Assembly: GCA_002441095.1 (NCBI GenBank)
Contig: DJVG01000043.1
Span: 2,254 to 66,253, forward strand
DNA from: Elusimicrobia bacterium UBA6262
Lineage (GTDB): Bacteria > CAYTYR01 > UBA6262
DNA: 64,000 bases
Reading direction: 5' to 3'
This document shows, in pieces, positions 1-64,000 of this stretch. Each line of letters starts with the position of its first letter. Positions within the stretch are counted from its first letter, which is position 1. The notes beneath the pieces were generated by a model, which saw only the letters and a program-made list of their open reading frames with translations, had not been told where the DNA came from and searched no databases. A program made the translations under genes and the position numbers.

Positions 1-103
1 TCCGGGGAGGAGTCTTACATTTCAGCAGCTGGGTAAAGAGTTTATTCATTTCATAGGACAGCACACTGAAATTAGTGAACAGGTCTTCCTTAGAACTGCT
101 CAT
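1..103 (-). CDS. 5'-partial hypothetical protein (N-terminus MSSSKEDLFTNFSVLSYEMNKLFTQLLKCKTPP...; continues beyond window start)
   Basis: ATG at 101-103 (revcomp of 'cat') overlaps the TGA stop of the upstream gene (ATGA overlap, positions 100-103); open frame runs to position 1; too short for ORF track. Confidence 0.3.
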   Translation of the reverse strand, partial: MSSSKEDLFTNFSVLSYEMNKLFTQLLKCKTPPR

Positions 104-1392
104 TTTTTCTTCTCCTGCTCCGTTCCCTTTATTTCTTTCTGCATTTTCTTACCGGTAAACATTTGCTGGATCACCTCATAAGCCAAGCGCGGTTTACGCA
201 TATTAAGCCCGTTAACCAAGGCTTGGTCCTGGGCTACCAGTCCCCACCATTCTTCGTTCATGTTCAGATTATTTTCCGCTTTTATATCCTTCCAATAGGC
301 CCCGTTCGACCAGCAAGCATCAGTATCCTGCTCGCTCAAACTGCCGCCTGCGCGCTTCCACCATTCATCGCACCATTCAAAGAGAAACCCGCCCAGGGAA
401 TTGCCGAAACCCAATCCACCCATGGCATTTTCCGCAATTTCTTTCCACTGGCTCTTGATGAAATCAGCCTGGATCTGCTGGTCCTCGCGTTTTTTGTACG
501 CATCATAGGCGTCACAGCCAAATTCCAGCAGCAGCACTGGTTTTTTCCATTCCCGGTCCACTTCCCGCCAGAAATTACCGAAACTTTTGCCGCGGTAACA
601 AACCGAACCAAGCACGTCGATATGGGAATTATAGCGTGCCGCCATGGAGATCGAAGCCAGGTCCCCATTACCCAGCACCACCGGATGATCCGGATCAAGT
701 TGTTTGATCTTGCCGGCCAGTTTATTAACAAACGAATAATATATTTTAGCCTGGGCCATTTTCTTTTTATAAGGGTCTTTGATCTTTTCCAGCCCGGGGC
801 TGGTCCAGTAATTAATTTTCTGCGGCGCAAAGGAATAATTATTCTCATTACCCAGGACCCACATCAGGATCCCTGGTGTATCTTTATAAGCCTTGACCAT
901 ATCCAGGACTTCTTTAGTCACTAATTCCTGGAACCTGGGATTGGCATAATCCGCCTGCCACCAATCCAGCCAGTGGCCCATGACACTGCTGATCTCAAAG
1001 TTCTTATACAGGTCAGTGATCACTCTTTTCGTCTGGTAAATATTTTCGCCAGGCTGGTAAAAACGGACCGTATTAATGCCTGCTTCTTTCATCATCTGCC
1101 CGTCCAGCAGCCAGGGCCGGTTCGGGTCACCGCAAAAATTATAATCAGCATCGCCGCCGATCGGAACCGGGTGGTAGCAGACCCCGCGGATAAAATACAG
1201 TTGCCCGTTAACCAGCAATTGATACTGGCCCATCACATTTTTTACTATCTCCACTTTGGCCCGCGCCCAGGCCGACGCAGCGTTGAAAATGATCAGCATC
1301 GATAAACAATAAAAACAAATTATTCGTTTCACCCCGTTAGACCCTCTTTGTGCCTCGCTTCTCCCTTTGTGCCTGGTACTATTTCGTCTCAT
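100..1392 (-). CDS. secreted TIM-barrel glycoside hydrolase (GH5/GH2/GH42-like fold; family not resolvable by eye)
   Basis: 430-aa ORF; internal hydrophobic signal-like segment MLIIFNAASAWARA (true start may be the Met at ~1299); motifs GINTVRFY and VLGNENN typical of clan GH-A catalytic acid region. Confidence 0.5.
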   Translation of the reverse strand: MRRNSTRHKGRSEAQRGSNGVKRIICFYCLSMLIIFNAASAWARAKVEIVKNVMGQYQLLVNGQLYFIRGVCYHPVPIGGDADYNFCGDPNRPWLLDGQMMKEAGINTVRFYQPGENIYQTKRVITDLYKNFEISSVMGHWLDWWQADYANPRFQELVTKEVLDMVKAYKDTPGILMWVLGNENNYSFAPQKINYWTSPGLEKIKDPYKKKMAQAKIYYSFVNKLAGKIKQLDPDHPVVLGNGDLASISMAARYNSHIDVLGSVCYRGKSFGNFWREVDREWKKPVLLLEFGCDAYDAYKKREDQQIQADFIKSQWKEIAENAMGGLGFGNSLGGFLFEWCDEWWKRAGGSLSEQDTDACWSNGAYWKDIKAENNLNMNEEWWGLVAQDQALVNGLNMRKPRLAYEVIQQMFTGKKMQKEIKGTEQEKKK

Positions 1393-1415
1393 TTTACCCC
1401 CGGGAAACAGTTGAA

Positions 1416-1781
1416 TTATGATAAATATTTCTTCACTTCTGCCAGCAGGACTTCAGGCCGGAACGGTTTAATTACATAACTATTGGCCTTGGCTTTTTTA
1501 GCTTCGATCATAGCTTCCTTCTGGCTTTTCGCGCTCAATATTATTATCGGGATCTGACCGAGAGACGGATCATTTTTTATGCGGATACAAACCTGCAGAC
1601 CGTCTATTTTTGGCATCATTATATCCAGGATCAGCAAATCCGGCTTTTCCATGGCGGCCTTGGCTAAAGCTTCTTCCCCGTCAGCCGCGGTCATTACTTC
1701 ATAGCCACTGGCTTCTAAGCGCGATTTCACCAGCATTAGTAATTTTGGCTCATCATCAACCAATAATATTTTATTCCCCAC
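1416..1781 (-). CDS. single-domain response regulator (CheY-like receiver)
   Basis: ILLVDDEP...LLILDIMMP...ILSAK receiver motifs; the track ORF extends to 1904 but overlaps the upstream RR; GTG at 1779-1781 preceded by GGGAG gives a non-overlapping start (VGNKILLVDDE). Confidence 0.7.
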   Translation of the reverse strand: MGNKILLVDDEPKLLMLVKSRLEASGYEVMTAADGEEALAKAAMEKPDLLILDIMMPKIDGLQVCIRIKNDPSLGQIPIIILSAKSQKEAMIEAKKAKANSYVIKPFRPEVLLAEVKKYLS

Positions 1782-1804
1782 ACTTAACTCCCGGCTAAAT
1801 GATC

Positions 1805-2188
1805 CTATAGTTCGTTCTTCTTGCTTAGTTCTTTGACCATGCCCAGCAGTACTTCCGGTGAAAAAGGCTTCATGATCACATAATCCACCCCTAAAGACCG
1901 GCATTGTTCTTCCAGTTCCCGGACATTAGACGCAGTGAAAATAATGATCGGGATCTTGGCAAATTCAGGATCTGCTTTTAATTGTTTGGCTACTTCATAC
2001 CCATTGAGATCAGGCATGACAATATCCAACAGGATCAGGTCAGGCTTTTCCTCTTTTACCTTTTCCAGGGCCTGTACACCGCCATAAGCAGTGGCTACGC
2101 TGAAACCATTGGCTTCCAGCCTGGATTTTAAGAGGATCCGCACATGAGGTTCGTCATCCACTACCAGTATTTTTTTATTAGTGCTCAT
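1805..2188 (-). CDS. single-domain response regulator (CheY-like receiver)
   Basis: MSTNKKILVVDDEPHVR...DLILLDIVMP...FTAS...KP receiver signature; 4-nt ATGA overlap with upstream kinase gene. Confidence 0.85.
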   Translation of the reverse strand: MSTNKKILVVDDEPHVRILLKSRLEANGFSVATAYGGVQALEKVKEEKPDLILLDIVMPDLNGYEVAKQLKADPEFAKIPIIIFTASNVRELEEQCRSLGVDYVIMKPFSPEVLLGMVKELSKKNEL

Positions 2189-5100
2189 TTTGCCTCCTCT
2201 AATTTGCTCTTGGCCAACCGCAGCAGTTCTTCAGACTCATGGCCATCTTCAGGATATATGGCTATCGCCTGCGACAGGCTATCAACGGGAACTTGTTTTT
2301 TCCGGCAGTTCTCGATAATGCGCTGGCACAGGGAATTAGCTCCTGGCCGGGCAGACCTGACCAGGACGACAAGCAAGGTGCGCTCTTCAAACCGCACTAC
2401 CATGTCGTCTGCTCTCCTGACACTATATCTGGCTGCTGCTTCGACCCCATCAAGTATAGACATGGCCTGCAGAGCACCCTGGACCGGCTTGATCAAGATC
2501 AAAGCCAGGGACTCATACTCTTTCTTAGCTTTATCCAGCTGGTCCCTTAAGAGCTCATGGAAAACCGCATCAGCTGATAATTTCGGCAGGGTAAAAATAA
2601 ATTTACTGCCTTTTTCCAGTTCGCTCTCCACGCGGATAGTGCCGCCATGCATTTCCACCAGGCTCTTGCTGATCGACAAGCCCAGGCCTGTCCCGCGATA
2701 GCCCGGCCCTGCTGTCCGGTTGATCTGTTCGAACCGGTCAAATATTTTATGGAAGTTTTCAGCAGCGATCCCCCGGCCATGGTCCTCCACTGTTATTTCG
2801 ATCTCCGGGCCTTTGTCTACCAGGTAAACTTCCACTTTCCCTTTATCCTGCGAGAACTTGATAGCATTATCTATTAAATTACTGAGCACCTGTTTTATCC
2901 GGTCCTCATCAAGAAACAAAGAAAAGCCAGGCAGGCCCAGATGCATTTCCAAGGTGATCTGACGCTCCCGGCCCCTTATTTCCAGGTTGTTAACCACCGA
3001 CCTGATCACCGGTACTATATCATGTTCTGTCTTATTCAAAGTAACCTTGCCTGCCTCGATCTTGGAGACATCCAGCAGATCATTAATGATCCGGGTCAGG
3101 CGGTCAATTTCTTCCGTGGCAATATGCAGGAATTCTTTTTGGTCCGGGTTGAGCTCGCCTTTGATGCCTTCCAGGACCTGGGAAATAGATTCACGGATAC
3201 AGGTGATCGGGGTCCTCAATTCATGCGAAACAGTGGAAATAAATTCGCTTTTCAACCGTGCCGCTTCTTTCTCCCTGGTCACATCCCGGAAAGCCAGGGC
3301 CAATCCGATCATCTCATTCTCTGCCTTAAAAACAGGGGCAATATCAAAATGCAGGATCCGGCTGGGATTCTCACCTAATTTCACTTCTTTTTTGACAACC
3401 TTGCTTTTTTCCCATGATTCCACCAGGCTCAAGTCCAGCCCTACGCTAGTCAACATTTCCAGCACTTTGGCGTAATCTTTCTCATCCTTCTGGTATCCCA
3501 GCAAGTGCAGAGCCATATCATTGCTTACTGCGACCTGGCCGTTTTTATCCAGCATGATCACGCCTTCGTTCAACGATTCAACAAGAACCGAGATCTTTTC
3601 ATTCCACTCCTGGAGTTTGCCCTGCATGACTTGCATTTCCTGCCTGTTTTCCTCAAAATCTTCCAGCAAAGAAAGCATTACTTCCCTTGATTCTTTGGCT
3701 TCCTGCAACGCCTGCTCCAGATTCCTGGTTCTTTCCCGGATCTTATCTTCCAGAGTTACGCTGTAATGCTCCAGTGCATTCTTGGAATTATTAAGTTCTT
3801 CGATCATCTGCAGGTTTTCCCGCAAATCAGTCCCCACCAGGATCATGCCGTCAATTTCATTTTTCTTGTCCCGGACCATAGTGCAGGAAAGGCTGACCGG
3901 GATAGGGACCAGGGTCTTGGTGCGGTATTTCACGACCACATTACGGGTCGGATGCTTCTTAGTTTTAGCTATCAGATCAGCCAGTATCTCAACGCTATCC
4001 CCTTCCTGGAATAAAATTTCTACACTCTTATTATGGAGCTCTTCCCAGGTATAGCCAAGCAAGTTTAGCGTCACCTTGTTTACTTCCCGGATGGTCCCGT
4101 CATTATGCAATACCACTAATGAATCGCTCATACTGTTAATAATGTTCTCAAAAAATAGTTTCCGGTCAGTGATCTCCTGGTACGCAGTTTTCAGATCCGT
4201 GATCATCCAGTTAAAAGACTGGGCCAACTGTTCTATCTCATCACCAGTTTTGATATTAGACCGGACATTCAAGTCTCCGGTAGATACTTTTTGCATCGCT
4301 TTCTGCAATGAGGAAACGGAATCCACGATCCGCCGGCTGAAAAATATATTAAAAGGTATCAGGATCAGTAATAAGGCCGCAGCCAGGGCAAACTGCCGGG
4401 CGAACATCTGCCTGATCGGGGCAAAAGCTACTGCCGTTTCCTGGGATAGACAAACTATCCATTGCAGATCATTGTCCTGCAATATCTCATTTTTAACTAC
4501 GGCAACGGTAATGATTGCGCTATGATTATTAATATCCGAACCAATGATCCAGGGATTTTTACCTGAGACGATCAGCTCTTTTATATCCTGGCTGAATTTC
4601 AGGCCGGGCAGCTGCCTATGCAAATCCCTGATCAGGATATTGCCATCCTGGTCAGTCAAGACGGCAGTGCTCCCGGGGATATTGTTGAGCATTTCCATTT
4701 CTTCTAATTCATTCTTTATATTATACACTCCCTTGAGCACCCCGATAACATTATCAGCGGGCCCCACAATAGGAATGCAAAGCGGGATGGACCAGGCCTG
4801 GCTTGATTCATCAAATTCAATTTGACCTATATAAGGTTTCTCTTTGGTATAACTAATAGCTTTTTGCCACCATGTTTCATCAGCCTGGTAAAAGTCTGTT
4901 GTTTTTCCAGAGGCAGCCACCAATCCACCAAAGCGGTCGCTGATAAAAACCTCACCGATTTTTCCCATAATAGTATCATATCTTCGCAATTGGGCGGCGG
5001 CAGGAATATCTGTGTATTTTTTAACTAGCGGGGATTCCTGAGTAGCTGCCCGCCATTGCTGGTCCATGGTATCGAAATAGGCCTGCCGATCCGGGATAGT

Positions 5101-5364
5101 GCCGTACGAGGTATTAGCCTGCTGCAGCAAGGCTATAAAATTGGAGTTCTGGGCAACTTCTGTTAATATTGCTACTTCTTCCTTGATCTTCTTGGCTAGA
5201 TTACTGGCAATGACCTGTGCCCGGCCCTGTAAATTTTCAGTAATAGTTTGCTTACGGATAGTAGAAATAGAGTAATAGCTATAAAGACTGACGCCGACCA
5301 GGACCAGGCAAGTCAGAATTAAATTATTTACCAGTATTTTTTCCCTGAGACTGATCATTCTCAT
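2185..5364 (-). CDS. sensor histidine kinase with N-terminal TM + periplasmic Cache-like region, HAMP, PAS, HisKA (SHELRTPI) and HATPase_c (GTGLGLSISK) plus ~150-aa uncharacterised C-terminal domain
   Basis: 1059 aa; H-box FISTVSHELRTPITCI, N/G boxes DNAIKFS, DHGRGI, GTGLGLSI; two TM segments flanking ~280-aa extracytoplasmic region. Confidence 0.85.
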   Translation of the reverse strand: MRMISLREKILVNNLILTCLVLVGVSLYSYYSISTIRKQTITENLQGRAQVIASNLAKKIKEEVAILTEVAQNSNFIALLQQANTSYGTIPDRQAYFDTMDQQWRAATQESPLVKKYTDIPAAAQLRRYDTIMGKIGEVFISDRFGGLVAASGKTTDFYQADETWWQKAISYTKEKPYIGQIEFDESSQAWSIPLCIPIVGPADNVIGVLKGVYNIKNELEEMEMLNNIPGSTAVLTDQDGNILIRDLHRQLPGLKFSQDIKELIVSGKNPWIIGSDINNHSAIITVAVVKNEILQDNDLQWIVCLSQETAVAFAPIRQMFARQFALAAALLLILIPFNIFFSRRIVDSVSSLQKAMQKVSTGDLNVRSNIKTGDEIEQLAQSFNWMITDLKTAYQEITDRKLFFENIINSMSDSLVVLHNDGTIREVNKVTLNLLGYTWEELHNKSVEILFQEGDSVEILADLIAKTKKHPTRNVVVKYRTKTLVPIPVSLSCTMVRDKKNEIDGMILVGTDLRENLQMIEELNNSKNALEHYSVTLEDKIRERTRNLEQALQEAKESREVMLSLLEDFEENRQEMQVMQGKLQEWNEKISVLVESLNEGVIMLDKNGQVAVSNDMALHLLGYQKDEKDYAKVLEMLTSVGLDLSLVESWEKSKVVKKEVKLGENPSRILHFDIAPVFKAENEMIGLALAFRDVTREKEAARLKSEFISTVSHELRTPITCIRESISQVLEGIKGELNPDQKEFLHIATEEIDRLTRIINDLLDVSKIEAGKVTLNKTEHDIVPVIRSVVNNLEIRGRERQITLEMHLGLPGFSLFLDEDRIKQVLSNLIDNAIKFSQDKGKVEVYLVDKGPEIEITVEDHGRGIAAENFHKIFDRFEQINRTAGPGYRGTGLGLSISKSLVEMHGGTIRVESELEKGSKFIFTLPKLSADAVFHELLRDQLDKAKKEYESLALILIKPVQGALQAMSILDGVEAAARYSVRRADDMVVRFEERTLLVVLVRSARPGANSLCQRIIENCRKKQVPVDSLSQAIAIYPEDGHESEELLRLAKSKLEEAK

Positions 5365-6209
5365 ACAGTTTGGGTACCTTTGTTTTTAGCTAATTCCTCT
5401 TTCAGCTTATCAACCTGCTCTTTCAGCTCAATGACCCGTTTTTCCCGGTCCATAGTAACCCTGTGCAATAACTGCATTTCCTCTATTTTCTGGCTCAATT
5501 CTTTCCTGGACTTATCCAACTCCTCAATAATTTTCCCGGTCTTGGCAAACTCCCTGACCGCGCTGATAGTCCCGACAACCCGGCCTTTCTTGTCTTTCAC
5601 TGCCACTATATCAGCCAGCACCTGTCTTCCGGCGGGGTTGTGAAAGGATACTTCATTGATCATCCCCTGTATAAATACCTTTTCAAACTCGTGGGCAAAG
5701 ACCGGCCAGTCATCCAACGAGACGACATTCTTGATATCCTTGTGTAATATATTTTCCTGGTTTAAGCCGGTTTGCTCTAAGATCCGCTGGTTGCAAAACA
5801 AGATCTTCCCTTTAGCATCGGTCCGGATAATTCCTTCGGGTATCGTTTGCAGTAGGACATCAAGATCCTGCCTCTGTTGTTCAAGTTCATCATTAGTTGA
5901 CCGCAACTCCTCGTCTGTCGCCTGTAATTCCTGGTTAGTCGCCTGCAATTCCTGCCTGGCCGCCTCTGCTTTCAGGTGGGTGTTACGCAATTCCCGGATC
6001 AGCTCCTGATAATGCCGGGTGATCAGGCGTTGGAGAATGAGCAGTGAAATAAAAGCAACTAAAGTCACAAAAATAATAGTCACTATATGCGAAAGCCATA
6101 AATTGTCAATAACAAATACTTCAGTTTTTAAAAATTCAAAAACCACGGTTAATATAAATACAATCAGCGTATATGGCAGCACCAGCTGCCTGATCTTATT
6201 ATTGTCCAT
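5361..6209 (-). CDS. membrane-anchored PAS-domain protein with coiled-coil segments (QELQATNQELQATDEELRSTNDELE)
   Basis: 282 aa; two N-terminal TM helices, heptad-like ELQ repeats, PAS-like block, C-terminal TMDREKRVIELKEQVDKLKEEL motif shared with upstream 1300-aa protein. Confidence 0.55.
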   Translation of the reverse strand: MDNNKIRQLVLPYTLIVFILTVVFEFLKTEVFVIDNLWLSHIVTIIFVTLVAFISLLILQRLITRHYQELIRELRNTHLKAEAARQELQATNQELQATDEELRSTNDELEQQRQDLDVLLQTIPEGIIRTDAKGKILFCNQRILEQTGLNQENILHKDIKNVVSLDDWPVFAHEFEKVFIQGMINEVSFHNPAGRQVLADIVAVKDKKGRVVGTISAVREFAKTGKIIEELDKSRKELSQKIEEMQLLHRVTMDREKRVIELKEQVDKLKEELAKNKGTQTV

Positions 6210-9200
6210 GTGCGTTTTGCTCCAGGTCTTTCAGCTTTTTCTTCAGCTCGATGATCCGTTTTTCGCGTTCCATAGTCACCTTGTTGAACCGGTCCAGTTC
6301 ATTTATCCGCTTTTTTAACTCTTCCTCCGCCCGCTTGCGTTCGGTGATATCCTGGTTCACTCCATAAGTATTGACTGTTCTTCCTTGCTGGTCTTTGATA
6401 ATAAAATAACGAACGGAAATATAGCCAACCTCTCCATGAGAGTCAATTATACGGTGCTCTAGCTGGTGGCTAAAATTAGAATCAGTGGCTTCAATGGCTC
6501 GTCGGGTTTCCAAGCTGACCACTTCAGCATCTTCGGGATGAACAAAACGCTTTACATAATCAGCAGATGACATAGTATAGCCGCCAGCCTGCTCGGCAGT
6601 CGTGTGGAAGATAGCGTAAAAAGAATCCGTGAAGGTAAATACATCGTTTACCACATCATATTCCCAGGGTCCCAGGCGCGCCATATACGCAGCATTTAAT
6701 AACTGGGCTTCGCTCACCCGTAACGCTGCCTCAGCCTGTCTGCGCTCAGTAATATCTACGGCAAAGCCGACAATCCCAATGATCTCTCCCTTTTCATTTC
6801 TATAGGGTATTTTATCGGTCTGGACCCATTTCAGCCCTTCTTGCGTCTGCATTGATTCTACGATGTTTAGTCTTGGTTGTCCTGAATCCATCACTGCCTT
6901 ATCATCCTGCCAGTATTTCTCCGCCTCTTCTTTAGGATAAATATCAAACACCGACTTCCCTTCCAGCTGCTCTTTGGTCAAGCCCATACTTTTAGCCATA
7001 GCCTTGTTGACACGGATGAAATTATTATTCTTATCCTTATAAAAGATCATTGCTGGCGTAGAATCCAGGATAGTACTTAGTTCCTGCTGTTGTTGTAGCA
7101 GAGTCTCTTCGTATTTTTTTCGCTCAGTGATATCCTGATTAACGCCATAAGTTTTGATCGTCTTTCCTTGCTGGTCTTTGACAATAAAAAAACGCACCGA
7201 AATATAACCAATTTCCCCATTAGCATCAATTTTACGGTGCTCCAGCTGACGGCTAAAATTAGAATCAGTTGTTTCAATGGCTTTGCGAGTTTCTTCACCG
7301 ACCACCGCTGCATCTTCTGGATGGACAAAACGCTTTACGTAATCTGCCGCCGACATAGTATAGCCGCCGACTTGCTCGGCTGTTGTGTGAAAAACAGTGT
7401 AAAAAGAATCAGTAAAAGTAAAAATATCTTTCACCACATCATATTCCCAGGGTCCCAAGTGCGCAATATTCAAAGCATTGGATAGCTGATCTTCATTCTG
7501 CTGGAGTGCTACTTCGGCTTTTTTACGTTCGGAAATATCGTGGGAAAATACGAACATTTGATCTGAATCCCTGAGAATCGTTACGCTAATCACAATATCG
7601 ATAATAGTTCCGTCTTTGCATTTATGTTTAGTTTCAAAGCGGTCACTGCCATTTTCCATAATTTTATGAATACGGGCTTGTATCTCTGCTGGTTTCTCGT
7701 TTACTTCCAAGTCAGCGATTTTCATTTTTTGCAATTCTACCCGGCTATAACCGATCATTTTACAATAAGAATCATTTACTTCAATGATATTGCCTTGCAT
7801 ATCCGTCAGCCAGAAACCGTCTATAGAGGTCTCAATTATAGCTTTATATTTCTGTTCCTGTTTCTGGCATTCGGTAATATCAGTAACCACCCCGATCAGT
7901 CCGGCGATTGTGCCGTCAGGATTATTATAAGTGGCTTTATTAAAGATGACTAAACGACGGGTACCGTCTGCCTGTTGAATACTGGATTCATAGGCTTGGG
8001 TTCCGGGATGGCTTAGTAATTCCTCGTCTTTCTGGTGGTAGACATCAGCTAGATCCTTAGGCGCGAGTTCATAGACAGATTTACCAATGATTTTTTCCTT
8101 TGCTCTTCCCAAGAAACGCTCAAAAGCCTGGTTACACCCTTGATAGATCCCTTGCGCGTCTTTGTAGAATACCGGATTAGGAATAGCTTCAAGCAATTGC
8201 TGGATAAATGCCAATTGGTTTGTCATTGCGGTTTTGGCTTTTTCTATATCAGTGACATCTTCTACGATACCGATAAAACCGGTAGGCTGGTTTTGGGCAG
8301 AGACTATCATTTTGATCTGCGTATGCACCCAACGAGTCTCATTCTGCTTATTGAGGATCCTAAACTTCAAGGATTCTTCTTTGCCTTGGGGCAGCGGTCC
8401 GGTAATGATATTCAAGGCCTCTTCCTGCTCTTCAGGATGGATCAGCTTTCTCCAGCCTTGTCCCAGACATTCATCAAAAGTCATTCCGGAAAATGAAATA
8501 AGTTTTTTATTTACATAAACAACTTCCCCTTGCATATTTAAAAAGAAAATGCCAACTGGAGCCAGATCACTTAAATTACGGAATTTTGCTTCACTCTCGT
8601 GCAAGACATTTTCTATTTTTTTGCGCTCGGTGATATCCCGGGCAAAACTTAAAATAAATTTTTCCCCGGCAAGCTCAACTATGCTGCTATTGATCTCTAC
8701 CGGGATAAGCTGCCCTTCCTTGGTCATATGTTCTGATTCAAAAAGGGCCTTGCCTTCTTTTAAGATTTTAGCCATTCTTTCCGGTACTAAAGCCGCATTT
8801 TGAGGAGAATCTATTTTTGTTGGTCCCAAGGTTAAAAGTTCGGTGCGGGTATAATGCAGCATTTGGCAAGCGCTCTGGTTAATATCTATAAACTGGGGAT
8901 TAACAGGATCCAAAGTAAGGAGATATATGGCTTCAGATGAACCTTCGATCAGGGAGCGGGATTTCTGCTCTGACTGCACCAGCCTCTGCCGCGCTTTTTC
9001 TTCCTCTGTCACATCACGGAAAATAGCCGCGACTTTATCGCCTACCGGATAAATAACATTATGCATATACTGGTCGTGTTGCGCGTCCTGGTAATGAACC
9101 AGCGGAATGATCTTTGACTCCCCTGACTGGGAACATTCCACGATAGCTTTATAGACCTCGGTTTTTTCCATTGCCGGGAAAAACTTTTTAATATCCTGGC

Positions 9201-10101
9201 CCAGCACCTCTTGCCGTAAAAGATTGTACATTTTCTCAGCCGCCCGGTTCCAATCGGCGACGATCATTTCTTGGCCTTCATCTTTTACTTCATAGAGGGC
9301 GAACCCGTCAGTCATGGCATCAAAAACAGACCGGTATTGCTCCTCATAATCAACCAACTCCTGATTAGCTGATTTCAGGGACAGCCAGACGCCCAGGGTA
9401 CTGGCCACAGCTTCCAATATATTTTGTTCATCCGGCTGCTTAAATGGTTTGTTTTCAGTATAATACATGGTCAGTTCGCCGGCTTCATGCCCGTTGATAT
9501 ATAATGGTGCAGTCAAGCCATATTCAAGATCATCGCTATATTTATCCGTGCTGAAAGTTTCATCCTCAATAGCAATGAGCGGGACAGCCAGCTGGGGATA
9601 GGTCATGGCTGCGACCAGCGCTTCCAGGACAAAATGGATAGTATACTCTATGGAGTCGTTATCCTGCAGTTTCCTGGTGATCAGGGATAAGCTGTTCAAT
9701 TGGCGCAAATGAGCTTGCTGGAGTTGTTCCTGTTCTTTTTGGCTGGTCAGATCACGGCAGAGGATTAATATTTTAGTCTGGGTTTTATTGGCATCAGCCA
9801 ATAACATCGGGGTCAGGGCTACCGGGAAAATACTGCCATTCTTACGTACATATTCCTGCTCGATATTGGGGGCGTTATGCTGTACCAGGGCAGCTTCCTG
9901 GATAGCCTGGCTTTCTTGCTGGTGCCATTTAGCCGGCGTCAGGTCACGATGGGTCTTCTGGATTATTTCGTCCAGGGTATATCCCAGCATGGACAGAGCC
10001 GCTGGATTAGCCTGTATGATCCGGCCACGCAGGTCAAGCTCCAGCAGTCCATCATGTATGGTTTCGGAGATAAGTTTATAGATCTCTTTTTCGTCAACCA
10101 T
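6199..10101 (-). CDS. large cytoplasmic multi-PAS/PAC sensor protein (>=8 PAS-like repeats) with no recognisable output domain
   Basis: 1300 aa; repeated PAS/PAC blocks each ending ...DITERKKAE/ DVTEEEKAR/ DITERRQAE; no H-box, GGDEF, EAL or HTH visible; C-terminus coiled-coil TMEREKRIIELKKKLKDLEQ. Confidence 0.7.
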   Translation of the reverse strand: MVDEKEIYKLISETIHDGLLELDLRGRIIQANPAALSMLGYTLDEIIQKTHRDLTPAKWHQQESQAIQEAALVQHNAPNIEQEYVRKNGSIFPVALTPMLLADANKTQTKILILCRDLTSQKEQEQLQQAHLRQLNSLSLITRKLQDNDSIEYTIHFVLEALVAAMTYPQLAVPLIAIEDETFSTDKYSDDLEYGLTAPLYINGHEAGELTMYYTENKPFKQPDEQNILEAVASTLGVWLSLKSANQELVDYEEQYRSVFDAMTDGFALYEVKDEGQEMIVADWNRAAEKMYNLLRQEVLGQDIKKFFPAMEKTEVYKAIVECSQSGESKIIPLVHYQDAQHDQYMHNVIYPVGDKVAAIFRDVTEEEKARQRLVQSEQKSRSLIEGSSEAIYLLTLDPVNPQFIDINQSACQMLHYTRTELLTLGPTKIDSPQNAALVPERMAKILKEGKALFESEHMTKEGQLIPVEINSSIVELAGEKFILSFARDITERKKIENVLHESEAKFRNLSDLAPVGIFFLNMQGEVVYVNKKLISFSGMTFDECLGQGWRKLIHPEEQEEALNIITGPLPQGKEESLKFRILNKQNETRWVHTQIKMIVSAQNQPTGFIGIVEDVTDIEKAKTAMTNQLAFIQQLLEAIPNPVFYKDAQGIYQGCNQAFERFLGRAKEKIIGKSVYELAPKDLADVYHQKDEELLSHPGTQAYESSIQQADGTRRLVIFNKATYNNPDGTIAGLIGVVTDITECQKQEQKYKAIIETSIDGFWLTDMQGNIIEVNDSYCKMIGYSRVELQKMKIADLEVNEKPAEIQARIHKIMENGSDRFETKHKCKDGTIIDIVISVTILRDSDQMFVFSHDISERKKAEVALQQNEDQLSNALNIAHLGPWEYDVVKDIFTFTDSFYTVFHTTAEQVGGYTMSAADYVKRFVHPEDAAVVGEETRKAIETTDSNFSRQLEHRKIDANGEIGYISVRFFIVKDQQGKTIKTYGVNQDITERKKYEETLLQQQQELSTILDSTPAMIFYKDKNNNFIRVNKAMAKSMGLTKEQLEGKSVFDIYPKEEAEKYWQDDKAVMDSGQPRLNIVESMQTQEGLKWVQTDKIPYRNEKGEIIGIVGFAVDITERRQAEAALRVSEAQLLNAAYMARLGPWEYDVVNDVFTFTDSFYAIFHTTAEQAGGYTMSSADYVKRFVHPEDAEVVSLETRRAIEATDSNFSHQLEHRIIDSHGEVGYISVRYFIIKDQQGRTVNTYGVNQDITERKRAEEELKKRINELDRFNKVTMEREKRIIELKKKLKDLEQNAHGQ
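6330..6710. repeat. intragenic PAS-domain repeat copy A' (~85% nt identity to 7120-7490)
   Basis: protein LGPWEYDVVNDVFTFTDSFYAIFHTTAEQAGGYTMSSADYVKRFVHPEDAEVV... vs ...LGPWEYDVVKDIFTFTDSFYTVFHTTAEQVGGYTMSAADYVKRFVHPEDAAVV...; DNA aligned by eye. Confidence 0.85.
7120..7490. repeat. intragenic PAS-domain repeat copy A (partner of 6330-6710)
   Basis: see 6330-6710; ~790-bp spacing, a different PAS domain between the copies. Confidence 0.85.
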
Positions 10102-10219
10102 TAAGCACCCTACGCTAAAAGTAATTCCAAATTACAAATTTCAAATGACAAATTAAGGAATTCTGTGTGATCTCTGTTCTAATCTGTGTAATCTCTTTTT
10201 CTAATCGGTGTAATCATGT
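10102..10219. repeat. intergenic array of CTGTGTAATC / GGTGTAATC motifs (GATTACACAG family) ending in TAATCGGTGTAATCAT
   Basis: tctgtgtgatctctgttctaatctgtgtaatctctttttctaatcggtgtaatcat; identical 16-mer taatcggtgtaatcat recurs at ~20008. Confidence 0.6.
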
Positions 10220-12412
10220 TCACATCACAAAAAGCATCTCGCGATATTTCGGCAGGTCCCAATGCTCATCCGCGATCACGCCTTCCAGGTCATCGCTGTG
10301 TTTACGGATATGTTCCATCAGCGGTTTCAATTCATTAAAATATACAGCAGCTTTCTCTTTGCCTTCCAGGCTCCTGGCTTTTTCCAGTAATTTCACCAAA
10401 ATCTGGGTATTTTTCCGTAAATAATAGATCTTATTGGTGACATCAGCCAGGTGCCCTTTCAGATCCTCAAAAGCTTTCTCATCAATATTCAAGCCAATGG
10501 TATTTTTAAGGCTACTGATCTTTTCCAGGTTATTAGCCAATTGTCCCTGGTATTCCAGTCCCGCCGGGACAACTATCGAGTCAACCATTTCCCGCAGGGT
10601 GCTGGCTTCAATAGTGAGCACAATGTTATACATTTCAACCCAGATATTATATCGCGCCATTAATTCATCATGGCTTAATACGCCTTGTTTCTCGAAAATG
10701 GCAATATTTCCTTTTTCCGTGAAAGCAGCCAGGGCCTCAGCGGTAGAAGCGACATTGGCCAAACCGCGTTCTTTGGCCTCATAGAGCCATTCTGAAGAAT
10801 AATTATTACCTTCAAACCTGATATTTTTCGTTTCTTTAGCCAGCTGGGCAATTACTGCCACCACGGCAGATTCAAGATCCTTATTTCTCAGTTCTTTAGT
10901 TATCTCCTCAGCCACATAATTCAGCGAATCGGCAATGATCGTATTGATCACTGTCAATGGCCAGCTGATATTCTGCGATGAACCTACCGCCCGGAACTCA
11001 AACTTACTGCCGGTAAAGGCAAAGGGCGAAGTCCGGTTACGGTCAGTAGCGTCCTTATTCACTTTAGGCAGGCGTCCCACACCAAGGTCGATAATATCTT
11101 TTTTAGTGACTTTATGCGCAGTCCCGGCAACAATCGTGTCCAGCACCTTGGTCAGTTGTTCTCCCAGGAACACCGAAACAATCGCCGGCGGGGCCTCATT
11201 AGCTCCCAAGCGGTGTTCATTGCCGGCTGAGGCAATACTGGCCCGCAAAAGATCCGCATGCTTATGAACCGCCCGTAAAACTGCTACCAGCACAGCCAGG
11301 AATTGCAGGTTATCTTCCGGCGTCTGTCCGGGATTAAGCAGGTTATTTCCCTGGTCATCAGCCATGGACCAGTTCACATGCTTGCCACTGCCATTAATTC
11401 CGGCAAAAGGTTTCTCATGCAGCAGGCAAACCAGGTTATGGCGCAAAGCTACTTTTTTCATGATTTCCATCAGTAGCTGGTTATGATCAGCAGCAATATT
11501 GGATTCTTCAAAAATAGGAGCAAATTCAAACTGGTGCGGCGCTACTTCATTATGGCGGGTAGTGACGGGAATACCCATCTTAAAGGCTTCTACGGAAACT
11601 TCTTCCATATAATTCAGGACCCGCTCTTTGATCGAGCCAAAATACTGGTCCTCCAGCTGCTGCCCTTTCGGCGAAGAGGCCCCGATCAGCGTGCGTCCGG
11701 TCAGCATCAGGTCCTGCCGCAATTTGTAATAGTTATTATCGATCAGGAAATATTCCTGCTCCGGGCCGCAGGTAGAAACTACCTTGCTAATGTCCCGGCG
11801 GCTGAATAATTTAAGCAGTTTTTTCGCCGCTTTACTGAGCGCTTCATCAGAACGAAGCAAGGGCAGCTTTTTATCTAAAGCATACCCATGGTAGGAGACG
11901 AAAATGCTGGGAATACACAGTGTTTTCCCTAACCGGGTCTCGCTGATAAAAGCCGGGCTGGAAGGATCCCAGGCAGTATAGCCGCGCGCCTCGAATGTGC
12001 TCCTGATACCGCCGCTGGGGAAAGAACTGGCATCTGGCTCACCCAGGATCAGTTTGGATCCGGAGAACTTTTCCACGACCTTGCCGGCACTATGCAGGGA
12101 TATAAAGCTGTCATGTTTTTCGGCGGTCAGTCCGGTCATAGGCTGGAACCAGTGGGCATAATATATTGCTCCTTTTTCCACGGCCCAGTCTTTCATAGCC
12201 CCGGCAATTTCATCAGCCTCTTTCATACTGATGGTACTGCCCCCGGCTAACCAGCGCTTGAAAGAAATAAAGGTTTTTTTACCGATCCGTTTCTGCATTT
12301 CGCTGATACTGAAAGTATTAGAACCAAAGTACCCGGAAACTTTTTTTGGTTTTTCAATTTTTGTTAAAGGAACACTCTCGATCTTGTCCACCACTTTTTG
12401 CCTAACGCACAT
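10220..12412 (-). CDS. glnN: glutamine synthetase type III (GlnN)
   Basis: 730 aa (GSIII size); N-terminal SGYFGSNTF...YAHWFQPMTGLTAEKHDSF and central NGSGKHVNWS, C-terminal regions characteristic of Bacteroides-type GSIII. Confidence 0.85.
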   Translation of the reverse strand: MCVRQKVVDKIESVPLTKIEKPKKVSGYFGSNTFSISEMQKRIGKKTFISFKRWLAGGSTISMKEADEIAGAMKDWAVEKGAIYYAHWFQPMTGLTAEKHDSFISLHSAGKVVEKFSGSKLILGEPDASSFPSGGIRSTFEARGYTAWDPSSPAFISETRLGKTLCIPSIFVSYHGYALDKKLPLLRSDEALSKAAKKLLKLFSRRDISKVVSTCGPEQEYFLIDNNYYKLRQDLMLTGRTLIGASSPKGQQLEDQYFGSIKERVLNYMEEVSVEAFKMGIPVTTRHNEVAPHQFEFAPIFEESNIAADHNQLLMEIMKKVALRHNLVCLLHEKPFAGINGSGKHVNWSMADDQGNNLLNPGQTPEDNLQFLAVLVAVLRAVHKHADLLRASIASAGNEHRLGANEAPPAIVSVFLGEQLTKVLDTIVAGTAHKVTKKDIIDLGVGRLPKVNKDATDRNRTSPFAFTGSKFEFRAVGSSQNISWPLTVINTIIADSLNYVAEEITKELRNKDLESAVVAVIAQLAKETKNIRFEGNNYSSEWLYEAKERGLANVASTAEALAAFTEKGNIAIFEKQGVLSHDELMARYNIWVEMYNIVLTIEASTLREMVDSIVVPAGLEYQGQLANNLEKISSLKNTIGLNIDEKAFEDLKGHLADVTNKIYYLRKNTQILVKLLEKARSLEGKEKAAVYFNELKPLMEHIRKHSDDLEGVIADEHWDLPKYREMLFVM

Positions 12413-12590
12413 GGTTTTACCCCCATTGGTCAGAGTATCAGGATATCAGGATATCAGGCTATCAGGTTTTCCTGATAATCTGATTACCTGATACCCTGTT
12501 GTCCTGATCCATAATCTCCTGATATTCTCACCCTGATTACCTGATATTCTGATATCCTTATTTATTTTTCTATTATACTTTATTGCCTGG
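12413..12590. repeat. ATCAGG x4 / CCTGAT x8 opposed-repeat element (long imperfect palindrome) in glnN upstream region
   Basis: gtatcaggatatcaggatatcaggctatcagg...cctgataatctgattacctgataccctgttgtcctgatccataatctcctgatattctcaccctgattacctgatattctgatatcc. Confidence 0.7.
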
Positions 12591-15149
12591 TTAAATGCAA
12601 GCGTTTCCCTTTTTCTTATAGTTAACCATCTTCAGGATTTCAAACCAGAGAATACTAAAGATCCCAGCCGCCGTACAGATCACAAAATCAATGAAGTGAA
12701 GCTGCGAAAAGTGAAACAACCTTTTCAAGAACGGTACATTCAGGCTCAAGCCCAGGAATAACAAGGCTCCTGTTAAAACCAGCCAGGAAGCCGTATTAGG
12801 AGCGCGCAACGTGGTTATGATCGACTTTGACCAGGAACGGTTCGTGAAGATCAGGGCTATATTGGCTACGATCAACGTGGTAAAGGTCATGGCCCTGGCT
12901 TCCATATCACCCAATCCCCGGAATAAAGCTATGGCATAAACCGCTAAGACCACGACTAAAACAGTTATACCTTGCAGCAGGCTGATACCAATAGTACGCC
13001 GGTTGAACAGTGACTGTTTAGGATCCCGCGGCGGGCGGTTCATGATCTGTGGTTCCTCTTTTTCCGCTTCAAAGACTATCGAACACGCCGGGTCTATAAT
13101 TAGCTCCAGGAAAACAATATGTACCGGTAGTAAGACCAGGGGCCATTTAAGTAAAACCGGTATCAGGGACAGGCCGGCGATCGGCACATGAATAGCAAAA
13201 ATATAAGCCATGGCTTTTTTAATATTATCAAAGATCCTTCTGCCCAGCCTGACCGCTGAGACAATAGAAGAAAAATCATCATCCAGTAATACCAGTCCCG
13301 CAGCCTCCCTGGCGACATCGGTCCCGCGTCCGCCCATGGCAATACCAATATGGGCCGCTTTCAGCGCCGTAGCGTCATTAACCCCGTCACCGGTCATGGC
13401 GACGATCTCGCCATTGGCTTTCAACGCATTGACCAGTAATAATTTTTGTTCTGGCATGACCCGGGCAAAGATACTGGTTTTCTTGATCCGTTCACATAGT
13501 TCCGCAACACTTAATTTTTCCAGTTCCGGTCCGGTGATATAATCATCAGCTTTATGCAAACCGATCTGGCGGGCAATATTCATAGCTGTACCAGGATAAT
13601 CACCAGTGATCATTACGACGCGGATACCGGCAGTATAACATTCCTTGATGGATTCAGCCACAGTCGGGCGCACCGGATCCGTCAGTCCAACCAGCCCGAC
13701 AAATTCAAAAAAGAAATCATGTTGTTGTCCTGGTAATGACTCTTCCTGGAAATGGGCTTTGGCCACGCCAATGATCCTCAATCCCTCGTCAGCCATGGTA
13801 TTTATCTGCCCACTTAATTCAGCCGCCGCTGTCTGATCCATATGGCACAGGTCAATGACCGCTTCTGGCGAACCTTTGGCCGCAATAATATAGTCTTTCC
13901 CGTCAGGAGATTTCCAGACATGGGACATCGCCAGCAATTCCTGTGACAAGGGATATTCCTGGACCAGGGTCCAATTATAATGCAAATGTTCTGTATTGGA
14001 AAGAGTTTTGGTCCCTAGATCCCTGATGGCTTTTTCCATCGGGTCAAAAGGATCATGCTGGCTGGCCAGGATGGCAAACTCTACGATCTCATGGAATTTT
14101 TCCGGTAGCCTTCCCTTATACTCCGGATCAACGGCAAAGTACTTGCTTTGGGCACACACTTTTCCGACCGTCATCCGGTTCATGGTCAGGGTCCCGGTTT
14201 TGTCCACACAGAGCACCGTGGCTGCTCCCAAAGTTTCAATGACCGGTACCCTCCGGGTTAAAACATTTTTTTGGGAAATACGCCAGGCTCCTAACGCCAG
14301 GAAAATGGTCAGGACCACCGGGAATTCTTCCGGCAGCATGGCCATCGCCAGGGTAATGCCGGCCAGAAACCCGTGCAGGAAACTGCCGGTAGTCAAACCA
14401 TAGGCGACAATAACGATCGAACATAGTACTATACCGCTAATAGCTAAATTTTTAACTACCCTGCCGGTTTCTTTCTGCAAGGCTGTTTCTTCTTCTTCTA
14501 TGGTTTGCAGGGATTTACCGATCTTGCCGATCTCTGTATTCAGGCCTGTACCCTTTACCCGGGCGATCCCTTGACCGCGCACGACCAGTGTTGCTGAATA
14601 AACAAACGGCGTATCTTCGCCACCGGGACGGGACATTTCCTCATCAGATTTTTCGGCAGTTTTCCTAACCGGCACTGACTCACCGGTTAACAAGGATTCA
14701 TCCACAGAAAGAGCGCTGGACCAAAGCACCATGGCATCAGCCGGTATACGGTCACCTTCAGCCAGGATCAGGATATCTTCACACACCACTTCCCGGCCGG
14801 CAATACGTAATTGTTTACCATCCCTGATCACCAGTGCCCTGGGGCTGGTGATATCACGCAAAGCCTCCAAAGCCCGCTCAGTTTTGCGTTCCTGGTACAG
14901 GGTAATACCCATCACCACAAAAACAAAACCCAGCAGCATTAATGCTTCCTGTTTATCACCCAATAACCAGTAAATTACCCCGCAGGCCACCAGCAGCAGG
15001 AACATCGGTTCGCTCAATATTTCAAAAGCGATCTTCCAGACACTGCGCCGACGACTGGACGGGAGTTCATTATATCCTTCTGCCCCCAATCTGGCCTGCG
15101 CTTCTTTTTGGGACAGTCCGGTAATATTTTTTATTTCACTGTAATCCAT
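12591..15149 (-). CDS. cation-transporting P-type ATPase (P2-type, Ca2+/Mg2+-like)
   Basis: 852 aa; DKTGTLT phosphorylation motif, TGES actuator-like motif, MTGDGVNDA hinge, 8-10 TM helices. Confidence 0.85.
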   Translation of the reverse strand: MDYSEIKNITGLSQKEAQARLGAEGYNELPSSRRRSVWKIAFEILSEPMFLLLVACGVIYWLLGDKQEALMLLGFVFVVMGITLYQERKTERALEALRDITSPRALVIRDGKQLRIAGREVVCEDILILAEGDRIPADAMVLWSSALSVDESLLTGESVPVRKTAEKSDEEMSRPGGEDTPFVYSATLVVRGQGIARVKGTGLNTEIGKIGKSLQTIEEEETALQKETGRVVKNLAISGIVLCSIVIVAYGLTTGSFLHGFLAGITLAMAMLPEEFPVVLTIFLALGAWRISQKNVLTRRVPVIETLGAATVLCVDKTGTLTMNRMTVGKVCAQSKYFAVDPEYKGRLPEKFHEIVEFAILASQHDPFDPMEKAIRDLGTKTLSNTEHLHYNWTLVQEYPLSQELLAMSHVWKSPDGKDYIIAAKGSPEAVIDLCHMDQTAAAELSGQINTMADEGLRIIGVAKAHFQEESLPGQQHDFFFEFVGLVGLTDPVRPTVAESIKECYTAGIRVVMITGDYPGTAMNIARQIGLHKADDYITGPELEKLSVAELCERIKKTSIFARVMPEQKLLLVNALKANGEIVAMTGDGVNDATALKAAHIGIAMGGRGTDVAREAAGLVLLDDDFSSIVSAVRLGRRIFDNIKKAMAYIFAIHVPIAGLSLIPVLLKWPLVLLPVHIVFLELIIDPACSIVFEAEKEEPQIMNRPPRDPKQSLFNRRTIGISLLQGITVLVVVLAVYAIALFRGLGDMEARAMTFTTLIVANIALIFTNRSWSKSIITTLRAPNTASWLVLTGALLFLGLSLNVPFLKRLFHFSQLHFIDFVICTAAGIFSILWFEILKMVNYKKKGNACI

Positions 15150-15172
15150 TCCGTCATGGTCCTTTTCCTATG

Positions 15173-16000
15173 CTACTTCCTGATCTGGCGGTAAAGGAAA
15201 GAACTTATAAACAATACCAGGCTCACCAGGACAATGGTAGCCCCGCTGGGCCAGTCCAGGAAAAAGGAAAGCATAATACCTGTCCAGACTGAAACCACCG
15301 CCACTACTACCGCCACCAGCATCGTCATCCTGAATCCTTTGGCAACCTGCAGTGCAGTGACAGTAGGCAGTATTAGCAAAGCCGATACCAGCATTATGCC
15401 CACTACTTTCATGGCTAGTACTACGGTAATAGCAGTCAAAACCACCAGCATTTTATTTACGGCCTTGGTATTTATGCCTTCAGCCTGGGCGCATTCTTCA
15501 TCAAAAGTGACTGCCACCAGGTCATAATAAAAAAAAGCCACCAGAATAATAACTATCGTCGCCAAGCCGATGGACATCCATACCTCAGTCTTAGTGATAG
15601 CCAGGATATTGCCAAACAGGTAACTGAACAAGTCAATATTAAAGCCCTTGGTTATGCTCACCAGCAGGATCCCGATAGCAATACCCAGCGCTGAAACAAT
15701 GCCGATAGCCGCATCTCCGTAAAGGTACTGCGCTTCAGTCAGTTTCATGATCCCTAGAGAACTAAGGACCACCAAAGGCAAAGCTACATACACTGGAGTG
15801 ACATTAAAGAACAAACCTAAGGCTAAAGCGCCAAAAGTCACATGTGACAGGCCATCCCCGATCAGGGACAAGCGGCGCAGCACCAGGAACACACCCAGAA
15901 TAGCGCACAAAGCCGCAATGAATGAACCGGCAATGACTGCCCGCTGCATAAAGCCGTAACTTAGAAATTTAAATAAATCCATTGGGGAACCTTTTTTCAA
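15173..16000 (-). CDS. metal (Zn/Mn) ABC transporter permease, ABC-3 / ZnuB family
   Basis: 275 aa polytopic membrane protein, N-terminal FLSYGFMQRAVIAGSFIAAL... typical of ZnuB/MntB. Confidence 0.75.
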   Translation of the reverse strand: MKKGSPMDLFKFLSYGFMQRAVIAGSFIAALCAILGVFLVLRRLSLIGDGLSHVTFGALALGLFFNVTPVYVALPLVVLSSLGIMKLTEAQYLYGDAAIGIVSALGIAIGILLVSITKGFNIDLFSYLFGNILAITKTEVWMSIGLATIVIILVAFFYYDLVAVTFDEECAQAEGINTKAVNKMLVVLTAITVVLAMKVVGIMLVSALLILPTVTALQVAKGFRMTMLVAVVVAVVSVWTGIMLSFFLDWPSGATIVLVSLVLFISSFLYRQIRK

Positions 16001-16133
16001 AATAAGTTATAAACTACGGGTATCAGGTAATCAGGGGACCAGGGAGTGGATATCAGGAAATCAGGACAGCAGGTCTTACCTGATACTCTGATAACCTGAT
16101 TCCCTCTACCTGATAACCTGTTATCCTGATGTC
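16001..16133. repeat. ATCAGG / CCTGAT opposed-repeat element (same family as 12413-12590)
   Basis: ggtatcaggtaatcaggggaccagggagtggatatcaggaaatcaggacagcagg...cctgatactctgataacctgattccctctacctgataacctgttatcctgatgtcc; lies between znuC-like stop and znuB-like start. Confidence 0.7.
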
Positions 16134-16901
16134 CTAACTTTTCGGCGCATCATGCCGATGGCAGATAAGATGCTGGGCATATTCACCGAAGTACTCGGTA
16201 ATGTCCGGGGAAGCGCAAAAATTATCAAAACCGCCAAAAAAGATGATCTTTTTATCCAGGTACAGCATTTTCGCCGCGTATTTCCCGATCGTGCCAATAT
16301 CATGCGTGATCAATAAAATAGTTACTTTTCTTTTTTCATTGAATTCTTTCAGCACCGCGTAAAATCTTTCCCGGGTTTCCGGGTCAAGCGCAGTAGTCGG
16401 CTCATCAAGGATCAATAATTCCGGTTCACCGGCTAAGGCCCTGGCGGCCATGGCGCGCTGCTGTTGCCCGCCGGAGAGCTCGCTGATAAGCTTATGCTTA
16501 ATGTCCCTGATCTCCAGCAGGGCCAGTGCCTTATCGATCGCGATTTCATCGGTGCGGGATATCTGCTTGGGGAATTTTTTGCCGGCTAAAAGGCCGAATG
16601 ATACTACTTCCCTGACAGTAGCCGGGAACTGCGGATTAAAGGAAGTTAATTTTTGCGGTAAATACCCTATCCTCTGCCACTCCTTGAACTGGCTTTGCCT
16701 CGTACCCAAAATACTTATTTTTCCCTGGGTCGGCAGGAGCAGGCCCAGGATAGTCCGGACTAGGGTGGTTTTGCCAGAGCCATTGGGGCCAACAATACCG
16801 ATATAATCCCCGGCTTGCGCGGTAAAAGAGATCCCGCTCAAAACTTCATTCGCCTGGTATTTTACCGTGACCTGGTCTACGGCTAAAGAAATTACTGACA
16901 T
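16134..16901 (-). CDS. metal ABC transporter ATP-binding protein (ZnuC-like)
   Basis: Walker A GPNGSGKTT, signature LSGGQQQR, Walker B LLILDEPT. Confidence 0.85.
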   Translation of the reverse strand: MSVISLAVDQVTVKYQANEVLSGISFTAQAGDYIGIVGPNGSGKTTLVRTILGLLLPTQGKISILGTRQSQFKEWQRIGYLPQKLTSFNPQFPATVREVVSFGLLAGKKFPKQISRTDEIAIDKALALLEIRDIKHKLISELSGGQQQRAMAARALAGEPELLILDEPTTALDPETRERFYAVLKEFNEKRKVTILLITHDIGTIGKYAAKMLYLDKKIIFFGGFDNFCASPDITEYFGEYAQHLICHRHDAPKS

Positions 16902-17758
16902 GACAATCCTAGTTTTAAATTATTTAAATTAGCTTTCATAATATCAATAAAACTTATCCCCTTATCCAGTTCTTCCCTGGATACATTATGGGCAGCGGAA
17001 AGTTCCAGCAGACGTACTCCGGTCTCTTGCGCGAGGGTTTCGGCTACCCGCGGAGAGACCAGTTCTTCATAAAAAATATATTTCACTTTATTTTGCCTGA
17101 TCGTGTCAACCAGCTCAGCCAGGTTCCTGGGCGTTGGCTCCGCGTCCGGAGAGAATCCTTTATAGGCAGCTATGTATTTTAAATGGTAACGCCTGGCCAG
17201 GTAACCAAAAGCAAAATGCCCGCTCTGGATCAGCACTTTATCCCGGCAGCCGGATAATGCTCCCTGGTATTCGGTATCCAGTTCGGCCAGCTTTTTATTA
17301 TATTGCCTGGCTGCGGCCTGGTATAGATTCCGGTTGGCCGGGTCCCTGGCAGCTAAGACATCGCGAATGCGGTTAACCATGATCATAGCTTTGGTAAAAT
17401 CCAGCCAGGTATGCGGATCATTGTCTGTGAAACCGCTGCTCGCTTCCAGCACTATTAACTTCTTATTATCGATCCCGCGGATAAATTTTTCCGCCCAGGG
17501 TTCCATCTGCCTGCTGGTATAGATAAATACATCCGCCTCTGTTACCCTGACCACATCACCGGCAGACGGTTCGTAACTATGCGCTTCCACTCCGGGAGGC
17601 AGCAGCAGGATCACGGAGATATTATCCTGGCCGACATTGCGCGCAAAATCATAGAGCGGGAATAATGTTGTTATGACGGTTTGTTTTTTTTCAGCGGCGA
17701 TCAGGTTGGAATTCAAGAAGAAAACCAAGAGACACAAAAAAGAAAGTTTTTTGTACAT
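16892..17758 (-). CDS. metal ABC transporter substrate-binding lipoprotein/periplasmic protein (ZnuA/TroA family)
   Basis: 288 aa, signal peptide, TTLFPLYDFARNVG and HxH / E/D metal-ligand-containing TroA-like layout; operon with ZnuC/ZnuB-like genes. Confidence 0.7.
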   Translation of the reverse strand: MYKKLSFLCLLVFFLNSNLIAAEKKQTVITTLFPLYDFARNVGQDNISVILLLPPGVEAHSYEPSAGDVVRVTEADVFIYTSRQMEPWAEKFIRGIDNKKLIVLEASSGFTDNDPHTWLDFTKAMIMVNRIRDVLAARDPANRNLYQAAARQYNKKLAELDTEYQGALSGCRDKVLIQSGHFAFGYLARRYHLKYIAAYKGFSPDAEPTPRNLAELVDTIRQNKVKYIFYEELVSPRVAETLAQETGVRLLELSAAHNVSREELDKGISFIDIMKANLNNLKLGLSCQ

Positions 17759-17759
17759 T

Positions 17760-18842
17760 TTAATACCCTAATTCATCATACAGGGTACTTGACGAATGTA
17801 AATACTCGGACTGGCTGGTTTCAGTGATCCAATTACCTTTAACCGTGATATTATTTTGTATCCGGCAATTACCCCACCCCTGGCCCTGAAACATGGGTAT
17901 CGTTTCCCAGTCCCAGTTAATGTAAGAGATGGCTTTTACCTTTTTAGCTGCGACAAAATCAAAGAATGACTTGAACCAGTTATCCCAGGAAGTTTGCCCG
18001 GATAAGGTGCCGATACCATACGGTGTTGCTTCCGCGATCATCAGCGGCTTATTATGCTCGACGGCAATGGCGGCAATATGATCCATGTAGGCGCTCATCT
18101 CAGTTAAAAAAAACGAAACCCCTACCCAATCTACATAACTATCTCCGGGATACCAGTTTATAGCCGCGGTCGAATTATTTTGAGCCCAGGAATGCCAGAC
18201 ATAAGCCACATTAATGATACCCTGAGCGCGGAGATGGTCAACTACATGCTTATAAGCACGGACATATTTTTCGGCGGTATAATGAAAATCAGGATTGTCA
18301 AATTCATAGCCAACGCGCAAATAGACCGGCCGGTTAAGATTCTTGATCCAGTTACCTAAAGTATCAAGATTGGCGTCATAGTCACCATTATCGATCCGGT
18401 CAAGGTCATCTTCACTGCCGGTCGTTCCTGACATCCATAAGCCGATCTGCACAGCCATATCCGGATAATCCGCGAAACTTAACGGGAAATCCCATGTACC
18501 ACCTTCATTATCACCAGGCACTTTTATTAATTCCAATCGCTGGATTGATGTATAAACCATCAATCCGCCAGGATTACCGATATCAGTAATATACTCTTCC
18601 AGAGCCGGCTGGTCCTGGCCAATGATCAACAGCACTTTACCGTCTGCTGGCTCATATTTCCCTAACAAAGGAGACCTCTCAGTAGTAAATGTTGCGTTCT
18701 TGGAGTGTGCTTTTTCATCCAGTTCACCTATTTTTTTACGTACTGCTCCGGTCATACCCAAACTTATTCCGCCGGCCCATACCAGGCCCAAACTCAATTG
18801 TAATCCGGCTAATAGTAAAGATATTAGATACTGTCTTTTCAT
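17760..18842 (-). CDS. secreted hypothetical TIM-barrel glycoside-hydrolase-like protein (GH26/GH5-like)
   Basis: signal peptide; YLRVGYEFDNP, WHSWAQ aromatic-rich blocks reminiscent of clan GH-A; weak. Confidence 0.35.
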   Translation of the reverse strand: MKRQYLISLLLAGLQLSLGLVWAGGISLGMTGAVRKKIGELDEKAHSKNATFTTERSPLLGKYEPADGKVLLIIGQDQPALEEYITDIGNPGGLMVYTSIQRLELIKVPGDNEGGTWDFPLSFADYPDMAVQIGLWMSGTTGSEDDLDRIDNGDYDANLDTLGNWIKNLNRPVYLRVGYEFDNPDFHYTAEKYVRAYKHVVDHLRAQGIINVAYVWHSWAQNNSTAAINWYPGDSYVDWVGVSFFLTEMSAYMDHIAAIAVEHNKPLMIAEATPYGIGTLSGQTSWDNWFKSFFDFVAAKKVKAISYINWDWETIPMFQGQGWGNCRIQNNITVKGNWITETSQSEYLHSSSTLYDELGY

Positions 18843-18853
18843 TAGCCTGGCCC

Positions 18854-19402
18854 TTATTCCTCTTCGTATTCTTCCTCTTCTATTTCTAGCTCTTGCTTTA
18901 CTTTTCCTGTTTTGCGCCGGCTGATTTCTTGTTGACTGCCGAAATACCAGTTAAGCCCAAAATTAACAACATATTCAATACCATTAACACTGAGGGAAGA
19001 TTCTTTATCTTTTAAGATGATAAAAGCCGGCCCAAAATCAACCTGCAGGGAAAAACGGCTCAGCAAAAAGAATTCTATACCCAGATAGAGCTCTTCAGCA
19101 AAGCCATGGCCCTTGCTTTCCTCACCTTTAAAACTGACATAATCCGACTCAATGCCCATAAACAGCACGGCATTACTATCAGGATTAAAATAATAATTAC
19201 CCCGCAACCCGCCAATAACTATATCGTCAGCAAATTGTCCGCGTAACTCCAGGCTTAACCGGTTATTAAATAAATACTTGATCCCGGCGCCAGGATAATT
19301 CAATCCCACTCCCCAACGCGGCAGTGCTTCTTCACCTGCTGCCGAGGAATATGGCAGTAATAAAAAAAATAACAGCAACGCTGTATTTAAAATACGTTTC
19401 AT
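18854..19402 (-). CDS. small outer-membrane beta-barrel protein (OmpW/OmpA-like) with acidic C-terminal tail
   Basis: signal peptide MKRILNTALLLFFLLLPYSSAAG, alternating hydrophobic beta-strand pattern, C-terminal aromatic WYF; tail EIEEEEYEEE. Confidence 0.5.
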   Translation of the reverse strand: MKRILNTALLLFFLLLPYSSAAGEEALPRWGVGLNYPGAGIKYLFNNRLSLELRGQFADDIVIGGLRGNYYFNPDSNAVLFMGIESDYVSFKGEESKGHGFAEELYLGIEFFLLSRFSLQVDFGPAFIILKDKESSLSVNGIEYVVNFGLNWYFGSQQEISRRKTGKVKQELEIEEEEYEEE

Positions 19403-19455
19403 GGCAAAATATTACCCCATTTCCGTACTTAAAAGCAAGGGAAAACCATTCCCTC

Positions 19456-19923
19456 TTAGTAGACCTGCTTATCAGGTAACCGGTCCCAATCCTTTAATAG
19501 ACCCAGGCACTCTTTCCGGGCATGATCCCTGATTATTTTCACCGCACTCCCGCCAAGTTTTTTCAGCACTCTATTGCTGATAGCCAGCTCATTGAATCCT
19601 CTCTTTTTTACATCACTAATTGTTGTGCCATAATAAATTTTTACTATCTTAGCCCAGTGAATAGCGGCAAAGCACATCGGGCAGGGCTCAGTAGTAGAAT
19701 AAATCTCACAGCCGCTCAAGTCAAAGGTCCCAAGTTTTTTAGCGGCCAGCCTGATAGTATTTATTTCCGCATGGCAAGTAGCATCATTTTTTAATACTGT
19801 ATTGCGTGCAACGGCTATGACCCGGCCCCTTTTAACAATACACGCGCCAAAAGGACCGCCCTGTATATCAGTCAGGTTTTTTCTTGCTTCTTTGATCGCC
19901 CTTTGCATAAATTTCTTTTGCAT
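19456..19923 (-). CDS. tadA: zinc-dependent nucleoside/tRNA adenosine deaminase (TadA / CDA family)
   Basis: HAEINTIR ... TEPCPMC zinc-binding deaminase motifs, 155 aa. Confidence 0.75.
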   Translation of the reverse strand: MQKKFMQRAIKEARKNLTDIQGGPFGACIVKRGRVIAVARNTVLKNDATCHAEINTIRLAAKKLGTFDLSGCEIYSTTEPCPMCFAAIHWAKIVKIYYGTTISDVKKRGFNELAISNRVLKKLGGSAVKIIRDHARKECLGLLKDWDRLPDKQVY

Positions 19924-20017
19924 AAAATCCTTTTGGATTACACAGATTACGAAAAGCGATTACACAGATAGAACGAAAGCTAGTAATCAGTGTAATCTCT
20001 CTTAATAATCGGTGTAA
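19924..20017. repeat. GATTACACAG x2 ... CAGTGTAATC / CGGTGTAATC inverted motif array (same family as 10102-10219)
   Basis: ggattacacagattacgaaaagcgattacacagatagaac...gtaatcagtgtaatctctcttaataatcggtgtaatcat. Confidence 0.65.
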
Positions 20018-20326
20018 TCATTTGCTAGATTTGATCATTATGAGCATCATTTTAAATTTCTTGGTGGCTATTAAGGCATGCGGGCGACCCGCCGGCAGTT
20101 TTACCAGGTCCCCCTTGACCGCGCGTTGCGGTTTGCCAGCGATAGTTATTTCGGCTTCCCCGTCAACAAGATAAACCAGGGCATCGAAGGGAGCTGTATG
20201 CTCGCTTAATCCTTGCCCTTGATCGAATGAAAAAAGGGTCACGGTCCCGGTGTCTTTTTTAATCACGGTACGGCTGACCACCGCCCCTTTCTGGTAGGCT
20301 ATCATCTTATTTAACTGCATTTTCAT
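20018..20326 (-). CDS. cupin-domain protein
   Basis: 102 aa; GEAEITIAGKPQRAVKGDLVKLPAGRPHAL cupin beta-barrel motif. Confidence 0.55.
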   Translation of the reverse strand: MKMQLNKMIAYQKGAVVSRTVIKKDTGTVTLFSFDQGQGLSEHTAPFDALVYLVDGEAEITIAGKPQRAVKGDLVKLPAGRPHALIATKKFKMMLIMIKSSK

Positions 20327-20560
20327 CTTCCCTTTACCTGAAGTATCCTGGCTTCCCGCAGTGCCAATTGATCCTCCCTTTTTTAAGTGTGCCAGTGCTC
20401 GAGTTGCCAGTCAGAACAAGAACAGTGACCAGGTGTAAGTTTTGGAAGTAAGTTTGGTCTGAGGTCTATGGGTATTAGGCTCTAACCCACAACTTCAGAC
20501 CTACTTCCATACCTACTTCTACAACCTTCACCCTATCACTACTGATTCTCGTATTTACTG

Positions 20561-22039
20561 TTAAGCCCAGCGCAGACTGCGTTGTACTGCTTGCCGCCAC
20601 TTGTCATAGTAATCGGCACTGATTTTTTCATCTAACTGCGGTTGAAATATACGGTCTTTAGTAATAATCTTCTTAAATTCCTCTTTGCTCCAGAATTTCG
20701 CTCTGAAGCCGCTAACTCCCGCGGCGCCGAGCGCGGTAGTTTCATTCATGGTGGTACGCTCAATAGCGATCCTGGCAATATCAGCCTGGAATTGCATTAG
20801 AAAGTTATTCGCTGCCGCACCGCCATCCACCCGCGCTACGGCCAGCTTCTGCTTCATCGTCACCTGCATTTCATCTACTACTTCTCTTACCTGATAAGCC
20901 ATGGCTTCCAATGCCGCCCGGGCAATATTAGCCGTGGTTGTTTTCCTGGTCAAGCCGATGATCAGGCCGCGCGCTTGCGGATCCCAATAAGGAGCTCCTA
21001 ATCCCTGCAGCGCCGGCACAAAATATACCCCCTCATTACTTTCGAGCGCATTAGCCATGGATTCACTATCACTGGCCTGATCAATGATCTGCAATCCATC
21101 CCGCAGCCATTGCAGGGCCGCCCCGCCAATAAAAATACTGCCTTCCAAGGCATAGTTTACCTCTCCGCCTATTTTCCAGGCCACGGTTGTCACCAGCCGT
21201 TCTGAACGGCAGAGTTCTTTTAAGGTATTGGCCATGGCAAAAATCCCTGTGCCATAAGTGACTTTAGCCAGGTCTTTATCCCAACCGCACTGGGCCAGCA
21301 GGGCTGCCTGCTGGTCTCCTAAAATGCCGGTAATAGGGATTTCCCGTCCCACAAACTTCTTATCCAATAACCCGAAAATAGCATCAGAATCCCTTACCTC
21401 CGGCAATATTGCTGCTGGTATATCAAATATTTTCAATAATTCCTGGTCAAAATGCATCTGGTTAATATCAAAGAGCAGGGTGCGGGAAGCATTACTGGGA
21501 TCAGTAGCATGCGCTTTGCCACCGGTCAAGTTCCATAAGAGCCAAGTATCAGGAGTGCCAAAAATAATTTCTCCGCGATCGATCTTCTCTTTAACTCCGG
21601 GGACCTGGTTTATCAGCCAGGAAATTTTGGTAGCGGAAAAATAAGGGTCCAGGAATAAGCCGGTTTTTTGTTTAATTAGCTCCTGATGAACAGCCAGCTG
21701 CCGGCACATTTTTCCCGTGCGGCGGTCTTGCCAGACAATGGCATTATGAACCGGTTGGCCAGAGTTCTTGTCCCAGAGGATCGAAGTTTCCCGCTGATTA
21801 GTAATACCGATACACTCAATATTTTCCGGCCCAACTATGGCTGCCACATCCTGAAAAGCTTGTAAAGAGGTCTTTAGGATTGCCTGGGGCTCGTGCTCTA
21901 CCCAGCCAGCCTGCGGGAATATTTGCGGAAATTCATAGTAGGATCTAGCCGCGACAGTACCATCCCGGTTAAAAGCCATTACCCGGTTACCGGTCGTACC
22001 CAGATCAAATGCTACAATTACTTTAGGCTTCATCATCAC
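20561..22039 (-). CDS. glpK: glycerol kinase
   Basis: 492 aa FGGY kinase; AFDLGTTGNR, WVEHEP, GTGIFAM motifs typical of GlpK. Confidence 0.9.
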   Translation of the reverse strand: MMMKPKVIVAFDLGTTGNRVMAFNRDGTVAARSYYEFPQIFPQAGWVEHEPQAILKTSLQAFQDVAAIVGPENIECIGITNQRETSILWDKNSGQPVHNAIVWQDRRTGKMCRQLAVHQELIKQKTGLFLDPYFSATKISWLINQVPGVKEKIDRGEIIFGTPDTWLLWNLTGGKAHATDPSNASRTLLFDINQMHFDQELLKIFDIPAAILPEVRDSDAIFGLLDKKFVGREIPITGILGDQQAALLAQCGWDKDLAKVTYGTGIFAMANTLKELCRSERLVTTVAWKIGGEVNYALEGSIFIGGAALQWLRDGLQIIDQASDSESMANALESNEGVYFVPALQGLGAPYWDPQARGLIIGLTRKTTTANIARAALEAMAYQVREVVDEMQVTMKQKLAVARVDGGAAANNFLMQFQADIARIAIERTTMNETTALGAAGVSGFRAKFWSKEEFKKIITKDRIFQPQLDEKISADYYDKWRQAVQRSLRWA

Positions 22040-22044
22040 GCCTT

Positions 22045-22310
22045 TGGCTCAGTAAGAACGAAGAGCAGTCAGAACGAAAAGCAGTAGAAACGAGGAGCAG
22101 TCAGAACGAAAAGCAGTAAAACATAATTACAGTCATTACGAGGAACAGTTGCCAGTAAGTAAAAAAACAGTAAGCGCTAATCTTTATTAGTTACTATCAA
22201 ATGACTCTCGCTGCTTTTGTTTTTCGTTTTGACTGCCTTTCATTCTTACTGCTCTTTGCTTTGACTGCTCTTCGTCTTTACTGCTTCTTGCTTTGACTTA
22301 TTAACTCCGC
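22045..22310. repeat. tandem CAGTCAGAACGAAAAGCAGTA units (22045-22140) and inverted copies TACTGCTTTTCGTTTTGACTG (22200-22310): long imperfect inverted repeat
   Basis: gagcagtcagaacgaaaagcagtagaaacgaggagcagtcagaacgaaaagcagtaaaac ... ctgcttttgtttttcgttttgactgcc...tactgctctttgctttgactgctcttcgtctttactgcttcttgctttgac; related copy at ~20395-20430. Confidence 0.7.
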
Positions 22311-22713
22311 CAGGGAAATTCTTGGCATATTTAGCGATCCATTCCTGCGCTGCTTCCCGGCCATCAAGGATACGGCCCTCTCGTTCAGCTATTTCTTTCT
22401 TGTAGTGCTGGATATAACAAACCTGTTCCACCATCCTGGTCCGGAAGGATTCCCTGGCTTCGTCAAATTTGACTCCGATATCAAACAGGTCACCCTTTTT
22501 TTTACACCACACTACCCGGGCCTTGGTTTCAAAAGGAGGCTGGCTGACCGGGATCTTGATATCGAGCAATGTCCCTTTTTCCACATAGTGGTCAGCTTGC
22601 AAGGAAAGGCCGCCCGCGCTGATATTATTCAGCCTCTGCTCACGCGGAGAAACCAGGGCCAAGTGATGTATCTCAATGGGAATATCTGCTGGATGTCTGA
22701 TAAAATTTCTCAT
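22246..22713 (-). CDS. PilZ-domain (c-di-GMP-binding) protein
   Basis: RNFIRHP (RxxxR) and NISAGGLSL (D/NxSxGG) motifs; 3' end (KTKSSQSKEQ) is encoded by the inverted-repeat DNA. Confidence 0.6.
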   Translation of the reverse strand: MRNFIRHPADIPIEIHHLALVSPREQRLNNISAGGLSLQADHYVEKGTLLDIKIPVSQPPFETKARVVWCKKKGDLFDIGVKFDEARESFRTRMVEQVCYIQHYKKEIAEREGRILDGREAAQEWIAKYAKNFPGGVNKSKQEAVKTKSSQSKEQ

Positions 22714-22797
22714 ATATATAATAGTAATCCCTGTTACTTATCTGGTCAAGCGCAAAATATTTTTTTTACCATTTTTATTGCTATATTAATTTCCTAG

Positions 22798-23838
22798 CTA
22801 TTGCACTTTCTTCCAACCGCTCCGCCGGCGTTTACCAACGACGATCAAGACGGCGATCACGCCGAAAATGATACCTGCCTGCGAAAGAGTCAGTCCTGCT
22901 TCCCAAGCCGAGTCATTACTGACCATGATCGCACTGATCCCCAGGGAAAAAGTAATGAAATAGATGAACCTTACTGCTCCTGAAGGACTTAATCCCAGGT
23001 CCACGAGATAATGATGAAAATGATCTTTGCCGCCGTATTTCAGCCATTCTATGATGTTGGCTATTTTTTCCTCTTTGATCCTCATAATAGTGGTAAAGAT
23101 CATATCAAAGATCGGCACCCCGAGGATCAGGATGGGAATGGACAATTTAACTGCGTTATTAGCCGCCCAATCTCCGGCTAAGGCAAAACAAGCCAGCATA
23201 AATCCCAGGAAAGTACTACCGGCATCACCCAGGAATATTTTAGCTCGCTTATAATTATTATACGGCAGGAAACCGATGCAGGCAGCCATCAAGGTAATAA
23301 CCATGAGTTCCAGGGCATATTGTTTGGTACTGTTAAGGACACTCCAAAGGCAAAAAAGGTTGATTACCGCTGAACCTGTCGCCAAACCATTAAGCCCATC
23401 CAGGTAATTATAAGCATTGGTCACCCCGATTATCCAGAACAGGGTAAGTAATACTTCTATGGGATCTTTCCATAAACCTAAAGGCACAAAAGTGACCCGG
23501 ACCCCGTAATAAATGACCAGGAGTGCGGCCAGTAATTGACAGAACATGCGGACCTGAGCACTTAAACCTTTAACATCATCAATAATGCCAACTATTAAAA
23601 TAAAGCTGGCACTGACAAAGATCGGCAGATACTGGGTCAGGGATTGAAACCGGATCAAGATCCCGGCCAAAACCCCGAGGTAGATAGCTAATCCGCCTAA
23701 GAGCGGGGTAGCATGGTCATGTATTTTCCTGCCGCCAGGCAGATCCACTATGCCCAGGAGCAAAGCCAGCTTGCGCACTAGCGGAGTAATAACCGCTACC
23801 AGCAGGACAATGATACCAAATAATAAGGGGATCCGCAT
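22798..23838 (-). CDS. polyprenyl-phosphate HexNAc-1-phosphate transferase (WecA/TagO/MraY family, initiating transferase)
   Basis: 346 aa, 10-11 TM; DDVKGLS, NAYNYLDGLNGLA motifs. Confidence 0.85.
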   Translation of the reverse strand: MRIPLLFGIIVLLVAVITPLVRKLALLLGIVDLPGGRKIHDHATPLLGGLAIYLGVLAGILIRFQSLTQYLPIFVSASFILIVGIIDDVKGLSAQVRMFCQLLAALLVIYYGVRVTFVPLGLWKDPIEVLLTLFWIIGVTNAYNYLDGLNGLATGSAVINLFCLWSVLNSTKQYALELMVITLMAACIGFLPYNNYKRAKIFLGDAGSTFLGFMLACFALAGDWAANNAVKLSIPILILGVPIFDMIFTTIMRIKEEKIANIIEWLKYGGKDHFHHYLVDLGLSPSGAVRFIYFITFSLGISAIMVSNDSAWEAGLTLSQAGIIFGVIAVLIVVGKRRRSGWKKVQ

Positions 23839-23917
23839 AGTTACCCACCTATTCTCAATTTTAAGGTCCGCTGAAAAACACCGCGTCCCTTGTAATCAAG
23901 ACTCACTGCAGTGAGTC

Positions 23918-24538
23918 TTATTTTATCTCCCGCAATACCCGCAGCGCCTTAAATCCTTCGGCATATCTGACCCGTCCCTGGAAACCGCGGAAATTAGCGC
24001 ACGATTGGGCGATTTCAACTATATTAAGATTCTCTACCCGGGTTCTGTTGACCTGGGAAGTATGGGTTTTTAGTAGTTCCGCTTTTTGCTCCAGGACATC
24101 ACCGATATCAATAAAAACATCCGGCTCAAAATCCTGCGTAGTCGGTACTTCAAAAAACAGCACTTCCTTGATATACCTGGTAGCAGATATGCCGGCCTGG
24201 GCTACAGCACGGTGATCCTGGTGCACATCATTGATATTGTTCAAAAACACAATATCAGGAGACACTTTCCTGACTACTCCTTCAATCTTCAGGATCAAGT
24301 GAAGATTATCTTCCAGTTGCGTGTCTTCGAACCCGCCCCAAAAAAGTTCTTTAACCCCGATAACTTTAGCAGCAGCTTCCTGCTCTTTTTGCCGCACTTC
24401 CGGACTGCCGCCGACTTCGCCCGTGGTCAATACCAATAAATACACATTATGCCCGGCCCGGGCATATTTGATCAGGCTGCCGCCGCAGCCGATCTCAATG
24501 TCATCCGGGTGCGCACCGATCGCTAAAATATTCATCAC
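23918..24538 (-). CDS. PIG-L/LmbE family N-acetylglucosaminyl deacetylase
   Basis: AIGAHPDDIEIGCGGSL N-terminal motif, 206 aa. Confidence 0.8.
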   Translation of the reverse strand: MMNILAIGAHPDDIEIGCGGSLIKYARAGHNVYLLVLTTGEVGGSPEVRQKEQEAAAKVIGVKELFWGGFEDTQLEDNLHLILKIEGVVRKVSPDIVFLNNINDVHQDHRAVAQAGISATRYIKEVLFFEVPTTQDFEPDVFIDIGDVLEQKAELLKTHTSQVNRTRVENLNIVEIAQSCANFRGFQGRVRYAEGFKALRVLREIK

Positions 24539-24564
24539 TAGCCCCTCTTTCCAGAGTAGTTAAT

Positions 24565-25392
24565 TTAGCCTTCTAAGTCTTTGGCCACATCACGAATGAT
24601 ATCTTCCCCGATTATTGGCGTTTCTTTGCCAAATCCGGAAAATAAGGCCAGGTCGCAGATATTATTTATCCGCCGGGGGATACCGCCTGATCTTTCAAAT
24701 ATTAATTTATATGACTCGTCTGTAAAGACCGGCTCATGCCGGTTGGCAATAGCTAAACGGTGCAAAATATATTTTTTTGTATCTTCTTCATTCAAGTTCT
24801 CCAAATGGCATTTAACCGCTATCCGTTGGGAAAACTGCTTATTGCTGTCAATCAGTTCCTTTAGTTCCGGCTGACCCAGTATCAGCAGTGTCAACAGGAA
24901 CTTATTTTCTGCCTGGAAATTCAGGATCAATCTTAATTCCTCCCATACCTGGCGGTCCTGGATCACATGGGCTTCATCGATCAGCACCACGGTTTTTTTG
25001 CCGTCCCGCATATTATTCTCCAGGATCTCTCCCAGCCTCTCCAGGATGACATTGACCAAGACATCTGATTTTTTCTGGGGCAGGTCCTTGCCGCCCAGGT
25101 TATAGACAATATACATTAAAAGTTCTTCGTAATTCAAATAGGGGTTGGAAATAAACGCGGTGCGGTAAACATCATTACTCAATTCCTGGAACAAGGTCCG
25201 GCCGATCAGCGTCTTGCCGCAGCCAAAAACACCGGAGAGCAAACCGGCGCCCTTGCCTTCCCTGACCACATAAAGCAGGCGGGACAGGCTTTCTTCGTGC
25301 TGCGGCGAAAAATAAATGAACCGCGGATCAGGCGTATTTTCAAAAGGTTTTTCGGTTAATTTCCAGTATTCTTTATACATTGCAGTTCTCAC
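24565..25392 (-). CDS. ExeA/GspA-like AAA+ ATPase (secretion-ATPase-like, polysaccharide-locus subfamily)
   Basis: P-loop GVFGCGKTL, Walker B VLIDEAH; FENTPDPRFIYFSPQHEE N-terminus typical of ExeA-like proteins. Confidence 0.65.
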   Translation of the reverse strand: MRTAMYKEYWKLTEKPFENTPDPRFIYFSPQHEESLSRLLYVVREGKGAGLLSGVFGCGKTLIGRTLFQELSNDVYRTAFISNPYLNYEELLMYIVYNLGGKDLPQKKSDVLVNVILERLGEILENNMRDGKKTVVLIDEAHVIQDRQVWEELRLILNFQAENKFLLTLLILGQPELKELIDSNKQFSQRIAVKCHLENLNEEDTKKYILHRLAIANRHEPVFTDESYKLIFERSGGIPRRINNICDLALFSGFGKETPIIGEDIIRDVAKDLEG

Positions 25393-25476
25393 CTTTCAAG
25401 AAAATCGCCTGCGGCGATGACTTTTATCTCCGAACATAAGCGATTTTCGCAGTCCCAGCCGTTTTGCTTTGTATTT

Positions 25477-26178
25477 TTATACTTTCCTATGCAGTAGTAT
25501 AGACTGGCTGCGTTCTCCTTCATTAAATAGCAAGTCAACAGCCGCCATATTAGGCATAAACTCGTCTTGCGTCGCAGCATAAACCTGCTGGTACCGGGGA
25601 TGGGCAAATTGCTGATATTCCAGTCTGATACCAGCTTGGCTGAACTTTTCCTCTTCCAGGTAGTCTTTGCCGCCTGTACCTGACAGGTATGTATCAGCTT
25701 TCAGGGCCAGGCATAGTTCGATGATCCGTCCGGTGCTCAAGGATGTTGTGCCGACGCTTGATTCCATTTTGACCGGAGTAGTAATTTTAAACTGCTCCAG
25801 CAGGTACCCGGTTATCTTTATGTTCAGGTCTACCAGTTTTTCCCAGCGAGTTGTATAAACTTCTTCTAAAAACTGGTAGTGTTCTTTAAAAAAAGGAGCC
25901 CGGTTATAACATTTCTCTAAACTGGCCAGGTGTTTCTTGGCCCAATCACTGCTGTTATCTACTTCCACACTCCTGATACACTGCCGGCCCAAACCGGTAC
26001 TCTTGACCGGGACAGTCAGCCACATCCAGCCCTCTTTGGTGCGGACCCGGTTGCGGTTCTGGTACTCCCGTTCTTTATACTGCACCTGGTCCAGGTATAC
26101 AAAACAGTCACTCTGCCGGATCTTATCGAAAAAACCGAGCCAGGGCAGATATTGGGGCTGATGCACAGAAAGGATCAT
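25477..26178 (-). CDS. WbqC-family protein (LPS/polysaccharide locus protein of unknown function)
   Basis: MILSVHQPQYLPWLGFFDKI...YKNRNRV N-terminal signature of WbqC-like family. Confidence 0.65.
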   Translation of the reverse strand: MILSVHQPQYLPWLGFFDKIRQSDCFVYLDQVQYKEREYQNRNRVRTKEGWMWLTVPVKSTGLGRQCIRSVEVDNSSDWAKKHLASLEKCYNRAPFFKEHYQFLEEVYTTRWEKLVDLNIKITGYLLEQFKITTPVKMESSVGTTSLSTGRIIELCLALKADTYLSGTGGKDYLEEEKFSQAGIRLEYQQFAHPRYQQVYAATQDEFMPNMAAVDLLFNEGERSQSILLHRKV

Positions 26179-26204
26179 GGGAGTTTATTCATAATGATCA
26201 ATTT

Positions 26205-27671
26205 TTACTCGCTAAAATCAACAAATACCGGATTTGTGACCAAGACTGTTTTTTCATTACTGATCTCGAGGCGGTAATATATTTTTTTACCAGCCTCATG
26301 GATCTTATCGGTATAGTTTATCATAAAAGGGGTCTTTACTTCAAATGTTTTAATTTTCAAGCCATTCCTGACCAATTGTATTTTAACCGGGCCCGGAACT
26401 CCTCCACCGCTGATCTCCAGTTGGGGATAGCCCTGTACCCGCAGCTGCTCGCCGGCCACGCTTGCAACTTGAGTCTTGGTGTCTGTGATCTTGAACTGCT
26501 GGAGCCTTAACTTCCTGTCTCCCTCGATCACATACAGGCGCCCTTTTTTCAAGGCCTCCAGGATAGCGGCCTGACTGAGTTCAGACACCAGAGCTACTGT
26601 CTCCAGGCTCTGCAAACGGCTGTCCAAATTTCCTCCCTGGTCATAGGCTACTGCAGCGATAGACCAGATCGGGGTGCTCCTTTGCCCGGCACAATATTCC
26701 TTTAAGATCGTATCCCATAGTCCGCCGATCTTTCCTATTTTATTGAATCCATCATAAAAAATAGCAAACCCGGTATAGCGCTGCGTCCGTAATAAATTAT
26801 CAGCATCATAACCAGTCTCAATACTGATATCACTCCGCTGGCTGATATTCGTCGCTTCCGGATGAGCCCAATATGTCAAAGCTCCGTGGCGCTCAGCGTA
26901 ATCAATAAGAAATTGATATGGCTGCGTACCCTTATCCCCGTGATACTGGTCGAAAGCCAGGCGGCGATAGGGATAATTATTAACTATTCCCAGTAAACTG
27001 AAAAATATTATTGTCAATCCCAGGGTGCGCCAGAATCCTGAATAAGGCCCTAAAGCATGTCCCTGTTCATCAGAATAGTTATATTTTCTTTTTCGGATAC
27101 AGATCACCCCCAGGATCAGCAGTAAAAACGGCCATAACAATTTCAGATCTGCTGTTTCCCAAGGCTGGCGCAAGCTTTTTTTGTTAACCACTGACGGCAA
27201 GTTCTCATAATCAGCGGCTTTATCCAAACCGATGACTAAGATGTGCTTATGCCAGTTCTTAAGCTTAAAGTTTTGGGTATAGGGACTTCCTTCCCAATAG
27301 TAGAAAGGAGCTGACTCAGTCCCGGGGATAATTATTATATCATTATATTGTTGCTGTAAGGCGGCTATTCTTTCCAGGTATTTTCCCGCGCCATAGGTGG
27401 CCAGGGAAGGCATACTTTGCCGGGTCTTGATCAAATTGCGTAAGGGCCATAAACCATATTCCCATTGTAAGTAATCGCGGTCAGTGATGACCACTGCCTG
27501 GAAACCATTATTACGGGCCAGACGGACGATCTCTTCCAATGGCAGATCACCGTCGCTGATAGTCGAACTGATATGTATCGCTACCGGAGCCTGCAGGTAT
27601 TCAGCGGCGACACTGAAGACCCCCTGAAATAGAGCCAATAAAACAAGTATAATTATGTTAATTATTTTCAT
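26205..27671 (-). CDS. hypothetical bitopic membrane protein with N-terminal degenerate PHP-like domain
   Basis: signal/TM, AIHISSTISDG...LEEIVRLARNNGFQAVVITDRD resembles PHP motifs I-III but with His substitutions; central TM LLWPFLLLILGVICI. Confidence 0.3.
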   Translation of the reverse strand: MKIINIIILVLLALFQGVFSVAAEYLQAPVAIHISSTISDGDLPLEEIVRLARNNGFQAVVITDRDYLQWEYGLWPLRNLIKTRQSMPSLATYGAGKYLERIAALQQQYNDIIIIPGTESAPFYYWEGSPYTQNFKLKNWHKHILVIGLDKAADYENLPSVVNKKSLRQPWETADLKLLWPFLLLILGVICIRKRKYNYSDEQGHALGPYSGFWRTLGLTIIFFSLLGIVNNYPYRRLAFDQYHGDKGTQPYQFLIDYAERHGALTYWAHPEATNISQRSDISIETGYDADNLLRTQRYTGFAIFYDGFNKIGKIGGLWDTILKEYCAGQRSTPIWSIAAVAYDQGGNLDSRLQSLETVALVSELSQAAILEALKKGRLYVIEGDRKLRLQQFKITDTKTQVASVAGEQLRVQGYPQLEISGGGVPGPVKIQLVRNGLKIKTFEVKTPFMINYTDKIHEAGKKIYYRLEISNEKTVLVTNPVFVDFSE

Positions 27672-28857
27672 CAGGCACCAAATCCAGATATAAATTATTA
27701 ATGCTGCGTACCATTTCTCTGGCGGTAAAGCGGGTAGTTACTTTTTCCTTAGCTGCCTGGCCCAGGTGTTCCCGTTTTTCACGATCTGTTAATAATTCGA
27801 CCAGGGCCCTGGCCATACTGCCGGCATCCTGCGCCGGGACCAGCAGTCCTGTTTCCTGGTCCCTGACTATTTCCGGCACTCCCCCGACCCTGGTTGCCAC
27901 TACCGGCACGCCATAGGCCGCGGCTTCAAGAATAATTCTGCCCACTGCTTCATTCAATGAGGGCAATACCAGGATATCCAGCACCCCCAGCAATTGTTCG
28001 ACATGTTCCCGCCAACCGGCAAAAACAAAATTACCGGTTAAGTTCGCCGTGCGGCACTGCTCTTCCATTTTTTTCCTAAGCGAACCTTCACCGATGACGA
28101 GAAATATTACATCCGGACAGGCAGCCGCCACTATTTTAGCCGCTTCTACCATTAGCAAAGGCCCTTTTACCGGTTCTAACCTGCCCACCATTCCTACTAC
28201 CCGGGCTGTAGCTGGCAGGCGCCACTCTTCTTTCAGCTTTTTGATCCCTTCCTGCGAGCTCTGGTACTTTTCTATTTCCAAGCCACTCTGGACCACAACT
28301 ACCTTTTTAGCGGAGGTGACACGATAATTGATCAGGTCGCTTTTTTCCAATTCGGTTAAAGCGATAAATTTATCGGAAAACCGGTCAAAAAACCTTTCTA
28401 TGGTGATCACTAATTTACTACCCCAAAATCCGAAATAACCATAAAAGTTATGCCCGTGAGACCAATGAACGATCTTTTTAACTCCGGCCAGCCGTGCCGC
28501 TAACCGCCCCAGGATGCCGGCTTTGGCAGTATGAGTTTGTACCAGGTCGAATTTTCCCGTGTGTAAAATATTATATATCTTAATCAAGGCTGCCAGGTCT
28601 TTTAAAGGATTGATCTCCCGCTGTAGTTGCGGGATATATCTTGTCCTGTTCTTGAATTGTTCCAGAAATTGCTGGTTCGTTTGCGAAATATGAGCTGACC
28701 GCCCGATGACCAGGGTGATATCAAATTTTTCCGGGTCCAGGCCCTGGCAGAGCAACCGCACTATATCCGGCGAGCCGCCCCAATCCATTCTTGTAATTAT
28801 TTGGGCAATTCTTATTTTTTTCACATTAATACCTGTACAATTCTGTGCAACGGGCAC
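27658..28857 (-). CDS. glycosyltransferase family 4 (GT-B)
   Basis: C-terminal EAVGRIILEAAAYGVPVVATRVGGVPEIV (E-x7-E-like GT4 motif). Confidence 0.8.
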   Translation of the reverse strand: MPVAQNCTGINVKKIRIAQIITRMDWGGSPDIVRLLCQGLDPEKFDITLVIGRSAHISQTNQQFLEQFKNRTRYIPQLQREINPLKDLAALIKIYNILHTGKFDLVQTHTAKAGILGRLAARLAGVKKIVHWSHGHNFYGYFGFWGSKLVITIERFFDRFSDKFIALTELEKSDLINYRVTSAKKVVVVQSGLEIEKYQSSQEGIKKLKEEWRLPATARVVGMVGRLEPVKGPLLMVEAAKIVAAACPDVIFLVIGEGSLRKKMEEQCRTANLTGNFVFAGWREHVEQLLGVLDILVLPSLNEAVGRIILEAAAYGVPVVATRVGGVPEIVRDQETGLLVPAQDAGSMARALVELLTDREKREHLGQAAKEKVTTRFTAREMVRSINNLYLDLVPDENN

Positions 28858-29980
28858 AGACCGGGAAGAGCCGGTGCTGTTTCAGCTGCCGCCGGAATTT
28901 TATCGCCTGTGGATCATTCCATAGTTCGGTAAACTTATTGTTTTTTATATTACCGTAAGTATAGCTAAAATTCAAGCAGGGTTTTACTTGCCCGTCGGGG
29001 AAAATATACGCAACCATCCAGGGACTCAGACAGCGGGCCGCCCCGCCGGAGGGCCGGTAGTTCTTGTTAGAGTAATAATCCAGTAATTCTTCCCGGGAGA
29101 AATTGGGATAAAAATCAACGCTGAACGGATAGGTACCGGCCTTGACCTGGGCGATCTTCCGGGAAAGCAGGCCTATATCCATACCCGGCTCAAAAATAAA
29201 ACCTTCCCAGGCTAATGAATCGCAACCCAGTTCCTGATTAATTTTTTCCTGTTCCTGGATAATTGACCGGTCCAGGAAGATCAAATTATGGAAAGTCAGG
29301 GAATTAGCCTTTACCTGCCGGGCTACTTCCGTCAACTGTTCCAAGTGCTGGTAGTTATCCCGGTTGATCGTGCATTGCAAATTGATCAAAGGAATTTTAC
29401 GGTTTTTCTGTTCTTTGTAATAATTTATTTTCTGCAAACCAGCCATGATCTGGTTGAACAACCCAGGCAAACCGCGGATCCGGTCATGCTCTTCGCCTTT
29501 CCCGTCCAGGGAAAGATTTAATTCATCCAGGCCGCTGGCGACTATTTCTTCGGCTGCCTTTTCCAATAGTGACCCGTTCGTGATCATCAGGCAATGCATA
29601 CCTTTTTGTTTGATCCGGCTGATCAGGTCTGTTACCGACGGATACAGCAGGGGTTCGCCGCCAAAAAGGGTAATATTGGGTCGGAAAACTGCCAGGTCGT
29701 CGATAACTGAGTTTAACTCAACGACGGATAATTCCTCCCGGATATGCTGGGAGGTATCCTTTTTAGTTACTCCCCCCTCGCCCCATTGGCCGCACATTTT
29801 ACAGCGCAGGTTGCAACGGTGCGTCAGGAATAAAGTAACTGCCTCGGGGTAGCTGCTTTTCCCCGCGCCAAAAACATACGAGCTAAAGCTGGCCAGTCTT
29901 TTTGAAAATACTTTTAAGGCATACCCCGGCTGCTTGAGGCTTTTATTTAAAAATCTCTGCCAATTTCTTAGTGCGTTCAC
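28826..29980 (-). CDS. radical SAM/SPASM-domain protein
   Basis: CNLRCKMC (CxxxCxxC) near N-terminus; C-terminal Cys cluster CLSPWMVAYIFPDGQVKPCLNF...PVCARC. Confidence 0.7.
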   Translation of the reverse strand: MNALRNWQRFLNKSLKQPGYALKVFSKRLASFSSYVFGAGKSSYPEAVTLFLTHRCNLRCKMCGQWGEGGVTKKDTSQHIREELSVVELNSVIDDLAVFRPNITLFGGEPLLYPSVTDLISRIKQKGMHCLMITNGSLLEKAAEEIVASGLDELNLSLDGKGEEHDRIRGLPGLFNQIMAGLQKINYYKEQKNRKIPLINLQCTINRDNYQHLEQLTEVARQVKANSLTFHNLIFLDRSIIQEQEKINQELGCDSLAWEGFIFEPGMDIGLLSRKIAQVKAGTYPFSVDFYPNFSREELLDYYSNKNYRPSGGAARCLSPWMVAYIFPDGQVKPCLNFSYTYGNIKNNKFTELWNDPQAIKFRRQLKQHRLFPVCARCTELYRY

Positions 29981-31158
29981 GCTATTGACTCCCGTATTAC
30001 TTTTATTATTTTTTCCAGGTCCGCCTCTGCTACTAGCGGGTGAACCGGCAAGGTCAGCATTTTTTCGGCGAAACCAGTAGCTACAGGAAATTCTTCCTGC
30101 CCATAACCTAAAGAAAAGAGCTGCTGGATCGGTTTTAAATATAAACGCGAAGTATCGATCTTATTCTGCTCCAGCGCTTTTTCAACTTTATCTCTCCCTG
30201 CTGTATCTTTAAACACTATTGGCAGGCGCAACACAGCCGGCTCTGTGCCTGGATATATCTCCGGGGTCATGATCCCTTGGGTATTCTTAAGCCCCTCGAT
30301 CAGGGCGAGGGCATTACTCAATCTTTGTTGGCTTACTTCTACTGTTTTTCTTAACAGCGCTATACCAATCCCGGCCTGCGACGAGGAATACTGCCCAACC
30401 TGGAAATCTTGGGGTAATTTATTATCCTTGAATTTCGCTATTAATGAATATCCCAGTCCATAAATAAGCGGCTGATTAGCCAGGGAAAATGCCATGATCT
30501 TGATCGGAGTGGCAATTTTCGGTATTAGGCCCAGCGGCGACAATTGCGCTATTTTAACCGCGATTTTCGCTGCCAGTTCATCGCTCCTGGTAGCGATACA
30601 GCCGCCACCGTATGTGGGCAGGTTCTTCCCGCGGTTAAAACTAAAAAAAGAAACATCAGAAAAATTGCCCACCGGCTGGTTATTGATCTTTGTCCCCCAG
30701 GCTTGGGCGCAATCCTCAATGACATATATATCTGACCGGCTTTTTTTAAATTTTTCTATTTCCGCCACCGCCAAGCCGAACATGTGCGGCATAACAATAG
30801 CCAGAGTATCATGAGTTACTGCTGCTGGCACTAAAGACAGGTCGATATTGAAATCTTTAGCTGAAATATCGCTGAGTACCGGTTTCAGCCCGGCTTTGAT
30901 AATGGGAAGGATCAAGGAAGGCGCAGTATATGCCGGTAATATTACTTCTTTTTTAGGTGAAACTTCCCGCAGCGCCTGCAGGATCAGATAAAAAGCGGTC
31001 AGCCCGGAATTCGTCAAATAAATATTTTTAATCGTCAAGTATTCAGCCAGGGCTTTGGCAAAAGCCACTTTTTGGTCATATATCATTCCCCGGAATCCCC
31101 AACCCAAATCAATCCAATTTAATGGAGCTCCTACTTGTGATAAACGTTTGATCTTCAT
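29977..31158 (-). CDS. DegT/DnrJ/EryC1/StrS-family PLP-dependent sugar aminotransferase
   Basis: 393 aa; FSFNRGKNL (PLP lysine region) and overall AAT-fold layout. Confidence 0.8.
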   Translation of the reverse strand: MKIKRLSQVGAPLNWIDLGWGFRGMIYDQKVAFAKALAEYLTIKNIYLTNSGLTAFYLILQALREVSPKKEVILPAYTAPSLILPIIKAGLKPVLSDISAKDFNIDLSLVPAAVTHDTLAIVMPHMFGLAVAEIEKFKKSRSDIYVIEDCAQAWGTKINNQPVGNFSDVSFFSFNRGKNLPTYGGGCIATRSDELAAKIAVKIAQLSPLGLIPKIATPIKIMAFSLANQPLIYGLGYSLIAKFKDNKLPQDFQVGQYSSSQAGIGIALLRKTVEVSQQRLSNALALIEGLKNTQGIMTPEIYPGTEPAVLRLPIVFKDTAGRDKVEKALEQNKIDTSRLYLKPIQQLFSLGYGQEEFPVATGFAEKMLTLPVHPLVAEADLEKIIKVIRESIA

Positions 31159-31823
31159 ATTTTCTCTATCTCCAAGACCATGATCGGAGCTATTCCCGCT
31201 GGCGGGAAGCCGATAGGCATCTGCCTGGTTATCTTCAAGCCGGCTGCGTCCAGGAGCGGTTTCAGTTCTGCCAGCCGGTATGTCCTTAACGGTAAATCCT
31301 TTACTGTACGGTCATAATACGGAGCCAGCTTATATTTAAAATACAACAACGGGTTATTGGCATTCCGGTAATCAAGGATCACCTTGCCGCCTTTTTTACA
31401 AACCCTGGATATTTCCTGGAAAACCTTACTAACTGTAACCAATGAATCCAGGTTAAAAACAGTATTGATACATACTACTGTCTCAAAATAAGAATCCGCG
31501 AAGGGCAATTTTGCGCCATCGGCCAGGGAAAGCTTTACCGTGCCTATTTCTTTACTGGCCAGCCTTTCTTTGGCTCGCTGTAATATCTCTTCCCAATTAT
31601 CCACGCCATGAAGTTCCAGGGATTTATTAACCAGTGCCAATTCAGCCAGGAACAAGGCCTCACCGCAACCTACTTCCAGCAAGCGACCGGAAGTTGCGGC
31701 GCTGATATTCAGGGCCGCGGCTCTTACTGCCGCCTGCCAATGTCCGCCTGAATATTCTCCTTTTTCCCCGGTCTTGGAAGTTGCCTTCAGGAGATAAGCA
31801 TAAATTTTTTCCAGCAGCAGCAT
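31155..31823 (-). CDS. class I SAM-dependent methyltransferase
   Basis: LLEVGCGEALF motif I. Confidence 0.7.
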   Translation of the reverse strand: MLLLEKIYAYLLKATSKTGEKGEYSGGHWQAAVRAAALNISAATSGRLLEVGCGEALFLAELALVNKSLELHGVDNWEEILQRAKERLASKEIGTVKLSLADGAKLPFADSYFETVVCINTVFNLDSLVTVSKVFQEISRVCKKGGKVILDYRNANNPLLYFKYKLAPYYDRTVKDLPLRTYRLAELKPLLDAAGLKITRQMPIGFPPAGIAPIMVLEIEKI

Positions 31824-31967
31824 AATACCATCTCATCCCTTCAGTAATTTATTTACTTTAATCTGTGCCGTGCCCGCCGGCGCTCTTTGGCGGGTAATCC
31901 CTGTCCGCCTCTGGCGGATATCTTTGAAATCTGTGTAATCAAGTATAGGAATTCTTACATTCTTATA

Positions 31968-32702
31968 CTAGTATTTAAACCAGGTATGATCCAGTTTTGC
32001 CTTGCAATATTCCCTTAATTTGTTTATTTTGTTGGTCTGGTCGAATAAAGCCTTGTTCTCGGTCCTTTTTTTAGAGACAAAGAGAACAGAATCGACCCGC
32101 CCCTCGACAATGAATTCCGGCGAGTTCAGAACCAACTCAGATATTGCCTTGTTAACTCCAGCTAAAAAAGCCGGATTCGTCTCCGGGAAATAATCATGAA
32201 AGGCGATAATACCCCCGTCTATAACCTTGCCCTGCCACAGCAGGATGTCCTGCTTCACTGCTTCGTATTCATGATTACCGTCGATAAACAGCAGCCTGAC
32301 CGGAGAGCTAAAATCCCTTACCGCTTCCTCAGACTTTTGAAACAGCGGCACTACTTGTTTAATAATTTTCGCCCGGGTCAGGTTCCGGATAAATTGTTCG
32401 CGTATTGACAGGTCAGGTTGCGGATCAATGGCATAGACCATCTCCCGGCCTGTCATCTTGCTGCCTAAAGCCAGGCAGATGGTAGTCCGTCCCTTAAAAC
32501 TGCCTATTTCCACTATCGCGCCGCCACCCCAGCCGTTTTTAGCGCACCGATACAAAAAATTACTTTCAATAAAAGAAGTCATCTGGCCCAGCTCACCGGC
32601 TTTTAGTAAAACAAACAGCAGCTTGAAATCACGGTAAGCAGCTAAGGCAAAAAAGACCTGCAAAATCCTCCTGGCTTTTTCCTTGAAAGAGACCAGCGGC
32701 AA
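31968..32702 (-). CDS. class I SAM-dependent methyltransferase (O-methyltransferase-like)
   Basis: VEIGSFKGRTT motif I, IDGNHEYE acidic motif. Confidence 0.6.
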   Translation of the reverse strand: MPLVSFKEKARRILQVFFALAAYRDFKLLFVLLKAGELGQMTSFIESNFLYRCAKNGWGGGAIVEIGSFKGRTTICLALGSKMTGREMVYAIDPQPDLSIREQFIRNLTRAKIIKQVVPLFQKSEEAVRDFSSPVRLLFIDGNHEYEAVKQDILLWQGKVIDGGIIAFHDYFPETNPAFLAGVNKAISELVLNSPEFIVEGRVDSVLFVSKKRTENKALFDQTNKINKLREYCKAKLDHTWFKY

Positions 32703-32706
32703 TTTA

Positions 32707-34488
32707 TTACCTTCTTTCTGTTTTCTGCCACAAACCCATTACCGCGGCAACCACGTCTGTCACGGTGATAGCTTTTAAACATTTTAAAGAAGCGCATTCT
32801 TTATTATTACAAGGAGCACAATCTGTCTGCTGGTAAAGGACCACTGCCTGTCCTGAGATATTCCGCGGATCGAACCTGATGATCTCTCCCGGCCCCAGCA
32901 CAGCTACCAGTGGCGTCTCTAAAACAGCAGCCAGGTGCATGGGCCCGGTATCATTCGTGATAAATATCCGGCAACGTTCGATCAGGGCTTCCAGCTCCAG
33001 GATAGTAAGTTTCCCGGACAAGTTTATTATTTGTGACTTATCCGCCCCGGCCAGGTCTTCCGCCAGCTGGTATTCATCTCTTGAGCCAGTGAGCACAAAT
33101 TTACATTTTACCTGTTGCTTAAGTTCGGCTATGACCTGGGCGAATCTCTCCTGCGGCCAGCGCCGGGAAGGCAGCCCGCCGGGATGGATCCCGATCACTA
33201 TGTCGCTGGCGGTAATATTTTCGCGGGCCAGTATCTGGGTCGTGGTTTGCCTGGCTTGTTCATCTATCTTGAGCGTAATTTTATTATTGGTCACCACTGC
33301 TCCCAAAGCAGCAGCAGTAGCGATATCATAATCCCTTTCATATGCCTGTCCGGGATCTGTTTCCGGGATCTTAATATCCAGAAAATGTCCCCGGCCGGCA
33401 GTATCCCGGCCGGCCTTCACTTTAGGTTTGATCAAGGCCATTAAAAGCTTCATCTTTTGGGCGCTTTTGTGAGAGGCCAATGTGCGCATATTGACCGCCA
33501 GGTCAAATTCTTGCTGCCGTAAAGAATTTACCGTGCCTATATCCCTGGCTATTTTCCCTCCTGGTATCGTACCGCCAAATTCCAGGTAAAATTTATAGAC
33601 CCGGTCAGCGACAGCCAAACTCCGGGCAAAATCATAATTCCGGGCTGAGACGAGCAAAGAGAGCTCACTGCCGGCATAGTGCCGGCGCAAAGCCTGCAAG
33701 GCCGGCAGTGATAATAAAATATCTCCCAGGCCGCCCAGGTTTATGATCAATATTTTACTTTTAGCTTTGGTCAGTTTTTTCGCCGCCATAATATAATTTG
33801 CTTTTAAATGCCGGCCAAAAGGCAACACTCCCAGCAACAGGTCAAATCTTTTCCATAACGCCAGCAAGAGCGGCACCCGGTCGAACAACTGCCAGGCTGG
33901 AACACGCATAACCCCAGGAATAAATCTTTCAACTATGAATCCCTGGGATTGCAGCATGGTTTTCATTTCCCGGGGAGTATATTCACGAAAATGAGGATCT
34001 ATATCTTTCCCCGGAGCGACTGCATAAACCGCCCGGCGCAGGATTTTCTTCAGCACAGCCGGGATACCTTTACCGACCAAAGTAATATAGTTATATTTAG
34101 AGGGCGTCGTTACGATCAGCATCCCGTTATTCTTGAGCACACGCCGCGCCTCGGAAAAGTAAACCAGCGGCTGGGGAGTATGTTCAATGACCTCAGATGA
34201 AATAGCGACATCAAAAGAACTATCCTTAAAAGGGATGGCTTCTCCCTTGGCTTGCACCAGGCAGCAACCCGTCCGGCCAGCTAACCTGGCTTTAGCTTCA
34301 GCCAGGGATAAAGCGGAATTATCCAAGCCATAAATCATGTCTCCCCGTCCGCTAAGCGCGATACGTTCCAGGTCAGCACCGCTGCCGCAACCAATATCCA
34401 GGATCTTGCCCGGACTATTTTCCAGAACCAGGTCAAACAGTTTATCTTTGAATCCCATGTTAAACTTAAGCACCCGAGAGATCGCCAT
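32707..34488 (-). CDS. bifunctional SAM methyltransferase (N-term) / glycosyltransferase family 9 heptosyltransferase-like (C-term) fusion
   Basis: ILDIGCGSGADL + SSEVIEHT in first 200 aa; KILIINLGGLGDILLSLPALQALRRHY GT9 signature from ~aa 240. Confidence 0.7.
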   Translation of the reverse strand: MAISRVLKFNMGFKDKLFDLVLENSPGKILDIGCGSGADLERIALSGRGDMIYGLDNSALSLAEAKARLAGRTGCCLVQAKGEAIPFKDSSFDVAISSEVIEHTPQPLVYFSEARRVLKNNGMLIVTTPSKYNYITLVGKGIPAVLKKILRRAVYAVAPGKDIDPHFREYTPREMKTMLQSQGFIVERFIPGVMRVPAWQLFDRVPLLLALWKRFDLLLGVLPFGRHLKANYIMAAKKLTKAKSKILIINLGGLGDILLSLPALQALRRHYAGSELSLLVSARNYDFARSLAVADRVYKFYLEFGGTIPGGKIARDIGTVNSLRQQEFDLAVNMRTLASHKSAQKMKLLMALIKPKVKAGRDTAGRGHFLDIKIPETDPGQAYERDYDIATAAALGAVVTNNKITLKIDEQARQTTTQILARENITASDIVIGIHPGGLPSRRWPQERFAQVIAELKQQVKCKFVLTGSRDEYQLAEDLAGADKSQIINLSGKLTILELEALIERCRIFITNDTGPMHLAAVLETPLVAVLGPGEIIRFDPRNISGQAVVLYQQTDCAPCNNKECASLKCLKAITVTDVVAAVMGLWQKTERR

Positions 34489-34492
34489 AACG

Positions 34493-35329
34493 CTATGCTC
34501 TGCCCTTCTGTTTTAATACTTTGTACTTGGCCAGTCCATAACCATATCCCAGGGAATAATAAATTTTTGCTGAAACCAGTAAAATTTTCCCTTGGCTAAT
34601 GGCTTTAAAGCCGGTCTGGAAAAACCTCATTGCTCTTTCCGGCCTGGTCTTAGGCGCTGAATAATGGATTATGCCGGCGGGATGGATATCTGAATTCAAA
34701 TGTGGATACCAGGCATCCACAAAAGCTACGCCTGCCCCATTGCGCAGATTAGTCCTGGCCAGTTGCCAATAATTATCCGGGCTCGGATGAAAACACCACG
34801 TTTTTGGCGCCAGCACAGTACGGTATCCGGCTTTTCTGATCCTCTCGGTCAGTTCAGAATCCTCCCCCCTGATCATCAACTCATTAAAACCGCCGAGTTT
34901 AGTAAACAGTTCTGCCCGCATGGCAAAGCAAGCTGACGGGACAACATAAACATCTGTCATAACATCAACGACTGGTGTTTCACTATGAGCAATTTCCCGG
35001 GCATAGCGCTTTTGAAAGGCTGAAGTTTGCGGCGGTAATCGTAAAGAAGCGCAGACCGCGCCCGGGGCCGGGGCAGCAACCAGGGCTGTGACCAAATTCT
35101 CCAGGTAAAGATCATTCCCCAGCCGGATATCACCGTCCAGGAAAGCCAGTATTTCTCCATTGGCTTTTTTAGCGCCTTCATTCCTGGCTTTGCCGGGAGG
35201 AGATACATCTGTGATCGTGATCACTTCTGTTTTAAGTGATGTATTTTGGCTATTAATATCCTGCAATAACCCGGTCAGGGCATCTTTTCTGCGACTGATA
35301 ATGATCACTGATACGACTTTATTACTCAT
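34493..35329 (-). CDS. glycosyltransferase family 2
   Basis: VSVIIISRRKD...FLDGD GT-A DxD layout. Confidence 0.7.
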   Translation of the reverse strand: MSNKVVSVIIISRRKDALTGLLQDINSQNTSLKTEVITITDVSPPGKARNEGAKKANGEILAFLDGDIRLGNDLYLENLVTALVAAPAPGAVCASLRLPPQTSAFQKRYAREIAHSETPVVDVMTDVYVVPSACFAMRAELFTKLGGFNELMIRGEDSELTERIRKAGYRTVLAPKTWCFHPSPDNYWQLARTNLRNGAGVAFVDAWYPHLNSDIHPAGIIHYSAPKTRPERAMRFFQTGFKAISQGKILLVSAKIYYSLGYGYGLAKYKVLKQKGRA

Positions 35330-36771
35330 GAAGCGGCAACCGCCTTTTTTGCTATCCGGTATAACAGGTTATTGAAGAATTTATGCCGTAAAACAATATT
35401 TTGTACAAAATTGCGCGTATAAAGATAGGCCAGTATTTTACCCAGCCAGCCCAGCTTTGCCAGCCTCCTGGACCAGGAACGTTGTGTAGTCAGGCTCATG
35501 ATGCGAAAGGCCCGCCGTAACGCTTTCTTTCTTTGCTGGTACGGCATTTCTTTAGTTTCAAAAAGCGGCTGGGCCTCATAGACCGGGTAAGTATTCAGGT
35601 ACTCTGCGGGATCTGCCAGTAGTTTGCCGTTCTGTCCGATCCAGTCAAACAGTTCAGTATGCGGAAAAGGAATAATATTATAAAAATATACGCAATTTAC
35701 CGGTGACTCCATAGCTATCTTGAAAGAATCTTCCAGGTCAGCCATGGTTTCTCCCGGCGAACCGACCAGGAAAAACAGGTCCACTTCATAACCCAGTTCA
35801 GCAGCTTCCTGTATCCGTGCTTTGATCGTAACTATGCTTTCCCTTTTTTTCAACATTTTCAGGACTTTATCGTTACCTGCTTCCACGCCCAGAGCGATCC
35901 GGTAGAAACCAGCTTCTTTCATCAGGCACAGTAAATCACGGTCAACCCGGTCCGCCCTGATCCCATTATCACAGCTCAGCTTCAAGCCGGTAAGGTTACT
36001 GGCTTTGACCAGCTCACAGAAACGCTGCACCCGCTCCCTGATCAAGGTAAAATTATCATCCCCAAAACTGAACCTGCGCCAGCCGCGCTCGTACCAGTAA
36101 GACAATTCAGTCATAATGCTTTCCGGACTGCGGGTGCGGAAATTCTCGCCAATGGAGCATTTCACCGGGCAGTAGATACAATCAAAAGGGCAGCCGCGCG
36201 AAGAGATGAGCGGCAAAGCATTCACTTCCCGGTTCAGTGAACGTTCCAATTCAAATGCCGCATACCGGGGGAAGGGAACCTGGTCCAGGTCCTTGATAAA
36301 AGGCCGGTCCCCGTTATAAATCACTCGCCCCTGGGCCCTGAAGATCAATCCTTTGATCCCAGCCGGGGGTTTCCCCTGGCAAAGTTCTGCCATGGTCTCT
36401 TCCCCTTCCAGTACGATGCCATAATCAAGCCCGTCGCAAGCCTGCAAAACTTCTTCCCGGAAGAGGGAAATATGAGGACCGCCGGCCGCGATCGGTATAT
36501 TAGGAAAATCTTTTTTTATTTTTCTGACCAGCCGGTAGGTTTCCTGGTAATGATAGGTCATAATGGAAAAGGCGATCAGGTCCGGGGCATCAGACAGGAC
36601 CTTCTTTCTCAGGTCCCTATAACTATACCCCAGGCTCATATCCAAAACAGTGATCGCCACGCCTGCCTGCGTAAGATATTCAGCTATATATCCTAACCCG
36701 GCGGAAAATACCACCCGCACCCGGTTACCGGAATAAGGAGGGTTGACTAATAATACTCTTTTAAAGTTCAC
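35326..36771 (-). CDS. B12-binding-domain radical SAM protein (class B radical SAM, likely C-methyltransferase/modifying enzyme)
   Basis: N-terminal Rossmann-like B12-binding region; SRGCPFDCIYC (CxxxCxxC). Confidence 0.8.
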   Translation of the reverse strand: MNFKRVLLVNPPYSGNRVRVVFSAGLGYIAEYLTQAGVAITVLDMSLGYSYRDLRKKVLSDAPDLIAFSIMTYHYQETYRLVRKIKKDFPNIPIAAGGPHISLFREEVLQACDGLDYGIVLEGEETMAELCQGKPPAGIKGLIFRAQGRVIYNGDRPFIKDLDQVPFPRYAAFELERSLNREVNALPLISSRGCPFDCIYCPVKCSIGENFRTRSPESIMTELSYWYERGWRRFSFGDDNFTLIRERVQRFCELVKASNLTGLKLSCDNGIRADRVDRDLLCLMKEAGFYRIALGVEAGNDKVLKMLKKRESIVTIKARIQEAAELGYEVDLFFLVGSPGETMADLEDSFKIAMESPVNCVYFYNIIPFPHTELFDWIGQNGKLLADPAEYLNTYPVYEAQPLFETKEMPYQQRKKALRRAFRIMSLTTQRSWSRRLAKLGWLGKILAYLYTRNFVQNIVLRHKFFNNLLYRIAKKAVAAS

Positions 36772-38009
36772 AACAGGCCTTCCAATAATTTTATCTCTTC
36801 ATTCATCCGTTGTTCCCAGGTCCATAATTTTTCCCGGGCGGTCTTTTTAACATTGGTTTGATATTTTCGCAGGGCCTGCTCATCAGCCAAGAGACGGTTC
36901 AATACTTCCGGCAGATGGTTTAAATCTTCTGCTTTGAGCAGGAACCCGTTTTCCCCGGAGATGATCAGTTCTTTGATCGCCTCATTCTCCATAGCCACTA
37001 TAGCTTTCCCGGCTGCCATAGCTTCAAACAATGAGTTATTGCAGTTGCTATACCGTCCAATATTGATATATACATCACTGGCCTGGACCAATTCCCGCAC
37101 ATATGATTTTTCCACAGTGCCGGTGAAGATGACCCGGTCAGCTATTTTTTGGCGGCACACATAATCCTGCAGTTTCTCCTGGTCTGGCCCGCTATGGGCG
37201 ATGATACAGGCGCACCGGGAATTCAGCCGTAATAATTCCGACAACTGGTAAATTAAAGTATCAGTGTTGTAAAAATAGTAGAGCCGCGAGGTGGAGATAA
37301 TAATTTTCCAATCCTGTTGCAATCCAAGCTTGGCCCGGATTTTGTTTTTTATTTCCGGGTCCGGCTGGTCAAAACCGAAATCCACGCCGTTACGCCAATG
37401 ATGGATCTTTTCTTCCTTTACTCCCAATTGCCTGGCCAGGATATCTGCTTTGGTCCCGTCCTTGGTGATGATCAGTTGATCAGCGGGAAGTTTAAACGCT
37501 ATAAAATCCCGGACTTCTTTTAGCCTGCTCCAAAAATGCTGATAACGCCAATACAGGTCCCTTGTACCATAAACCCGCAGGATAAACTTAGCCGCATAGA
37601 TGCGGCTGAGCAGCCAGGCGGCTGGCGCCGGGGACAGGTCATGGCAATAAATAAGCTGGGGTTTGGACTTACGCGCTATTTTTATGGCCCAGCCCAAACC
37701 ATAGGCCAGGAAAAACAGCCAGGTTAAATTATAAAGCAGTGTAGCCTGTATCCGGTTAAAAAACCGGTCAGTGCGGATATATCCGGCGAATAATTTAGCG
37801 CTGACATTGAACGGCAGGCGAATCCGATACAGGTGAATACCCTGGTAGGTACTGATCTCGGTTTGCTCTTTCCTGGACGGGCAGATAAAATGGACTTCAT
37901 GCCCGCGGTCCGCCAGGGCTTTTTGCGAGGCATAGATCGAAGGGATACCCTTGCCTTCGCCCGCCGGCCAAAGATCCAAATAGGAAAGACTGATGATCCG
38001 CATTAACAT
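36768..38009 (-). CDS. glycosyltransferase family 4 (GT-B)
   Basis: C-terminal NNSLFEAMAAGKAIVAMENEAIKELI motif. Confidence 0.75.
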   Translation of the reverse strand: MLMRIISLSYLDLWPAGEGKGIPSIYASQKALADRGHEVHFICPSRKEQTEISTYQGIHLYRIRLPFNVSAKLFAGYIRTDRFFNRIQATLLYNLTWLFFLAYGLGWAIKIARKSKPQLIYCHDLSPAPAAWLLSRIYAAKFILRVYGTRDLYWRYQHFWSRLKEVRDFIAFKLPADQLIITKDGTKADILARQLGVKEEKIHHWRNGVDFGFDQPDPEIKNKIRAKLGLQQDWKIIISTSRLYYFYNTDTLIYQLSELLRLNSRCACIIAHSGPDQEKLQDYVCRQKIADRVIFTGTVEKSYVRELVQASDVYINIGRYSNCNNSLFEAMAAGKAIVAMENEAIKELIISGENGFLLKAEDLNHLPEVLNRLLADEQALRKYQTNVKKTAREKLWTWEQRMNEEIKLLEGLL

Positions 38010-38018
38010 TAATTCCTT

Positions 38019-38831
38019 TTAAACAGGTTTAGTAAATTCGGCTATAAACGAATATCCCTGCCGGTTTCCTGAAAGATACCAGTCCAGCCTGACTGCTATC
38101 CAAAAAAGAATGAACCGCAAAGTCCACAAACCTTTTACTCCGTAGGTAATATCCGTAGCCAGGGCCCCGTATTTTTGTAAAAAATACCTATACCCGGCTA
38201 ATTGCAGAAATGGCTTGGCTTTTTCTTCCAATCCCTGCACATCATATTGATGATAGATATTATAACATTTACTGATCGTTTCATTATCAGCCTCATACCA
38301 TTTGATATTCCCTTTAAAATAAACCCGGTACATGAACCTGGGGATGAGCTTTTTTATCCTGGTTTGTGCCTTGAACAGGATTGACGAACAGGTATAGCGC
38401 CAGGGAGTAGTGATCACTAACCGGCCCCCGGGCTTAAGCACCCGGGCAATTTCAGCTAAAGCCTCCCGGTCACGCTCGATCTGCGGTAAAGCATCCATAC
38501 ATACTACCAGGTCGAAAGTCCCTTCGGCAAAGGGCATTTTCAGGATATCTCCCAAGGTGAAATCGATCCTGTCCTTGAATTTACTGCGGCTCTTTTTATC
38601 CTCTGCCAGCAGGAGATCATTACTGGAAATATCCAAGCCGACGACCTTACGGCATCTTGCGGCTAATTTGACCGAGACATACCCTTCTCCGCAAGCCAGG
38701 TCCAATACTACCGCGGCTTTGGGAATAACCGCCCATTTAAAAAAAATATAATACCGCGGCAGCCAGCTGGTGAATGGAAAAATATTTTCCCGGATGTATC
38801 TTTTAAAATTGTTCAGCAAATTAGCCCTCAA
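38019..38831 (-). CDS. class I SAM-dependent methyltransferase
   Basis: VLDLACGEGYVS motif I; LKPGGRLVITT motif. Confidence 0.7.
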   Translation of the reverse strand: MRANLLNNFKRYIRENIFPFTSWLPRYYIFFKWAVIPKAAVVLDLACGEGYVSVKLAARCRKVVGLDISSNDLLLAEDKKSRSKFKDRIDFTLGDILKMPFAEGTFDLVVCMDALPQIERDREALAEIARVLKPGGRLVITTPWRYTCSSILFKAQTRIKKLIPRFMYRVYFKGNIKWYEADNETISKCYNIYHQYDVQGLEEKAKPFLQLAGYRYFLQKYGALATDITYGVKGLWTLRFILFWIAVRLDWYLSGNRQGYSFIAEFTKPV

Positions 38832-39496
38832 GGAACTATTTTATACAAAATGTATTTTGTCCCGACCACTTCTATGCGCTCGGTGACCTTTAATACTGTG
38901 CAATTATATTTAGCAAATGTCTGTTCATTGAATAAATACCGGTGCTCGCCTTTCCAATACAATCTTGGGTCAGTGAATTTTTCACCGTAAGGGGTGCTGA
39001 TATATACCGCCCGGGTAACTGCTTTGAGGCACTTGTCAATGATCGGGAACGGGTCATCAAAATGCTCCAGGATATGGATCAGGGAAATGTAGTCATATTT
39101 TTGGGGAATATCCTGTTTATTCAGGTCAAAAGTAAAATATTCTATATCCTGGCTCTTTGACCGCGCTTTTTCAATACCCACCTGGCTCAGGTCAGCGCCA
39201 GAGATATCTGCCAGTGGAAAATGTTTTTTCAGCAGCCGGCAACCATCGCCTAAGGCGCAGCCAATATCCAAAAGAGTGAATTTTTCTTTTTTCGGCAATT
39301 CTTCCAGCAAGAACTGGTACGGGAAATCCCGCCAAAAATCACCGCGGGCATGCAGGTATTTATCCCAATAGTGTTTGGTATTGACATTGGTGATCTTCCT
39401 GGCCAGGTTGCCTACTTTGTAGTTGGTCAGCCGGTCAAGATATTTAACTGCATCTACTACCGCCCTGTATATTCGGCCCAAATATCCCTGCCCCAT
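38828..39496 (-). CDS. class I SAM-dependent methyltransferase
   Basis: LLDIGCALGDG motif I. Confidence 0.65.
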   Translation of the reverse strand: MGQGYLGRIYRAVVDAVKYLDRLTNYKVGNLARKITNVNTKHYWDKYLHARGDFWRDFPYQFLLEELPKKEKFTLLDIGCALGDGCRLLKKHFPLADISGADLSQVGIEKARSKSQDIEYFTFDLNKQDIPQKYDYISLIHILEHFDDPFPIIDKCLKAVTRAVYISTPYGEKFTDPRLYWKGEHRYLFNEQTFAKYNCTVLKVTERIEVVGTKYILYKIVP

Positions 39497-39497
39497 T

Positions 39498-40967
39498 TTA
39501 TTCCCCTCTCCGGGTAAGCTTATGTATTAATTCGGTTATTTCCCTGTAAGTTTGCCGGTTAAAAATGAATAAGCTATAAGCGTAAAAACCCGCCCCGGCT
39601 ACTATTGACTGGAGAACGAACCAGAGATTGGGCAGGGTAATAATATTTGCCTGGACCCAGATCAAGACCGCTATCCCACCCGCCATCGCCAGGGAAGCAA
39701 TCACCGCAGGCACTAAAGCTTTAAGATACTTGCGCAAGCCCAGATGGATCACTTTTTTCACCATGATCTGCCCGATAATATTCATCACGACCGCGTATAC
39801 AGCCAGAGCAGAAGTAACTCCAACCAGGCCATATTTTTTACCGGAAAAGATCGCTATAATTACGCCACCCAGGCTGATCAGGCAATATTTCAGCGAATAA
39901 TCAGGCCGGCCTACCGCTTCAAATACCGTGCCAATGAATGTAGTTAAGGAAAAACAAATACCAGACACGCATAATATACGTAAAGGAGTAACTATGGGCA
40001 GCCATTTATCAGAATATACCAGCGTAATGAACTGCGGGGCCAAAAGCATCAAGCCGATCAGGATCGGGAAATTGATCACTGCGGCACAACGGATAATTTT
40101 CAGGTATCCCTGGCGTACTTCTTCCAGGTCGTCCTGCATCCGGGAAAAAGCCGGGAAAGCAATATTAGAAATTATCAAAGATAGCTTTTGCCTGGGAAAA
40201 TTAGCCAATAAACTAGACAGTGAATAAAAACCCAGGGTAGCGGTGCCTAAATATTTTCCTATCAGGACCACATCCAGGTTACCGGTAAAATAATTAATGA
40301 CCTTGAAGCCAAGGATATTCCGGCCATACTGGAACAAGTCCAAAAAACCTTCTTTATCGATAGTGAACCGCGGGCGGAAAGAGCTCCTGCCCCACAACTG
40401 CGTGACCCGGACTACGCTGGAGGCGAGGTATCCCCACCCTACCGCCACTATGCCAAACCCGGAAATTACCAGGGTCAGGGTTACCGTACTATATACCAGG
40501 TTGGACCAGATATCAATAATGGCCAGTTTACGGAAAGCCAATGCTCTCTTGAGCGTCGCTTCATGGACGATACCAAAAGAGTCCACAAAGTATTTACCGG
40601 CAATGATTATCACCAGGGCAGTGATCGTCTGGTTTTTAAAATACAGGGCAATAAGAGGCGAAGCAGAAACAGCCGCGAGCACGAACAAAACACCGATGCA
40701 AATACAGATCCAAAAAGGAGCGTTAAGATGCCGCGGCTCCAGTTCCTTTCTTTGGACAATAGCCGAACTCATGCCTAATTCATTAAAAACTATCGCCAGG
40801 TTGGCAAAAACCATGGCTACGCTCAAGGCCCCAAAACTGGTCGGCGGCAATAACCTGGCCAAGATGGCCCAAACCACGAACTGGAACAGGTAATTCAGTC
40901 CCTGGCCGGCAGTGACCCACTTTAACCCTTGGGTTACATTTTTTTTAATTTCCTGCTGGTCGCTCAT
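39498..40967 (-). CDS. wzx: polysaccharide flippase Wzx (MOP superfamily)
   Basis: 489 aa, ~12-14 TM helices, typical Wzx topology. Confidence 0.75.
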   Translation of the reverse strand: MSDQQEIKKNVTQGLKWVTAGQGLNYLFQFVVWAILARLLPPTSFGALSVAMVFANLAIVFNELGMSSAIVQRKELEPRHLNAPFWICICIGVLFVLAAVSASPLIALYFKNQTITALVIIIAGKYFVDSFGIVHEATLKRALAFRKLAIIDIWSNLVYSTVTLTLVISGFGIVAVGWGYLASSVVRVTQLWGRSSFRPRFTIDKEGFLDLFQYGRNILGFKVINYFTGNLDVVLIGKYLGTATLGFYSLSSLLANFPRQKLSLIISNIAFPAFSRMQDDLEEVRQGYLKIIRCAAVINFPILIGLMLLAPQFITLVYSDKWLPIVTPLRILCVSGICFSLTTFIGTVFEAVGRPDYSLKYCLISLGGVIIAIFSGKKYGLVGVTSALAVYAVVMNIIGQIMVKKVIHLGLRKYLKALVPAVIASLAMAGGIAVLIWVQANIITLPNLWFVLQSIVAGAGFYAYSLFIFNRQTYREITELIHKLTRRGE

Positions 40968-41968
40968 TTCATCCCTGCTCCTGAAACATTATAGGCAAAC
41001 TCAGCGATACTAAAATCCAGAGCCGCTATCCTCTTTAATTGGAAAATATCATCTACTGCTGTATTCAAACCGGCCGCGCGTCCAAAACTGCACAGGCCGC
41101 CGCTTTTTTTAATTTTTTCCAGCACTTTGCCGTCACCCGAGCTGAAAGGCAAAGCAAAAGCGATCTCCTGCTGGCTGGTTAAATTCCTGATGAAAGCTAT
41201 TGACTCGGTTATTTCCTGATCCACCTGCTGTTCACTTAGTTCTGTCATATCGCTGTGGGAAACGGTATGCGCCCCCAGCTCAATACCAGCGCCGGCTAAT
41301 AATTTCAGATCTTCAGCTGTAAGGTAAAACTCTCCGGATACCAGTTGTTTGCTGACCCCTAAAGTTTTACTGATCGCCCCAACTGCTCCCAGGCGTTCAG
41401 CGGCAGGCAACTTACGGATCGCCTCAAGTAAGCCAATGATCGACTGGTATTTCTCTTCATCCCCACTTAAATCCAGGGGCACAGTTTTATTGCCGACACT
41501 AATCAATGCTTTTTTCCCGCCTGCTTCATCCAAGATATAATACAACTGGTGCTGCCAATGGACCGCTTCTAAAAAACTTTTTGGGAAAAATATCGTGACC
41601 GGTACTTCATATTTTTTTATGACCGGCCAGGCCAGGATCAAAAAATCCTTGTATCCATCATCAAACGTTACTACGGCACAGTTAGCCAGGCTCTCTCCTG
41701 ACTTTTTCCGCCGAACGCATTCTGCCAGGCTGACCAGGCGATATTTTCTTTTTAAATACTTTATTTGTTTTTCAAAGTTGCTGACGCTTACCGTCAATCC
41801 TCTCAACCGGAAAGAAGAACTGACCCGGGGCAGGACAGAGTCGTCTACCACCCGGTGATATACCAGTATCGGGAATCTTCCCTGCCAGCTCTGCCACCGG
41901 CGGACTAATTCAAAAATACCGGCATAATATCCGGCGGCCAGGATCATACTCTTAACTACTCTCCCCAC
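40964..41968 (-). CDS. polysaccharide deacetylase (NodB homology, CE4)
   Basis: AVVTFDDGYKDF motif 1, HTVSHSD motif. Confidence 0.75.
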   Translation of the reverse strand: MGRVVKSMILAAGYYAGIFELVRRWQSWQGRFPILVYHRVVDDSVLPRVSSSFRLRGLTVSVSNFEKQIKYLKRKYRLVSLAECVRRKKSGESLANCAVVTFDDGYKDFLILAWPVIKKYEVPVTIFFPKSFLEAVHWQHQLYYILDEAGGKKALISVGNKTVPLDLSGDEEKYQSIIGLLEAIRKLPAAERLGAVGAISKTLGVSKQLVSGEFYLTAEDLKLLAGAGIELGAHTVSHSDMTELSEQQVDQEITESIAFIRNLTSQQEIAFALPFSSGDGKVLEKIKKSGGLCSFGRAAGLNTAVDDIFQLKRIAALDFSIAEFAYNVSGAGMK

Positions 41969-41980
41969 TTTTTGCCTCTC

Positions 41981-43144
41981 TTACTGCCGTAATTTATTCC
42001 AGATAATTCCGGCTATGATCCCGGAAACATTTTTATCCCGGTTGATAAAAATATTATTAAACATGTTTTTCCGTTGTTCGCGGAAATTATCCCGCCCTTT
42101 TACCGCCTTATCTATTTCTTCGAGCATCTCTGGGACAGTCTCTACTACTTCTCCCAAAACCCAGCTTAAATAATACCGGTTATTACGCCAAACAACTTTT
42201 TTGGTATTGAAGAACAGGACCGGCTTATCAAAATACAGCCATTCAAAAACACTGCTGCTGACATCAGTAATATAAATATCCGCCGCGGCCATATAATCCA
42301 GGTTGGTCTTTGACCGTTCAGCAATGACGATATCTGGCAGGTTGCCCAACTTCGCCAACAGCGGCTGTATTCTCCTGGCCAGATCAGGATGAGGCATAAA
42401 GATTATATTATATTTCCTGCCGGCACTTAAAGCTTCAAGTAATTCCCTGCCCTGGTCAAAAAAGGAAGTTACCTGCGGGTCGAAATGAGGATTATACATT
42501 ACCACCGGCTTAGTCTCCCGGAACAGGGCTGACGCGCCGGCCTGGTGATAGCGCAAATAATCCAGTTTGGCATACCCGGCGATAACTGCGTTACTAAGAG
42601 GGCCTACTCTTTCTGCCAATTCCTGCTTTTCCTTTTCTCCCGGTAATAGCAGCAGGTCATAATCATGCAAATGCGGGTCATCGCCGAATTTGCGGTTGAC
42701 AAAGCCATGCGGCAAATATATCCAAAAAGTCTTAACTCCTAACTGCCGGAAAACATTATCAAAAAAATCAGTGACCACTACTGCTTTGGGCAGGTGCATG
42801 CGCAAACGGCACAAAAAAACAAACCAGTTAACATTAAAATCTATGCGGTTATAACCTGGATGGCGTATTTTAATAAATTTAACGCGGTTGGGAATGGCCG
42901 CCAGTTCCGCTGCGATGATCTTACTGGCCTCCGCGCTGGTGCTCAGCACCACTACTTCATTTTCAGATTGCAGATTGGAGAGCTCAATAGCGACAAAGAG
43001 CGAATGATAGATATGATGGATAGACTGGTTATAGCAAAAATAGATCCGCGGCGGTAGCGGCCGGATTTTCCGGTAAAGGTTGAGGCTGCCGGTTAAAAGA
43101 ATAGCTATAATTCTTATTACTATTTTTTTTACGCTTTTATGCAT
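41981..43144 (-). CDS. CDP-glycerol glycerophosphotransferase (TagB/TagF family)
   Basis: LPHGF, YNPHFDP, DIYITDVSSSVFEWLYFDKPVLFF blocks characteristic of Glyphos_transf. Confidence 0.7.
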   Translation of the reverse strand: MHKSVKKIVIRIIAILLTGSLNLYRKIRPLPPRIYFCYNQSIHHIYHSLFVAIELSNLQSENEVVVLSTSAEASKIIAAELAAIPNRVKFIKIRHPGYNRIDFNVNWFVFLCRLRMHLPKAVVVTDFFDNVFRQLGVKTFWIYLPHGFVNRKFGDDPHLHDYDLLLLPGEKEKQELAERVGPLSNAVIAGYAKLDYLRYHQAGASALFRETKPVVMYNPHFDPQVTSFFDQGRELLEALSAGRKYNIIFMPHPDLARRIQPLLAKLGNLPDIVIAERSKTNLDYMAAADIYITDVSSSVFEWLYFDKPVLFFNTKKVVWRNNRYYLSWVLGEVVETVPEMLEEIDKAVKGRDNFREQRKNMFNNIFINRDKNVSGIIAGIIWNKLRQ

Positions 43145-44534
43145 GGGCTCCTTCAGGACTCTCTGCCATAAGTTTAGGCAAAGCTATTACCATGGCAGCC
43201 ATGAACCAAAAAGGTTCCATGATGCGGATCAGGATGAATGATTCCGCGGAAAAAGCATGGAATAATAAACCGACGAACCCGGCGATAAAGCCCAGACTTA
43301 AGCCCTGGGCAAAGTTATCCCCTTTGGTTAAGATAAAAGTTTGCTTGCCAGCCCGGTAGATACGGAACATCAGCCAAAGATAAATAGCAAAGCCGATCGT
43401 GCCTACTTCCCTGATGACCCGGGCATACTGGTTATCAACGACAGAACCAGCCGGGACACCGTATCCCAAAAACGGCCGTTTGACCCATTTATTAAAAGCG
43501 TAGGTCCAGCTCTCCACCCGGCTCACTGCTGACTGGTCCAGCGTGAATTTTTTCCCCAGGACAGCATATTGCTGCGACCCGGGCACATCCTTAATAAAAG
43601 TCTGGGCAATGCGCTCTTGGACTTGCCGGGGGAACAGGACCGGCATCAGCAAGAACAGCGAAAGCAAAGCCAGCAGGAGCATCCCTTTTTTTCTCCTGGT
43701 CAATAAAACCAGGGTCAAGCACATCGGGAAAAAAGCGATCCAGGCACCGCGGGAAAGAGTAAATAAAAAAGGAGGAATGATACAGCTGATCACACCCAGC
43801 AGCAGGAGTTGTCGTTTCCAGGCAGTTTCATACAAGAATAATCCCAAAGCCAGGCTCATCATCAGCAGCAGGTATCCGCCTAGCGTATTAGCCTCCCCGG
43901 TCTTTCCTTCAAACGGAGCAGAGACCCGCGCCAAATGCTGGACATTGAGCCAGGCATAGAGGCAAACCGCTACGCAGGTAAGTAACAGGAAAAACACAAA
44001 TATTTTGGATTGCTTGACGGAGCGCAGGTTGTTGGTCACCATAAAGAACAGAATATAATATTCTACATACTTTAAGAGATAAAAAAAGCTTTGCTGGAGT
44101 TTAACATTCCCTTCCAGCGCCCCCAGCAGGGAAGCTACGACACTAACAGTAAAATATAAAATGATCGGGGTATTTAAAGACGTAGGTTGTAATAGTCCTG
44201 TTTCCTTATTAATGGCTATCCTGGCCAGCCAGCCGAAAAAAATAACAAATATCAACGCGTCATCAAACCTGAAGGTCACACTGCGGCCGGTGATCGCCCC
44301 GAGATAAAACTCAGGCGATAACAGCATGGCCAGGATCAGGATGATCAACGCCAGGTCAGGCTTGAGTAAAGCGACCAGGAATAAGCTGAGAGATATTATT
44401 ATGAGTACGGGAAGATAAGGAGGAAGTTTGTAGACCATTACGCCGATAATCAGGAAAATGACCAATAATAATATATATATTATGCCGCTGAGGCGCGTTT
44501 GTCCGCTATTGGAGGCCATGTCATTGTCACGCAT
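43137..44534 (-). CDS. O-antigen polymerase/ligase-like membrane protein (Wzy_C family)
   Basis: 465 aa, ~11 TM with large loop; position between TagF-like and Wzc-like. Confidence 0.6.
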   Translation of the reverse strand: MRDNDMASNSGQTRLSGIIYILLLVIFLIIGVMVYKLPPYLPVLIIISLSLFLVALLKPDLALIILILAMLLSPEFYLGAITGRSVTFRFDDALIFVIFFGWLARIAINKETGLLQPTSLNTPIILYFTVSVVASLLGALEGNVKLQQSFFYLLKYVEYYILFFMVTNNLRSVKQSKIFVFFLLLTCVAVCLYAWLNVQHLARVSAPFEGKTGEANTLGGYLLLMMSLALGLFLYETAWKRQLLLLGVISCIIPPFLFTLSRGAWIAFFPMCLTLVLLTRRKKGMLLLALLSLFLLMPVLFPRQVQERIAQTFIKDVPGSQQYAVLGKKFTLDQSAVSRVESWTYAFNKWVKRPFLGYGVPAGSVVDNQYARVIREVGTIGFAIYLWLMFRIYRAGKQTFILTKGDNFAQGLSLGFIAGFVGLLFHAFSAESFILIRIMEPFWFMAAMVIALPKLMAESPEGAHA

Positions 44535-46477
44535 TAGTTTGTTTTCAACTGCTTATCCGGATTTTTATCAGCTTTGGATTCATTATATTTATATTTATAA
44601 TAATAGGGATAATTGGCCACGATCTCGGTGCCTGGTTTAATATGATTTAAAACTATACCGATGATCTTCCCGCCAGCAGATTCGATCTGCGATTTTGTCC
44701 GGAGCAGGGCGCTGCGGGCGGTTTTGCCCGCTTCGTATACCAGGAGTACCCCGTCTACTTTGTCGGCCAGCAGCATCGCGTCAGCGATCGGCAGGACCGG
44801 AGGAGAATCAAAGAGCACAAAATCAAACTTTCTTCTCAATTCAGCCATTAATTTTATCATATCCTGGGAATTGAGCAGTTCTGCCGGCCGCGCCGGTATG
44901 TGCCCCGCTCCTAATATAAATATGTTTTCAATACCTGGCGTTTTCAGGATATCCTCCATGCTCATGCTGCCCAGCATAATATCAGAAATCGTGCTTACCA
45001 CTTTACCCAAATCCATAACTTTGGTTAGGACTTCATTTAATCCCGGCTCCTCATTCAAGCCAAAGCTCTTAGCCACGGTCGGCCGCCTCAAGTCAGAAGA
45101 GACCAGCAGGACCTTGGCCCCGGTTTGGGCGATAGTCAATCCCAAATTAGTGATCAAGGTGCTTTTACCTTCGCGCGGACCGGCGCTTGTCACCATCAGG
45201 GTCTTCAGAGCGGGACTTAATTTGAGGTTAGTGCGGACCGACCGGTAGGCCTCTGCTAAAATAGAATTAGGCTCATAATGGACAATGAGGCGCATATAGT
45301 ATTCGCTGAGATGCCTTTTCCGGGAGGGGAAAAATGATAATAAAGGCCGTTTATAAAAAGGTCCGTCGTCATCCCCCCATTTGCTTTTCATTGAAGGGAC
45401 GACCCCAACCACCGGCAGTTTGGCAAAATTTTCGACATCTTCAATGGTCCCGATCGAGGTATCCAGGTTCTCTACAATAAAAGCGAAGATCAATCCCAGG
45501 ATCAATCCGATCAATCCCCCTAACAGCAGCCCGGTCCTCCGGTCAGTCCCCATGATCGTGATCGGATGGACAGCCGGGTCAACGATAGTGACATCACCGA
45601 CTTTTTGGGCCTCGGTGATCCTGGCTTCTTCCAGTTTTTCTTTCAGCATGGAATAGAGTTTCTGGTTTACTTCCACTTCCCGGCTCAGCCGGGCATATTC
45701 CAGCTCTTTTTGCGAAAAACCTTTCAGCTGGTACTCTAACTCCCTGATCTGTTCCTTTAGCTGCTGTACCTGCGGATGTTTTTCCGTGTACCTTTGCAGC
45801 AGGGAAATAAGCTCTACCTGCAGATCCACCAGTTTTTGCTGGATCGGGGAATTCATTTTAATATTCCCGGTTTGATTCTGGAATTTACTTAACTTTTCTT
45901 CTGCCTCCAGTAAACGGCTTTCCAAAGCCCCCAATTGTTCTTCAATGAACTGGCGGGTAGCCTGAGCCTGTTTTTTCTTTTGGAACAGGTTTTCCTCGAC
46001 ATATGCCTGCGCCACCATATTGGCCAGCTCCATCGCCCCTGCAGGGTCAGCGGCTTTCGTCGTGATCTGGATAATATTAGTAGCCCGGATGGTTTCAGCA
46101 AATACATTATTCTGTAGTTCCGTGATCACGGAATTTATTTTCTCCAGCGGGCTGTCAGCGGTGATCATTCCCAGGCGCAGGGCCGCCTTTTTGATCACCG
46201 GGAATCCTTTTATATCCTTGGCGGCTGATTCCATGACATCGGCTGGGTTTACTTCCACCCATTCAGTCAGCAATCCAGCCAGGGTCTTTCGTTCTTCTAT
46301 TTTAATAGTAGCTTTAGCTTGATAAGAGGGCACTTGACGGGAAACATAAAGCCAGGCGAATACTATAGCAGCTAAAGTGGTGAGAAAAATGATCAATCTT
46401 CTTTTGCGGAGAATACGTATGTAATCGCTGAGGCTCAATGGGTACTGTGGCAAAGATATCTCCTGGTATAATTTCAT
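44534..46477 (-). CDS. polysaccharide co-polymerase / BY-kinase (Wzc-like: Wzz domain + P-loop tyrosine kinase domain)
   Basis: N-terminal TM + Wzz region + coiled coil + second TM; C-terminal Walker A SAGPREGKST, Walker A' LLVSSD, Walker B FVLFDSPPV. Confidence 0.8.
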   Translation of the reverse strand: MKLYQEISLPQYPLSLSDYIRILRKRRLIIFLTTLAAIVFAWLYVSRQVPSYQAKATIKIEERKTLAGLLTEWVEVNPADVMESAAKDIKGFPVIKKAALRLGMITADSPLEKINSVITELQNNVFAETIRATNIIQITTKAADPAGAMELANMVAQAYVEENLFQKKKQAQATRQFIEEQLGALESRLLEAEEKLSKFQNQTGNIKMNSPIQQKLVDLQVELISLLQRYTEKHPQVQQLKEQIRELEYQLKGFSQKELEYARLSREVEVNQKLYSMLKEKLEEARITEAQKVGDVTIVDPAVHPITIMGTDRRTGLLLGGLIGLILGLIFAFIVENLDTSIGTIEDVENFAKLPVVGVVPSMKSKWGDDDGPFYKRPLLSFFPSRKRHLSEYYMRLIVHYEPNSILAEAYRSVRTNLKLSPALKTLMVTSAGPREGKSTLITNLGLTIAQTGAKVLLVSSDLRRPTVAKSFGLNEEPGLNEVLTKVMDLGKVVSTISDIMLGSMSMEDILKTPGIENIFILGAGHIPARPAELLNSQDMIKLMAELRRKFDFVLFDSPPVLPIADAMLLADKVDGVLLVYEAGKTARSALLRTKSQIESAGGKIIGIVLNHIKPGTEIVANYPYYYKYKYNESKADKNPDKQLKTN

Positions 46478-46493
46478 TATACGTACAGGATGT

Positions 46494-47447
46494 CTACCAA
46501 TTATGAATGGTCTGCGTCGTATACAATCCCTGGGCTATCGGACTCAATATCTGCGTCATGACATAGCTGACATTGGAAATGAAGGTTCTGGGTATATAGA
46601 CAATATCTTCCGGCTCCAGGAGCATGTTCTGGCTCAGGTCGCCCTTCTTCATGGCCTTTACCAGGTCGAGACGGTAACCGACCGGCTTTTGCAAACCACC
46701 CCTGATCAAAACTACGCTGGACATGACCGCGTCCTTCGTATAACCATTGGCCAGGGCGACCAGTTCCAGGACGCTGCTTTTACCGGTTACCGCATAAACT
46801 CCCGGTTTATTCACTTCGCCCAGCAAAATAACTTTCTTGCCGCCGATCTTCCTGATAGTGACCGATACTTCGGGATACTTAATATAATCTTTTAATTTTT
46901 CCGTGATCAACTGGTCCAGCTGGCTCACGCTTAAACCCTCTGCCTGCACATCACCGATCAGCAGGACCGCTATTTTACCGTCTTGGCGCACGGCTGCTTC
47001 CTGGTCCAGGTCCTTATTCTGCCACACCGAAATAAAGAGTATATCATCTACCCCGATTATATACTCAGCACGGGCACTGGCAGCAGCCGGTGCTGACGAT
47101 ATGGCGACGGTATTATTTTGCGGTAGCGGGCCATCGGCCTGGGCTAAGGCCAGATCTTCCTTATCTTTGATCTTCATTTCTGCTTTTTTTATAAAATCCT
47201 GGGCATAAGCAGTATAGATCAGCTTAAAATTCCGCTCTAGTTCGATCACCTGGCTAAAGTTTACTATCGCTGAAGAATAACTGCCTTTTTGCATATTCTC
47301 TTTGCCAGCCTGGTAATAGGCTTCAATTTGCGATAATTTTTCCTGCTCCCCCACATTCATTCCCTGGGCTGGGCTTGAAAAGGAACAATTTACCCAAATT
47401 GCCAGCAGTAATAAACACTGCCACGGGTGAACTTTACGGTTCATCAA
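46494..47447 (-). CDS. polysaccharide export protein (Wza/EpsE-like, SLBB domains)
   Basis: signal peptide; YIIGVDDILFISVW...KIAVLLIGDVQAEGLSVSQL polysaccharide-export-protein motifs. Confidence 0.7.
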   Translation of the reverse strand: MMNRKVHPWQCLLLLAIWVNCSFSSPAQGMNVGEQEKLSQIEAYYQAGKENMQKGSYSSAIVNFSQVIELERNFKLIYTAYAQDFIKKAEMKIKDKEDLALAQADGPLPQNNTVAISSAPAAASARAEYIIGVDDILFISVWQNKDLDQEAAVRQDGKIAVLLIGDVQAEGLSVSQLDQLITEKLKDYIKYPEVSVTIRKIGGKKVILLGEVNKPGVYAVTGKSSVLELVALANGYTKDAVMSSVVLIRGGLQKPVGYRLDLVKAMKKGDLSQNMLLEPEDIVYIPRTFISNVSYVMTQILSPIAQGLYTTQTIHNW

Positions 47448-47542
47448 TACATTCCTTTTAGCGAGATACTTTCATGTTAATATACCACTATTACAAAAGC
47501 TTTGTCAAATAATCTTTATTGTGCTATATTTACTAACAAACC

Positions 47543-48373
47543 ATGACTAAAAATATACTGGAAACTTCCCATCTTATTAAAGATTTTCGCCCTGCAGCTT
47601 CCTTTTCCGAGTGGGCCAAATTTAATTTTACCCCACCGGCTCCGACCAGGGCAATGAACGATCTATCTTTTTCCCTGGAAAGAGGGAAGATCCTGGGGAT
47701 CCTCGGCCCTAATGGCGCGGGGAAAACCACCCTGTTAAAGACCATCGCTACCCTTATTCTCCCCACTTCCGGCACCTTGTCATTTTTTAATGCTGGCCCC
47801 ACGGCTATAACCTGGACCAGCCAGGGCCTCACCAACGAACAGACCGAATGGCAATTAAAGTCCAGTATCGGCTTGACGATAGATGAAGAAAGAAGCTTTT
47901 ACTGGAGATTATCAGGACATCAAAACCTGGAGTTTTTTTCCGCTCTCTATGGGCTCGATGCAGCGGCAACTAGCAAACGCATTAACGAATTATTTTCCCT
48001 TTTTGGGATCGACTATGGGGCTAAAAGATTTGATTCTTACTCCTCCGGCATGAAAAAATGTTTTTCCCTGATCCGGGCCTTGCTCCACAACCCGTCATTG
48101 CTGCTCTTGGACGAACCTACTAAAAGCCTGGATTATGCCACTGCTGCCAGGCTCAAAGAATTTATCAAAACAAAACTCGTGCAGGCTGACGGGAAAACAG
48201 TCATTTTTACTACCCATAACCTGAATGAAAATCTCGATTTTTGCGATCTATTCATGATCCTGCGCCAGGGACAGGTCGCTGCTTTTGGCTCGTTGGCTCA
48301 TTTAAGGCAACAAATAAGCAATCCAGCCGCGACTATAGCGGATATATTCCTGCATTTTACCAGGGAGGCCTGA
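47543..48373 (+). CDS. ABC transporter ATP-binding protein
   Basis: GILGPNGAGKTT, YSSGMKK, LLLDEPT. Confidence 0.85.
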   Translation: MTKNILETSHLIKDFRPAASFSEWAKFNFTPPAPTRAMNDLSFSLERGKILGILGPNGAGKTTLLKTIATLILPTSGTLSFFNAGPTAITWTSQGLTNEQTEWQLKSSIGLTIDEERSFYWRLSGHQNLEFFSALYGLDAAATSKRINELFSLFGIDYGAKRFDSYSSGMKKCFSLIRALLHNPSLLLLDEPTKSLDYATAARLKEFIKTKLVQADGKTVIFTTHNLNENLDFCDLFMILRQGQVAAFGSLAHLRQQISNPAATIADIFLHFTREA

Positions 48374-48374
48374 G

Positions 48375-49181
48375 ATGTGGCATAAACCCTGGGCTTTTAT
48401 CAAAAAAGACTTCCAAAATGTGGCCAGTTACAAACTGGCGCTCTGCCTGAACTTTTTTAGCATTTTTATTGGGATCCTCAGTTACTTTTTTATTGATAAA
48501 TTATTCGGCCAGAAAATTGTGCCGCACTTAGCAGAATTTGGCGTTAACTATTTTGCTTATATTCTGCTCAGCATGGCTTTTTACGGCTATATAGGCGTAG
48601 GCATGGGTTCATTTACCAACCAGATCAGGAATGAGCAATTATTAGGCACCTTGGAAGCTACCCTGCTTACTCCCACCAAGGTCAGCACTATTCTCTTTTC
48701 TATGGCCCTCTGGAACCTGATCTTAGCCAGCCTTGATGTAATGGTGTATATCCTTTTAGGAGTTTTCCTTTTTAAACTGAACTTTTCGAATGTAAATATT
48801 TTGTCCTCATTAGTGATCTTATTCCTGACTATTATTTCTTTCAGCGGCTTGGGCATACTGGCGGCTTGTTTTATCATGATCTTTAAAAGGGGAAATCCGA
48901 TCGGCGGGGTCATTACCGGCATTGAGGGATTAATCAGTGGAGTTTATTTCCCGGTGAGCATCCTGCCTGGCTGGTTGCAGACAGTAGCGATGTTTTTCCC
49001 GATCACTTATGCGATCCGGGCCATTGAATTGGCAGTCTGGCAAGGATATGCGGTAAGCCAGCTATACCGGGAGATCCTGGCTTTAGTTCTTTTTTCCCTG
49101 CTCTTGCTGCCATTGAGTTTGGTACTATTCAGGTACAGCCTCAGAAAAGCCCGGCAAGACGGCAGTCTCGCTCAATTTTAA
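48375..49181 (+). CDS. ABC-2 family transporter permease
   Basis: 268 aa, 6 TM; TGA/ATG coupled to upstream ATPase. Confidence 0.75.
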   Translation: MWHKPWAFIKKDFQNVASYKLALCLNFFSIFIGILSYFFIDKLFGQKIVPHLAEFGVNYFAYILLSMAFYGYIGVGMGSFTNQIRNEQLLGTLEATLLTPTKVSTILFSMALWNLILASLDVMVYILLGVFLFKLNFSNVNILSSLVILFLTIISFSGLGILAACFIMIFKRGNPIGGVITGIEGLISGVYFPVSILPGWLQTVAMFFPITYAIRAIELAVWQGYAVSQLYREILALVLFSLLLLPLSLVLFRYSLRKARQDGSLAQF

Positions 49182-49212
49182 AGGACTGCTGAAAAAGAGA
49201 GATTACACAGAT

Positions 49213-51354
49213 TCAATCAAAAATACGGCAGGAATAGTGCAGGTATATCTCGTCAGCAGACCGCTGATATGGCGCAGGAGATACGCGGAACCCGGCTTGT
49301 TGATACAAATTCAAGGCCGGGATAGCTTTTTTGTTAACAAACAAACCAACTTCCCTGGCTCCGGCTGCAGTCGCCCTCACAATCGCTTCCTGTACCAGTT
49401 TCCTGGCTATGCCCAAACCACGGAACATTGGTTTTGTTTCCAGACCGAATATCAGCCAAAGTTTTTCGTCTTTTTCGTATTTGAAAATAGTCAAAGCACC
49501 AGTTATCGTCTTGTTCTTAAGCGCTATTAGACAATATCCTTCTTTTTTGAGGTCAATGATCAATTGCTCTATCTCCTGGACAATCATAGTAGCATATACG
49601 CTGCGCAGGGATTTCTTATCGGCTAATTCAGCTGCCCGGATAATTATATCTTTCCCCGCTATTTTTCCCATTAAACGCCGATAACTCCTCATTTTTTGAA
49701 AAGCGGAAAGGAGATTTATCCGGCGCGCCGCAATTTTATTAATAAATAAAATAAACCTATAGCTTTTTTCTCCCAATGCCCGCCGCGCATAATCAGCAAA
49801 ACCAACTTTAGAAACTTCTTGTTGGCTGATCAAAGCCATTTCTTGTTTATTAGGGAAAATAGCCTGCCAAATAAATTCCAGCCGTTTTCCCCACTTTTCG
49901 TTCATCCCCATGGTTACTAATCCCAGATTAACCTGCCGGCCATAAAAACCATGCTTAATAAATCCTTTCAGGAACCGTCGTTCAAAGATACTTAGTTTTT
50001 TTGGCTTTAACTTCACCAAGCATTCCTGGGGCACCGGCACACCGAAAACCTCATACACCAGTTCCAAGCCAAAATATACATACCTGTCCAGCCCAAGGCT
50101 AAAGGATTCTCTTGCCAGAAAATCCCAATCCAGGCTGCTGCCCTTCAATTGCAGGAACTTAAAGAGATCATATAAAAGCATTCCCGGAGTATACGCATGC
50201 TGAAAAGCATGCAGGCATAAATAAATGACCTGATGCGTATCAGCTAAAGTCAGGGCTGGGACTTCATCCACATAAACGGTCGTGGCCGACTGCCAGATAT
50301 TCTTCATTGTAAATTTTCCCAGGACTTCCTGCTCAAAAGGGAAGAGATTTAATAGATGCCAATAAAGATGAACAAACCGGGGTGTTCCTTGCGGATCAGT
50401 GTACATTAAGCTATTGCGATAGGGATTTGCTTGCAGCGAGGAAAAGTCTTTAATAGCAAAAGGCGCGGTGTAATTTAATTCCTGCAGTATCCTGTCAGCC
50501 GCAGGCAGGTCTTCCCGGGCAACTAAAATATCTACATCTGTTATGGGGCGCAAACCAATGTCCGGATACAGCAATTCTGCCAGGACCGGCCCCTTAAAAA
50601 CAAGGATCTTGATCCCCTGCCGGCGGAAAGCTGCCAATATCTCCCCGGTCTTTTTAAAAATTAAAACATTATTGGTAAGAGTTTGGTAATAACTGCTCCT
50701 GAATCGCTCTAATACCACTGCCGGGATATTCAGTCGTGCTGTCCCCCAAGCTTCTAAGGACTTGTATATCAGCGGCGCTACTTTTTCCTCTATGGCTCGC
50801 TGTAAAAAATATTCCCATTTAAATCCCGGAGCAGACAATTTTTCTATCAGCGGACCATTTTCTTCCCGCTCACTGGGAATATTAACCAGCAGTTTTTCGT
50901 ATATATCATCAGCGTCACCCAGCTTCTTAAATATTGCTGCCAGGGGATAAAAATAAGGCCCTAACTGGGCCAGCCTAAACCAGAAATAGTTAGCGCTACC
51001 GTCTATATTCCTGTGCTTACCGTTCCGTTCAATAGCAATGACTTTACCCAATACATCTTTTGCCTCTACTAGCGGATCCGGATGAATATAGGCATCGCCC
51101 TTGGTCACCAGGACAGTCTGCTCGCCTTGATCTAGCTTTTTTATTACCCGGTGAACATATAATTTACCGGCACTGGTTTTACAAAAAACAATATCCCCTG
51201 AATTGATCATAGCTATTTCAACCGGCTCTACTACTATGGTATCACCAGTGCGCATAAATGGGCGCATACTGCCGCCGGCGACCTGGAATTTTAACCTGTT
51301 TTGGTCCGTCAGTATCTCCTGGCATATCCTGGAGAACTCTATCTGCGGATTCAT
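49213..51354 (-). CDS. tri-domain protein: N-terminal S24/S26 (LexA/signal-peptidase-like) Ser-Lys peptidase domain, central PF14907-type nucleotidyltransferase, C-terminal GNAT acetyltransferase
   Basis: GGSMRPFMRTGDTIVVEP (S24/S26 nucleophile motif); KGPVLAELLYPDIGLRPITDVDILV (NTP_transf_5-like); GLGIARKLVQEAIVRATAAGAREVGLFVNKKAIPALNLYQQAGF (GNAT motif A). Confidence 0.6.
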   Translation of the reverse strand: MNPQIEFSRICQEILTDQNRLKFQVAGGSMRPFMRTGDTIVVEPVEIAMINSGDIVFCKTSAGKLYVHRVIKKLDQGEQTVLVTKGDAYIHPDPLVEAKDVLGKVIAIERNGKHRNIDGSANYFWFRLAQLGPYFYPLAAIFKKLGDADDIYEKLLVNIPSEREENGPLIEKLSAPGFKWEYFLQRAIEEKVAPLIYKSLEAWGTARLNIPAVVLERFRSSYYQTLTNNVLIFKKTGEILAAFRRQGIKILVFKGPVLAELLYPDIGLRPITDVDILVAREDLPAADRILQELNYTAPFAIKDFSSLQANPYRNSLMYTDPQGTPRFVHLYWHLLNLFPFEQEVLGKFTMKNIWQSATTVYVDEVPALTLADTHQVIYLCLHAFQHAYTPGMLLYDLFKFLQLKGSSLDWDFLARESFSLGLDRYVYFGLELVYEVFGVPVPQECLVKLKPKKLSIFERRFLKGFIKHGFYGRQVNLGLVTMGMNEKWGKRLEFIWQAIFPNKQEMALISQQEVSKVGFADYARRALGEKSYRFILFINKIAARRINLLSAFQKMRSYRRLMGKIAGKDIIIRAAELADKKSLRSVYATMIVQEIEQLIIDLKKEGYCLIALKNKTITGALTIFKYEKDEKLWLIFGLETKPMFRGLGIARKLVQEAIVRATAAGAREVGLFVNKKAIPALNLYQQAGFRVSPAPYQRSADEIYLHYSCRIFD

Positions 51355-52211
51355 TAAAACTGGCTCCTGACGAAATCTACTATATTTTTATCCGGTACAA
51401 ATCCTATTTCCCAAGCCGGGATTTTTCTGGCAATTTCTACGCAAAAAGATAAGGCGAATTCGATCCCCTTTTTATCCCAAAATGGCAGGAAAGCAGTAGC
51501 CGCGATCCGGGCTGCGGTCTCTGCCGGAGAAAGAGCTTTCAAGCAGTTTTTGTTCGCTTTTTTAAGAAAATAAATTCCCTTTAATGGCGCTCTATCCGCG
51601 CAACACACCTGGCTTTTGCCATACCAGGGGGTACCGAAAATATATGGGGTCCCCTGCCACTGCCTGACCAACACCCGGTCATCATTAAGGATGGTGACTC
51701 CCTTTTCTTTTTCCCATAATTTTGCCATGGTACTCTTCCCGGCGCCGGAAGCTCCGAGAAAAAGCAACCCCCGTCCCTGGTCATTAATGCCACAGCTATG
51801 GGTTAATATACCTACCCCTAGAGAAAAAAGATGAATGAAATAAATTTCATCAAAAGGATATTGGAAAGGATAAATATTTAATTTCTTGGCTTGAGGATTT
51901 AAATAAATATCACCGGAGGAAAAGTTTTTCTTTAATACAACGGTTTGATAGGGATGGGAGCCGAAATCCAGGTTATAAAAATGCAGGATATTCTTGCCCC
52001 AGGCAGTCCCGAAACACCAGGTAGCGCCAGAGTCAAAATTTATTTTTCCCATCTTGATCAACGGGAAGCTGCCTTGATGAATACGCAGTACTGCCTGACA
52101 ATTACCAGCTGTTTGGAAAGGCCTATATCTTGCCTTAATATTAATCTCTTGATCATCAGCTGAGACCAGAGCAATAGTAACGCCGCCAATTGTCACCTTG
52201 AAATTTGGCAA
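51354..52211 (-). CDS. HPr-kinase-related P-loop kinase (HprK C-terminal-domain-like; candidate peptide kinase)
   Basis: LFLGASGAGKST P-loop followed by NDDRVLV as in HprK/P C-domain. Confidence 0.6.
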   Translation of the reverse strand: MPNFKVTIGGVTIALVSADDQEINIKARYRPFQTAGNCQAVLRIHQGSFPLIKMGKINFDSGATWCFGTAWGKNILHFYNLDFGSHPYQTVVLKKNFSSGDIYLNPQAKKLNIYPFQYPFDEIYFIHLFSLGVGILTHSCGINDQGRGLLFLGASGAGKSTMAKLWEKEKGVTILNDDRVLVRQWQGTPYIFGTPWYGKSQVCCADRAPLKGIYFLKKANKNCLKALSPAETAARIAATAFLPFWDKKGIEFALSFCVEIARKIPAWEIGFVPDKNIVDFVRSQF

Positions 52212-52232
52212 TTTTATCCACCATACTTAAAT

Positions 52233-52391
52233 TTAAGAGCCGCTTGCTTTATTAACACATGAGTCAGGCCCTTTACAGCCAAATTGCGCTTTTAGGTCCC
52301 CGGTGGCGGCCTTGCAAGCCGTTAAAACTGCTTCTTCAGGAGACAACTTGACTTCTTTTATTTGCGGTGTTTGATACTCTTTTTTGTCCAT
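52233..52391 (-). CDS. candidate RiPP precursor peptide (52 aa: MDKKEYQTPQIKEVKLSPEEAVLTACKAATGDLKAQFGCKGPDSCVNKASGS)
   Basis: ATG at 52389-52391 preceded 5 nt upstream by GGAGGAGG; 3 Cys in C-terminal half, C-terminal Ser; directly downstream of PqqD+rSAM/SPASM; overlaps rSAM 3' end by 56 nt. Confidence 0.5.
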   Translation of the reverse strand: MDKKEYQTPQIKEVKLSPEEAVLTACKAATGDLKAQFGCKGPDSCVNKASGS

Positions 52392-53463
52392 TTTTTCCTC
52401 CTCCGAATTCTTTAGCCCTGAGCTGGGCAATTTGGCACACAAAATCAACGATAAACTCATCCTCGCCGCCTTCCAGGCTGGACCAGGCTGGGCAGAGATT
52501 GCAAAAAGCACTTTGCTGACACTGTCCGCAGGGTGAGTCCTTTTTCTGGCGCGTCAGCGAAGATATCTTAGCAAAACATTCATCCCATCCTTCACGGAAA
52601 GAACCAGCCAGTAAATCAAAGCTGGGTGAGCGCAACATATCGCACAGCCGTAATTGGCCATAAGAGTCTACGGCAAAAGAGCTTTTTCCCGCATTACAGG
52701 TAAAAAGTTTCTCCGAATACGCGGCCTGGCCATATTGGCCATTGAATTCCTGCCAGCCCCGGGAGCGCTTCTGGTCCTCAATATCAAGTTGAACGACCTC
52801 GGCCGGAGAAAGCCGGCAGAAAATATTATCTTTCTGTCCGTTTATCCTGGGCCAGATCATAGCGTCGAACCGGAAATCTATTTTTAATTCTTGTTCCACA
52901 TAATTTTTGATCGGCCAGAGTTCCGGCCGGTTCTGGGTAGTAACCATGGTTTTTAATTTCAATGGAATTTCTCTGTCCAGCAACAACCTGATCCCGCGCT
53001 GGCAGAGATCCAGTGCTTCCCCGTTGCCAGTCATGGCTTTATAAGTTTCCCTGGATATGCCATATAAACTGATCTCTACTAAAAAAGGCGGATAATCCCG
53101 CAGGACATCGGCTATCTCCGGAGTCAATAATGTGCCATTAGTAAAAAGAGTGACAATAAGCCCTTTCTTTTTAGCATATAAATAAAGCTCAATAAAATCT
53201 TCCCTGAGCAAGGGTTCGCCGCCAGTGATCAACAGGTATAAGCACCCGGCTGCTGACAGTTTATCCAAGATCGTTTTAACCTGGCTGGTGTTTAATTCGG
53301 TTTTCCCTGGATCAGTTGTCTCATAACAGTGGACACAATGCAAATTGCAGCGCTGGGTTAAAGTGAATGTACCGCACAAGGGGGTTCTGGCAAGGATCGC
53401 TTTATCGTGCAGAGCAGCGGAAAATTCCGCATAACTGAGTTCCTGGACTTGCGAACACGGCAT
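52336..53463 (-). CDS. radical SAM/SPASM-domain peptide-modifying enzyme
   Basis: CNLHCVHC (CxxxCxxC); C-terminal SPASM Cys cluster CGQCQQSAFCNLCPAW. Confidence 0.8.
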   Translation of the reverse strand: MPCSQVQELSYAEFSAALHDKAILARTPLCGTFTLTQRCNLHCVHCYETTDPGKTELNTSQVKTILDKLSAAGCLYLLITGGEPLLREDFIELYLYAKKKGLIVTLFTNGTLLTPEIADVLRDYPPFLVEISLYGISRETYKAMTGNGEALDLCQRGIRLLLDREIPLKLKTMVTTQNRPELWPIKNYVEQELKIDFRFDAMIWPRINGQKDNIFCRLSPAEVVQLDIEDQKRSRGWQEFNGQYGQAAYSEKLFTCNAGKSSFAVDSYGQLRLCDMLRSPSFDLLAGSFREGWDECFAKISSLTRQKKDSPCGQCQQSAFCNLCPAWSSLEGGEDEFIVDFVCQIAQLRAKEFGGGKNGQKRVSNTANKRSQVVS

Positions 53464-53762
53464 TATAATGCCCTGATTTCTTCAATTAATTTTTTAGTCT
53501 CCAACTGCCCGATGAAAGTGCTTACCTCTTTCCTGGCAGTCTCAGGATTAACAGAAAAAGAACTAACCAAGGCGTCAATAATATGAGCCAGGCTTCTCTT
53601 GCCGTTAATATTGCTCCAGACAAAAGCACCCACTTCATTTAAGGTATAAATACACTTAAGGTCAGCCACTTTGTCCCGGACCGGCACGAGAATTACTTCA
53701 CCGGCGACCTGGCGAAAAACTATATTCTCATTTTTAGCAAATATTTTAGCTAAATCGTTCAT
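53463..53762 (-). CDS. PqqD-family protein (RiPP precursor recognition element)
   Basis: 99 aa; IVFRQVAGEVILV...IYTLNEVGAFVWSNINGKRSLAHIIDAL...FIGQLETKKLIEEI matches PqqD family consensus layout. Confidence 0.75.
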   Translation of the reverse strand: MNDLAKIFAKNENIVFRQVAGEVILVPVRDKVADLKCIYTLNEVGAFVWSNINGKRSLAHIIDALVSSFSVNPETARKEVSTFIGQLETKKLIEEIRAL

Positions 53763-53782
53763 GGCCCCTCCGGCAGGATTTC

Positions 53783-54910
53783 TTATTCCTTATCTAAATG
53801 CCTTATCCAAATAGCCGGCTCCGTAGCCAGGTTTACGCGTTTTTCCTCGGTGCACTCTTCGCCATTGCAAGTAGTGATTATTTTTACTACTGGACGAAGA
53901 ATATTATTACTATTCAGGGCGACCACCCTGGCTAATTCCTTGGTGTTCAACTCCACCAGGCTGCCGATCGGGAAAATACCGATCTTGTTTATCAGCACCT
54001 TGATCAATTTAGGATCATAAGCGCTTTTATTTTTCAGTATCTCCTGGATCGTTTCCCGGGCCTGGAATTCGGTGCGGTAGGTTCTCCGGTGCATCATGGC
54101 TTCATATATATCCAGGATACCGACTATAGAACTATATTCATGTATCTGGCTGCCCTTCAAGCCATCGGGATAACCGGAGCCGTCCAGATGTTCATGGTGT
54201 TGCCGCGCCACTTCAAAAACTACATCATCCAGGCCTTTGATACTGGATAACATCTTGGCCGCAAACAAGGTATGGTTTTTTGTCCTCTCAAAATCTTCTT
54301 TGCTTAATTTATTGGCCTGGCTTATTATTTCCAGGTAATGAGCCATCCCCACATCATGCAATAAAGAGGCGGTCCCGAGTTCTTTTAACCGGTATGGTTC
54401 GTATCCTAATTCCAGGCCGATCATTATGGATAAAATACAGACATTGGTTACATGACAAAATATATATGTGGTTTGCGAAGAAACATCCGGATTTAACGCC
54501 AGTTCGGTCATTTTCTCCGGATGCGCCCTGGCTAGATCGATTATCTTGTCTACGATCGCGGAGATCCGGTGAATATCAATAAGCTCATAGATCGCATCTT
54601 CTTTCATTATTTCTTGCATTAAGGCCAGCGCATCATTATAGGCTTTTTCACATTCAGTGAAAGCAGCGACATCTATATTTTGTCTTATAGGCTGCGGGCT
54701 GGGCGTAATTATTTCTGCTTCTGCCGGTGCGGGAGCAGGTTGAAAAACAGTTTCATGATGAGCAACTATGGGAGTGTCTAGTGGAGGAGCGGCGGAGACA
54801 GGTAATGGCTGGATACCCTTATCTGTTTTTTTTCTTTCCTCGATCTTTTTGAATATATCCGACATTTTAACCATGATAGTATTATATATACCATAAAATG
54901 TTCTTGTCAA
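53783..54910 (-). CDS. HD-GYP domain c-di-GMP phosphodiesterase
   Basis: HDVGMAHYLE ... HHEHLDGSGYPDGL. Confidence 0.85.
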   Translation of the reverse strand: MTRTFYGIYNTIMVKMSDIFKKIEERKKTDKGIQPLPVSAAPPLDTPIVAHHETVFQPAPAPAEAEIITPSPQPIRQNIDVAAFTECEKAYNDALALMQEIMKEDAIYELIDIHRISAIVDKIIDLARAHPEKMTELALNPDVSSQTTYIFCHVTNVCILSIMIGLELGYEPYRLKELGTASLLHDVGMAHYLEIISQANKLSKEDFERTKNHTLFAAKMLSSIKGLDDVVFEVARQHHEHLDGSGYPDGLKGSQIHEYSSIVGILDIYEAMMHRRTYRTEFQARETIQEILKNKSAYDPKLIKVLINKIGIFPIGSLVELNTKELARVVALNSNNILRPVVKIITTCNGEECTEEKRVNLATEPAIWIRHLDKE

Positions 54911-55001
54911 GCAAGCAAGTAAAAAGGGAATTAGTTTTTACCCGATATTCTGGTATCCTGATAACCTCTTCCTGATCTCCTGATTCCCTGATATCCTCAA
55001 T
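54911..55001. repeat. CCTGAT x5 repeat element (same family as 12413-12590, one arm only)
   Basis: atattctggtatcctgataacctcttcctgatctcctgattccctgatatcctc. Confidence 0.6.
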
Positions 55002-56447
55002 TTACATCTTTGGCAGGTTCGTCTTTCCCATCAGGTATTTATCTATATTATAAGCCGCGGTACGGCCTTCGGATATGGCCCAGACTATCAGGGACTGGCC
55101 CCGGTGCATGTCCCCGGCAGTAAAAATCTTCTGAACTGAGGTTTGGTGGTTCTCCCCGGCCTTGACATTGCCCCTCTGGTCCAGTTCTACTTTCAGCTTT
55201 TCCAACAATCCTTTTGGTTCCGGGTGCAGGAACCCAAGCGCTAACAGTACCAGGTCTGCCTGGATATTGAACTCACTGCCGGCTATGTCCTTAGGTGATA
55301 CGCAACCCTTGGCATCTTTACCTGACCAATCGATACGGACGCATTCCAAATGCTTGACCTGTCCTTTTTCCCCGCTGAATTTCCTGGTCTGGATGGCCCA
55401 CTCCCTTTCCCCGCCTTCCTCATGGCTGGAAGAAGTCTTCAACAGCGGCGGATATTTGGGCCAGGGGAATTGCCCGGTCCGGCATTCCGGCGCTGGCGGC
55501 AGCAATTCGATCTGCACTACACAGCTGGCTCCCTGGCGATGGGCAGTGCCCACACAGTCTGCACCAGTATCACCGCCGCCGATCACTACCACTTTTTTGC
55601 CTTTAGTATCGATCAATTGGCTGGCTGGTATTTTTTCCCCGCTCACTTTTTTATTGGATTGGATCAGGTAATCCATGGCAAAATAAATTCCTGCCAATTC
55701 CCGGCCCGCGATTTTAAAGTCACGCGGCTGACGTGAGCCACCCGCGAGGCAGACAGCGTCAAATTCCTTCAACAGTTTAGCCACAGGATAATCAATTCCC
55801 GCATTTACATTGGTGCGGAATTCGATCCCTTCTTTTTCATAGATCTCCAGCCGGCGGTCCAGGATACTCTTTTCCAGCTTGAAGTCAGGAATACCGTAAC
55901 GCAAAATACCGCCTGGTTTGGCGTCTTTTTCAAAAACCGTCACCTTATGCCCGGCTTTGTTCAACTGGTCAGCCGCAGCCAGCCCGGCTGGTCCGGACCC
56001 GATCACTGCTACTTTCTTGCCGGTACGTTTCAGCGGCGGTTCAGGTTTGATCAGTCCCATTTTGAAAGCATATTCAATAATAGCCAGCTCATTCTCGCGG
56101 ATCGTGACCGGGTCATCATTAATACCCAGCACGCAGGCAAACTCACACAGAGCCGGGCACAAACGACCGGTAATTTCCGGCAGGTTGTTGCAGGCGTGCA
56201 GGAGTTCAATGGCCCGTTCCCAATGGGAGCGGTAAACCAGGTCGTTCCAGTCAGGAATATAATTACCGATCGGACAACCCCAATGGCAGAACGGCGTCCC
56301 GCAATCCATGCACCGCGAAGCCTGCTCCTGCGTTACTTCTTCTTTCCGCGGTACAACCACGTCACGGTAGTCTTTGGTCCGTACGCACACCGGCCGGTAT
56401 TTTGTTTTTAGCCGTTTTACTTTTAAGAAACCCTTTGGATCACCCAT
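55002..56447 (-). CDS. gltD: glutamate synthase (NADPH) small subunit
   Basis: VAVIGSGPAGLAAADQL dinucleotide-binding motif, N-terminal Cys cluster, 481 aa. Confidence 0.85.
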   Translation of the reverse strand: MGDPKGFLKVKRLKTKYRPVCVRTKDYRDVVVPRKEEVTQEQASRCMDCGTPFCHWGCPIGNYIPDWNDLVYRSHWERAIELLHACNNLPEITGRLCPALCEFACVLGINDDPVTIRENELAIIEYAFKMGLIKPEPPLKRTGKKVAVIGSGPAGLAAADQLNKAGHKVTVFEKDAKPGGILRYGIPDFKLEKSILDRRLEIYEKEGIEFRTNVNAGIDYPVAKLLKEFDAVCLAGGSRQPRDFKIAGRELAGIYFAMDYLIQSNKKVSGEKIPASQLIDTKGKKVVVIGGGDTGADCVGTAHRQGASCVVQIELLPPAPECRTGQFPWPKYPPLLKTSSSHEEGGEREWAIQTRKFSGEKGQVKHLECVRIDWSGKDAKGCVSPKDIAGSEFNIQADLVLLALGFLHPEPKGLLEKLKVELDQRGNVKAGENHQTSVQKIFTAGDMHRGQSLIVWAISEGRTAAYNIDKYLMGKTNLPKM

Positions 56448-56501
56448 TCTTATACCTCGTTTTTCGGTTTACGGTTACGATGCCCGTTTACAAACTTCGG
56501 T
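56448..56501. repeat. tandem ~27-bp CGGTTTACGG-TTACGATGCCCGTTTA units flanking the four-helix-bundle gene
   Basis: cggtttacggttacgatgcccgtttacaaacttcggtttacgggtgcggtttcgatgcccgtttaa. Confidence 0.6.
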
Positions 56502-56912
56502 TTACGGGTGCGGTTTCGATGCCCGTTTAAAACTGTTCCAAACATTTCCGAGTTTATATAACTGTCGCGCTGATTTATCATATGAATCTATCAATTTATT
56601 ACATAATAAAACATCTGTTTGTTCTGGATAAATATCCTTAGTCTGATTCAAGCTGACAATTATTTCATTACACTCAGCCATTGCGTCATCAATATACTTT
56701 TGGAAGCCAGCTTTTTGATGTCGTTTCGCGTACCCCTCAGCTATTAATCTTGGCACTGACTTACATGCTCTACTTAGCTGATCTTTCAAATCATATCTTT
56801 CAACATCTGGTAATTTTGGTAAGACCTCTTTCATTACTACAAGCATCGCTTTATAAGTATTGTTATATACTTCCAAATCCGTAAAACTAACAATCTTCTT
56901 TTTATTTTCCAA
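56502..56912 (-). CDS. four-helix-bundle protein (family frequently encoded in 23S rRNA intervening sequences)
   Basis: 136 aa; LEVYNNTYKAML...RACKSVPRLIAEGYAKR...ECNEIIVSL pattern of the four-helix-bundle (TIGR02436-like) family. Confidence 0.65.
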   Translation of the reverse strand: MENKKKIVSFTDLEVYNNTYKAMLVVMKEVLPKLPDVERYDLKDQLSRACKSVPRLIAEGYAKRHQKAGFQKYIDDAMAECNEIIVSLNQTKDIYPEQTDVLLCNKLIDSYDKSARQLYKLGNVWNSFKRASKPHP

Positions 56913-57038
56913 TTCTTTTCCTTTCGCTCTCCGAAACCGTATATCGATTCCTAGCTTCTATTCGGGCCTCGTATCCGTTTACCGTATACCAAGCTTCTAT
57001 TCGGGCTTCGTTACCGTACACCGTATACCGAGCTTTTA
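56913..57038. repeat. tandem ~44-bp AGCTTCTATTCGGGCYTCGT-TCCGTTTACCGTATACC units flanking the four-helix-bundle gene
   Basis: agcttctattcgggcctcgtatccgtttaccgtataccaagcttctattcgggcttcgttaccgtacaccgtataccgagctt. Confidence 0.6.
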
Positions 57039-60000
57039 TTATCCGTCATAAGACTGTTCTAAGTCCAGCTTATCTGCTTTTTTCTTGGATTCCAGTATCT
57101 TCTTGTATTCCAGCGGCATGACCTTGATGAATTTCCCGCGCTGGCCCTCAAAATCAGCCAGTACTTTTTGCGCGTATTCACTGCCAGTGTATTTTTTGTG
57201 GTTTTCCAGCAGGTTTTTTATTATGCCCGCATCATCTTCATTAACAATATCCAATTCCACCATATCCTGGTTGCACCTGGCTGGGAAATTACCGTCTTCA
57301 TCAAGTATATAGGCTACGCCGCCGCTCATGCCAGCCGCGAAATTGCGCCCGGTACTGCCCAGGACCACGATCCTGCCACCGGTCATGTATTCACAACCAT
57401 GGTCGCCTACACCTTCCACTACCGCGTTTAATCCGGAATTCCTGATACAGAATCTTTCCCCAGCCCGGCCGCAAATATAAGCTTCCCCGGTGATGGCTCC
57501 GTAAAAAGTAGTATTTCCGATTATAATATTCTCTTCCGGCCGGTAATCTGATTTCCGGTCAGGATAAATTATTATCTTCCCGCCGGAGATGCCTTTACCG
57601 ACATAGTCATTAGCCAGTCCTTCCAGCTCGAAAGTCACGCCTCTGGCCAGCCACGCACCGAAACTCTGCCCAGCCATGCCCTTGAATTTAAAATTAATAG
57701 AATCTTCCGGCAAGCCAGCTTCGCCATATTTTTTACAAACTTCGCCGCTCAACATGGCGCCGGTCGTGCGATTGGTATTTTTGATTGTGAGCTCTACTTT
57801 GATCGGTTCCTTTTTTTCCAGCGCTGGTTTGGCCAGGACGATCAATTGCCGGTCCAGCACCTTATCTATATTATGGTTTTGTTTAATGATCTGGTGTGTT
57901 TCAATATTTATATTGGCCTTCGGCTGGTATAACATCCGGGAATAATCCAGACCTTTGGTTTTCCAGTCTAGCATATCCTTGTTCAGCTCCAGCAGGTCTG
58001 TCCGGCCGACCATATCTTCCAAGGTAGGAGTGCCTAATCCTGCCATGATCTCCCGCAGTTCTTCGGCTACTAAACGGAAATAATTCACCAGGTATTCTGG
58101 TTTACCGCGGAACCGTTTGCGCAACTCTTCATCCTGGGTGCAAACCCCGACCGAGCAATTATTCAAATGGCAATGCCTCAGCATCACGCAGCCTAATACA
58201 ACCAGGGCAGCAGTGCCGAACCCGAATTCTTCGGCTCCGAGCATTGCGGCTATGGCCAGGTCCCGTCCGGTGCGCATTTGTCCGTCAGCCTGCAGGCGGA
58301 CCCGGCTCCTCAGGTCATTGAGCACCAGGGTCTGGTGCGTTTCTGATAATCCCAGCTCCCAGGGCAGGCCGGCATGCTTGACCGAGCTCAACGGTGACGC
58401 TCCGGTGCCGCCATCCCCGCCGGAGATCAGGATCATGTCAGCATGGCCCTTGGCCACGCCCGCGGCTACGGTCCCTACGCCGATCTCTGATACCAGCTTG
58501 ACGCTGACGCGCGCTGTAGGATTAGTATTTTTCAGGTCGAAGATCAACTGGGCCAGGTCTTCGATAGAATAAATGTCATGATGCGGCGGCGGTGAGATCA
58601 GCGTTACGCCCGGAGTAGTGTAACGGGTTTTGGCGATCGTCACGCTTACCTTATGACCGGGTAACTGTCCGCCTTCACCTGGTTTCGCGCCTTGGGATAT
58701 CTTTATCTGCAATTCATCGGCATTGACCAGGTAATTGGTAGTTACACCGAAACGGCCGGATGCGACTTGTTTAATAGCGCTGCGCACCGAATCCCCGTTC
58801 GGTAATGGCGCGAACCTGGCTGGATCCTCTCCACCCTCTCCGGTATTGGACTTACCGCCTAAACGGTTCATGGCCATAGCCATGGTTTCATGAGTTTCCT
58901 TACTGATCGAGCCGAAGCTCATAGCTCCGGTCACAAAATGTTTGACCAGGTTTTCTATTGGTTCTACTTTATCCAAAGAAATCGGCTTGGCCTTTTTTAA
59001 TTTCAGCAAACTGCGCAAAGTGGTCGGATGTCCCGATTGGTCATTGATCAGACCGGCGAATTCTTTATACTTCCCGTAATCCCCGTTGCGCGTAGCATCC
59101 TGCAGAGCGGCAATGCTTTCAGGATTCCACAAATGGTATTCCCCGTCCCTTTTCCACTGGTATAACCCGCCGGTGATCAAATACGGGGTCTTGAATTCAT
59201 CGCGCAAAGGATAGGCCTGCTGATGGCGCAAAATGGTTTCCCGGGCCAGGATTTTCATATCCGCTCCGCCGATGCGGGAAACAGTGCCGGCAAAACATCT
59301 CTCGATCACGTCGTCAGCCAAACCAAGAGCTTCATAGATCTGGGCGCCGCGGTAGCTTTGCAAAGTGGAAATACCCATTTTCGAAAGCACTTTTTTAATG
59401 CCCTTGTTAATAGCTTTAATATAATTATCGACTGCCTTGTCCAGTCGGAGATGCACTTCCCCTTCCAGGATCAGGTGCTCGATAGCTTCATACGCCAGGT
59501 AAGGATTAACAACTCCCGCGCCAAAAGCCAGCAAGAGAGTGAAGTGATTCACTTCCCTGGGTTCCGCGCTTTCTACAATTATGGCGATCTGCGCGCGCAA
59601 TCCTTTTTTTACCAGGTATTGGTGGACTGCCCCGGTAGCCAGCAGGGCTGGCAACGCGGCTTGTTTCCGGCTGGTGCCCCGGTCGCTCAAAATAATAAAA
59701 GTAAACCCTTCGCTGATCGCTTCCCGCGCATCGGCGCAGATACGGTCGAGAGCTTTCAGGAATTCTTTTTCATCTTCTGCTTCGTTCCCATTGACCGGGA
59801 ACAGGATCGAGATCCGCTTGGCGCGGAATCCGGGCTCTTTAATAGAATGTATCCGGGTCAGCTCATCGTTAGTAATGACTGGCAGCGGTACCCTGAGCTT
59901 GCGGCAATTTTGCGGTACTTCTTCCATTAAATTCTTTCGCGGGCCCATAAAGCTTTCCAGGCTCATGACCAGTTCTTCCCGGATCGGGTCGATCGGCGGA

Positions 60001-61592
60001 TTGGTCACCTGGGCGAACAGCATACGGAAATAAGTATAAGGTAATTGCGGTTTTTTGCTTAATACCGCGTGCGGCGTGTCATTGCCCATGGAACCGACTG
60101 GTTCCTGGCCATTCTCCACCATCGGCTTGATAATAGTTTTCAGGTCTTCCCGGCTATAGCCGAACGCCTTCATATCAGTCAGTATATCTGTTGATCTTAA
60201 ATAAGCACTCTTGTCCAAAGGCATCATCACTGCTTCCGGCAAGCTGTCCAGTTCCAGCATATTATCTTTGATCCATTCGCCGTACGGGTTGCGGCTGGAC
60301 ATCTGCTCTTTCAATTCCCGGTCGTCGATGATCCTCCCCGCTTCGGTATCGATAAAGAACATCTTCCCTGGTTCAAGTCTTCCTGAATACAAAATATCCT
60401 GCGGCGGGATATCCAATACTCCCACTTCAGAGGCCATGACCACCAGGTCTTTCTTGGTCACCAGATACCGCGCCGGCCGCAAGCCATTGCGGTCCAGCAC
60501 CGCGCCGATCTGCCTGCCGTCGGTGAAAGCAATAGCTGCCGGTCCGTCCCAGGGCTCCATCAGGCAGGTATGGTACATGTAGAAATCTTTTAACTGCTGG
60601 TCCATCAGGTCATTGTGTTCCCAGACCGACGGGATCAGCATGGTCATAGAATGGGCTAAAGACCGGCCCGCCAAAACCATTAATTCGAAAACATTATCAA
60701 TAGACGCGGAATCACTGCCATCAGGTACGATAGTAGGCATGATCTTTTTCAGGTCCTCACCGAATAATTTGCTTTTCAGCAACCCTTCCTTGGCCCGCAT
60801 CCAGTTGATATTGCCCCGCAGGGTATTGATCTCGCCATTATGCGCCAGGAAACGGAACGGCTGCGCCAGGTCCCAGGCCGGGAAAGTATTTGTACTGTAG
60901 CGTGAATGCACCAGGCTGATCGCGCTGTGCAAAGCCGGATCTTTCAGGTCAACAAAATATTCTGCGACCTGTTCCGGCATCAGGAGACCTTTATAGGAAA
61001 AAGTCCGGTTGGACAAATTAGTAATATAGAAAAAAGATTTCTGTTGCAGGGGAGACTCACGGATAGCATTTTCAACCAGTTTGCGGATAATATAGAGTTT
61101 TCTTTCGAGATAAAGACTGTCTTGTCCGGCTTTAGCGCTGGCAGTGCCGACAAATACTTGTTCGATCATTGGCTCAGTTTCTCGGGCAGTCTTGCCAATG
61201 ACCGAGTTATCTACCGGTACCGGACGCCAGCCCAGTATTTCGCATTTTTCATTTTTGACGATCGCGGCGAATTTCTTTTTGCAGTATTCCCTCTCTTTAG
61301 CATCTGTTGGCAAAAACACCAGGCCAGTGCCATACTTCCCGGCAGCAGGCAAATTGAAGCCGGCTGTGCGGCAAACCTGGCTGAAAAACTCATGCGGTAT
61401 CTGGATCAATATGCCGGCTCCGTCACCGGTCTTGGGGTCAGATCCCGTAGCACCGCGGTGAGCCAGCCGGTTAAGAACTTCTAATCCTTGCCTGACTATT
61501 TCATTGGAGCGCTGGCCCTTGATATTACAGACAAAGCCAACTCCGCAGGAATCATGTTCATATCGCGGATCGTACAACCCTTGAGGTTTCAT
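57039..61592 (-). CDS. gltB: glutamate synthase large subunit
   Basis: 1517 aa; N-terminal ...EHDSCGVGFV amidotransferase Cys, FMN and 3Fe-4S regions. Confidence 0.9.
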   Translation of the reverse strand: MKPQGLYDPRYEHDSCGVGFVCNIKGQRSNEIVRQGLEVLNRLAHRGATGSDPKTGDGAGILIQIPHEFFSQVCRTAGFNLPAAGKYGTGLVFLPTDAKEREYCKKKFAAIVKNEKCEILGWRPVPVDNSVIGKTARETEPMIEQVFVGTASAKAGQDSLYLERKLYIIRKLVENAIRESPLQQKSFFYITNLSNRTFSYKGLLMPEQVAEYFVDLKDPALHSAISLVHSRYSTNTFPAWDLAQPFRFLAHNGEINTLRGNINWMRAKEGLLKSKLFGEDLKKIMPTIVPDGSDSASIDNVFELMVLAGRSLAHSMTMLIPSVWEHNDLMDQQLKDFYMYHTCLMEPWDGPAAIAFTDGRQIGAVLDRNGLRPARYLVTKKDLVVMASEVGVLDIPPQDILYSGRLEPGKMFFIDTEAGRIIDDRELKEQMSSRNPYGEWIKDNMLELDSLPEAVMMPLDKSAYLRSTDILTDMKAFGYSREDLKTIIKPMVENGQEPVGSMGNDTPHAVLSKKPQLPYTYFRMLFAQVTNPPIDPIREELVMSLESFMGPRKNLMEEVPQNCRKLRVPLPVITNDELTRIHSIKEPGFRAKRISILFPVNGNEAEDEKEFLKALDRICADAREAISEGFTFIILSDRGTSRKQAALPALLATGAVHQYLVKKGLRAQIAIIVESAEPREVNHFTLLLAFGAGVVNPYLAYEAIEHLILEGEVHLRLDKAVDNYIKAINKGIKKVLSKMGISTLQSYRGAQIYEALGLADDVIERCFAGTVSRIGGADMKILARETILRHQQAYPLRDEFKTPYLITGGLYQWKRDGEYHLWNPESIAALQDATRNGDYGKYKEFAGLINDQSGHPTTLRSLLKLKKAKPISLDKVEPIENLVKHFVTGAMSFGSISKETHETMAMAMNRLGGKSNTGEGGEDPARFAPLPNGDSVRSAIKQVASGRFGVTTNYLVNADELQIKISQGAKPGEGGQLPGHKVSVTIAKTRYTTPGVTLISPPPHHDIYSIEDLAQLIFDLKNTNPTARVSVKLVSEIGVGTVAAGVAKGHADMILISGGDGGTGASPLSSVKHAGLPWELGLSETHQTLVLNDLRSRVRLQADGQMRTGRDLAIAAMLGAEEFGFGTAALVVLGCVMLRHCHLNNCSVGVCTQDEELRKRFRGKPEYLVNYFRLVAEELREIMAGLGTPTLEDMVGRTDLLELNKDMLDWKTKGLDYSRMLYQPKANINIETHQIIKQNHNIDKVLDRQLIVLAKPALEKKEPIKVELTIKNTNRTTGAMLSGEVCKKYGEAGLPEDSINFKFKGMAGQSFGAWLARGVTFELEGLANDYVGKGISGGKIIIYPDRKSDYRPEENIIIGNTTFYGAITGEAYICGRAGERFCIRNSGLNAVVEGVGDHGCEYMTGGRIVVLGSTGRNFAAGMSGGVAYILDEDGNFPARCNQDMVELDIVNEDDAGIIKNLLENHKKYTGSEYAQKVLADFEGQRGKFIKVMPLEYKKILESKKKADKLDLEQSYDG

Positions 61593-61752
61593 TTACGTTA
61601 CCTCTTTTATCCAAGAACCGAGATTTGATTATGGAATTCGATAAAAATTCTCTTCATATTTTTTTCTAAAAAGATGCTTACATACCCGTGCGAGTATGCG
61701 CGCTTCTTTTTAGAAAAAAATATTTTGAGCTTTTTCATCTCGGTTCTCATAA
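61593..61752. promoter_or_regulatory. gltB upstream region with nested inverted repeats (GAACCGAGAT...ATCTCGGTTC outer; TTTCTAAAAAG...CTTTTTAGAAA inner)
   Basis: ccaagaaccgagatttg...tttttctaaaaagatgcttacatacccgtgcgagtatgcgcgcttctttttagaaaaaaata...ttcatctcggttctcat. Confidence 0.4.
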
Positions 61753-62073
61753 CTAATCTCGGCTCTCGGATTTCCATCTCGTGATGTCAATGCCCAGTTT
61801 CTTGATCTTGGTACGGAGAGTATTCCTATTTATACCTAATATCCTGGCAGTTTTCAACTGGTTTCCTGCGGTTTGTTCCAAAACAAAATCAATCAGCTGT
61901 TTTTCAACCTTGGCCATGACCGTCTTGTAGAGGATCCCGCTTTTTTCTTCTACCACACCATATCCTTCGGCCTTGAGCATCTGGCTGACTATTTTCTGGA
62001 TCTTTTTTTCGTTTTCCGCGATCAAGACAGTGATCATAGAACAATCCTTTTCCAGGCACAGCCTTTTGTGCAT
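61753..62073 (-). CDS. small Fis-type HTH (HTH_8) DNA-binding protein
   Basis: 106 aa; QLIDFVLEQTAGNQLKTARILGINRNTLRTKIKKLGI = NtrC/Fis C-terminal HTH. Confidence 0.6.
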   Translation of the reverse strand: MHKRLCLEKDCSMITVLIAENEKKIQKIVSQMLKAEGYGVVEEKSGILYKTVMAKVEKQLIDFVLEQTAGNQLKTARILGINRNTLRTKIKKLGIDITRWKSESRD

Positions 62074-62111
62074 TTTTTGCCTATACTTTAATCACTTCCG
62101 GCTAAAAAAAA

Positions 62112-62804
62112 TTAGGCCTTCAGTAAAATTGAAAAATTATCACATAGCTTTTTTATTTGCGTTGCCAAGAGGTCCTTCCGTTGATACGCGCCCATCAGCA
62201 GTTCTACTGAGTTAGGAAGGCTTTCATCTGCCTTAACCCAGGACCAGATCATATCTGTAGTAATTTCTATATGAAATTGCAGGCCATAGGCATTCTGCCC
62301 ATAGCGGAAAGCCTGGTTCTTACATGTCTCTGCCGTCGCCAGCAATACACCGCCTTCGGGAATTACAAAAGTGTCTTCATGCCACTGGAAAACTTCCAAA
62401 GGCCCGTCTATCTCCTGCAGTAATGGATCATGCGCAGCTTCCAGGGTCAGGGCTACATTAAACCAGCCAATCTCCTTTTGCGGCGCTTTGATCACTGCCG
62501 CGCCGCAGGCTTTGGCCAACAACTGTGAACCCAGGCAAATACCGAGATAAGGGATCTCTTTTCCTACGACTGTTTTTATGAACGCATTTTCCTCTTTTAG
62601 AAAAGGATATTTATCCTCTTCATAGACATTCATCGGGCCGCCCATTACCACTACTGCCGCCACTTCATCCAGGTCTGCCGGCAACGAATCGCCACGGAAT
62701 AATTCCACAGTACGAAGTTCCCAGGCAGTATTGCGGAAAAAATCCCCAATACTGCCCGGTCCTTCATTTTCAACATGTTTTATGATCAATATCTTCTTTT
62801 TCAT
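62112..62804 (-). CDS. class I glutamine amidotransferase-like protein (GATase1)
   Basis: LGICLGSQLL (Cys nucleophile elbow), FQWHEDTF (His region), 230 aa. Confidence 0.75.
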   Translation of the reverse strand: MKKKILIIKHVENEGPGSIGDFFRNTAWELRTVELFRGDSLPADLDEVAAVVVMGGPMNVYEEDKYPFLKEENAFIKTVVGKEIPYLGICLGSQLLAKACGAAVIKAPQKEIGWFNVALTLEAAHDPLLQEIDGPLEVFQWHEDTFVIPEGGVLLATAETCKNQAFRYGQNAYGLQFHIEITTDMIWSWVKADESLPNSVELLMGAYQRKDLLATQIKKLCDNFSILLKA

Positions 62805-62814
62805 AGATCCTTAT

Positions 62815-64000
62815 TTACATCACGAAGAGCATTTCGCGGTATTTCGGCAAGTCCCAATGCTCGTCTGAGATCACGGTCTCCAGGTCATCGCAATGCCGGC
62901 GGATATGTTCCATCAGGGGTTTCAGCTCGTTGAAATACGTTTCCGCTTTTTCCGGCCCTTCTTCTCCAGCCGCTTTTTCCAGCAGTTTGGCCATGGCCAA
63001 GGTATGCTTCCGGACATAGTAGATCTTGTAGGTGACTTCTGATAAATGCTCTTTCAAATCAGCATAGGCTGCTTCATCCACATTTAAGCCGGCGCTGGCC
63101 TTGAGCTGAGTCAATTCAGAAACGATTTTTGCCAGCTGGCTCTGGTAATCCAGTCCAGAGGGCACAACATTGGCATTGACCATTTCTTTCAGAGTATTGG
63201 CTTCGATGGTGAGCATTGTATTGTACATTTCGATCCAGATATGGTAACGGGATACCAGTTCATCTTTAGTCAGGACGCCCTGCTTTTCGAAAATAGCAAT
63301 ATTTTCTTTTTTACTAATGGCTTTCAAGGCCTTATAAGTAGCGGCGATATTGGGCAGGCCTCTCTTCTCTGCTTCTATGACCCATTCGGCTGCATAGTTA
63401 TTGCCCTCAAAACATATCTTTTTGGTTTCTTTTACCAAAGAAGTAACCACAGCCATGACCGCGCTCTCGAGATCTTTGGTTTTAGCCTGCTTCTCGATCT
63501 GCTCCGCCACATAGGTCAGTGAGTCGGCGATGATCGTGTTCAGGATCATGATCGGAGTGGAAATATTCTGTGAAGACCCCAAAGCCCGGAACTCGAACTT
63601 AGCCCCGGTAAAGGCAAAGGGCGATGTGCGGTTGCGGTCAGTGGCATCTTTGTTAATCGTCGGCAGTTTGCCTACTCCCAGATTGATGATATCCTGTTTG
63701 CTGACTTTTTGTTTGGCGCCTTTTTCGATAGTGTCTAGGATCGCGGTCAATTGTTCTCCTAAAAACACGGAGACAATGGCCGGCGGGGCTTCATTGGCTC
63801 CCAAGCGATGCTCATTGCCGGCGAAAGCAATACTGGCTCTCAGCAGATCAGAGTGATTGTACACAGCGCGCAGGATCGCGGTCAGCACTGCCAGGAACTG
63901 CAGGTTCTCCTGCGGCGACTTACCCGGATTCAGCAGGTTATTGCCCTGGTCATCAGCCATGGACCAGTTTAAATGTTTCCCACTGCCATTAATGCCGGCA
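62815..64000 (-). CDS. second glutamine synthetase type III paralog, 5'-truncated by window end
   Basis: aligns residue-for-residue with aa ~340-730 of the 10220-12412 GlnN (MADDQGNNLLNPG...NEHRLGANEAPPAIVSVFLGEQL...HWDLPKYREMLFVM); frame stays open upstream to 64000 (…GINGSGKHLNWSMADD). Confidence 0.8.
   Translation of the reverse strand, partial: AGINGSGKHLNWSMADDQGNNLLNPGKSPQENLQFLAVLTAILRAVYNHSDLLRASIAFAGNEHRLGANEAPPAIVSVFLGEQLTAILDTIEKGAKQKVSKQDIINLGVGKLPTINKDATDRNRTSPFAFTGAKFEFRALGSSQNISTPIMILNTIIADSLTYVAEQIEKQAKTKDLESAVMAVVTSLVKETKKICFEGNNYAAEWVIEAEKRGLPNIAATYKALKAISKKENIAIFEKQGVLTKDELVSRYHIWIEMYNTMLTIEANTLKEMVNANVVPSGLDYQSQLAKIVSELTQLKASAGLNVDEAAYADLKEHLSEVTYKIYYVRKHTLAMAKLLEKAAGEEGPEKAETYFNELKPLMEHIRRHCDDLETVISDEHWDLPKYREMLFVM

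What the first reader, a model, noticed from the sequence alone, without database searches (positions are those of the whole stretch)
56448..57038. gltB-gltD interrupted by a four-helix-bundle (rRNA-IVS-type) gene flanked by tandem repeats
Between the gltB stop (57039) and the gltD start (56447) lies a 136-aa ORF. It belongs to the four-helix-bundle protein family, typically found inside 23S rRNA intervening sequences and as scattered insertions. The ORF is bracketed by two ~27-bp CGGTTTACGG…GCCCGTTTA repeats on one side and two ~44-bp AGCTTCTATTCGGGC…CCGTTTACCGTATACC repeats on the other. The flanks share a (C/G)CGTTTAC(C/G)G core. This looks like a small selfish cassette inserted into the glutamate synthase operon. 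It separates the two subunit genes by about 590 bp.
Basis: partly seen in the sequence, partly recalled or inferred. Interest (0 to 1): 0.55.

Follow-up and report, generated by a model that had tools for sequence, protein, structure and literature searches.

The report
rRNA-intervening-sequence-type cassette splitting gltB–gltD
A 0.57-kb selfish cassette sits between the two glutamate synthase genes: a small four-helix-bundle gene enclosed by two inverted repeat arms, built like the 'intervening sequences' known from 23S rRNA genes, and it belongs to a very uniform family found in operon junctions across many bacterial phyla.

Summary
A 136-aa ORF (56502-56912, minus strand) lies in a 591-nt gap between gltB and gltD. 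It matches PF05635 and TIGR02436, and its model is a four-helix bundle closest to PDB 2GSC.

The flanking "tandem repeats" are the two inverted arms of a conserved element, amplified here to about 3 upstream and 2 downstream units. The arms pair across the ORF.

The same layout, arm-ORF-arm with a conserved core (GGTAACGAAGCCCGTATCG / CGAAACGGGCATCGTAACC), recurs in most of 80 loci from Omnitrophota, CPR, Desulfobacteraceae, Planctomycetota, Bacteroidota and Gammaproteobacteria. The proteins are 60-93% identical. ORF-less miniature hairpins of the same arms lie nearby. The element is co-oriented with the upstream host gene in 73 of 82 cases.

None of 72 related gltBD loci carries it, and 49 of them have an 8-nt gltB/gltD overlap. 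Three related lineages carry it at the same site. There the element is about 4 times less diverged than its flanks.

A genuine 23S rRNA intervening sequence (Azospirillum) and cyanobacterial copies show the same design with other repeat units. So this is an intervening-sequence-type mobile cassette outside rRNA.

RNase III-type processing of the stem and the way the element moves are inferred, not shown.

The parts
57039..61592 (-). gltB, the glutamate synthase large subunit (1517 aa). It is the upstream host gene.
   Evidence: Pfam GATase_2, Glu_syn_central, Glu_synthase and GXGXG. Its C-terminus ...LEQSYDG* is shared with relatives.
57030..57038 (-). A 9-nt spacer (TAAAAGCTC) between the gltB stop codon and the first arm unit. 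AAGCTCGG may already be the left end of the element.
   Evidence: Read from the sequence. The same AAGCTCGG / AAACTCGG follows the gltB stop in L003, L163 and L165. In L165 it abuts the right end of a preceding ORF-less hairpin.
56913..57029 (-). The upstream (U) arm array: three 39-nt units at 57029-56991, 56990-56952 and 56951-56913. The first two carry the family core ACGA(A/G)GCCCGAATAG. The third is degenerate, is the counterpart of the single unit in L003, and contains the AGGA just before the TTG start.
   Evidence: Tandem Repeats Finder gives period 39, 2.7 copies, 80% matches. The repeat finder family D1. An nhmmer profile of the U arm built from other phyla hits 57027-57002. Comparison with L003.
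56502..56912 (-). The four-helix-bundle protein gene (136 aa, TTG start). It forms the loop of the long stem. Its last codons (KRASKPHP) are read from the first downstream arm unit.
   Evidence: PF05635 and TIGR02436 above their cut-offs. AlphaFold2 model with pLDDT 88.8 and four helices; the best PDB matches are 2GSC, 2RLD and the Avd chain of 8UB7. dN/dS against L003 is 0.085. All 57 invariant family columns are kept.
56463..56532 (-). The downstream (D) arm array: an inner unit at 56532-56496 and an outer unit at 56493-56463. Each carries the family core AAACGGGCATCG(A/T)AACC...CCGTAAACCG. They are the inverted partners of the U units.
   Evidence: the repeat finder families D3 and D4 and inverted pair I1. 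The nhmmer profile hits the opposite strand at 56465-56489. Nested pairing in the minimum-free-energy fold.
56448..56462 (-). A 15-nt tail (AAACGAGGTATAAGA) carrying the Shine-Dalgarno-like GAGG (56458-56455) for gltD, just 3' of the stem.
   Evidence: Read from the sequence. ACGAGGT also follows the D arm before the next gene's ATG in L003, L013, L017, L018 and L163-L165. An empty-site relative (L086) also has GAGGT before gltD, so the origin of this motif, element or host, is undecided.
55002..56447 (-). gltD, the glutamate synthase small subunit (481 aa). It is the downstream host gene.
   Evidence: Pfam Fer4_20 and Pyr_redox_2. The N-terminus MGDPKGF is shared with relatives.

Best explanation
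This is a copy of a mobile, promoterless cassette of the type known from rRNA intervening sequences. It is about 570 bp long. It consists of a gene for a small four-helix-bundle protein (the S23p / Avd-like family, PF05635) enclosed by two imperfect inverted arms, each built from short GGTAAC/GGTTAG-like units around a conserved core.

Shown here. The cassette was inserted into the gltB-gltD junction in an ancestor of a small clade. In most relatives that junction is an 8-nt stop/start overlap. The cassette lies in the sense orientation. Its arms have been amplified in this lineage.

Inferred. The cassette is transcribed by read-through as part of the gltBD mRNA. The arms fold into a long interrupted stem with the ORF as the loop. 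A double-strand-specific RNase (RNase III, as for rRNA intervening sequences and Neisseria Correia elements) cuts the stem. That separates the gltB and gltD messages and releases the four-helix-bundle mRNA. gltD is then translated from its own GAGG site just 3' of the stem instead of by coupling to gltB. The four-helix-bundle protein is under purifying selection, so it is made, and it probably acts in trans on the arms of its own family. This is suggested because different protein subfamilies come with different arm repeat units, and because ORF-less miniatures keep only the arms.

Unknown. The step by which the cassette moves. No enzyme is encoded and no target-site duplication is seen.
For: Family and fold.

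The arms are inverted partners and pair across the ORF. The same arm-ORF-arm layout occurs in most of 80 loci.

The core stem of 20 pairs is 88.9% paired against 84.1% in shuffles (0 of 500 reach it). Eleven pairs show changes on both sides. Slid controls give 25-41%.

Evidence for mobility:
- The cassette is absent from 72 related gltBD loci.
- Two copies with sharp common boundaries occur in one single-cell genome (L034).
- Two loci in one MAG carry ORFs 92% identical (L004 and L027). ORFs 94% identical sit in unrelated flanks in two MAGs (L004 and L005).
- ORF-less arm-loop-arm miniatures lie in the same contigs.
- The proteins are 60-93% identical across many phyla, and the subfamily collapses to about 20 clusters at 50% identity.
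- The element is about 4 times less diverged than its flanks at the same site.

Dependence on host transcription: the upstream gene is on the same strand in 73 of 82 cases and both flanks in 58 of 84. The cassettes nearly fill short intergenic spacers. No promoter or terminator signal stands out in the region.

Same design as a real intervening sequence: in L167 a four-helix-bundle ORF lies in sense inside a 23S rRNA gene between 36-nt inverted arms of GGACAGA/GGACGGA units. The Coxiella intervening sequence has terminal inverted repeats, GACAGAT heptamer repeats, and RNase III excision shown by experiment (PMC4990558).

Other subfamilies carry other unit sequences.
Against: - There is no transcript or cleavage data for this locus.
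- The stem is interrupted. Three core positions are conserved non-pairs (mostly A opposite A). In this copy the core has drifted (GTATCG to GAATAG), so RNase III cleavage is not assured.
- The wobble test does not favour sense RNA: 94 G.U against 79 A.C. Arm complementarity could equally be kept because one protein recognises both DNA ends.
- No second copy of the gene or the arms lies in the other 63 kb of the window.
- No transposase, no target-site duplication and no phage or plasmid carrier was found.
- The TTG start and the degenerate third upstream unit may mean that this copy is decaying.
Confidence: 0.75

Rival explanations
1. This is a DNA transposon-like element and not an RNA-level device. 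The arms are terminal inverted repeats recognised as DNA, double-stranded or as hairpins on single strands, by a transposase or recombinase encoded elsewhere. The four-helix-bundle gene is cargo or an accessory factor. Any RNA stem is a by-product.
For: - The two ends co-vary, as expected if one protein binds both.
- There is no excess of G.U over A.C.
- A/T positions in the core vary independently on the two arms.
- Internal-deletion miniatures resemble MITEs.
- Copies share sharp boundaries.
Against: - No target-site duplication is seen.
- No candidate transposase is linked to the element in any locus looked at.
- The sense-orientation bias of 73 of 82 is not expected for a plain terminal-inverted-repeat transposon.
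- Mismatches are strand-asymmetric: 147 A opposite A against 63 T opposite T.
- Real intervening sequences of the same design are processed as RNA.
Confidence: 0.3
2. This is a domesticated host gene. The four-helix-bundle protein and its flanking structures are a functional, vertically inherited part of the gltBD operon in this clade, for example as a regulator or an mRNA-processing signal that sets the subunit ratio.
For: - Four related lineages keep the cassette at exactly the same site with an intact ORF under purifying selection.
- The tail supplies a GAGG before gltD.
Against: - 72 relatives do without it.
- The same cassette sits in unrelated junctions, such as hisH-hisF, in other phyla.
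- It is far less diverged than the operon around it.
- Its G+C content is about 15 points lower than that of the flanking genes.
Confidence: 0.08
3. This is an orphan accessory gene (Avd) of a diversity-generating retroelement, or a remnant of one.
For: PF05635 proteins are homologous to Avd (PMC10053308). The model aligns with the Avd chain of 8UB7 at TM 0.52/0.61.
Against: - No reverse transcriptase is among the genes called over about 17.7 kb around the locus (L001).
- The conserved arm-ORF-arm layout is not that of a diversity-generating retroelement.
- Template and variable repeats were not specifically searched for.
- The nearest PDB relatives are the free-standing S23p proteins 2GSC and 2RLD.
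Confidence: 0.03

Closest known systems
23S rRNA intervening sequences that carry an S23p / four-helix-bundle ORF (Coxiella burnetii, Leptospira; also Azospirillum lipoferum plasmid AZO_p2, locus L167, inspected here)
   Same: - The ORF belongs to the same protein family.
- The ORF is in sense to the host transcript.
- The ORF is enclosed by complementary arms that form a long stem.
- The arms contain short tandem units: GACAGAT in Coxiella, GGACAGA/GGACGGA in L167, and GGTAAC/GGTTAG-like units here.
- The size is about 0.4-0.6 kb.
- Distribution is sporadic and suggests horizontal spread.
   Different: - The host site is an mRNA operon junction (gltB|gltD), not helix 25 or 45 of 23S rRNA. None of 80 loci of this subfamily shows rRNA motifs nearby.
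- The arm sequence is specific to this subfamily and conserved across phyla.
- ORF-less miniatures exist.
- The ORF is clearly under purifying selection, whereas the Coxiella ORF is reported as decaying and probably untranslated.
- RNase III excision is not shown here.
Correia repeat-enclosed elements (CREE / NEMIS) of Neisseria
   Same: These are small elements with inverted repeats that sit in intergenic regions, are co-transcribed with neighbouring genes, form hairpins in mRNA that RNase III binds or cleaves, and so alter the expression of adjacent genes (PMC2649163).
   Different: - Correia elements are about 100-155 bp, non-coding, restricted to Neisseria and flanked by a TA duplication (this last point from my own knowledge).
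- The present element carries a conserved protein gene, shows no duplication, and spans many phyla.
Avd, the accessory protein of diversity-generating retroelements
   Same: It is a homologous four-helix-bundle protein. It binds nucleic acid and a reverse transcriptase as a pentamer (from my own knowledge). This shows that proteins of this fold can act on structured RNA of their own element.
   Different: No reverse transcriptase is found here, and no template or variable repeats were looked for. Sequence identity is low, at 11% in the structural alignment.
Bacterial MITEs and REP/BIME-type palindromic elements
   Same: Short palindromic elements fill intergenic spacers. The ORF-less miniatures and the many tandem-unit hairpins in related gltB|gltD junctions behave like them.
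   Different: The full-length form encodes a non-enzymatic 4-helix protein instead of a transposase. The arms are arrays of 6-8-nt units.

Membership tests
PF05635 / TIGR02436 four-helix-bundle (S23p, 23S rRNA IVS protein) family | The sequence matches the family models above their curated cut-offs. | tested here: met
   PF05635 scores 55.7 bits against 33.8. TIGR02436 scores 46.1 bits against 24.
PF05635 / TIGR02436 four-helix-bundle (S23p, 23S rRNA IVS protein) family | An up-down four-helix-bundle fold like 2GSC and 2RLD. | tested here: met
   The AlphaFold2 model has pLDDT 88.8 and helices at 15-33, 36-62, 69-94 and 101-131. Foldseek's top PDB hit is 2GSC_D (TM 0.66/0.77), followed by 2RLD. 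phmmer hits 2GSC at E 8.5e-5.
PF05635 / TIGR02436 four-helix-bundle (S23p, 23S rRNA IVS protein) family | A homopentameric toroid. | not tested
   Only the monomer was modelled.
rRNA intervening sequence (IVS) | Inserted in a 23S (or 16S) rRNA gene, classically at helix 25 or 45. | tested here: not met
   The cassette lies between two protein-coding genes. Rfam finds no RNA family in the window. There are no rRNA motifs in 80 loci of the subfamily.
rRNA intervening sequence (IVS) | Complementary termini that form a long stem enclosing the insert. | tested here: met
   The fold of the 606-nt region pairs the U units with the D units (-150.3 kcal/mol, z = -4.4). Complementarity is conserved and co-varies across 44 elements.
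rRNA intervening sequence (IVS) | The ORF is in sense to the host transcript. | tested here: met
   The ORF is on the same strand as gltB and gltD. Across the family, 73 of 82 copies are co-oriented with the upstream gene.
rRNA intervening sequence (IVS) | Excised from the primary transcript by RNase III without religation. | not testable with these tools
   This needs RNA end mapping. It has been shown for Coxiella and others (PMC4990558).
MITE or terminal-inverted-repeat transposon | Terminal inverted repeats. | tested here: met
MITE or terminal-inverted-repeat transposon | A target-site duplication flanking the element. | tested here: not met
   No duplication is visible at the boundaries defined by L034a/b or by L004/L027/L021/L006. 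The boundaries are known only to within a few nt.
MITE or terminal-inverted-repeat transposon | Several copies per genome at unrelated sites. | tested here: inconclusive
   This is met in other hosts: L034 has two copies plus one miniature, L004 and L027 come from one MAG, and L020, L069 and L082 have two copies each. The 64-kb window holds only one copy. The rest of this genome was not available.
MITE or terminal-inverted-repeat transposon | A cognate transposase, in cis or in trans. | not tested
   None is encoded in the cassette. No genome-wide co-occurrence search was possible.
Diversity-generating retroelement | A reverse transcriptase and template/variable repeat pair next to the Avd-like gene. 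| tested here: not met
   No reverse transcriptase domain is among the genes called over window positions about 46.4-64 kb (L001). Template and variable repeats were not specifically searched for.

The most novel reading that the evidence does not exclude
All PF05635 'intervening sequence' genes may belong to one ancient class of mobile cassettes. Each would be a small Avd-like protein plus cognate inverted arrays of 6-8-nt units. Under this reading the protein recognises its own arms and drives spread without any element-encoded nuclease or transposase, for example by targeting hairpins or through an RNA intermediate. The classical 23S rRNA intervening sequences would be only the copies that happened to land in rRNA. 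The many ORF-less tandem-unit hairpins that fill operon junctions would be their non-autonomous derivatives. Examples are the ATCAGG hairpins in this window and the hairpins in the gltB|gltD junctions of relatives.
Probability: 0.3. Interest if true: 0.85.

Novelty: new variant of a known kind. Interest (0 to 1): 0.62.

Why it matters
The origin, mobility and purpose of rRNA intervening sequences and of their conserved S23p ORF have been open questions since the early 1990s. They have been studied almost only in rRNA.

This locus, and the family it led to, show that the same design colonises ordinary operon junctions in many phyla. The copies have a very uniform protein, conserved arms, ORF-less derivatives, and copies younger than their insertion sites.

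That gives a large comparative data set and simple experimental handles, such as protein-arm binding, RNase III mapping, and comparison of filled with empty sites. It bears on whether Avd-like proteins outside diversity-generating retroelements also act on their own element's nucleic acid.

For the host, the insert replaces a translationally coupled gltB/gltD overlap with a 591-nt structured spacer. That should change the stoichiometry or stability of the two subunit messages.

For annotation, the TTG-started gene was missed in public contigs and a spurious 43-aa ORF was called in its place.

Tried and rejected
- **Rfam.** Nothing above chance in the region, and no gathering-score hit in the whole window.
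- **Defence or phage origin of the protein.** No PADLOC or PHROGs match. No homologue in GenBank phages and none confirmed in IMG/VR. The one IMG/VR match to the arm core is a chance hit in G+C-rich coding DNA. Plasmids hold only distant (30-38%) cyanobacterial and Azospirillum relatives.
- **G.U against A.C wobble test for a sense-strand RNA stem.** No asymmetry (94 against 79), so it does not separate RNA from DNA models.
- **Target-site duplication.** None seen.
- **[quoted passage not shown]** ACGAGGT follows the downstream arm in several unrelated loci. An empty-site relative also has GAGGT before gltD. Left undecided.
- **Integron cassette or attC reading.** Rejected on anatomy. The two arms lie on either side of the ORF, not both downstream.
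- **Diversity-generating retroelement remnant.** No reverse transcriptase nearby.
- **Exact look-up of the 136-aa protein in public assemblies.** Not on record, because gene callers skipped the TTG start.
- **Literature.** Five full-text searches found no description of intervening-sequence-type cassettes outside rRNA. The searchable library lacks many subscription papers.
Full report
**1. What is at the locus**

On the minus strand, gltB (57039-61592, 1517 aa, all four glutamate synthase domains) is followed after 591 nt by gltD (55002-56447, 481 aa). The gap holds one intact ORF, 56502-56912, 136 aa, with a TTG start. It matches PF05635 (23S_rRNA_IVP, E 6e-15) and TIGR02436 (four helix bundle protein), both above their curated cut-offs.

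An AlphaFold2 model built on 28 homologues has pLDDT 88.8 and four long helices. Its best PDB matches are Xcc0516 (2GSC, TM 0.66/0.77), BT_0352 (2RLD) and, more distantly, the Avd chain of a diversity-generating retroelement complex (8UB7_C). phmmer against PDB sequences also finds 2GSC.

The ORF is 34-36% G+C against about 50% in the flanking genes. No other copy of the gene is in the window.

**2. The repeats**

Upstream of the ORF there are three 39-nt units (57029-56991, 56990-56952, and a degenerate third at 56951-56913). Tandem Repeats Finder reports period 39, 2.7 copies. Downstream there are two units (56532-56496 and 56493-56463).

The shared core is C(C/G)GTTTAC(C/G)G. It occurs three times in the window, all here, and none of 100 shuffles reached three.

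The two sides are inverted copies of each other. Folding the 606-nt region as RNA pairs the outer upstream unit with the outer downstream unit and the inner with the inner. The ORF is left as the loop (-150.3 kcal/mol, z = -4.4). No promoter-like or terminator-like signal stands out, and no Rfam family matches.

**3. The arms are family property, not local low complexity**

A protein search returned 2,746 clusters (at 90% identity). The best 120 are all 66-93% identical to the query, and those that carry a name are mostly labelled Omnitrophota.

A scan of one genome per species gave 158 confirmed places. The best 80 (L003-L082) come from Omnitrophota, many CPR/Patescibacteria lineages, Desulfobacteraceae, Planctomycetota (including Scalindua), Bacteroidota, Ignavibacteriaceae, Gammaproteobacteria, Nitrospirales, Cloacimonadota and others. 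Identity is 60-91%.

In these loci the ORF is preceded by ...GGTAACGGTTAGGGTAACGAAGCCCGTATCGGTTAA..GGTAACG. It is followed by ACGTTACC..ACGAAACGGGCATCGTAACC..TTACCG. A profile of the upstream arm built from 12 of them finds the arm-ORF-arm order in most loci. In the window it hits only the two sides of this ORF.

Upstream and downstream flanks are complementary over 40-110 nt at about 70-75% in most loci.

On an anchored alignment of 44 elements, a 20-pair core stem is 88.9% paired against 84.1% in shuffles (0 of 500 reach it). Eleven pairs change on both sides. Slid controls give 25-41%. Three core positions are conserved non-pairs, mostly A opposite A.

**4. Evidence that the cassette is inserted and mobile**

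(a) Empty sites. Of 72 related gltBD loci from metagenomes with both genes in view, none has the gene or the arms. 49 have gltB and gltD overlapping by 8 nt (ATGGGTGA), 11 have gaps of 0-30 nt, and 12 have gaps of 50-164 nt.

(b) Occupied sites. Besides the same organism (L001, L002), the insert is at exactly this site in three related lineages:
- L003, a groundwater MAG labelled Elusimicrobia.
- L163/L164.
- L165.

These have different arm arrays. L003 has one unit on each side. L163/L164 and L165 have extra ORF-less arm pairs nested beside the ORF.

(c) Multiple copies. Two copies in one single-cell genome (L034) share sharp boundaries (TGGTTACGGTTAGGAAGCCCG ... CATCGTCACCATAACCCTAACCGA) inside unrelated flanks, with no obvious target-site duplication. 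Their 3' halves are 100% identical and their 5' halves about 85%, which points to gene conversion. L004 and L027 are two loci of one MAG with ORFs 92% identical. L004 and L005, from different MAGs, have ORFs 94% identical in unrelated flanks.

(d) Miniatures. ORF-less versions of about 100-130 nt, arm-short loop-arm, occur elsewhere in the same contigs. They retain the sequences that normally abut the start and stop codons (GTAACGTAA...AGACGAT.ACGTAACC), as expected of internal deletions.

(e) A tight subfamily. In a library clustered at 50% identity, only 20 representatives reach E 1e-30 and 666 reach 1e-3.

**5. The element is younger than its site**

Between the window and L003:

| Gene | dN | dS | nt identity | Third-position identity |
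|---|---|---|---|---|
| Four-helix-bundle ORF | 0.041 | 0.48 | 90% | 79% |
| gltB | 0.17 | about 2 | 72% | 49% |
| gltD | 0.16 | saturated | 71% | 45% |

These values are. dN/dS for the ORF is 0.085.

Identity falls from 85-95% to 57-70% at the ends of the element. Eight of the nine other pairs that share an insertion site show the same thing.

Because dN and dS are lowered together, this looks like a younger age rather than synonymous constraint. I cannot tell whether it reflects repeated acquisition at the same site, overwriting by gene conversion with incoming copies, or something else. It is recorded as unexplained.

**6. Relation to host transcription**

The 4HB ORF has the same orientation as the upstream host gene in 73 of 82 cases and as both neighbours in 58 of 84. 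The median distance from the upstream stop codon to the ORF start is 88 nt. From the ORF end to the next start codon it is 112 nt. So the arms nearly fill the spacer. Many sites are junctions inside operons, for example hisH|hisF in three Omnitrophota.

This fits a promoterless cassette that relies on read-through. Eight of ten miniatures have the sense-type asymmetry of the core (my reading). This is weak support for strand-specific constraint.

**7. Comparison with real intervening sequences**

A distant homologue (31.5% identical) on Azospirillum lipoferum plasmid AZO_p2 lies in sense inside a 23S rRNA gene. Rfam places LSU_rRNA_bacteria at 304-3363 of L167, with the ORF at 1501-1863. That is about 1.15 kb into the gene, near the classical helix-45 site. 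The ORF sits between 36-nt inverted arms made of GGACAGA/GGACGGA units.

Other homologues show the same design outside rRNA:
- Calothrix plasmid homologue: arms of GTTAGCT units.
- Nostoc punctiforme plasmid homologue: arms of GTCAGGA units, inside a co-directional gene run.
- A second, 29%-identical copy in L063: arms of GCTAGTT units.

The Coxiella intervening sequence is described with terminal inverted repeats forming a 28-bp stem, tandem GACAGAT heptamers before the S23p start, and RNase III excision shown in vitro with mapped ends (PMC4990558). 23S_rRNA_IVP ORFs are also reported in CPR rRNA insertions (PMC11270868).

So the design is shared between rRNA and non-rRNA copies: a four-helix-bundle ORF in sense, between inverted arrays of short units. 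Each protein subfamily has its own unit sequence. The window's cassette fails only the defining feature "located in rRNA". None of 80 loci of its subfamily shows rRNA motifs nearby.

**8. How it most likely works**

Shown here:
- The anatomy of the cassette.
- Its conservation across phyla.
- Insertion at the gltB|gltD junction.
- Mobility in other genomes.
- Purifying selection on the ORF.
- The sense-orientation bias.

Inferred:
- Co-transcription with gltBD.
- Folding of the arms into a long interrupted stem.
- Cleavage by RNase III or a similar enzyme, as for intervening sequences and for Neisseria Correia elements (PMC2649163). This would uncouple the gltB and gltD messages and free the four-helix-bundle mRNA.
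- Independent initiation of gltD at the GAGG (56458-56455) just 3' of the stem.
- Action of the protein in trans on cognate arms.

Against the RNA reading: there is no excess of G.U over A.C (94 against 79), some core positions vary independently, and the core in this copy has drifted. A DNA-level reading, in which the arms are recognised by a trans-acting enzyme, stays open. It is disfavoured by the orientation bias, by the strand asymmetry of mismatches (147 A opposite A against 63 T opposite T) and by the absence of a target-site duplication.

The mobility step itself is unknown.

**9. Novelty**

Two things are known. PF05635 genes occur in rRNA intervening sequences, and they are scattered elsewhere in genomes. 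Their homology to Avd is also known (PMC10053308).

I found no description of the following in five full-text searches:
- A uniform, cross-phylum subfamily whose members are arm-ORF-arm cassettes with a conserved arm core.
- Their location in operon junctions in sense orientation.
- ORF-less derivatives.
- Ages younger than their sites.

The searchable library lacks many subscription papers. I rate it a new variant of a known kind.

**10. Seen in passing**

The window holds further hairpins built from tandem units that fill operon junctions, in particular two made of NNATCAGG octamers. Most of the 12 enlarged gltB|gltD spacers in relatives are likewise ORF-less hairpins of various unit sequences. 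Whether these are non-autonomous relatives of four-helix-bundle cassettes is untested.

Noticed in passing
window 12425-12570 and 16012-16140: Two ORF-less hairpins made of inverted arrays of the octamer NNATCAGG fill the whole spacer between co-directional minus-strand genes. The genes are 10220-12412|12591-15149 and 15173-16000|16134-16901. The hairpins fold at -54 kcal/mol with z = -7.5 and -5.1. The pattern ATCAGGNNATCAGG occurs 20 times in the window against 0.3 expected. The arms of the Nostoc punctiforme four-helix-bundle cassette (L169) are GTCAGGA heptamers, so these hairpins may be miniatures of another cassette subfamily.
   Followed up: partly
window 54971-54992: A one-armed array of the same ATCAGG octamers lies just after the gltD stop codon. 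Tandem Repeats Finder reports it as 54944-54997, period 8, 7 copies.
   Followed up: no
window 22050-22283: A long inverted repeat has 66-nt arms (79% complementary, 102 nt apart). Each arm is about four tandem copies of a 16-nt unit (CAGTCAGAACGAAAAG / its complement). No ORF lies between the arms.
   Followed up: partly
window 61640-61739: A near-perfect palindrome (49-nt arms, 2 nt apart, 78% complementary, A/T-rich) lies between the HTH_8 gene (61753-62073) and the gltB start. It may be a regulatory site or a terminator.
   Followed up: no
window 56450-56581 (-); L001 7574-7705; L002 165-296: Public gene calls list a 43-aa ORF here. It is the downstream arm repeats read in another frame (NGHRNR twice). 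The TTG-started four-helix-bundle gene was not called, so the exact protein is absent from the protein collection.
   Followed up: yes
L092, L098, L107, L113, L125, L130, L138, L139, L143 (gltB|gltD spacers of relatives): The gltB-gltD junction of related organisms is repeatedly occupied by different ORF-less hairpins of 86-164 nt. Their arms are arrays of short units, for example GGTTACG units in L138 and TTTCGTCG units in L113/L139, the latter in opposite orientations. This junction, or operon junctions in general in these bacteria, appears to be a preferred niche for such elements.
   Followed up: partly
L034 1400-2080 and 2794-3474: Two cassette copies in one Patescibacteria single-cell genome are 100% identical over the 3' 200 nt of the ORF plus the downstream arm, but only about 85% identical in the 5' half. 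This indicates recent gene conversion between copies.
   Followed up: partly
L027 4860-5620, L005: One copy has an ORF-less arm pair inserted ahead of the ORF. Its downstream arm is split by an unrelated G+C-rich insertion of about 100 nt. The elements appear to insert into or next to one another.
   Followed up: no
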